This document shows positions 1 through 32,253 of a DNA stretch of 32,253 bases, piece after piece. The stretch comes from a virus (lineage: Duplodnaviria > Caudoviricetes). Position 1 is the stretch's first letter, and each line of letters opens with the position of its first letter. The position numbers and the translations under genes are program-made. Below the pieces are notes generated by a model. It was given only the letters and a program-made list of their open reading frames with translations. It was not told the origin of the DNA and ran no database searches. The stretch is taken from positions 1 to 32,253 of the IMG/VR virus record IMGVR_UViG_3300017903_001739. The stretch is one strand, 5' to 3'.

Positions 1-378
1 CATCAAAGGCTAAACAAGCTCTGCCTGAAGGCGACCAAATGCAGAACCAATCCGACGGCTCAAATCAGCCATACGCTCTGCAATCTCAGTAGCAGTAGCA
101 GGGGTGCGGTTTGGATCGCCAAGCATGTCATTGTACAACGCACGCTTGATGTTCAGACGCATGTCGTTCAGAACAAGATTGGCAACATCGAAACGACCAG
201 CAGCATTAACAGGCTGAAGACCACCAGATCCAGGAGCCTTTGGAATGACTGTTCCTGGAACCAAATTAATAGTGTCCACATTGATAATGCCATCGTCATC
301 CATTTGGTAGATACCAGAGATTGCCATCTGTGCATTTTCAAGGATAAGCTGGACTGTAAGGTTGGTAGTTTTGATTGC
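1..378. repeat. Terminal direct repeat / circular overlap, copy 1 (matches 31876-32253)
   Basis: Manual ungapped alignment at offset 31875; I count 18 mismatches in 378 nt. Confidence 0.95.
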
Positions 379-1197
379 GGAAAGCGCACTGACCAATGGG
401 CCACGCCCATAGATTTCACCAGCAGCTTTAGACCATCGGAAGCAAATGAACGGGTTGCTGCCAATGCCTGTAAATATTTCTTCATAAATCATCTCTCCGT
501 GAGCGCGGTCGATCACATAGTAACCGTAACGCTCCTCATTTGGCTTGTCGTACAAACGACAAACAACTTCTAGGATCTTGCATTTACCATCTCCATCACG
601 AGATACAAGATCTTTCAGCTTCGGGGAGAGCTTTGCCTTTTTATAAACAACAGTAATATCTTGATAGCGAACCTCGCGTTCACGATACACATGATCAATC
701 CGGTCATCGGGGCCGTTCTCTAGAACAACTTTAGGCAGGGGAATTGCAGAAAATCGGATTGGGTTTACCGCATCACCCTCTTCTGCAAGCAAACAACCTG
801 TGCCGACAGCAAGATCCATAAAGGATTCGTGAACTTCTTGAGCAAAGTTACTTGCGTTCAAGACTTCAAAAATGTACTCGGTAACTTCATCAAGGCGATT
901 ATCAATTTCATCACGCTCATCAACAGGAACATCGCTACCGCTAAGAAGGTCAGCCCAACGAGCAAAGTTAGGTACCAGACCAGACTGTAGGCGAGAAGCA
1001 AATTCTTGGACACCGACGACTGCGGTTTCATCAAAGATGCGGTCGTCGCGGCGTTGCCCAGGAGCTTCATAGTAAAATCCTTCACGCTGCGGAAGGCAGA
1101 AGTCATAGCACTCTTGAAACAGGTCTTCAAAAGTTGTGCGGTGTGTCCGAGCTTTTTCATACTTTCGGATGTAATGTTTCGCTGTTTCAAGTTTCAT
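1..1197 (-). CDS. Portal (head-tail connector) protein, 5' part; continues through the circular junction to 31549 (~507 aa joined)
   Basis: T7-gp8-like portal motifs (FDETAVVGVQEFASRL, RWSKAAGEIYGRGP, TATEIAER). The TAG at 10-12 is CAG in the other repeat copy, so it is probably a contig-end artefact. Confidence 0.93.
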
Positions 1198-1202
1198 ATC
1201 TC

Positions 1203-1838
1203 TTACCGATTAAAAAGGCGGGAGTAAAATCCAATACCGCCACGTTGACTCTGCATGAGTGAGGCACGACCACGGCCCGCACGCATAGCATCTGCTGTTT
1301 CTGTAGCGGCCTTACGACGACGAGTGCGAACCGGATCAAGGAGAGATTGAATCCGTGCCTCTTGAATACGCTCTTGCTCTAAGGTTTTTTGCTTTTCGAT
1401 TGCCTCAGTCTTGGCAGCATCAGTAGACTGTTGAACCTTAGTTCGAGCACTTATGCTACCTGTAATGGGTTCGGCTATCTGCTCCGCTATCCCAAGGCGA
1501 CGCAAGTTTCCTGTAGTGCGTTTTGCTCGAGATGCAGCTAGCGTAGCCGCATCACGCTCTGCCCTTGCAATTTCAGCCTCTTGCTCCATCCTCTCTGCAA
1601 TGCGAGGATCACCGCCAGCATCGACTACAGCTTGCGCTTGCTCAGCTGACCTCTCCCTTTCCAGTTCTTTTTGACGATCAGCCTCCTGCTTCATAAGTCG
1701 GTCGTATCGCTCTTTGGTCCCATAGTCATAGCCATTAACCTTATAACTAGGCGCGGGTGCGGTCGTTAAACGCTTAAGTGCTGTTCTAACTTGCCTAGGC
1801 GGTGTAACTGCACGCCTTAATGCTTTTCCAATACTCAT
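1203..1838 (-). CDS. Hypothetical R/E/A-rich coiled-coil protein between terL and portal
   Basis: ATG at 1838 overlaps the terL stop (TAATG coupling); same strand as the operon. Confidence 0.75.
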   Translation of the reverse strand: MSIGKALRRAVTPPRQVRTALKRLTTAPAPSYKVNGYDYGTKERYDRLMKQEADRQKELERERSAEQAQAVVDAGGDPRIAERMEQEAEIARAERDAATLAASRAKRTTGNLRRLGIAEQIAEPITGSISARTKVQQSTDAAKTEAIEKQKTLEQERIQEARIQSLLDPVRTRRRKAATETADAMRAGRGRASLMQSQRGGIGFYSRLFNR

Positions 1839-3352
1839 TACATCCGACTCCAAAAACTTTTGCGTTGCGACTTTGGCTTCCTATTAAATACATCAAAGTC
1901 ACGGCTGGCATTAATAACTTTAGCTGGCCTTGTTCCGAGAACTTCTCTGCCCTCACCACCACCAAGCATTAAGTATTGTAACGCATCATGAATGTGAGAG
2001 AAACGATTTTTATCAGGTTTTTCGTCATAACGCTCACCAGACACCTGAAGGCGTTTATAGCCATAACCACCCTCAAAACCTTTAATGAGTTCTCGGCAAC
2101 GGGGATCTATCAGAATACCACTCTTGCCATCCACCATACGATTCAACGTGCCAGCCACAGCCTCGATGCGTAGAGACACATCATTGCTGCTTGCCGGACG
2201 TGCTACCAGACCAGCACCCCGAAGGATCTGGAAGGGGGTAGATTCGTCTGTTTGAGCACGGAAGTCACCAGCAGGATCCCCAATGATACTTACATCGCAG
2301 TCCTGATAGCGTGTGGCAATCTCCTGCCTCAACAACTCCGAGAAACGGACGATGCCCATATCAAACGCCACAATCTCTTGTAGAATTAACCAGCGACCCC
2401 GAACCCGCTGTCCGAAAACAGCAGCCGGAGTAAGACCAAAGTCCAGGCCAACATAAACAGGAACACCACTAGCCACGGGGATTTCTTCTTTAGCAATGTG
2501 CATATCTGGCGCAAACATATTATATACCGGCTTTCCATCATTTATACTCCCAAGGCGATTCATCACATATACGTCGATCCACGATTTCGTCTTGCCTCGT
2601 ATCAGATTCGAGTAGTAGCTCTTCAGCATGTTTTTTTGGTTTTCTGCTTTCTCGCTTGGGGAGTAGTCGATCACGCTGCCGTTCTCGTCTTTTCTCTCTT
2701 TCATCCCTGCGGGTTGAGTGAAGAACTTCCAGTTGTCGGGTGCGACCAACATCCTTGCCTCTTCTGCCGGAATGTGATCTGGGACTGGAACCTCGCCTGA
2801 CATTATGGGCCACCAATGATCCTCCTCTGGAGCGTTAGTATCCGCGATCACACCCGTCCATGTCGGGCCACCATCGCGCATCGACGGGAAACGCCCGACA
2901 CGCATTGTACAAGCATCAATAATAGATTTAGAGATCTCACGAGCCTCATTAATCCAGATGCCTGTCAATTCCAGTGAGAGGAGTTTCTTTACATCCTCTG
3001 GTCGATCTAACGCTAGGAAGATAACCTCTAGATCGAGGTCGCCTTGCTTTATGTGGTGGGTATACGGGACAGACCATTGGAATCTGCCCCAGCTTTCTTC
3101 GGGGAACCAGTCAAGCCATGTTTTGATTGTAGTGGTTCGCAGTTGCGGGTTGGTGTTACGAATGATGGCCCAGCGACTACGCCGGATACCGTCTTCATTA
3201 GGTTCCTGCTGCAAGGCACGCCGGAAGACCTCCACACAGCATCCCACCGACTTACCTGACCCCACAGGCCCACGGATTCCTCGGAAAAAGGTATCATCCT
3301 TCATAAACTCCTTGAGGACATCCCCATCGGGTTTGTACTTAAATGTCGTCAA
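1838..3352 (-). CDS. terL: Terminase large subunit
   Basis: Walker A GPVGSGKS, Walker B IWINEARE, coupling motif DTNAP, RNase H-like nuclease GLDFG...GDPAG...SHIHDALQY. Confidence 0.96.
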   Translation of the reverse strand: MTTFKYKPDGDVLKEFMKDDTFFRGIRGPVGSGKSVGCCVEVFRRALQQEPNEDGIRRSRWAIIRNTNPQLRTTTIKTWLDWFPEESWGRFQWSVPYTHHIKQGDLDLEVIFLALDRPEDVKKLLSLELTGIWINEAREISKSIIDACTMRVGRFPSMRDGGPTWTGVIADTNAPEEDHWWPIMSGEVPVPDHIPAEEARMLVAPDNWKFFTQPAGMKERKDENGSVIDYSPSEKAENQKNMLKSYYSNLIRGKTKSWIDVYVMNRLGSINDGKPVYNMFAPDMHIAKEEIPVASGVPVYVGLDFGLTPAAVFGQRVRGRWLILQEIVAFDMGIVRFSELLRQEIATRYQDCDVSIIGDPAGDFRAQTDESTPFQILRGAGLVARPASSNDVSLRIEAVAGTLNRMVDGKSGILIDPRCRELIKGFEGGYGYKRLQVSGERYDEKPDKNRFSHIHDALQYLMLGGGEGREVLGTRPAKVINASRDFDVFNRKPKSQRKSFWSRM

Positions 3353-3533
3353 CTTTCATGTCCTTGCCGACTTTGAGCAGCTTCTCGACAGTCTCAGGGC
3401 CGATAACTGCAATCATCTTATCTGCTTCGTAGTCGGTGCAAAACTCTTTCGGGTAATGCTTGAAGTGGACTTTCTTTACAATCGTCCGAAGGACGCGACG
3501 TTCTTCATCTTTCAGGGTGTGTAAAAAGCTCAT
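3339..3533 (-). CDS. Hypothetical protein (64 aa)
   Basis: In the coupled late operon; ATGA overlap with the upstream ORF and purine-rich RBS. Confidence 0.75.
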   Translation of the reverse strand: MSFLHTLKDEERRVLRTIVKKVHFKHYPKEFCTDYEADKMIAVIGPETVEKLLKVGKDMKVDDI

Positions 3534-3658
3534 TTCTTCCTTCCTTTCTCTAATTTCTTCCGTCGAGCAACAGTGTGAGGCATAGGCTGTTGATACTTGC
3601 GAACATTCGCACGCACAAACTCAATAGCATCTGCAAGCTGCTTCTCAGTAAGTTTCAT
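3530..3658 (-). CDS. Small basic hypothetical protein, 42 aa (MKLTEKQLADAIEFVRANVRKY...), not in ORF track
   Basis: Translated by hand; fills the gap exactly with ATGA overlaps at both ends. Confidence 0.7.
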   Translation of the reverse strand: MKLTEKQLADAIEFVRANVRKYQQPMPHTVARRKKLEKGRKK

Positions 3659-3900
3659 CGGAACTTCTTCGTTTTCTTTGCAACATCTTTGGGCTGGGCA
3701 GCAAACTGTTTGCCAGCACGACGAGCCGCACGCTTTCTTGCCGTTGTACGTTGATACTCCTTGTCGGAGAGCGCCGCTATCGCGGCTTCCGGCAAGTAGC
3801 GTTCACCAGTAGCCTCGCTACCTTGAGTCGAGGGCTTGCCCGACTTGGTGCGCCACTTCTGCTTAGTCCAATCGCGTAAAGACTTTTGCGAGGGTCTCAT
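3655..3900 (-). CDS. Basic conserved hypothetical protein (WTKQKWRT...ERYLP motif)
   Basis: Motif recalled from phage/bacterial hypothetical proteins; TGATG coupling with the upstream ORF. Confidence 0.8.
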   Translation of the reverse strand: MRPSQKSLRDWTKQKWRTKSGKPSTQGSEATGERYLPEAAIAALSDKEYQRTTARKRAARRAGKQFAAQPKDVAKKTKKFR

Positions 3901-4067
3901 CAGTTAGTATAGCCGCCTCCACGAGCTTTGTATTCTCTAGCAAGCATCTGAGCCTTACGGGCAGACCACTGCCCAGGCGAACCACCTTTGCCACCACGCT
4001 TGATCTTCTCAAACAGGTTCTTCCGCATGCGCGGCTTGGTGTAGTTACCTGCCTCGTTGACAGCCAT
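3900..4067 (-). CDS. Basic conserved hypothetical protein, 55 aa (NYTKP...GGKGGSPGQWSARKAQMLAREYKARGGGY), DUF5872-like (tentative), not in ORF track
   Basis: Translated by hand; TAATG overlap at start and TGATG at end; recognisable GQWSARKAQ motif. Confidence 0.8.
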   Translation of the reverse strand: MAVNEAGNYTKPRMRKNLFEKIKRGGKGGSPGQWSARKAQMLAREYKARGGGYTN

Positions 4068-4288
4068 TAGATGTTACCGCCAGCATCTACCTTAAGTTCG
4101 GTTTTCTTTGCGCGCGGTGCTGGTTTCTTGATTTTGTGACCACGCTCTTCTACCTGCTCTTCTTTCAACAGGTTCTGGCTCTCACCACTCAGGCAAGTGC
4201 CGGACTTGTAGCTGCCATCAGGCAGGGAGACGTGCGGGCCTTTATATTCTTCAACAACACCAGGCTCAACCATAATAAACAACTTCAT
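4067..4288 (-). CDS. Hypothetical protein (73 aa)
   Basis: Coupled by ATGA/TAATG overlaps. Confidence 0.7.
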   Translation of the reverse strand: MKLFIMVEPGVVEEYKGPHVSLPDGSYKSGTCLSGESQNLLKEEQVEERGHKIKKPAPRAKKTELKVDAGGNI

Positions 4289-4404
4289 TTGCCGTAACCT
4301 TTCATAAGAGACTTCTTTTGCTTCTTTTTGGCATCACGCTCTTTTTTAGCAGCCTTCATGCCAGCAGGGGTGTATGGGAATTTTTTTCCAGCTACGTTAG
4401 GCAT
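4285..4404 (-). CDS. Small Lys-rich protein, 39 aa (MPNVAGKKFPYTPAGMKAAKK...), not in ORF track
   Basis: Translated by hand; TAATG and ATGA overlaps fill the gap exactly. Confidence 0.75.
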   Translation of the reverse strand: MPNVAGKKFPYTPAGMKAAKKERDAKKKQKKSLMKGYGK

Positions 4405-4730
4405 TATTTTTTAAACCCCAGAAGACTTTTAAACTCACGATCAACTTTAAGACCCCGCTTACCAAGACCGCGATCAAGTTCGCGCTTCTTTTCAGCAGAC
4501 ACATCCATCGCTCTAATTTTTTTACGTGCTTCTTCTACTTCACCGCGAATACGCTTTTGACCAATTTCATACATACGGCGAAGTTTACCCTTCGTCATAT
4601 CCTTTATAGAGCCAGCATTCGAGCCTGTTGCCATACCAGAAACACCCATAGCTTTGTCCTCAACAGAACCTGCAAAATCTTTCTGAACAGCCTTAAGCAA
4701 ACTTTTAGAATCTGTGAGCTTAAAATCCAT
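4404..4730 (-). CDS. Basic hypothetical protein (108 aa)
   Basis: ORF in operon, GGTGA RBS-like upstream, coupled downstream. Confidence 0.7.
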   Translation of the reverse strand: MDFKLTDSKSLLKAVQKDFAGSVEDKAMGVSGMATGSNAGSIKDMTKGKLRRMYEIGQKRIRGEVEEARKKIRAMDVSAEKKRELDRGLGKRGLKVDREFKSLLGFKK

Positions 4731-4747
4731 CTAAATCACCATTAACC

Positions 4748-5311
4748 TTACGTTCCAACCTTACCCGACTGACGACGACGACGCTTTGCTGCGGCAGAAG
4801 GATCAGTCTTTGAGCCACGCTTTGCTTCTTCTTTCTTCTTTGCTTCTTCTTCCTTTGTGCGTGTGTGATAACGCTTACCGTTCCAAGTAAACTCTTTCAC
4901 GCCCTTTTTACGGAAGTGAGCAAAAGCCTCACGGAAGGAAACACCACCCTGTGATACACCAACATTGTAGTTCTTGCCATCAGACTCGCCCTTAACCTTG
5001 TCCATTGGGATCAGTGTAGGACGGAAGCCTGTAACCTTAACATCTGGCAAACGAACCTTTTCAGCAACCTCTGTGTTGATCTTGTTGGATCGTTGAACCG
5101 TAGACTTTGGCAACCTAGGAAAGTCACGAAGCTCTTTTGAAAGCTCGGAAATCTTTCGTGTGCTCTTTTCGGCACGAATCATGCCCGTTGTTTTGTTTGT
5201 AGCTTGCTTGCTTTTGGTTGCCCCTTTGCCAGCAGAAAGACGGATGTCTTGCATGAACTGCTTATATTGAGCTTCCATATCCTTTTTAATATCACTAATT
5301 GTACGCGCCAT
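4748..5311 (-). CDS. Highly basic hypothetical protein (187 aa; FREAF...KEFTWNGKRYHT motif)
   Basis: Long ORF in operon, GGTGA RBS-like upstream, K/R-rich. Confidence 0.75.
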   Translation of the reverse strand: MARTISDIKKDMEAQYKQFMQDIRLSAGKGATKSKQATNKTTGMIRAEKSTRKISELSKELRDFPRLPKSTVQRSNKINTEVAEKVRLPDVKVTGFRPTLIPMDKVKGESDGKNYNVGVSQGGVSFREAFAHFRKKGVKEFTWNGKRYHTRTKEEEAKKKEEAKRGSKTDPSAAAKRRRRQSGKVGT

Positions 5312-5316
5312 TTAAT

Positions 5317-5601
5317 TCACCACTTAACTTTGTCAGCCCAGTATGCCGCAGACATCTTGCCTTTGGCAATGTTTTTACGATGGCGCGCCTTGAAGCTGGC
5401 CCGCTTCTTCTTCATACGCTCCGACTCACCCTCTTTAGGCTTGCCAGCAGTTTCAGCACCTTGCTGCCCAAAACGGATCAGCTTGGTTTTATCACCTACC
5501 TTTGCCACCACAACATGAGATTTGGTTGGGTGGTTTGGGGTAGGCTTGGGTTTATTATATGCTTTTACACCAGCGCGTACAAGTTTTGGATCGCGCGCCA
5601 T
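5317..5601 (-). CDS. Conserved basic phage protein (KSHVVVAK...IRFGQQG...SFKARH...SAAYWADKVKW)
   Basis: Motif pattern I recall as widespread among phage hypothetical proteins; TAATG coupling. Confidence 0.85.
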   Translation of the reverse strand: MARDPKLVRAGVKAYNKPKPTPNHPTKSHVVVAKVGDKTKLIRFGQQGAETAGKPKEGESERMKKKRASFKARHRKNIAKGKMSAAYWADKVKW

Positions 5602-5987
5602 TACTCAGAGCCTTTTTCGCCAAAAAAATTTTTTAGCATTGCATCCAGGCGAACCTTGCGTCGGGTGGACAAGGGGCCAGTATCTAGCATGGGATCATCC
5701 TCATACTCCACCTCAGGTATGTCACCAGCATCGAAATCCTCTGAAGGCAAGCGGATGTCAACATAGTCCTCAAAGTAGATCCGATCCTCGTCAACCAGCA
5801 AGCCACCAATAAACTCAGGAAGTGGGTAGGGGAAGTTTCCATCAGAAACATATTCAGCATCAACATCCCGCAAACCCTCGCGCAAATAGGCAAGAAGCTC
5901 AGGGGGTACATCTTCCGTGTTTATTTCGCCGCGCTCTAAAATAGCAGCGTTCACGGTGTTGTAAGCCTTGTCCAGAATCTCGTTCAT
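5601..5987 (-). CDS. Acidic hypothetical protein (128 aa)
   Basis: D/E-rich ORF, stop coupled to the next gene. Confidence 0.7.
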   Translation of the reverse strand: MNEILDKAYNTVNAAILERGEINTEDVPPELLAYLREGLRDVDAEYVSDGNFPYPLPEFIGGLLVDEDRIYFEDYVDIRLPSEDFDAGDIPEVEYEDDPMLDTGPLSTRRKVRLDAMLKNFFGEKGSE

Positions 5988-6081
5988 GCGGTCAGTTTAA
6001 CTCATCGAGCCTTTTTGAGCAATAATGTTTGTATGGGACTATATTGCAACAACCCACCACAGTTTTCCGGCCCCCACCCCC

Positions 6082-6480
6082 TCAACCAAGATCGATCTCA
6101 ACTCGAATGTCCCCAGCGTGCAGATGCATGTGCTTGTCAGGAGCCTTGTAACCAGCACGATCCAGGAGGTCTTTCGAGGCTTCAAGCTGGACATACTCAC
6201 TCTTGGCTGTGCTGGCGAGTCTCGTCACGTTATGGAGTGCGTGGGTAGCTTTCACACCCAACTGATCCCGTACCCTCTGCTGCATATAGGCTTGCACGTG
6301 GGGGAGGGCTAAAGCCTTGGAAGCACTCACTCTTCCGCTTTCACCCTCTGCATAACCCGCCGCTTGCGCGGCTTCCTTGATGGTCCCGCCATTAGCTACG
6401 AGGTGTTCAACCAAAGCGTTCTGCTTCGGTGTCAAACCATTATCTGACTTCTTGATGTTTGCCATATCCTTGCTCAACAC
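6082..6480 (-). CDS. terS: Terminase small subunit (start may be the ATG of MANIKK)
   Basis: Typical TerS HTH N-terminus LTPKQ...AAQAAGY and C-terminal 'QLEASKDLLDRAG' helix; first gene of the late arm. Confidence 0.8.
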   Translation of the reverse strand: MLSKDMANIKKSDNGLTPKQNALVEHLVANGGTIKEAAQAAGYAEGESGRVSASKALALPHVQAYMQQRVRDQLGVKATHALHNVTRLASTAKSEYVQLEASKDLLDRAGYKAPDKHMHLHAGDIRVEIDLG

Positions 6481-6520
6481 TTGGTCCTATATGAAGCAAC
6501 TGAGGTTGCCTCATAAGCGG

Positions 6521-6550
6521 AGTTTAAGAGGGTTTGTCTACCTAAATCAA
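6521..6550 (-). promoter_or_regulatory. Candidate sigma70-type promoter for the late arm (TTGATT-N18-TAAACT)
   Basis: Consensus-like hexamers upstream of terS; followed by a hairpin at 6490-6515. Confidence 0.4.
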
Positions 6551-6623
6551 GCTGCAATTATGCAACACCCCTTGCATAGCTGCAAGAGAAGCATCAAGAA
6601 TACAGGAATAATAAGGGCTATGT

Positions 6624-6933
6624 GCATCTTGGCTGCGGTCTCCGGCGGTGGTTGTTTGGTGCGTATGGCCCTACTCCTTAGTCTGTGGTCATGACTATCT
6701 CTGCCCTACTTGCACTAAACATACCGCCCCTCTCCATGTGGTCTACCCCCCGCCCGCACCACTCGGCTCGCTGCGCTCGCCGACCGTGTTGGGGGGTCGC
6801 TACGCTAGACCTCATGTCGCTGGTCGGTTTGTTTGTGCGCGTAAGGTCAGGATAGTCCTGACCACAGACTAAGGAGTAGAATCATGTCTAACACCAAAGC
6901 TAAAACCACCTTCTTCGGCCACATCCAAGAAGC
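6624..6933. repeat. Long imperfect inverted repeat (perfect 21-bp core 6671-6691 / 6859-6879) covering RBS and start of the first early gene
   Basis: CTACTCCTTAGTCTGTGGTCA is the exact reverse complement of TGACCACAGACTAAGGAGTAG; further paired blocks extend inwards and outwards. Confidence 0.92.
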
Positions 6934-7243
6934 TCAACTCAACTATGTGCTGTCTTTTGAAGATGGCTTCTTGCAGTCGCAAATGGCTCGCGGCCTTTGC
7001 TACAATCTTGATAACCAGATCGAATGGCTCTCTAAACAGCTTGCAGACCAGGTCGCTGAGCTTGATGACATGACCGAAGAAAACAAGAAAGGCATCGAGC
7101 GGATGAGCCAGATGAGGCTTGAGAAGCAGATTGAACGGTGCAAAAACCAGATTGACGAACTGAACGTGGCGCTTGAAGCAGCCATCGAGGTTCACGCATC
7201 AGTTACCACCCGCGCACCTTACGAGCGTCGCAGCAAGAAGTAA
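6884..7243 (+). CDS. First early gene, coiled-coil hypothetical protein (119 aa)
   Basis: Strong RBS TAAGGAG 7 nt before ATG; heptad-like pattern. Confidence 0.85.
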   Translation: MSNTKAKTTFFGHIQEAQLNYVLSFEDGFLQSQMARGLCYNLDNQIEWLSKQLADQVAELDDMTEENKKGIERMSQMRLEKQIERCKNQIDELNVALEAAIEVHASVTTRAPYERRSKK

Positions 7244-7251
7244 CAACCATC

Positions 7252-7273
7252 GGGCGGGGCTTCGGCCCCGTCC
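7252..7273 (+). terminator. GC-rich hairpin with C(UUCG)G tetraloop; terminator or mRNA-stabilising element (no U-tract)
   Basis: GGGCGGGGC-TTCG-GCCCCGTCC just after the stop at 7243. Confidence 0.55.
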
Positions 7274-7296
7274 AACCAAAACAGAAGGAGAACGCT

Positions 7297-7374
7297 ATGC
7301 TAGACGAAGTTATATCCGCGATTGCCACAGCCGGACTGATTGCCCTAGTGGTAATGATGGGACTGGCGCTATGA
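7297..7374 (+). CDS. 25-aa hydrophobic single-TM peptide (MLDEVISAIATAGLIALVVMMGLAL), not in ORF track
   Basis: Strong RBS AGAAGGAG 6 nt upstream; uninterrupted hydrophobic helix. Confidence 0.6.
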   Translation: MLDEVISAIATAGLIALVVMMGLAL

Positions 7375-7492
7375 CTGCCAAAAAAATCGCGCTCGGCTTC
7401 GCCTCGCGAATTTTAAAAGGAAAAAAACAGTTTGACCTGTGAATAAATTCGTGAAATAAAACGGTATTGGTGATTTTTGGAAGGAGGAACCA

Positions 7493-8371
7493 ATGAAAAA
7501 ATCAGAGTATGAACAGAATATGATGCAGAGTTTCATCGACAGCCTAGACAAGGCTGAAGATGGAAACTGGGTAAAGCCCTGGATTGGTGCGGGCAAAGGC
7601 TTGCACTGGCCCAAGAACGCAGTCACAGGAAAAGAATACACAGGCTCGAATGTGTTCGGCCTGATGATTGATGGATACCACAGCGCGTGTCCGACCGGAG
7701 ACTGGGCAACCTACAAGCAATGGAAACTTGCAGGCAATCCAGTCAGGAAGGGTGAAAAATCTACATCACGAGTTGTGTTCTACAACACGGGTGTGGACGA
7801 AGACACAGACAAAAAGTTCGCATACGTCAAAATCACACCAGTGTTCAACTACTCGCAGACCATAAACTACGAGGAACCCGAACAACAAACTGCCGACACA
7901 GAGATTGATTGGCAGAGTGTTGCAGACGAATACATTATCAATCTTGAATCAGACATCGATTTTGAAGGCACGTCTGCATACTATACGCCTGTCTCTGACA
8001 AGATATGTATGCCAAAAGCAGGGTTATTCATCGACACAAAAGATGCCACAGCTACGCAAAACTTTTACAGCACACTACTGCACGAGCACATCCACTGGAC
8101 GGGCCACCCGTCTAGGCTCGATCGCTTGCAGGAGATACACATCAAAGAGAAGTATGCGTATGAGGAATTGATTGCAGAGCTTGGTAGCGTTCTGCTCTCA
8201 GTAAGGCTTGGCCTGGAACCCGAACCAACAAGGGACCACGCCAAGTATATCAACCATTGGAAGCAGATTGTTACCGACAGCCCGAAAGCATTGCTCAAGG
8301 CTATGGCTGAAGCACAGAAAGCAGTCAGCTACTGCGACCAATTACAACAGACTGCAATAGCAGCAGAGTAG
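7493..8371 (+). CDS. ardC: ArdC-family antirestriction / ssDNA-binding protein with zincin-like metallopeptidase domain
   Basis: W.KPW, P.NAVTGKEYTG.N, WATYKQW...VRKGEKS, VFN.SQT, AYYTP..D.I.MP, FYSTLLHEHIHWTGHPSRLDR, YAYEELIAELGS; RBS AAGGAGG. Confidence 0.9.
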   Translation: MKKSEYEQNMMQSFIDSLDKAEDGNWVKPWIGAGKGLHWPKNAVTGKEYTGSNVFGLMIDGYHSACPTGDWATYKQWKLAGNPVRKGEKSTSRVVFYNTGVDEDTDKKFAYVKITPVFNYSQTINYEEPEQQTADTEIDWQSVADEYIINLESDIDFEGTSAYYTPVSDKICMPKAGLFIDTKDATATQNFYSTLLHEHIHWTGHPSRLDRLQEIHIKEKYAYEELIAELGSVLLSVRLGLEPEPTRDHAKYINHWKQIVTDSPKALLKAMAEAQKAVSYCDQLQQTAIAAE

Positions 8372-8427
8372 GGGTTGTCCACAGCGCCGCCCCGCCCAGT
8401 GAGGGCGGACGCTGTGGTCAACGCCCC
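8371..8427 (+). other. Long intergenic stem-loop (possible RNase III processing site or terminator)
   Basis: GGGGTTG-T-CCACAGCG...CCGCCC-AGTGA-GGGCGG...CGCTGTGG-T-CAAC-GCCCC. Confidence 0.65.
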
Positions 8428-8446
8428 ATAACCAAAGGAGAAGGAA

Positions 8447-8650
8447 ATGAAAATCCTACGAAACCACCCAATGCCGCAAAAACTGAGCAAACACATGGCG
8501 CTCTATCGCATAATGAAAGTCGGAGACGCTCTTGCGCCTCTCAGCCCGAGGCAAGTCGCGAGGATCCGAAATTGGGCCTACGATCATGATCAAAAAATCA
8601 TTGCCCGCCAACAGGGTGATGGCACTTATATGATTTGGAGGAAAAAATAA
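8447..8650 (+). CDS. Small basic hypothetical protein (67 aa), possibly DNA-binding
   Basis: RBS AAGGAG; TAATG coupling to the next gene. Confidence 0.75.
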   Translation: MKILRNHPMPQKLSKHMALYRIMKVGDALAPLSPRQVARIRNWAYDHDQKIIARQQGDGTYMIWRKK

Positions 8651-8988
8651 TGCTTACTTATGATGATGTTCTGGAAGCTGTGATTTTACGGATGCGTGAA
8701 GTTGCTGCTCACGATGAGGGGGAGATAACAACTCTAACCCTGGAAGAAATAATCACATTAATCATCCCAGAAACCAAAATGCTTCTGGGTCAGGTGTATG
8801 CTACATCTGCTTATTATCTCGATCAAGCAGATGAAGATGGTGGCAAGGTGTCAGAGCTTATCAAGCACAACCTGAGAGTCAGGCTTGCCAATGATGTGCT
8901 CAAGCGTCAGCGTGAGATACAGAACCCACAAGAATACTCAGACAATGTGGTGAAGGGAATCTTTGGAGGAGATCCATGGAAGACGTAA
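8650..8988 (+). CDS. Hypothetical protein
   Basis: ATG at 8650 overlaps the previous stop; GGAGG RBS. Confidence 0.7.
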   Translation: MLTYDDVLEAVILRMREVAAHDEGEITTLTLEEIITLIIPETKMLLGQVYATSAYYLDQADEDGGKVSELIKHNLRVRLANDVLKRQREIQNPQEYSDNVVKGIFGGDPWKT

Positions 8989-9314
8989 AGGTTACGCCAC
9001 AAATGTTGGGGCCACTGTTTGGAACCCCCAACGACATTGAGTCGTTTGCAGACATCTTCCTCGAACCAAAAGGTGAGACGTTCAAGGGACTGTGGACACG
9101 AAGAGCAATCCAGGCTTGGGAAGATAGATACATTCCGAAGGAGTATAAAATGAAAGCCAATCCAGCTAATGCAACAGTCAAAGTGGTGTACGAGGTTTAC
9201 TTAGACTCGGAACAGATGGAAAGAATCCATGACGGTACACCGATCACAGACATTGTGATGCTAGAGGAAATGGACTTGATCTCAATCGAGAACGAGTTCG
9301 ACTACGATGTCTAA
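8976..9314 (+). CDS. Acidic hypothetical protein (112 aa)
   Basis: GGAGG RBS; overlaps neighbours in the operon. Confidence 0.7.
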   Translation: MEDVKVTPQMLGPLFGTPNDIESFADIFLEPKGETFKGLWTRRAIQAWEDRYIPKEYKMKANPANATVKVVYEVYLDSEQMERIHDGTPITDIVMLEEMDLISIENEFDYDV

Positions 9315-9492
9315 AAAGAAACGCAAGTTCAAGGAAGCAGCCGACCAGCAATGTGAGGCTTGCAACCGGACAAGCAATGAGTGGGTGGTTCTACTTACAC
9401 AGGTAGAGCCACCTACCAACCAACTCATCTGTAGGGCTTGCCTGATAGATGATCTAGCACAACCAGTAAGAAAGTATGGGTGTCAGCAATGA
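9307..9492 (+). CDS. Small CxxC...CxxC zinc-finger-like protein
   Basis: CEAC and CRAC motifs; ATGA coupling downstream. Confidence 0.65.
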   Translation: MSKKKRKFKEAADQQCEACNRTSNEWVVLLTQVEPPTNQLICRACLIDDLAQPVRKYGCQQ

Positions 9493-9851
9493 CAAGCAAA
9501 AGTAAAGCAAAAGGAACATACCACGAGAAATGGTTTGAGAAACTGTTCCAAAGCTGGGGCATCAAAGTAAAACGTCAGCCCCTGTCTGGGTCTCTTGGTG
9601 GTGAGTATGCAGGAGACTTGGTTATCGAACTCAAGGATCTGAAGCTGATCAGTGAGGTTAAGTATCGAAAGGAGAAGGGCTTTCCCTCACCATTCAGGGT
9701 GCTGGAGGGCAGAGACATTGCGTTCTACAAGCAAGGCAATCCAGAGCCAGGATCGCCTAGGTGGATCATGATTGTGCCAGATGTTCTAGTCGAGCGATTT
9801 GTAAATGATTACCTAAACAAACGAGACTTCATCGATACGGAGGAAAAATAA
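9489..9851 (+). CDS. PD-(D/E)XK nuclease, Hjc-type Holliday junction resolvase-like
   Basis: SKAKGTYHE, R.PLSG, GDL, EVKYRK motif order. Confidence 0.75.
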   Translation: MTSKSKAKGTYHEKWFEKLFQSWGIKVKRQPLSGSLGGEYAGDLVIELKDLKLISEVKYRKEKGFPSPFRVLEGRDIAFYKQGNPEPGSPRWIMIVPDVLVERFVNDYLNKRDFIDTEEK

Positions 9852-10270
9852 TGCCGAAGGCAGTGTGGATATACAACGAAGAAACAGATCAGATCTACCA
9901 GAAGGTCATCAACATCGGAGATGAAGAAGTGATTGTGTTGAACAGATCGGCACCAGGAGTGGCTAGTGATAAGATCCGGCAGAAGCATCAGTCATCCATC
10001 AAGACTGCTGCGTTTGCTTTCTGTCAGAAAAACAACATCAACACCAACGCTTTCTTCAGCAAGCGTCGAGGTCAGTGGCTGGCCTTCAAACGGTTTGAGT
10101 TCTGGAGTATGATGCACATGGAAGGGTTCTCAAAGTCTCAGATCGCCCGTGTGTTCGACAAGGATCACACATCTGTTGTGCATGGCATCAACAAATACGC
10201 CGAGCTGACAGAGAAGTATGAAGACCCCGAGCAACTCATGAACAAGAAAGGAGAGACCAATGGATTTTGA
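9851..10270 (+). CDS. DnaA domain IV (C-terminal HTH)-like DNA-binding protein
   Basis: SKRR...R...SKSQIARVFDKDHTSVVHGINK resembles the DnaA signature SLPEIG..F.RDHTTV.HA; no AAA+ domain. Confidence 0.75.
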   Translation: MPKAVWIYNEETDQIYQKVINIGDEEVIVLNRSAPGVASDKIRQKHQSSIKTAAFAFCQKNNINTNAFFSKRRGQWLAFKRFEFWSMMHMEGFSKSQIARVFDKDHTSVVHGINKYAELTEKYEDPEQLMNKKGETNGF

Positions 10271-10799
10271 TAGACGTGAACGCCTGATATATCAACACTT
10301 CATCAGCAAGATGAACAGGCTGTACATGCCACCCAACAACATCAAGGGCAACAAAGACTCGATGGCAGAGTACTGCCGAGAGATCCGACGTGTGATCAAT
10401 GAACGGATCAGCACCAAGGTAGCTACAGAGGAATACTTTGTAGATTTAATCAACAAGATCTGGGATCAGTGCATCAAAGAACACACCATGCGTCTCTGGT
10501 TCAGCCCAAGCCTCTGCATCAAGGCAACCCAGACTGTCATGCGTGACCAGTATCGTGTCATCCACGGTGACGAGATCATGCAAAAGCAGATAGAGGAGAA
10601 CCAGAAAGAAAGGCCGCGCGGCGACAAAACGGATCCAGCTAGTCAGGGTTGGACGGTAGAAACTTGCGACGCAGCTATCGCTCACACAAAAGAGCAGATA
10701 GATGCGGGCGAGTTACCGCGCGGGATTGGAATGATTCTAATCCGCATACCAGAGAAAGCAAAAGAAAGGTTGATCAATGCATGTAATAAGTCTGTATGA
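10260..10799 (+). CDS. Hypothetical protein (179 aa)
   Basis: AAGGAG RBS; operon context. Confidence 0.75.
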   Translation: MDFDRRERLIYQHFISKMNRLYMPPNNIKGNKDSMAEYCREIRRVINERISTKVATEEYFVDLINKIWDQCIKEHTMRLWFSPSLCIKATQTVMRDQYRVIHGDEIMQKQIEENQKERPRGDKTDPASQGWTVETCDAAIAHTKEQIDAGELPRGIGMILIRIPEKAKERLINACNKSV

Positions 10800-11454
10800 T
10801 TATACAGGAATTGCGCTTATGCCCTGGCGTGATGCAGGGTATGAGTGCTACGCCTATGATATTGTTCACGAGGATACGCAAGAGGATGGCATAAACTTCC
10901 TTCATGCAGACCTTCACAATCCATCAACGCTTAAAGAGATTGCAAAGTTTCATGATGGCCGTGCTATGTTCATGTCTTGCTTTCCTGTTTGCACTGACTT
11001 AGCTGTGTCTGGGGCGGCTTGGTTTGCTAGGAAACGCGAAGCCAATCCAAACTTTCAGGAAGAAGCAACCACATATGCAATGGCTTGTGGCTGGCTTGGA
11101 GAATATCTTGGCTGTCCATACTTTGTAGAAAATCCTGTGTCAGTTCTTTCAAGCCTGTGGCGAAAGCCTGATTATTCTTTTCACCCCTTTGAGTATGGTG
11201 GCTATTTGCCAGAGGATGACCAGCATCCGAAATGGCCGGAATACATAGCACCACGGGATGCATACTCAAAAAAGACATGCCTTTGGACAAATGATAAGTT
11301 TACAATGCCAACGAAGAAGCCAGTTGAATGCCAGTCCTTCGGCAACAGCAATCAACACGCAAGGCTTGGAGGCAAGTCAACTAAAACAAAAAACATTAGA
11401 TCGGCAACGCCCAGGGGATTCGCACAAGCTGTGTTTGAGGCAAATAACTATTAG
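10777..11454 (+). CDS. Compact phage-type C5-cytosine DNA methyltransferase
   Basis: Motif I-like ISLYDYTG, catalytic FPVCTDL (PPC-like), VENPV, KKTCLW, RSATPRGFAQAVFEAN. Confidence 0.75.
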   Translation: MHVISLYDYTGIALMPWRDAGYECYAYDIVHEDTQEDGINFLHADLHNPSTLKEIAKFHDGRAMFMSCFPVCTDLAVSGAAWFARKREANPNFQEEATTYAMACGWLGEYLGCPYFVENPVSVLSSLWRKPDYSFHPFEYGGYLPEDDQHPKWPEYIAPRDAYSKKTCLWTNDKFTMPTKKPVECQSFGNSNQHARLGGKSTKTKNIRSATPRGFAQAVFEANNY

Positions 11455-11463
11455 ACAAACAGC

Positions 11464-11491
11464 TTGACACCAAACCTAGTTCTGATAAAAC
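11464..11491 (+). promoter_or_regulatory. Candidate sigma70 promoter TTGACA-N16-TAAAAC with extended -10 TG
   Basis: Perfect -35 in a 59-nt intergenic gap upstream of the exonuclease RBS AAGGAGG. Confidence 0.55.
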
Positions 11492-11513
11492 CGTAAGTGA
11501 AGGAGGCGGCAAC

Positions 11514-12314
11514 ATGGACCAGCGAACACGACTAAAATCAATCGGCGGCAGTGACGCACTACGCATCATGAAGGGCGATTGGCACAAACTATGGCTTGAG
11601 AAGACGGGCCGAGCAGAACAGGCAGATCTTTCTGATGTGCTGCAAGTGCAACTCGGCATCTGGACTGAGGAGTTCAACGTGCGCCTGTTCGAGAAAGACA
11701 GGCAGGTGGAAGTAAAAAGGGATCAGCGATACCACTACAATCGAAACAACATCCCCCTACGAGGCACGCTGGATGGTGTGTTTACTGAACGTGGAGTTCG
11801 ATACGGATTGGAGTGCAAGCATACCAACGAGTTCAACACACTGAACAAGCAGCTAGAAAACTACATGCCGCAACTTCAGCTATACATCGAGGTTGCAAAC
11901 TTGGAGGCAATCTACTTTGCAAACATCTTCGGCAACTCTCGGTATGAGTATGTGAAGGTCAGCAAGGATGAGGTCTATCTAGAAAAGATGATGGTGCACA
12001 TCAAGGAGTTCTGGGACTTGTTCTACTCAGACCAGGCACCACCGGAGAATGTGAGCGAGATAAACATCTCAATCAATCAAACACCTATTGACGATATGAT
12101 CAGCAGAGACGCATCGTCAGACAACCATTTCGTCAGCATTGCTCACGACTATGTTACGACGAAAGAAGCGGCCCGTGTAAATGCACAAGCAGCAAAAGAT
12201 CTGAAGGCAATGGTCGCAACCAACGAGCGTGAGGTGTATTGCGACACGCTCAACATCAAGCGAGCAAAAAACGGTTCGCTTCGCATCAACATAAAGGAGT
12301 CCTCAGATGGGTGA
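11514..12314 (+). CDS. YqaJ/lambda-exonuclease family recombination nuclease
   Basis: R...IGGSD, LWLEKTG, G...E, TLDG, LECK, YMPQLQ.Y motifs. Confidence 0.9.
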   Translation: MDQRTRLKSIGGSDALRIMKGDWHKLWLEKTGRAEQADLSDVLQVQLGIWTEEFNVRLFEKDRQVEVKRDQRYHYNRNNIPLRGTLDGVFTERGVRYGLECKHTNEFNTLNKQLENYMPQLQLYIEVANLEAIYFANIFGNSRYEYVKVSKDEVYLEKMMVHIKEFWDLFYSDQAPPENVSEINISINQTPIDDMISRDASSDNHFVSIAHDYVTTKEAARVNAQAAKDLKAMVATNEREVYCDTLNIKRAKNGSLRINIKESSDG

Positions 12315-12570
12315 TCCACTTATTAGTGAAGATGCACAACCCCTCACCAAACTTGTAGGAAATGAATACGAGCTTGGCTGGCGGAGCGTGTGGATTCATA
12401 CACCACAGGAAGCGGTAAGACTTCTGTACAAAAATAGTCGTCTTGAAATCACAGTCGTAAGGAAGGAGAACGATGATGGACACAATGGAGATATGGAACA
12501 AAGTATCGAACTCGGATCAGAACTACCTGAAGAAGGTGAGTTTCGGATCGCGGAGCTTCACAAGTATTGA
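12307..12570 (+). CDS. Hypothetical protein (87 aa), overlaps the next gene by 98 nt
   Basis: AAGGAG RBS; fills the gap 12315-12472. Confidence 0.55.
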   Translation: MGDPLISEDAQPLTKLVGNEYELGWRSVWIHTPQEAVRLLYKNSRLEITVVRKENDDGHNGDMEQSIELGSELPEEGEFRIAELHKY

Positions 12571-12919
12571 TCCAATGTATCAGGTGCGCGAGGCAACTCG
12601 TGCATTTGGTCCGGTAGGGCAAGGCTGGGGGTGGATCTCAGACATGCACTACGTCAATGCAGACACAGGTGAGATTGCGTGTGTCGCAAACATCACAGTC
12701 TGGCACGGATCCAGAGAGAACAGCTTCGGCCCGTTCTCTGGTTGCCGTACATTCTATGCTGCTGGCAAGGGTAAGTTTGCTGAAGACGCACCCAAGATGG
12801 CAGTAACCGATGGGCTAACCAAGGCATTGTCGCACCTTGGTTTCAATGCCGATGTGTTCCTAGGGCAACACGACAACAAGTATGCGGCAAATAACTCAGG
12901 CGAAAACGGAGGTTGGTAA
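12473..12919 (+). CDS. Rad52/Sak-like single-strand annealing protein
   Basis: IDPMYQV...FGPVGQGWG...EDAPKMAVTDGLTKALSHLG..ADV; located between exonuclease and SSB. Confidence 0.75.
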   Translation: MMDTMEIWNKVSNSDQNYLKKVSFGSRSFTSIDPMYQVREATRAFGPVGQGWGWISDMHYVNADTGEIACVANITVWHGSRENSFGPFSGCRTFYAAGKGKFAEDAPKMAVTDGLTKALSHLGFNADVFLGQHDNKYAANNSGENGGW

Positions 12920-13293
12920 TGACCCAATACGACAACACTGATCGGGGCGCAGTATTTCCCCCACGCGAAGGCCAGAAGATGATCCTGTCTGGTCGAGCAA
13001 ACAACAACGGCGAGGAGATGAACCTTGTCGTCACAATGTCCTCTACCAAGGATGGCAAACAGATTATGGATATTTACCAGAAGGTAGGCACCCTGTTTGT
13101 GAATGACAAACGTGGCAAGGATACAGCACCAGACTTTACTGGGCCGTTCAAAGATCGTCGCGTGTCATGCTGGACAAAGAAGAAAGACGACATGAAGTAT
13201 ATGTCTCTTAGCTTCAGCGACAAGCGTGATAATACACAACAAACAATCGAGCGAGCACCGGATCCGCTTGACGACGAGATCCCGTTCGGTTAA
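12919..13293 (+). CDS. Single-stranded DNA-binding protein-like
   Basis: Acidic C-terminal tail DDEIPF; GTLF.N.K....PDFTG motif; TAATG coupling and GGAGG RBS. Confidence 0.7.
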   Translation: MTQYDNTDRGAVFPPREGQKMILSGRANNNGEEMNLVVTMSSTKDGKQIMDIYQKVGTLFVNDKRGKDTAPDFTGPFKDRRVSCWTKKKDDMKYMSLSFSDKRDNTQQTIERAPDPLDDEIPFG

Positions 13294-13334
13294 CAATTAA
13301 GTGTCCCTGGTTCTCCATAACAGGGATATGGTTA

Positions 13335-13390
13335 GAGGGAGGGGGCGCTCCACGGTCTGCTATAACAGAGAGCGCCCCCTCTTTCATTTA
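13335..13390 (+). terminator. Long GC-rich hairpin, probable intrinsic terminator
   Basis: GAGGGAGGGGGCGCTC...GAGCGCCCCCTCTTTC followed by ATTTA. Confidence 0.6.
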
Positions 13391-13403
13391 AGAGAAGATA
13401 ACA

Positions 13404-13742
13404 ATGACTGAATTAGAAGAATGGCGCAAACGCGCTATCGAGGCAGAATCCCGTCTCTACAAAATCGCACAAATACCAAACGATTCTATTGGGTGGAAGG
13501 AAATGCGTCAGACAGCAGCAATGCAAGCACTCGATGACTTGCATGTACCAGAGAAAATTTTAATTTATGTACGCCACTCTGCCAACCCAGAGATTGCAGC
13601 AGAGCTATGCGTGCGTGAAGGAGATGAATACCGTGTTTATGGCTTGAACCAAAACGCACTGTTGAATATGATTCGTACAGGCGTGGGCTTGATACAGGAA
13701 CACATGAACAACGCTGCCGCAGAAAATAGCGACAGAGGGTAG
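13404..13742 (+). CDS. Hypothetical protein (112 aa), last gene of the rightward arm
   Basis: ORF with purine-rich upstream sequence; ends at the convergence point. Confidence 0.7.
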   Translation: MTELEEWRKRAIEAESRLYKIAQIPNDSIGWKEMRQTAAMQALDDLHVPEKILIYVRHSANPEIAAELCVREGDEYRVYGLNQNALLNMIRTGVGLIQEHMNNAAAENSDRG

Positions 13743-13747
13743 CTAGA

Positions 13748-13790
13748 GCCAGTCAAGTAAGCGGCAGCGCCTCCTTCCCACTTGACTGGC
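13748..13790. terminator. 11-bp inverted repeat at the convergence of the two arms
   Basis: GCCAGTCAAGT...ACTTGACTGGC between convergent stops 13742 and 13797; no clear U-tract. Confidence 0.55.
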
Positions 13791-13796
13791 CCCTCA

Positions 13797-14840
13797 CTAA
13801 TCTTTTGATCGCAAGTAGTTCAAGAAGTCAGCACCAGTTTCGACATCAACGAAACACTGGGTGAAGCCTTCAATGTTGCGTGCGTTGGGATCAATAACTT
13901 GGAGAATAGCATGACCGAAGTTCTGCTCATCATAGCCCTTTACCAATGCGTAGGTATCGTTTGCTTTATAGCCCTTCGCGCGTGCAAGCCACGAGCAGTA
14001 TCCCTGCTCAACATTCTCAAGCTGCGCTAACGCCCAGTTGTGGCGGTGTCCAGCAATGTAGAGATGAGCATTGTGCTTGAACATTGCCATCTTCTGCTGT
14101 GCGTGTAGCGGGTTCCATTGACTGTGGCCTGGCATGTCGTGAGCCGCATGAATCCGGCACTGCTGACCATTCGGGAAGTTGATGGAAACACGAGCTTCCC
14201 AATCACCATGAATGGTGTGGGGTTCGGTCATCCACTTGATAGGATCACCAGAGCCTGACCACATATCGTGGTTGCCACCAATCAGAATAAGTGGATTGAT
14301 ATTTTCAATAAACCACTCAACCAATCGCCAAGCTGTAGCGTGAGATGTGTCTTGCTCTGCATACAAGCGAGACAATCTACCGATCCAGTTATTTTGATAG
14401 TCACCCAGACCGCATCCGTATATGCCATCGTTTTCCTGTATAATCCTAATGTGATCACGAAGGACAGGCCAGTCACAACCATTGTCGTCTAGGTGTGGAT
14501 CGCCCATCCAGAGAAGACCAATCGGTTCATTGGACTTCATACGAATGTTTTGCCAGCGTTTTGCTTCAAGATGTTTACGACGCTTCTCAAAACGATCTGT
14601 CAGTTGATCAACTATTGTTTCAATAGCTTCATCTTCATCCGGCAGCACAGCAATGCTGTATGTGTCAGTCTCGATCATCTCTTCATCTAAGAAGCCACGC
14701 TCGCGCGCAACCTTCAATCGATGCCGCACAGTAGACCGTGGTATCTTCATAACTTGAGACACCATGTTTGCTGACTCGTTGCAATCCTTGTATGCAGATA
14801 CAGTTTCGAGCACGATGTCATCGCTTATACTCTTCCCCAT
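13797..14840 (-). CDS. Calcineurin-like metallophosphoesterase with N-terminal HTH
   Basis: GDPH, GDY, GNHD, H, GHRH metal-binding motif series; N-terminal IPRSTVRHRL helix; RBS AGGAG. Confidence 0.85.
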   Translation of the reverse strand: MGKSISDDIVLETVSAYKDCNESANMVSQVMKIPRSTVRHRLKVARERGFLDEEMIETDTYSIAVLPDEDEAIETIVDQLTDRFEKRRKHLEAKRWQNIRMKSNEPIGLLWMGDPHLDDNGCDWPVLRDHIRIIQENDGIYGCGLGDYQNNWIGRLSRLYAEQDTSHATAWRLVEWFIENINPLILIGGNHDMWSGSGDPIKWMTEPHTIHGDWEARVSINFPNGQQCRIHAAHDMPGHSQWNPLHAQQKMAMFKHNAHLYIAGHRHNWALAQLENVEQGYCSWLARAKGYKANDTYALVKGYDEQNFGHAILQVIDPNARNIEGFTQCFVDVETGADFLNYLRSKD

Positions 14841-14852
14841 TACTTTCTCCTG

Positions 14853-15035
14853 TTAGTGGATTTGTCCAGGGCTTATGTTTTCGAGATGCTCCATAATCTC
14901 TTCAGCGAGTATCTGAGCGTCGTCTAGCCCCCCTTCGTCAAGCGTTAGCAAGACTGCGGCGTTGCCTTCTGGCGTTTCAATAACATGCATTGAAAAACCA
15001 ATGATGCCTTCTTCATCAGAATCAAAATCAATCAC
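14853..15035 (-). CDS. Small acidic hypothetical protein (60 aa)
   Basis: GTGA overlap with the endolysin stop. Confidence 0.6.
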   Translation of the reverse strand: MIDFDSDEEGIIGFSMHVIETPEGNAAVLLTLDEGGLDDAQILAEEIMEHLENISPGQIH

Positions 15036-15508
15036 TTAGCAAGCCCTTCCGTGTAACGCTTACCATCAAACACTAGGACTTGTTTGCGATTGTGTCCACA
15101 GGTTTTATAGCTGCAATGAATCCAACCGCTATCAGGATCGCCCTTCGTGTAGTGCTCAAGTATAAGCTGATCAAACTCAAGGTTGTCTCGCACCCAACAA
15201 GCAACATCATAGTTGTCGATCCCCATCACCTCAAAATCAACAGCCTCACCCTTTGCGTGCTGGCTGGTTGTTTTGCTGCCCAGTGCCTTGCACAGAGCTT
15301 TCGATCGGTATCCAGATGTGATTACAAATCCGGTGGGGTATTGATCCATCAGGGGGTCTAGGATTGCTTTAGACAAGCCCCTGAGGTTCTCTACATGCTT
15401 TGGTGTAGGGGTGTTGTCTATGCCACGACGTGTTGCTGTCTGGCTCTTGGTAAGCTCCCGCAGATCAAACCAGGAGGATAGGCTCTGGTTCTCTACGGGA
15501 GTTGTTAC
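15032..15508 (-). CDS. Peptidase M15A endolysin domain; 5' end lacks a start codon, probably reached by -1 frameshift from the holin-like gene
   Basis: LSSWFDLRELTKSQTATRRGIDNTP (upstream of the track's TTG at 15376), SGYRS, SQHAKGEAVD (H-x6-D), DQLILE, WIH. Confidence 0.88.
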   Translation of the reverse strand, partial: VTTPVENQSLSSWFDLRELTKSQTATRRGIDNTPTPKHVENLRGLSKAILDPLMDQYPTGFVITSGYRSKALCKALGSKTTSQHAKGEAVDFEVMGIDNYDVACWVRDNLEFDQLILEHYTKGDPDSGWIHCSYKTCGHNRKQVLVFDGKRYTEGLAK

Positions 15509-15514
15509 TTTTTT
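15455..15514 (-). promoter_or_regulatory. Candidate programmed -1 ribosomal frameshift signal (A_AAA_AAG, 6-nt spacer, stem-loop)
   Basis: Heptamer 15514-15508 in the correct phase; stem CTCCCGTAGA/TCTGCGGGAG plus GAACCAG/CTGGTTT. Confidence 0.7.
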
Positions 15515-15888
15515 CCGCGACCGCCTTTGATAAAGTCAGTGGCTTTGATTCCGAAGCTGGCAGTTACAGCAATATACAGCAAGTTTTGATACCAATCCGG
15601 CAAAGATTCGAGAACTTTGAAGCCACGCTGCACAATATCTGCATCAATGAAAGCAAGAATGGCAGGGATGGTAAGAACAATAATCAGATACTCGTCTTTC
15701 CAGCTACCCTTGGTGGCATCAGCCATTGTATTTTCCCAATCAACCTCACCCGTTGCAACCTTCTGCATTACAACCGCTTCGGCTTCTGCTTTCATTACTT
15801 TGGCTTTTGCCTTGGCTTTGGTTTCTTCTGCTTTGCCTTCAACGAAGCTGCTGGCAAGACCACCAGCAATTTTAAGTAGCCCTAGCAT
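15505..15888 (-). CDS. Holin-like membrane protein (resembles 3TM gene-transfer-release holin family)
   Basis: SWKDE + TM (YLIIVLTIPAILAFI), LPDWYQ + TM (LLYIAVTASFGI), basic C-tail; adjacent to the endolysin; ATG 15888 (or GTG 15891). Confidence 0.7.
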   Translation of the reverse strand: MLGLLKIAGGLASSFVEGKAEETKAKAKAKVMKAEAEAVVMQKVATGEVDWENTMADATKGSWKDEYLIIVLTIPAILAFIDADIVQRGFKVLESLPDWYQNLLYIAVTASFGIKATDFIKGGRGKK

Positions 15889-16103
15889 CACTTATCCTTT
15901 GATCTCTCGTTTAGTAATCGGTCGATGTGGTGATTCCACAAAGAAAAAAGTTGTTCAATCTTCTTGTCTATCTGACGCAGCCGCTCTTCATGCGTGTTGT
16001 TCTGCGCCTCAAGTTTGGAAATGTTGCGCGAAACCCACCACGCTCCAACAAAGAACGCTGTGATTACAGGCCACCATTGGAGGAGTGTCTCCCCGAAGTT
16101 CAT
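15888..16103 (-). CDS. Small membrane protein with N-terminal TM helix and coiled coil (lysis-associated)
   Basis: ATG 16103 with GAGG RBS; WWPVITAFFVGAWWV then heptads. Confidence 0.7.
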   Translation of the reverse strand: MNFGETLLQWWPVITAFFVGAWWVSRNISKLEAQNNTHEERLRQIDKKIEQLFSLWNHHIDRLLNERSKDK

Positions 16104-16105
16104 GA

Positions 16106-16267
16106 CTACCTCTTCAGCCAACTCTTCACAGTCTCAGTTTCAAAGATACGGATGAGCCACCAAGCCAAAGCGGCGACAGCCGTGGCCTCTGGTATCCACG
16201 AAAAGAAGGCACCGAGGGTGGTAGCCCCCGCCACGCCATCTATTGCTGCTTTTGCTTCTTCGGTCAT
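16106..16267 (-). CDS. 53-aa hydrophobic holin-like protein (MTEEAKAAIDGVAGATTLGAFFSWIPEATAVAALAWWLIRIFETETVKSWLKR), not in ORF track
   Basis: Translated by hand; TAATG coupling; two hydrophobic segments. Confidence 0.75.
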   Translation of the reverse strand: MTEEAKAAIDGVAGATTLGAFFSWIPEATAVAALAWWLIRIFETETVKSWLKR

Positions 16268-16449
16268 TAGTCCGCATCCTCAATGGTTAGTGTTCCAGCT
16301 TCTGCTTGGCGCATGATTTCGTCGTAGTGGCGGTTGCCAGAGGACATAGGCACACTGTACCGCTTGCCATCTATTGTAGCGGTAATCGCTGAGTTTTGCC
16401 CGTCATCGTTGAGCGTGTACTTAGCGAATGTAATATTCATTTCGTCCAT
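16267..16449 (-). CDS. Small tail-fibre-associated protein (SVPM...NRHY.EI...G.LTIEDAD)
   Basis: Motif I recall as typical of small genes following tail fibres in marine phages. Confidence 0.7.
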   Translation of the reverse strand: MDEMNITFAKYTLNDDGQNSAITATIDGKRYSVPMSSGNRHYDEIMRQAEAGTLTIEDAD

Positions 16450-16452
16450 AAT

Positions 16453-17592
16453 TTATATCTCCGCATCCAACGCAAGGTGAGACGAGCTACCAAAAAGCTG
16501 AACATAGCCTGCCCTGCCACCACAGTTATTGTCTGTTATGTCGGTATTATTTCTTATCACAACAAAGTTTTTACTGTTTGCATCGCTATCAAGCAGAAAA
16601 AAATCATCGACTGTGTCGGTTGTTGCTGCTGGGCCACCAATAACAAAACGATAATCATCCGTAACTGTTGGGTTTTCGAGGCTGGGGTTTGCCCTCATAG
16701 ATACAGGCATTGTAATAAATGCCCTGTAATCCGTGTCTGTGTGAGCGTAACAAGACCCAATAAACTGCGTGGTGTCTACCGCCCCATCTGCCACCATATA
16801 ATAGTAACGTTGACACAACCGCAACTCTTCACCAAAGCTGCGATGCTCAAACTCAGTGGCGGTGCTGCCGACCTCGAGTTGAACGCCTGTAAACTGTATG
16901 TAGTTATTTGTTGATGAACCAAAATCTCCGCCAGCAAGTGATATTCCAGCAGCCCTGTTTCCAGCAACATAAGAAGCCCAAGATGTTGCCAGAGTTCCTG
17001 ATGTATAATTACTGCCCATACTAAAGTAAAAAGCTATATCGAGGCTTGCGTTCGTATCGTCATCTAGTGCGCCTGTTGTATCTCCATCAAACGTAACAGT
17101 TTTGTATTCCCAAGTGTCTGCTACAGTTATTTCAACCAAGGCGCATATGTGCCTAAATGCAGAATCACGGTCCAATAGCTCTACAACAATATTTCCCGTT
17201 GTGTTTGACTTAACCCAAAAAGAAGCCGTAAGGGGTAGTGCGTTTGCCGTTCCTTTTTGAATGTGCTGAAGGTCTTGGCCTTCCCACTTGTGACGAAACG
17301 CTCTCAAGGTTGTTGCTGTTGTCGTGTATGTGTCGTTTGTTTTGATTTTGAAGCTATTTGCAAAGCCCGTTCCAGATGGAACATCAGACTCAATACTATA
17401 GTCAACTACTGCCGAGCTTGTCCCCGCATTAGGATTGTCCCACCTATCTGTTATGAAAACAGCGTTTTCTGATGTGCTTTTTGTTGTTGCGCCTCCAAGT
17501 CTTTGTGCCACCTCCATAGCACCATTGATAATCAGGTTCTTCCGACCCGTAGGCTGGCTAGGCTTTTGTGCTAGTTGTCTTGCTTTTGACAT
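16453..17592 (-). CDS. Second tail fibre / receptor-binding protein with carbohydrate-binding-like domain
   Basis: RKNLIING.M.VAQR, DRW, T.SFWVKS, FTGVQLEVGSTATEFEHRS..EEL.LCQRYY, C-terminal LDAEI. Confidence 0.8.
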   Translation of the reverse strand: MSKARQLAQKPSQPTGRKNLIINGAMEVAQRLGGATTKSTSENAVFITDRWDNPNAGTSSAVVDYSIESDVPSGTGFANSFKIKTNDTYTTTATTLRAFRHKWEGQDLQHIQKGTANALPLTASFWVKSNTTGNIVVELLDRDSAFRHICALVEITVADTWEYKTVTFDGDTTGALDDDTNASLDIAFYFSMGSNYTSGTLATSWASYVAGNRAAGISLAGGDFGSSTNNYIQFTGVQLEVGSTATEFEHRSFGEELRLCQRYYYMVADGAVDTTQFIGSCYAHTDTDYRAFITMPVSMRANPSLENPTVTDDYRFVIGGPAATTDTVDDFFLLDSDANSKNFVVIRNNTDITDNNCGGRAGYVQLFGSSSHLALDAEI

Positions 17593-20522
17593 TAGTTTGC
17601 CTCCAGTGCTGCGATGCGTGTTTCAAAGTCGGCAATCGTGGTCGCTTGCGTTGCGTTCTCTGTTTCAAGCGTGGCAACTTTAGTTTCCAGTGTTTCAATC
17701 TTGGTCATTGCCTCTTGCAGAGCCTTCACAGCCTTCATGTAGAGGATGGAATACTTGACGCTCTTTTCTGTTTCTGTGTCGCTATACGTTCCGTCGTCGA
17801 GTTGCTTTGCACTCTCTTTAACCAGACCACCCATCCCAGACGCTTCAAGTTCTTGGGCGATTACACCAAGATATGTCGGCGCATTTGCATCGTCAGCAAC
17901 TTCCTTGATGAGGCGATAGTTTTTAACTTGAACGGCCTTTATGTCGTCCCACTGCGACCCACTAGCAGCAATGTCTTGCTTTAGATTTTGGTCTGAAATT
18001 CCGAGATAGGAGTTATTTGTATTGCGAACATCACCATCCGCCTCAATACGAAACTTGTCCGTAACCCCTGTGCTTTCACGCCCAACCATAATGAACGCCG
18101 AGTCAGAAGCAACAGCCAAACGAACCGAAGATGCTGCCCCCATACCCATACCGATTTCACCGCTGCCGCCCGCTATTCTCATACGTTCTGTGCCAGCCGT
18201 AGTAAAACCTATGGTATCGGCGGAGGGTCTAAAAAAACCAGTGTTGTAGTCATAGCCAACAGGAATTGAAGGAGAAGTTGCCGAACCGTCAGCGTCAGCA
18301 GAGCCTGGCAATAACCTGCCAAAGTACCTAATATCTCCGTCAACGTGGAGGGTGCTTTGTGGCGAAGTCGTGCCAATACCAACATTCCCGCTGCTGTCGA
18401 TGCGCATGCGTTCTGTGTTGTTTGTTCTCCAAGTATGGCTACCCGATGCTCCACCAGTATAAACATAAGCAGCATGAGAGTTTGCTCTATCATAAAGAAG
18501 GAATTGGTTTGCGGCAGAACCAGACATACCTACGGACATTGAGCCACTTGTGTTTATAAACCTAATATAACCATTATTAGTGGCTGTGGATTGAACACGC
18601 AATTCTGGTGAAGAACCATATACGTGCAAATCAGTGCTAGGTGAACTCGTGCCAATGCCGACATTCCCGCTGCTGTCGATGCGCATTGCCTCATTGTTTG
18701 AAATTTCAAACACCCAATCGCCATCAGAACTATCAAGGACACTATCACCGCCTTCTGTTCTTATTTGGCGTGAAGAAGGAATAAGCTGTATTAAGTTTGA
18801 CTCGTCTGCAACTTCTAATGGAAAACTAGGCGAACTCGTACCAATGCCAACCCGATTATTCGTGGCATAGACCACCAGCGTATCTGTATCGACGGTCAGG
18901 TCGCCGTTAATAGTAATATCGTTTTGGAATGTGCCGCCATTCGTAGCTGACACCATATCGGCGGTCGTAAATGATTTGAACGCGATTACATTTAGCTCAT
19001 CGTCCACAACAGCAGCGTCAGTCAAGACTACGCTAGTGCCATCTGTAGCTGTGTAGTCCGTGCCGTTTTCCATCACGACACCATTCAGGGTCACGATGAT
19101 GTTGTCTACAGTGTAGGACAGGCTGTTTGAACTATCGTCATTGCCGGAGAATGTAGTTTGCCCGGCAGTCGCCGTGTAGTTGTATTCAAGCAAAGACACG
19201 CTGCCAGCCGAGCTTGCTGCGATCCAGTTTGCTCCGTCATAGACGCGCATCTCGTTAGCTGTGCTGTTGAAGTACAGCGCCCCCTCGACCAACGCATTAT
19301 TGTCGTTGTCGAGAGTTGGGTCAGCCGTTTTCACGCCGAGATAACGGTCATCGAAGCTATCATAGGCAGTTGCAGCCGAAGCAGCCGAGGCCGCAGCAGC
19401 AACCTGAGAAGCAGCAGCAGCAGTAGCACTGTCAGAGGCTTCTGTGGCCTTTGTGGTGGCGGTACTAGCGGACGTTGCAGCATTGGTTTCTGATGTTGCG
19501 GCATTGGTTTCTGATGTTTGTGCCGCATCTCGCGCAGCTTCGGCCGCAGTTTGTGCGGTCTCCGCATTTGTTTCGGCTGTCTCTGCTGCCGTTTGCGCCG
19601 CCTCTGCATTTGTCTCAGCAGTTTCCGCATTTGTCTCTGCTGTTTCAGCCGCAGCCTGTGCGGCTTCTGCTGCGGTTTGTGCTGTTTCTGCGTTTGTTTC
19701 GGCGGTCTCAGCCGCAGTCTGAGCGGTTTCAGCGGCGGTCTGTGCTGTTTGCGCGTCAGTAGCAGACGACGCCGCTTCTGCTGCCTTTGTGGTAGCCGTT
19801 GTTGCATTGGTAGCAGCGTTCTGAATGGCACTCAGGTTGTCTGTGACATTCTGCATATTGGTTGTCTGACCAGCAACAGTAGTCACATTATCAGACACAC
19901 CCGCAACAGTACTTACATTAGATGCGATAGCCGCAACATCAGAGATTGCATCGGTTGCATTTGTTCCATCTTCAATGTCTGCAAGTGTGGCAATATCCGC
20001 AGTCACAGCAGAAATAGTGGTTACATCAGCCACCAGAGGCCCAGCAATAGGCTTGCCAGGATTTGTGTCGCTAGATGCCTCAAAAGCAAGAACACGCCCC
20101 TGACGGTCTGTAACGCTCGGCAATTCAGCAGTGGTGCTTGTATCGGAGTCAGAAAGAGTAATACCACGGCTTGCAAGATCCTGCTGGTCAGCAATCATAG
20201 CAATAATCTTGTCAAGCTCGGTGTTCAGGGAGTTTACCTGGAACGGGCCAGAGGGTGGAAAGTCTGTAGTTCTTTCAAGCTCCACATCACGAGTAATAAC
20301 AATCGTATCACCAACAGTAGCACCCGTGGTCAAGGTAGCGGTGCCAGTAGAGCCATCACCACCAGAAAGCGTGTAGTCTGTAGTTATGGTCTTGAGCGTG
20401 TCGTTAATGTACAGGTTAATATCGACATCATCAAAAAACTCAAACGGAATTGTAAATACCGTCTGCCCTGCGGTGGCGGTATATGCAATACGAGGGTTAT
20501 TGTCTGCGATATTAATAGCCAT
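17592..20522 (-). CDS. Tail fibre protein (T7 gp17-like N-terminus, Ala/Thr heptad shaft, MRIDSSGNVGIGT repeats, C-terminal peptidase S74 chaperone)
   Basis: YTATAGQTVFTIPFEF...LNTELD; SDQNLKQDI...GVIAQELE...VKY...AVKALQE coiled coil. Confidence 0.92.
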   Translation of the reverse strand: MAINIADNNPRIAYTATAGQTVFTIPFEFFDDVDINLYINDTLKTITTDYTLSGGDGSTGTATLTTGATVGDTIVITRDVELERTTDFPPSGPFQVNSLNTELDKIIAMIADQQDLASRGITLSDSDTSTTAELPSVTDRQGRVLAFEASSDTNPGKPIAGPLVADVTTISAVTADIATLADIEDGTNATDAISDVAAIASNVSTVAGVSDNVTTVAGQTTNMQNVTDNLSAIQNAATNATTATTKAAEAASSATDAQTAQTAAETAQTAAETAETNAETAQTAAEAAQAAAETAETNAETAETNAEAAQTAAETAETNAETAQTAAEAARDAAQTSETNAATSETNAATSASTATTKATEASDSATAAAASQVAAAASAASAATAYDSFDDRYLGVKTADPTLDNDNNALVEGALYFNSTANEMRVYDGANWIAASSAGSVSLLEYNYTATAGQTTFSGNDDSSNSLSYTVDNIIVTLNGVVMENGTDYTATDGTSVVLTDAAVVDDELNVIAFKSFTTADMVSATNGGTFQNDITINGDLTVDTDTLVVYATNNRVGIGTSSPSFPLEVADESNLIQLIPSSRQIRTEGGDSVLDSSDGDWVFEISNNEAMRIDSSGNVGIGTSSPSTDLHVYGSSPELRVQSTATNNGYIRFINTSGSMSVGMSGSAANQFLLYDRANSHAAYVYTGGASGSHTWRTNNTERMRIDSSGNVGIGTTSPQSTLHVDGDIRYFGRLLPGSADADGSATSPSIPVGYDYNTGFFRPSADTIGFTTAGTERMRIAGGSGEIGMGMGAASSVRLAVASDSAFIMVGRESTGVTDKFRIEADGDVRNTNNSYLGISDQNLKQDIAASGSQWDDIKAVQVKNYRLIKEVADDANAPTYLGVIAQELEASGMGGLVKESAKQLDDGTYSDTETEKSVKYSILYMKAVKALQEAMTKIETLETKVATLETENATQATTIADFETRIAALEAN
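18364..18686. repeat. 44-nt direct repeat (18364-18407 / 18643-18686, 3 mismatches, 26-nt identical core) in the tail fibre gene
   Basis: ACATTCCCGCTGCTGTCGATGCGCAT at 18382 and 18661; partial third copy near 18826-18851. Confidence 0.9.
19460..19780 (-). repeat. Degenerate 21-nt tandem repeats encoding AETAETN/AETAQTA/AATSETN heptads (boundaries approximate)
   Basis: Visible in protein and DNA. Confidence 0.85.
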
Positions 20523-20543
20523 TTGCGAATCCTAGCACAGTTT

Positions 20544-23500
20544 TTACTTCAACCAAAGTTCCTTAGAGTCTTCGTTGAGACCAAGAAGGGCCAGCAAGGG
20601 AAGGCTCGGAGTGTTGTAAAAGAATCTTGACTTGCCCTTGTCAACATCACCAGAAAGCATCTCATCAACAGCCAAAACCCACTCACGAGCCATACCTGGG
20701 CCAGCACCCAAGGGGTCAAAAAGAGAATCATACCCAGTCGGGGTGTACTTCCCTGGCAAGTTCTTGAGACCTGGAACATCGTTAGCAATAGCAGCGTGAA
20801 GGCCCATATAAGCAAGATCAGAGTAAATGCCAAAGATACCGGACTGATCTGCAATCCTAGCAGCTAACTCCCCAGAAGATTTAGTCTCAAACCACCAGTC
20901 AGGCTTCTTAATTGATAGTGACAAGTAAGCCATCGTAAACAAAGCAATCGCACCCTGAACACGATAACGACGCGATGGGTCAAACATCTGTGCTGTAATT
21001 CTGTTGGTAGCTGCAAGCGAGAAGTTCATAAACTGGAACGGCAATGCAAGTGCTTTAGACTCAAGACGAGCATATTTAATGTTTTCGGTAGAAGCGCGTT
21101 TGTCTATGGTCAACTTACCAAAAGGTAGCTTTTCCATCCAAGGGTAATGCCGGACATAAACAACCCCATCAACAATCATTGGTTTGTCAAAAGATGTGGC
21201 GTGCATAATGGTGTTGCCAGCGCCAGAGTTCATGGCTGTGTCAAACTTTAATGCAAGATCACGCTGCGCTTTTGTCTCCACAGGCCATGCGCTGCGGTTA
21301 GCAAAGTAAAAGTTTCCACTATCAGACACTTCCCAAATATCGCTCATTGCAGCAATACGCTTTGCGTCTTCAATCTCTATGCCGTAACGAGCAAGATACT
21401 CAACATCAAGCCCAGCATTGCGATCATTCTTGGCAACACGAACAGCCATATCAATCAACTCTGATTGCCTGTATGTGCCATCAACAATCTTGCCGTATCT
21501 TGTCATTGCACCGAGATTGTTTCCAATCAGGGGGATGTTGTAAAAAGCAGAGGTAACTGGATTAAATACACGCTCAATAAAATTAGGGTTAAACCCCTCA
21601 AGAGAGTCACCAATAACCCGTTGCTGAACCCCAGGAATTACATATTGGGTACCCTCTACAATGCGCTCGACATCCTTCTTAGCCTTTGAAAACAACTCTC
21701 CAACATTGCCAGTTTGATCTACAAGCGGGGCAAGAATCTTTCCCAAGCCCCTCTCGAAAACAATCATCCCAGTGTCAGCTACAGCACTAATACCAGCACC
21801 GTGCAGGTAAGTAAGGCCAGATGCTTCCTTCAAGGCTTGTGCTGCCTGATTGGTAAAGCTATCTGGGTTGCGAATAACCTGCCCCATAACGCGAACATAC
21901 TCGCTAGAAAGATCGCGTTTTACTTGGGCAATCTTTTTTTCAGAAAGGCCAACCCTTTCCATTTCCTCAACAGCTTCATCAAGAACGTCATCAATATTCT
22001 TGTTTCCGAAGTTCCGGCTCCACTCAATACGGCGACCCATTCTCTGTGCATAGCTAAAGAAAACGCGCTCGTCTTTGATGATAAAGTCTTTGATTTCGCT
22101 AATAGGTATGTTGAGAGCACGATGCCGCAAGTGCTTGCTGCCAGTCATCTTGAACTCAGAGCCGCTAAGATCTGGCTCTTCTTCACCCAAGATGCTTCCA
22201 ACGATCTTTTCCGCACGCTCACGAGCATTAAAGTTTGCTGGCTTTCTTAACCACTCACCAAGTTCGTTATCCCAGTAGTGAGTTTCTTTTGCAATATTAC
22301 GCTCAACAACATCAGTAAACTGACCCTTCAAAGCCTCATCAGCAGCAAGACGAGCTTTGTCGTAGTAAATCGGCATAATGTAATCACTGCGAGACCCAGC
22401 GTAATACTTCTTGAAACCTTCGTAATACTTTATGCTTGCCTCTAGCTCTTCAGCTTTTGTTGCTAACCGTTGAGCCTCAGAAGATCGACGAGCAGGATCA
22501 GTCACATTGGAAAGGTCAAGCTCCTGCTGGCGAGTTCGAACAACGTCAAGCTGATCACGAGCACCAACAAGAAACTTGTCAATGTTAGTTACATCCTGCA
22601 ACAGCCCAACATCTTGAGCGTCTTGCAGAAACTCATTGTTAAAATCACGGATCCTTTTAAAAACACGCTCTTCTGCCTCGGTAATCTTTGCAGAAGCACG
22701 GGCAGCAGGATCGCTCATTTGGATATACCTATCAACCGTATCGCCAAACCACTTACCAAAATTACCTTTGAAGCCAAAGACACGAGCCGGATCTTCATAG
22801 TCAATGCCAGCAACACCAACCAAAGACTTCCTGCCCTTTACTTCAAGATTGTACTCAGCACGAAGATCTGCAATGAAGTTACGGGCTTTCATAGTGTAGA
22901 TAGGATTGCGCTGCCTAATAGACTGAACACCCTTACCCGCAAGGTTCTTTTCCAGAGCCATAGCCCCGTTGCCTTCCATGCGGACATACATATCCTTAAT
23001 AAGCTCGGGAAGCTCCTTGTCAGTCAAAAGCCTTTTGCCTGGAGTCGGAATAAGTCTAAACCACCAACTATCTGTAGCTCCCGTTTCCTTGAGGCCAGAT
23101 CCCCCAGGAACCTCCGTAAACAAATCCACATCCTGCTTCTCTGAAATGGATCTCAGGTTTTTAGCAGATCGAGTATAGCTACCCGCAACACTTCGTATAG
23201 CACTAGGGGCCGTTCCTAGAACTGTACCAAAAGCGGTGGTGGTAAGCAGATTCATTGTTGTTTCGCCCGTGGTATTCACAGGATCAAACGGAGCGCGAAC
23301 AACCTCAGCAGCAGCAGCAGCACTCGCAGATGCAAGTGCGGCACTGGTAGCAGCCTGACCAACCTTTGCTGTCAAACCAATCTGACCAAACACCGGAATA
23401 GCAAAAGCAATGTTCAGGGGATCAACAATTCCAGCAACAAGAGCGCCAGAAAAAAAATCAGCCTCTTCCATAACCTTGCGTCGCCGCAGGTTTTCATCAA

Positions 23501-23783
23501 TAGAGTTCTTGATAAAGTCTAGATGATCAGCGTTCTTAGCCCGTACTATGTCGTCCTCATAGCCTTCGTACCCTTGAGCAAAATCAAAGGGATCAAAGTC
23601 TGGATCTCTAGCAACGCCACCAAATGTAACTTCTTCTTGGGCGCGAGAAATAATTGGTGCATACTGATACCCGTAAGCAGCCTTGAACGAGTCAGCAAAA
23701 GATGGCTCGTCCTCAATAATAAACTGATCTGTTGGATTAGGCTTAAGAAACAGGTCAGACATCTTAGAAACTGCCTCGCTCAA
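20544..23783 (-). CDS. Large internal virion (ejection) protein, T7 gp16-like position
   Basis: 1079 aa; third core gene, directly before the tail fibre; A/G-rich hydrophobic N-terminal helices; FQFMNFSLAA motif. Confidence 0.7.
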   Translation of the reverse strand: MSEAVSKMSDLFLKPNPTDQFIIEDEPSFADSFKAAYGYQYAPIISRAQEEVTFGGVARDPDFDPFDFAQGYEGYEDDIVRAKNADHLDFIKNSIDENLRRRKVMEEADFFSGALVAGIVDPLNIAFAIPVFGQIGLTAKVGQAATSAALASASAAAAAEVVRAPFDPVNTTGETTMNLLTTTAFGTVLGTAPSAIRSVAGSYTRSAKNLRSISEKQDVDLFTEVPGGSGLKETGATDSWWFRLIPTPGKRLLTDKELPELIKDMYVRMEGNGAMALEKNLAGKGVQSIRQRNPIYTMKARNFIADLRAEYNLEVKGRKSLVGVAGIDYEDPARVFGFKGNFGKWFGDTVDRYIQMSDPAARASAKITEAEERVFKRIRDFNNEFLQDAQDVGLLQDVTNIDKFLVGARDQLDVVRTRQQELDLSNVTDPARRSSEAQRLATKAEELEASIKYYEGFKKYYAGSRSDYIMPIYYDKARLAADEALKGQFTDVVERNIAKETHYWDNELGEWLRKPANFNARERAEKIVGSILGEEEPDLSGSEFKMTGSKHLRHRALNIPISEIKDFIIKDERVFFSYAQRMGRRIEWSRNFGNKNIDDVLDEAVEEMERVGLSEKKIAQVKRDLSSEYVRVMGQVIRNPDSFTNQAAQALKEASGLTYLHGAGISAVADTGMIVFERGLGKILAPLVDQTGNVGELFSKAKKDVERIVEGTQYVIPGVQQRVIGDSLEGFNPNFIERVFNPVTSAFYNIPLIGNNLGAMTRYGKIVDGTYRQSELIDMAVRVAKNDRNAGLDVEYLARYGIEIEDAKRIAAMSDIWEVSDSGNFYFANRSAWPVETKAQRDLALKFDTAMNSGAGNTIMHATSFDKPMIVDGVVYVRHYPWMEKLPFGKLTIDKRASTENIKYARLESKALALPFQFMNFSLAATNRITAQMFDPSRRYRVQGAIALFTMAYLSLSIKKPDWWFETKSSGELAARIADQSGIFGIYSDLAYMGLHAAIANDVPGLKNLPGKYTPTGYDSLFDPLGAGPGMAREWVLAVDEMLSGDVDKGKSRFFYNTPSLPLLALLGLNEDSKELWLK

Positions 23784-25858
23784 TATATAGCCCCTCTAAA
23801 CTTGACGAGGCCAAGATTGCTTTCAAAGTCTCGATTAGCCTTTGCTACTTCTTGGGCAAGATTCTGTCTCTTACGAGCATCTCGCTCTCTTTTAATCTTA
23901 TACTTCTTGAATTGATTGTTAAATGTATTTGTAGTTACAACGATTGGGTTGCCGTTTTTCTTTAGGATGGGCACACGATTCTTATCAACCAAAATATACT
24001 CACCATATTGTTGGCTGGTGCGACCAGCAATGGGACTAAGAAACGCCTCCTGACGACCTTCCTTGCGACCAAACCTCCCAATAAGGTACTGATCGTCTAG
24101 CCCATAATCTTTTAACATTGAGTTTACCGTCCACTCAAAGTCATTATCGGCAGGGCCAATCTGTTCTGGCCCACCAGCAAAAAGCTCTGCATACTGAACC
24201 CCCTCCATAAAGCCTATAGTAGCTTCGGGAGTGTCAAAACTATAAGAGCCTGGAGGCATGTATTGTGAAGTCTTTAATCGTTCATCTACAAAGGAATGAA
24301 CCTTGTCCATAGCCATATCCAGGTTGTACTGACTAACTCTCATAGCCTCCATAGCAATAGGCAAAACTCGTTTTCTTTGTTGCGGCGAAAGTTTAGAAAG
24401 AGTTCCTCCCCGTTCAAACATGCTCGTCTCAAGAACCTTATCCATAATTTCAAAGGATGACTTGCCTTTAGTTGGGATCTCTTGCTCTTCGGCAGCATTA
24501 ACTATGCCCTGAATCATATTCGGGTCAGTCTCGGCAGCGGCAATCATAGAGTAGGCATCACGAATACTAGCATCACCATTTTGCAGACGATAATTGTTTA
24601 CAAAGTCCATGCGAAAGGCTTCTTTTTCACTAAGCCCCATATTTACTCTGTAACGATTTCCCTGGGAGTCGGTTCGTACAGAATTGGTTTGATGCACTTG
24701 AGCAGCCAAAAGAAGGTCAGCATCACTGAACGCCTGATGATCTCCAGACAAAACCCTCTTGTACATGCCCATAGTTCTGTCATCGTAACGACCAGCCCGC
24801 ACAAAAACCCTATTCTTTTCTTGGATGCTCATTGCCTGAAACTCTGGGCTTTCAGAAAGCATTTTCATTTGATCTTCTGTTATTGGCCCATCTGCCAGCA
24901 AAGCCTGACCTAACTGCACCTGCTTATCCTGTTGCAAGGCAAGTTCTTTAGACCTTGTGCTAACAATGCTTATATCAGCAGCGACTTGAGACTGATCTGC
25001 ATCACTAAGATCTTTTGCAAGAAGCGCCATCTCTGGGGAGATCTTTTCAATATCTTTCTGCCGACCAGTTGCAAAAGCAATCTGCAAAGCAGGAAGATCT
25101 TTTACTGGAACCTCTCCAATCAAAACACGGGTAGCTTGAAACCTAAAGTTTCTCTCAAGCTCTGCTATTGAATTATTTTTTTGCTCATCATCCAAAAGAG
25201 TGCTGGCTTGAATCTTTGATGTTGCACTATTCAGCAATCTGCGAGCATTATCAAAATCCTGTGCTCGTGTAAAAGACTGAATTTGATCGGCGGTTGTTTG
25301 TATATTAACAGAGAAAGCATTTATAGCATCAGTCTCTTGCTGTTGGATTCGATCAATAGCTAGTTTCTGGTAAACCCTCGCACCAGTTTGAGCAAGCGTC
25401 GCTGTTGCTTGATCAACATAATCCCCGCCACCAGACTCGCCAATCTGAGCAAGAGTTTCCTGCGTGTAAGCAGTCCATTGCTGATTAAATACATCGGGGT
25501 TGCCATTAGATTCCCTAGCAATCTCCGCAGCCCTAACAACGCCATCATTTTCTACAACAGTAGAATAACGACGTTGCAACTCCTCGCCCAAGGCTTCACG
25601 CCCATACCGCCCAAGAGACTTAGGAACATCAACTTCTGTAAAGTTTCCGTTCTCATCCTGAACGGATATTTTCTTAGCAATCGTTTCTGCTTCTGCGACC
25701 TGCTGTTGAGGCACTAGGTCGAACAATGCCTTAGACACCATAGATGCAGTCTGAGCTTTTTCAGCATAAACCTTATCCCGACCTACGGATGTGTTAGCGA
25801 CACCAATAGGACGGTTTACAAAGGACTGACCACCACGAGTTCTTTTAATCTCAACCAT
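23780..25858 (-). CDS. Internal virion protein, gp15-like position
   Basis: 692 aa, helical Q/A-rich; synteny. Confidence 0.65.
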   Translation of the reverse strand: MVEIKRTRGGQSFVNRPIGVANTSVGRDKVYAEKAQTASMVSKALFDLVPQQQVAEAETIAKKISVQDENGNFTEVDVPKSLGRYGREALGEELQRRYSTVVENDGVVRAAEIARESNGNPDVFNQQWTAYTQETLAQIGESGGGDYVDQATATLAQTGARVYQKLAIDRIQQQETDAINAFSVNIQTTADQIQSFTRAQDFDNARRLLNSATSKIQASTLLDDEQKNNSIAELERNFRFQATRVLIGEVPVKDLPALQIAFATGRQKDIEKISPEMALLAKDLSDADQSQVAADISIVSTRSKELALQQDKQVQLGQALLADGPITEDQMKMLSESPEFQAMSIQEKNRVFVRAGRYDDRTMGMYKRVLSGDHQAFSDADLLLAAQVHQTNSVRTDSQGNRYRVNMGLSEKEAFRMDFVNNYRLQNGDASIRDAYSMIAAAETDPNMIQGIVNAAEEQEIPTKGKSSFEIMDKVLETSMFERGGTLSKLSPQQRKRVLPIAMEAMRVSQYNLDMAMDKVHSFVDERLKTSQYMPPGSYSFDTPEATIGFMEGVQYAELFAGGPEQIGPADNDFEWTVNSMLKDYGLDDQYLIGRFGRKEGRQEAFLSPIAGRTSQQYGEYILVDKNRVPILKKNGNPIVVTTNTFNNQFKKYKIKRERDARKRQNLAQEVAKANRDFESNLGLVKFRGAIY

Positions 25859-26409
25859 TAATATAAAACCCCACCGCCAGTTTGACTTGATCTAGAAACT
25901 CCTGGCTTTGCTGACCCCACACCACTTGTTCCACCAGCAGTTTCCCTACCAGAGAAAATGCTTGAGTCAAACATTTGTGCAGTTGTGAAAGCCGCTCCCA
26001 AAAGGCTTTGACGTGCCATCTCTCTATACTGAGATCGGGCAGCAGCACCACCCGCAAGAACAGCCTGACGTTGACGCTCTACTTTTTCAGTTTCTCGCAT
26101 AGCCTGTTCATTCAAACGATTAATATCAGTTGAATACAAATCTTGTTCGCGTTTCCTCAATGCCTCAATGCTTCTACCCTCACGACCAGTTGCAGCCGCA
26201 GCAGCAGAGTTGTAAGAAACAAGATCCTGAAACTGCATCATCCTGTTTTGATGATCCTGTCTTGCAGCAAGGGCAATATCAGATTTAGAGCGCTCTAACT
26301 CTGCCGCTTGACGAACAGCTTCACGACGAGCTTGTTTGCCAGCCTTGCGATAAGCCGCAGCGCTTTGCATACCCGAAGCTAAAGCCAATGCTGCCGTAAT
26401 TTGCCACAT
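25858..26409 (-). CDS. Internal virion protein, gp14-like position
   Basis: Hydrophobic Ala-rich N-terminus, coiled coil, Gly-rich tail; synteny. Confidence 0.65.
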   Translation of the reverse strand: MWQITAALALASGMQSAAAYRKAGKQARREAVRQAAELERSKSDIALAARQDHQNRMMQFQDLVSYNSAAAAATGREGRSIEALRKREQDLYSTDINRLNEQAMRETEKVERQRQAVLAGGAAARSQYREMARQSLLGAAFTTAQMFDSSIFSGRETAGGTSGVGSAKPGVSRSSQTGGGVLY

Positions 26410-28670
26410 CAGAAATTAATCTCCACTACCATGCCGTTCACCTGCAAGTCGAAGGGAACAGACTGAGTAATTTTAACCGTAGGATCTTTCTTGATCCCAA
26501 TAAGCCTAAACTCCTTCTGACCAGTAAACTTTGATCGGTCGAGAGAGAAGTCATCGTTAACATTCCGCAGGATCATATTCTTGTCATTCACTGCAACAGA
26601 CAGCGTGTCAAGCAAATCCAGCGTTACCATATTAACCTTTCTTGGCTTGCCTGTCATCGTCTGTCCAGGTATCAAGACATCAATAGGATGCGTCTCAAGA
26701 ATCGGGTCAAACTGATAGCCAATGTATGCTGTGGTCAAACCAGCCTTGACAGCAGAAGCGTCTACTTCCTGATCAGAGTCGATATCAAACTCACCAAGAT
26801 AGTCTGTTCCGCTAACAACCTTTACAGTAGCACCATCTTCAAAAACAGAACTCACGTCAAACACACTAGCTGATCCGCTATACTCTTTACAGAAGTCCAT
26901 AGGCATATCTTCCTTGAACTCTTCCAAGTAGTATCGATCTGTACCGTCGCCCTCATCACGAACAGACACGCAAAACAAACGACGATCCACAGCGCACATA
27001 GAGTGGAACTTGCCAGGGGTATCCCACTTCATCCACCCAGCTTTCTTTTCTGCTCGGTTTGCGTAAAAGACAGAGATAGTGCCATCACCATTTACAAGGA
27101 ATATGTAAGACTCTGAGCGATCAAACCCACCGCTAATGTAAGCAGACTGAACCGGATCAAGCATTAGATGTGAGGCAACTGAACTTACATTGTCAGTATT
27201 ATAGGCTTGCTCTACCTCACTATAGAGGTATGAGCCAAGCATCTTGCCAGAAGCCTGAACGTACAGGGTTGCACCATCAAAGGGGTGTGGCGTTACATAT
27301 GATGAACCAAACGGAGTCTGGCGTTTGATTACAGCATTAGATGGCGTGATAGGCTGGTTAGTAAACGAAGGAATGTATGATTCAGAGCTTGCAGAAAATA
27401 TTTGCAAGTCACGATTAGATACCAAGTGCCGAATGTGACTGAACTCACCAAAGCTAGTACCCAAGTCAATCGCATCGTTAGCAGCCCCAGTCCCAATGTC
27501 AAAGTTAAAGAAGTTATTAGACTTGCTGGCCCAAACATGACCTGGTTGAGATGTAGTCCCCCCAAACCACAAACGCCCCTCATGAAAGGTTACTGCTGAT
27601 GGGTAGCCACGCAACGAAGAGTAAGACTGCTCTGCCCACTCAAATATAGGGTTGGTACTAAATATTTTTGTGCCACCCCCACCAATAGCGGAAGAGTTTG
27701 CAGAGTGACCACAATCGTACTCAAAAGTATTCTCATCAATAACAGCACTAACAGTTTGAGCGCCAGCAAGATTGCTACTACTAATCCCGCCAAGACCCGC
27801 AACATCACTACCAACCGTAAAGCTATCGCCTTCAGTAAATCCGTGATTCTCAAGTGTTATCCGAACAATCTGCAAGCCATTAAACACTTCCATGCTATCC
27901 GGCAAAAGTTCTCGATACAAACCACCCTCAGGAATGGTAACGGTTACTACAGTAGAGCTTGATCGGGCTGTGATCTTAACAGGAGTAGAACCCACCAAAA
28001 GGAATGTGCCAACATGCCCAGTCTCAAAGTAATCGGCACTCGATGTTAGCGTTGCAGTGGTGCTCGCAGACGATGTGCTGGGCGTAAGGGTTACGCCTTG
28101 GTTCTGAAAACTAAAGTAAGGTTGAAGCGGAATATCTTCCAACTTATTAGCATCATCATCTGCGCCAAGTTGATAGGTGTCAAAAGCAAAATCAGTAAAG
28201 GTAAATGTTGTGGCCCCAGTGCGGGTTATCACAAGAGGATCAAACGTCTCGTGACAAACCACCATTGTATCGCCTGAGGTTGCCATACGAAGCTCTTTTA
28301 GTATGGCGGTAGTCCATGGGCAGCTAGAAGATCCCGTTGCCCCTGTAGCGCGAGATATGGCCCCTGTAGAGGGGTCTATACGAAAGATGTCGATCTCATT
28401 ATTGCTAAACGCAAAGATGTATCGCTCATCATCCGAAAAGATAAATGGCTCAATACGAACCTCAAGCTCTTCATCAGAGTTCACCGTATTGTCGAATTGA
28501 TAAATATATTCAGTGCCAGGACGTTTCCTAACACCACCCTCACTCAACACCAGAAAGTTCCTGACCTTCTGAGCACTGGCTTGGTATAGCTGCGAGTCAA
28601 TACGAGATGAAAATGAAGGACTCGTTTCTCCAAACTGGAAGCTATTGAAGGGAATATTTAGCTTCGGCAT
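26409..28670 (-). CDS. Tail tubular protein B / nozzle
   Basis: SFQFGE.SP...N......GGVRKRPG, F.FS, GYPSAVTFHEGRLWFGG, beta-propeller-like; 753 aa. Confidence 0.88.
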   Translation of the reverse strand: MPKLNIPFNSFQFGETSPSFSSRIDSQLYQASAQKVRNFLVLSEGGVRKRPGTEYIYQFDNTVNSDEELEVRIEPFIFSDDERYIFAFSNNEIDIFRIDPSTGAISRATGATGSSSCPWTTAILKELRMATSGDTMVVCHETFDPLVITRTGATTFTFTDFAFDTYQLGADDDANKLEDIPLQPYFSFQNQGVTLTPSTSSASTTATLTSSADYFETGHVGTFLLVGSTPVKITARSSSTVVTVTIPEGGLYRELLPDSMEVFNGLQIVRITLENHGFTEGDSFTVGSDVAGLGGISSSNLAGAQTVSAVIDENTFEYDCGHSANSSAIGGGGTKIFSTNPIFEWAEQSYSSLRGYPSAVTFHEGRLWFGGTTSQPGHVWASKSNNFFNFDIGTGAANDAIDLGTSFGEFSHIRHLVSNRDLQIFSASSESYIPSFTNQPITPSNAVIKRQTPFGSSYVTPHPFDGATLYVQASGKMLGSYLYSEVEQAYNTDNVSSVASHLMLDPVQSAYISGGFDRSESYIFLVNGDGTISVFYANRAEKKAGWMKWDTPGKFHSMCAVDRRLFCVSVRDEGDGTDRYYLEEFKEDMPMDFCKEYSGSASVFDVSSVFEDGATVKVVSGTDYLGEFDIDSDQEVDASAVKAGLTTAYIGYQFDPILETHPIDVLIPGQTMTGKPRKVNMVTLDLLDTLSVAVNDKNMILRNVNDDFSLDRSKFTGQKEFRLIGIKKDPTVKITQSVPFDLQVNGMVVEINF

Positions 28671-29257
28671 TACGAGCGCCTTTCAGTCAGGAACCTCGAA
28701 GTCGTAAGTTTGCGTGTAGTCTGCTGCTGACTATCAGTGCTACGAGCCTTTGCCATGTAAACGGTTGCCTTAGACTCAAGCGCATCAGAAAGAGCACCAT
28801 CTCGTGCAATCGAAGTAGCAAAGATTGCGGCAAGCACATACTCCACAGCAATAACAAAGTAAGAAGGCCAGTCTGTTTCGTCAGCACGGTAAATATAATC
28901 AGCTACAACAACATCATTCTTAGATGCGTCGCTGTAAACCTTGTCGCCGTAAACGGTAAAATCAATCGGGTGGTCGTTAATCGTAACGGCATTTACCAAA
29001 AGAACTCCAGATGGGAGTTGGTGAGCAGTATCAAAACGACCAGTAGGAGCCGCATCAAGAGCAGATAGCTGGGCCTGATTAGTGGCAAAACGCCAGCGCA
29101 TCAGGGTAAGCTGGGAGCGAGCGACATCCTCATACATATTGGAAGCCACAAGAGCTTCAGTGGTGTCATCATTAAACGATGTAATAGGGTCAGCCCCGAT
29201 CAAGATCAGAGCGCGAGAACAAATATCGATTGCACTATTAGCAGCAGTAGAAGTCAT
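28670..29257 (-). CDS. Tail tubular protein A / head-tail adaptor
   Basis: IDICSRALILIG..PITSF, WRFA, LPS, YF..A motifs; synteny. Confidence 0.88.
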   Translation of the reverse strand: MTSTAANSAIDICSRALILIGADPITSFNDDTTEALVASNMYEDVARSQLTLMRWRFATNQAQLSALDAAPTGRFDTAHQLPSGVLLVNAVTINDHPIDFTVYGDKVYSDASKNDVVVADYIYRADETDWPSYFVIAVEYVLAAIFATSIARDGALSDALESKATVYMAKARSTDSQQQTTRKLTTSRFLTERRS

Positions 29258-29271
29258 ATCGTTCCCTAGTT

Positions 29272-29305
29272 AATAAATGAGGGGGCAGCGCAAGCCACCC
29301 CCTCA
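29272..29305 (-). terminator. Intrinsic terminator after capsid/decoration genes
   Basis: TGAGGGGGTGGC-TTGC-GCTGCCCCCTCA-TTTATT on the minus strand. Confidence 0.8.
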
Positions 29306-29310
29306 CCGCA

Positions 29311-29583
29311 TTATGCGTCAGTGTCAGTTGTTGGAAGCGTCAAGCCATCAACCACATCAATCGAAGTGCCGTTATTGGCATTGCAATATGTGATTTTCAG
29401 GTCTGGCGTTCCATCAATGTCAGCCATCACAATGATTACGTCGTACAAGCGGATCATGTCGATTGCATCAACAAAGTAATCCGGTGCGCGAACAACACTC
29501 ATTGCATCATCGGTCCGGTAAAACCAAAGGTTGTTACCCGAAGTCGTTGCAATATTTGAAAGAGAGTCAGCAGTGTAAGCCAT
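29311..29583 (-). CDS. Probable capsid decoration / minor structural protein (90 aa)
   Basis: Directly after the capsid gene with AAGGAG RBS, before the terminator. Confidence 0.65.
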   Translation of the reverse strand: MAYTADSLSNIATTSGNNLWFYRTDDAMSVVRAPDYFVDAIDMIRLYDVIIVMADIDGTPDLKITYCNANNGTSIDVVDGLTLPTTDTDA

Positions 29584-29598
29584 TAGTTACTCTCCTTC

Positions 29599-30414
29599 TT
29601 ATGTGTTGTTGTCACGGACTTCGTAAACACCGTTGTCGTCAATGACAACCGCACCCATGCTCATGTGAGAGACAATCAAGTGTGCAACTTTTTGCGGCAC
29701 ATAATTGACTTCAGTTTGAACATCGGAGCCAACAGCAAGACCAACAGCAGACTGGTGGTAAGCAATGTTTTTACCAGCAGTGATAGCCGAAGTTGAGAAT
29801 ACCTTGAAGCCAAGGAATTCTTTCATTGTCATGCCGCCAGCGAAAGGCAGATTCTGCTCACCAACATAGTCGCTCGAAGCAAACTCGTCGATTGCGAACA
29901 GGTCAGCATAACCTTTCGGGTTCATTGCCAGATAACGACCGCCATCCTCAGGAATGTCAGCAGCACCAAATGTTTCGAACAGAGACAGAAGGTCAGCTTT
30001 TTCCAGAGCACTGGAAGTGTCATGGATTGCAGTAGCGTTAGCGCCGCTATCCATAGCAGTGTAGATCACCTCGTCAGTCTTGCGACCCAGAGCATATGCA
30101 GCGGATTGTGCAACAGCTTGACGCTCATCAATGTTGATTTTGAGTTCGTCGAGCTTGTCGATGTATTCCGGTGCATAGTGATCCGTCAGCGTCACAGTTA
30201 CATTGCTGTGAGCCAGTTCCATGCCAGTGACATCAGCGTTACGGCTTTTCGTGTTTGCCGTGCCTTTGCCAATGATTTGGAATTTTGCAGTCGAACCAGT
30301 TACATTGCTTGCTTGACGTACGGTGTTGCGGAGCTTCGAACCCATACGCTGATAAGCAAGATGCACTTCGGTTTCGAACTGCGTGATAAACGCATTATTA
30401 ATGGTATTAGCCAT
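29599..30414 (-). CDS. Major capsid protein (271 aa)
   Basis: AFITQFETEVHLAYQ..GSKLR.TV, EYIDKLDELK.NID.R, AAYALGRKTD, FLGF; follows the scaffold, strong RBS. Confidence 0.9.
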   Translation of the reverse strand: MANTINNAFITQFETEVHLAYQRMGSKLRNTVRQASNVTGSTAKFQIIGKGTANTKSRNADVTGMELAHSNVTVTLTDHYAPEYIDKLDELKINIDERQAVAQSAAYALGRKTDEVIYTAMDSGANATAIHDTSSALEKADLLSLFETFGAADIPEDGGRYLAMNPKGYADLFAIDEFASSDYVGEQNLPFAGGMTMKEFLGFKVFSTSAITAGKNIAYHQSAVGLAVGSDVQTEVNYVPQKVAHLIVSHMSMGAVVIDDNGVYEVRDNNT

Positions 30415-30532
30415 AGTACAGTTCCTTAAAACAAAAGTTACAAGTTAGTTTCAGATTGCATGGTTATCCGCTCGACGCATCATCCAGTTATCCCATAAGG
30501 GGCTGTCCGCTTGATACGGGCCTCACGAAGCA

Positions 30533-30561
30533 ATAATGCCTGAAATATTATTTTAACGCAA
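30533..30561 (-). promoter_or_regulatory. Candidate sigma70 promoter for the capsid gene (TTGCGT-N17-CATTAT)
   Basis: 17-nt AT-rich spacer, immediately downstream of a terminator. Confidence 0.55.
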
Positions 30562-30590
30562 TAGAAAAGGGCGGCATAAGCCGCCCTCTT
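30560..30590 (-). terminator. Intrinsic terminator after the scaffold gene
   Basis: GGGCGGC-TTAT-GCCGCCC-TTTTCTATT on the minus strand. Confidence 0.75.
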
Positions 30591-30608
30591 CCATTAACCG
30601 AAAGGAAC

Positions 30609-31301
30609 CTAACGATACAGCTTTTGAAAGCCTTCGTCAACCTGTCTAATAAAACCTGAGTCACGTTTTGATGGATCCCAGTAACGCGGATCTTTCATCA
30701 TCGTTTCTAGCTCTTCACGACGAAGCTGCGCTGTGTTTGCGTCATCACCAGCAATGCTAGTTGAATCAATCATACCCATCAGGTGCTCAAGAAGAACAAT
30801 ACCCTCTGCGGTCTCACCTAGACGCAAGACCTCATTGCTCAACTCCTCTGGCACATTCTTCTGCGCCCAAAGAGAAACAGCCTCAACACGAGCACTCGCA
30901 TTGTCACCAAGTTTCTCCAGTTCAGCATCAAGATCTTGTGGCTCTGGAGCAAACCGAGCAAGACCTTCTTCAAACTCTTCTTGGCTAAAGCCATTCTCCC
31001 AAGCAAAGTTTGCCCACCATTCAACACTTGGATCAGACGCAAGCTCTTCAAGACCCTCAGCAAGCTGATAGTCTCCAGCAGACTCAGGGCGATTAGCAAA
31101 GGCTTCTGCTTCAATCTCACCCATGATGCTTTCACGAAGCTCTTCCTGACCCTTGCCCAGCTTGCTTTCCAGGCTGGAGTAGGATGTTACAAGATCTTCC
31201 GGTGTCTTAAACTTTTCAGGCAACCACTCAGGGCGGCTTGCCTCTGCGGTCGCTTCAGGTGCAACGCCTTCCTGCGCTACATTATCTGTTGCTTCACTCA
31301 T
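30609..31301 (-). CDS. Capsid assembly scaffolding protein
   Basis: RPEWLPEKF...L..SY..LE.KLG, acidic, C-terminal MKDPRYWDP; between portal and capsid. Confidence 0.88.
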   Translation of the reverse strand: MSEATDNVAQEGVAPEATAEASRPEWLPEKFKTPEDLVTSYSSLESKLGKGQEELRESIMGEIEAEAFANRPESAGDYQLAEGLEELASDPSVEWWANFAWENGFSQEEFEEGLARFAPEPQDLDAELEKLGDNASARVEAVSLWAQKNVPEELSNEVLRLGETAEGIVLLEHLMGMIDSTSIAGDDANTAQLRREELETMMKDPRYWDPSKRDSGFIRQVDEGFQKLYR

Positions 31302-31549
31302 TTAGATTCTACCTTTTCTGCATGTTTAATCCGTCGCTCAATCAGAGCAACAATAAAACGCTGACCTTCTAGATGACGAAGTTCAGCGTCACTAATGCCC
31401 CCACCAGCTACGGCATCTAGTGTGATGGATCGTAAGTAGCGAAGGACTTCCCGTCCCTGATCATTCAGGAACAGACTCTTAATGTTTCGAGATATGCGCT
31501 CGTCTTCCTCTTGAGGGCGAGAATACCCATCAATACCAATGTTAGACAT
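31298..31549 (-). CDS. Conserved small protein between portal and scaffold
   Basis: F....G.EVL.YLRSIT...LRHLEGQRFIV motif; coupled overlaps. Confidence 0.8.
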   Translation of the reverse strand: MSNIGIDGYSRPQEEDERISRNIKSLFLNDQGREVLRYLRSITLDAVAGGGISDAELRHLEGQRFIVALIERRIKHAEKVESK

Positions 31550-32253
31550 TACTGAATCGGTGGTTGCTGCTGTTGCTGCATAAGTTGCATGAGTTGTTGT
31601 ATCCGTTCCCTTTCGGCCTCATCCCTAATCAGTGATTCTGGAACGCCGAACTTCCTAGCAAGGTAAACGGCAGTCTCTTCGGAGTCAATAAGCATATTCA
31701 CCATCTCAGGCCCAAAGCGTCCACCAACAACTTCTAGGAAGCGGTCTACGGTTGTAATATCCTGATTAGCTTGTGCCTGTGCAAGAGGTGAGATACTACG
31801 GACTTTCACCTCACGACCATTGACTGTAGGCAAGTCAATACGACCCTGCTTTTTCAGAATGTAAACGACACGCTGAATCAAAGGCTGAACAAGCTCTGCC
31901 TGAAGGCGACCAAATGCAGAACCAATGCGGCGGCTCAAATCAGCCATACGTTCTGCAATCTCAGTAGCAGTAGCAGGGGTACGGTTTGGATCACCAAGCA
32001 TGTCATTGTACAGCGCACGCTTAATGTTCAAACGCATGTCGTTTAGAACAAGATTGGCAACATCGAAACGACCAGCAGCATTAACAGGCTGAAGGCCACC
32101 AGATCCAGGAGCCTTTGGGATAACTGTTCCTGGAACCAAGTTAATAGTGTCCACATTGGTAATGCCATCGTCATCCATTTGATAGATACCAGAGATTGCC
32201 ATCTGTGCATTTTCAAGGATAAGCTGGACTGTAAGGTTGGTGGTTTTGATTGC
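31549..32253 (-). CDS. Portal protein, 3' part (runs off the window end; overlaps copy 1 through the repeat)
   Basis: Same peptide as 1-378, then C-terminal PLIQRV...SPLAQAQ...poly-Q. Confidence 0.93.
   Translation of the reverse strand, partial: AIKTTNLTVQLILENAQMAISGIYQMDDDGITNVDTINLVPGTVIPKAPGSGGLQPVNAAGRFDVANLVLNDMRLNIKRALYNDMLGDPNRTPATATEIAERMADLSRRIGSAFGRLQAELVQPLIQRVVYILKKQGRIDLPTVNGREVKVRSISPLAQAQANQDITTVDRFLEVVGGRFGPEMVNMLIDSEETAVYLARKFGVPESLIRDEAERERIQQLMQLMQQQQQPPIQ
31876..32253. repeat. Terminal direct repeat / circular overlap, copy 2
   Basis: About 95% identical to 1-378. Confidence 0.95.

Follow-up and report, generated by a model that had tools for sequence, protein, structure and literature searches.

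A conserved predicted −1 frameshift signal connects a holin-like gene with a start-less M15 endolysin in a podophage and its relatives

In the DNA analysed here, the 32,253-nt IMG/VR virus record IMGVR_UViG_3300017903_001739 (Caudoviricetes; hereafter the window), the gene for a holin-like membrane protein ends in a slippery heptamer that directly precedes its stop codon and a predicted stem-loop, and an endolysin frame lacking a start codon ahead of its conserved part continues in the −1 frame. Judging from the sequence comparisons, we consider it probable that the endolysin comes from programmed −1 ribosomal frameshifting, in the form of a 285-aa membrane protein-endolysin fusion, and very likely that the conserved −1 signal linking the two genes is functional. 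It is the missing start codon together with the in-phase heptamer and the conserved hairpin that makes a frameshift the likely origin of the enzyme. A programmed −1 frameshift at this place had been proposed in a first-pass annotation made from the letters alone, and the comparative tests suggested there, which were run here, support it.

The window represents a near-complete, circularly permuted podophage genome with a GC content of 47%. Its ends share a 377-nt overlap at 95%, and family or phrog matches identified terminase, portal, capsid, tail tube, nozzle and internal virion proteins. The closest cultured genome was that of pelagiphage Hodr (terminase 68%, capsid 53%), in which neither a holin-like nor an M15 endolysin gene was present. 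Those relatives that are named in their records are marine. When 32 ORFs of the window were scanned against protein families, the M15 enzyme was the sole stand-alone endolysin of any class.

All features of the junction lie on the minus strand. The holin-like gene (15505..15888; ATG at 15888, TAA at 15507-15505) encodes 127 aa as the zero-frame product, and its end reads GGA AAA AAG TAA, placing the heptamer A_AAA_AAG (15508..15514) in phase and abutting the stop, as previously noticed. The open stretch of the −1 frame runs from 15535 to 15032 (167 aa from stop to stop). It is closed upstream by TGA at 15538-15536, and the first ATG, GTG or TTG within it is the TTG at 15376, from which an ORF of 114 aa would run; these coordinates hold. 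From the heptamer onwards, the start-less frame (15032..15508) consists of 158 codons (15508-15035) and a stop at 15034-15032 and covers a short linker and a predicted peptidase M15 domain; the frameshift product would have 127 + 158 = 285 aa. In the linker region a single near-cognate codon could serve as a start, a CTG (15461..15463), located in the 3′ stem arm and without a Shine-Dalgarno sequence (SD). Ordinary starts were found elsewhere, in line with the first-pass annotation: 13 neighbouring or late-gene starts were all ATG or GTG.

The stem-loop described in the same annotation, a predicted frameshift stimulator, begins six nt past the heptamer and spans 15501 to 15455 (outer arms 15501-15492 and 15464-15455). 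Its stability of −26.7 kcal/mol (z −5.23) was reached by none of 200 shuffles. Five A_AAA_AAG sites occur in the window, and the 3′ structure is most stable at the junction (−26.7 vs −5.2 to −18.0). We rejected the hairpin as an intrinsic terminator, as no U-run follows and it is absent from the terminator listing. In an independent contig (L001/L006) that is 96% identical over 1.4 kb, both the six-A run and the missing start are kept, and the stem differs by a single C-to-T change that retains pairing. The second half of its membrane protein has strongly diverged to within 15 nt of the heptamer, with the junction kept.

The −1 frame had been read as a peptidase M15 endolysin, and family searches agree: it matched Peptidase_M15_3 (PF08291) from residue 23 (E 8e-15; 55.4 bits, cut-off 23.2) and the phrog_894 endolysin family from residue 15 (E 3e-31). 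Both matches begin well upstream of the TTG at 15376, and ten residues that are invariant in 29 aligned endolysins precede this codon; a start there would lose a conserved segment, as had been argued. The His-x6-Asp...His zinc ligands H86, D93 and H133, plus R70, were invariant in all 29 aligned rows. An endolysin profile matched 1LBU (E 0.0016), and a phmmer search of the endolysin against the PDB gave no match. The M15 frame is intact and is predicted to encode a peptidase.

Relatives were collected as 392 loci by five routes, using the two proteins, an alignment of the holin family (against viral and metagenome contigs) and two DNA patterns. The holin-alignment loci are the best 80 of at least 575 and the best 80 of at least 556 matches, with about a quarter of each collection scanned, and 80 locus records came from scans that required a heptamer-like run or a stem. 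Three hundred records, including the window, matched the membrane protein; after four whose contigs end before the stop were dropped, the remainder collapsed to 203 distinct gene ends. An M15 endolysin followed the membrane-protein homologue within ≤130 nt at 75 junctions, of which 57 carry an in-phase A_AAA_AAG, 55 of them with the endolysin in the −1 frame. These 55 and L162, which was added by hand, constitute 56 distinct junctions (121 records, many of them the same contig twice) that combine the in-phase heptamer with a −1 endolysin, so that the comparison of homologues proposed at first pass found the heptamer conserved. Their endolysins are 53–100% identical (median 62%); the junctions are kin, and the p-values below ignore kinship.

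Among the loci found by protein similarity alone, A_AAA_AAG closed the gene at 22 of the 40 junctions with an adjacent endolysin, which was in the −1 frame at 20 of them and out of it at two. Of the 121 other junctions a single one had the heptamer, on a family contig that ends 35 nt past the stop (otherwise 0/120); since the heptamer sets are kin-structured, this contrast is only descriptive. Other homologues mostly end on two lysine codons too, written as G_AAG_AAA, G_AAA_AAA or A_AAA_AAA, and the gene after heptamer-less ends begins at an ATGA or TAATG overlap. Fifteen adjacent holin-like/M15 pairs have such a stop-ATG overlap and neither heptamer nor hairpin. The heptamer alone proves nothing, because L041/L046 carry an in-phase A_AAA_AAG without sign of use: their endolysin lies 112 nt off in another frame, where it has an SD and an ATG of its own. 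Of the adjacent junctions, 18 lack A_AAA_AAG; two of these (L213/L214) carry G_GGA_AAG, the heptamer of lambda gpG/gpGT, in its place, together with an ATG. A search of cultured phages for a holin-like/endolysin frameshift junction matched none. The DNA pattern found ten loci in prokaryote genomes, nine with neither gene and one (L389) with the full junction; the latter comes from a metagenome bin with the label Opitutae, into which a phage contig was probably co-binned, and so provides no host evidence.

The reading frame is maintained over linkers of very different length. From the stop to a conserved glutamate of the endolysin, the distance was 41, 44, 47, 50, 53, 62, 65, 68 or 74 nt, and all 56 junctions were in the −1 frame. 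A DNA pattern with a free gap of 22–52 nt matched 61 viral contigs; in 60 the length of the match is divisible by three, and the sole exception carries neither gene. Throughout the linker the −1 frame is stop-free in 56/56 junctions; the zero frame has stops in 44 and the +1 frame in 30. Linker variants were distributed as 31/15/55 over the three codon positions. For the 34 ATG-less junctions, the changes upstream of the last weak start candidate numbered 34 synonymous vs 24 non-synonymous (p 5.5e-6, with 30% expected), and a Phe four codons before the anchor position was invariant (34/34). Pro, Ala and Lys abound in the longer linkers, a composition that may correspond to that of interdomain linkers.

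Covariation of the hairpin, named in the first-pass annotation as a check, was found as well. In the 9-pair outer stem of 29 aligned junctions, 94% of the cells were paired and 20 cells had changed on both sides; 0/500 shuffles equalled this, and slid controls reached 37–53%. One stem pair appears as U-A, C-G and G-C. The 29 sequences came mostly from a scan that required the A run without asking for a stem. As the 3′ stem arm overlaps endolysin codons, the 5′ arm tracks amino-acid changes there. Two subgroups possess different stems at the same distance from the heptamer, and the first helix starts 5–7 nt past it in 50/56 junctions; in bacterial −1 signals the 3′ structure is located 5–9 nt after the heptamer. 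The median z was −2.8 for 58 heptamer junctions, −0.7 for 18 without the heptamer and −0.05 for 125 others, a contrast that is again descriptive in view of kinship; it was above −2 in 17/58 heptamer junctions. The SD-like AAAGGCGG (15521..15528), about 6–9 nt upstream of the heptamer, is indeed present in the window, with a duplex energy of −8.3, and might be a local stimulator. As a conserved part of the signal it was rejected, with a median duplex of −2.8 in the relatives.

The upstream protein of 127 aa matched phrog_2524, a family of unknown function (E 4e-29). Its hydropathy indicates a clear helix at about residues 66–84 and a second, weaker one at about 100–118 (0.98), separated by an acidic loop; the C-terminus has 4.75 basic vs 0.67 acidic residues. 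This suggests a membrane protein with two helices and both ends in the cytoplasm. The first-pass name holin is backed by gene context and remote similarity, and the family cut-off is not passed: against PF11351 (GTA_holin_3TM, DUF3154; cut-off 24.8 bits), P0002 gave no match and L004 16.7 bits, 2 of 24 alignment members matched at E about 0.1, and none of 30 further relatives matched at E 0.01. The fold model is all-helical at low confidence (pLDDT 59), and the best named Foldseek match of this low-confidence model was “Holin of 3TMs” (E 0.38, non-significant). In a profile comparison, the match to an annotated “Holin of 3TMs” extended over 35 columns only, with a probability of 47%, and 3 of 30 Atlas matches carry PF11351 on 20% of their members. 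Depositors annotated relatives as DUF3154, the former name of PF11351. A small membrane protein adjoining an endolysin is the general context of holins, and the family adjoins endolysins of different classes in CRP-902, CRP-13, HMO-2011 and HTVC010P; the partners in cultured phages are a chitinase-like enzyme, a lysozyme, an endolysin and an M15 peptidase. By this remote similarity we call the protein holin-like, leaning to GTA_holin_3TM/DUF3154.

The earlier expectation of a start-less endolysin in homologues applies to 34 of the 56 junctions, which have no ATG; the other 22 keep an internal one. Counted by codon, 22 have ATG, 19 only GTG or TTG, and 15 none of these; the L086 group, considered as start-less, was rejected on finding an ATG. 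The retained ATG sits inside the hairpin, with a median SD of −2.5 vs −4.5 in non-shifting pairs, and strong SDs (−6.5 to −8.2) precede it in L087, L104, L119 and L389, which may make both the fusion and the free enzyme. Because 22/56 junctions keep the ATG, free endolysin may be produced too in those phages. In addition, TTG or CTG stands two codons before the anchor in 54/56 junctions (TTA or CTA in 2/56), an excess over the leucine usage in these genes (228/607). Both this codon and the ATG kept inside the hairpin in 22/56 speak for a separate endolysin, begun by reinitiation that is coupled to termination and uses a weak codon within the hairpin (CTG 15463; TTG/CTG or ATG in relatives), the hairpin merely holding the endolysin low and coupled to holin translation. 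A precedent would be the coupling of the MS2 lysis gene, for which a frameshift model of 1982 was reportedly followed by a termination-activation model in 1987, and where, in contrast to the proposal made here, there is no fusion product. We nevertheless regard reinitiation as improbable. No SD precedes the TTG/CTG codon (median duplex +2.1), which is TTA or CTA in two junctions; the codons preceding it, the invariant Phe among them, evolve as protein-coding sequence, and L354 reads the linker in frame. Moreover, reinitiation needs neither a single frame over nine lengths, nor a linker that is stop-free in 56/56, nor the exact heptamer. Even less credible, at a very low probability, is RNA polymerase slippage on the A run, although an extra A in some transcripts would join the frames equally. 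Such slippage usually requires longer runs, and the run is just six A in 60/60 contigs; the final G of the heptamer, its codon phase and the stem at 5–7 nt (50/56) are ribosomal features, and G_GGA_AAG in L213/L214 contains no long run. It does substitute for the ribosomal shift in Thermus dnaX, according to the available text of one paper (PMC5009743).

That the break falls on a homopolymer might also point to a sequencing or assembly error, or to a decaying, start-less pseudogene, explanations to which we attach next to no probability: six A were present in 60/60 pattern-matched family contigs from many assemblies, with no seven-A variant, the catalytic residues are intact, the linker is under purifying selection and the enzyme is the only endolysin among the 32 ORFs scanned. 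A more serious, still unlikely reading accepts the shift and questions the upstream protein, which would be an antiholin, a membrane anchor or an export aid. The holin would then be encoded upstream by the 53-aa hydrophobic ORF (16106..16267, read 16267-16106), an alternative holin or antiholin candidate, or by the 71-aa ORF (15888..16103, read 16103-15888), a possible further lysis protein with an N-terminal hydrophobic stretch and a coiled-coil-like tail; neither matched Pfam or phrog families. The missed PF11351 cut-off, these two additional membrane-protein candidates and the fact that the membrane-protein family precedes many unrelated genes are in its favour. On the other side stand the DUF3154 annotation of relatives, the neighbourhood to endolysins of several classes, the weak agreement of Atlas and Foldseek, and ICP1 TeaA, a member of the annotated family with tested holin activity as far as the accessible part of its description goes (PMC7182436).

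Returning to a frameshift-made fusion with a holin-like protein, its working can be sketched by analogy to dnaX. The hairpin would pause the ribosome with two lysine tRNAs on AAA AAG, the tRNAs would re-pair on AAA AAA, and translation would go on in the −1 frame. Unshifted ribosomes would stop one codon on and release the 127-aa membrane protein, and slow termination at the adjacent stop perhaps adds stimulation. Free membrane protein and a minority of fusion would result, in a ratio set by the shift efficiency. Given the suggested topology, the enzyme would be tethered at the inner membrane face as part of holin rafts, staying cytoplasmic until the lesion opens and then getting to the cell wall.

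The elements of this mechanism are familiar. The accessible text of the paper mentioned above describes A_AAA_AAG as the dnaX site and as shifting more readily than any other heptamer tested in E. coli, and a 5′ SD 9–14 nt upstream as major in dnaX and present in about 56% of IS elements (PMC5009743). With the E. coli dnaX and IS signals the junction shares the in-phase A_AAA_AAG and a stable stem-loop six nt downstream. Unlike in dnaX, the shift would add an enzyme domain to a membrane protein, the zero frame stops at once and the 5′ SD, an optional element in this class of signals, is not conserved in this phage group. Lambda gpG/gpGT is described in the same text as a low-level −1 shift with a ratio of 30:1 (PMC5009743); it resembles the present case in that one late gene would yield, in a fixed ratio, an abundant short product and smaller amounts of a version lengthened at its C-terminus. 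However, the window belongs to a podophage, and the products would be a membrane protein and a cell-wall peptidase. A chaperone pair of the lambda type sits, in long-tailed phages, between the genes for the major tail and tape measure proteins. A tail chaperone is not what this junction encodes, as the tail genes are those of a podophage (tube, nozzle, internal virion proteins) and the downstream ORF belongs to PF08291. In one SEA-PHAGES set, 2397 of 2476 annotated phage frameshifts concerned tail chaperones and virion proteins, as given in the accessible portion of that study (PMC10885494).

Similar in product is the TpeE-family protein of Clostridium sporogenes, an in-frame holin-endolysin fusion argued to be able to deliver the enzyme; “frameshift” does not occur in the accessible text of that paper (PMC9527704). 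As in the present proposal, a holin-type membrane protein carries the endolysin as its C-terminal part. There, in contrast, every holin is fused, in a single ORF, and the holin family is a different one and the host Gram-positive; in the window the stop at 15507-15505 intervenes. The nearest tested holin is ICP1 TeaA (PF11351), a likeness that lies in a family leaning below the cut-off and not in a direct alignment, and the accessible part of its description mentions no frameshift (PMC7182436). HTVC010P and marine relatives have both families, with the endolysin 56% and the membrane protein 26% identical, but each gene possesses its own ATG there and in HTVC010P the order is reversed. A 1994 report by Shearman, to go by its title, is said to deal with two lactococcal genes that are parts of a lysin and not a holin plus a lysin. 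Earlier links between frameshifts and lysis genes, including a two-gene lactococcal lysin, are cited in the accessible text of PMC10885494, and engineered or cloned holin-endolysin fusions in that of PMC9636201. In a full-text literature search, mostly at the level of abstracts and covering journals outside subscription and main texts without supplements, no frameshift-made holin-endolysin fusion was encountered, and “holin” was absent from the accessible portions of two frameshift papers (PMC5009743, PMC10885494). The mechanism is known; its use for a holin-endolysin was not found in print.

In the usual picture of lysis, holin and endolysin are separate, the endolysin being free in the cytoplasm or of the SAR type. 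If the proposal is true, producing the fusion as a set fraction would determine how much enzyme there is per holin and bring the enzyme to the site of the lesion, by a signal that spans about 60 nt in its entirety. It would extend phage frameshifting past tail chaperones and virion proteins and provide a natural small system for the question whether holins carry cargo across the membrane, which the accessible text on TpeE raises (PMC9527704). Gene callers will shorten or overlook such endolysins.

The relatives also suggest how such a signal may have arisen. The ancestor would have had two separate genes joined by a stop/start overlap (ATGA or TAATG); since such an overlap leaves the endolysin in the −1 frame after lysine codons, as is already the case in the non-shifting neighbours, the path to a signal would be short. 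Heptamer and hairpin would have arisen at the overlap, and a Pro/Ala/Lys-rich linker would have been inserted as whole codons; later, several subgroups would have lost the start of the endolysin. A quick tree with an open backbone, in which L001 represented the window, needed four label changes and was also compatible with one, and the rows without ATG fell into at least five separate groups. We see it as an evenly balanced proposition that the −1 shift constitutes a distinct, repeatedly evolved lysis design, in which endolysin-bearing holins, made at a fixed ratio beside many free ones, deliver the enzyme through the lesion, and that its stepwise birth is legible here, from the stop-start overlap via a frameshift with retained start and the loss of this start to an in-frame fusion.

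Natural in-frame fusions, which the first-pass annotation had proposed to look for, were found in one case each of two kinds. Searches by word index for longer forms of the membrane protein (583 and 7999 candidates) returned none, a method that is insensitive, because an exhaustive profile search did find such a form, P0046, as the sole fusion among its best 150 matches. In L354, represented by one contig, the membrane gene is almost gone and its first codons are in frame with linker and endolysin, giving an ORF of 171 aa; this is the expected outcome if the linker is translated. P0046 is an in-frame fusion of 337 aa present on 6 contigs, without a full-length fused relative among its 8 matches, and combines the membrane-protein family (residues 5–122, E 4e-27) with a GH108 muramidase and its PG_binding_3 peptidoglycan-binding domain. 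An endolysin at the C-terminus of this membrane protein has therefore arisen by another route, too.

In two related loci, L213 (1877-1883) and L214, G_GGA_AAG replaces A_AAA_AAG ahead of the membrane-protein stop codon; the endolysin frame of these two loci is -1, their hairpins are small, and an ATG is retained 5 nt past the first base of the stop codon. It is possible that G_GGA_AAG represents a second heptamer or an intermediate. The 3′ stems differ in two subgroups (L101/L105/L142/L298 and L127/L157/L171) at equal spacing from the heptamer, and in the latter subgroup the stop is placed one codon later.

A natural in-frame fusion was found in P0046, a 337-aa protein from the profile search with the membrane-protein family, which joins that family to a GH108 muramidase and a PG_binding_3 domain; it forms a singleton cluster and is present on 6 contigs. 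On a single contig (L354:284-799, minus strand; L354 and L123 are one contig), nearly all of the membrane-protein gene is deleted, and its start reads in frame into linker and endolysin. The resulting ORF encodes 171 aa, and its N-terminus is short and hydrophobic.

The heptamer also stands in phase in L041 (1772-1800) and L046, with a hairpin directly after it, where the endolysin lies in another frame, 112 nt off, with its own SD and ATG; here the heptamer is probably unused. Near position 900 of L097, an unrelated gene is followed, across a run of seven A, by an M15 endolysin frame lacking an ATG. The sister contigs do have an ATG, and L097 may be an assembly chimera. Within the window, a further A_AAA_AAG motif occurs at 21939 (minus strand) in the gene for the 1079-aa internal virion protein; the structure predicted 3′ of it is of moderate stability (-18.0).

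Compared with L001, an independent contig of 96% overall identity, the second half of the membrane gene (window 15700-15535) shows much stronger divergence than the sequence on either side, which makes intragenic recombination likely; the diverged tract stops just short of the frameshift signal. Upstream of the cassette lie two small hydrophobic ORFs without a family match (16267-16106 and 16103-15888, both minus strand), and the minus strand of the window yielded no convincing spanin lipobox.

The window ends (1-378 and 31877-32253) overlap by 377 nt at 95% identity inside the portal gene, marking the window as a circular assembly with strain variation. The plus-strand gene block is opened by an ArdC-like anti-restriction protein (7493-8371; PF08401 and PF18818).
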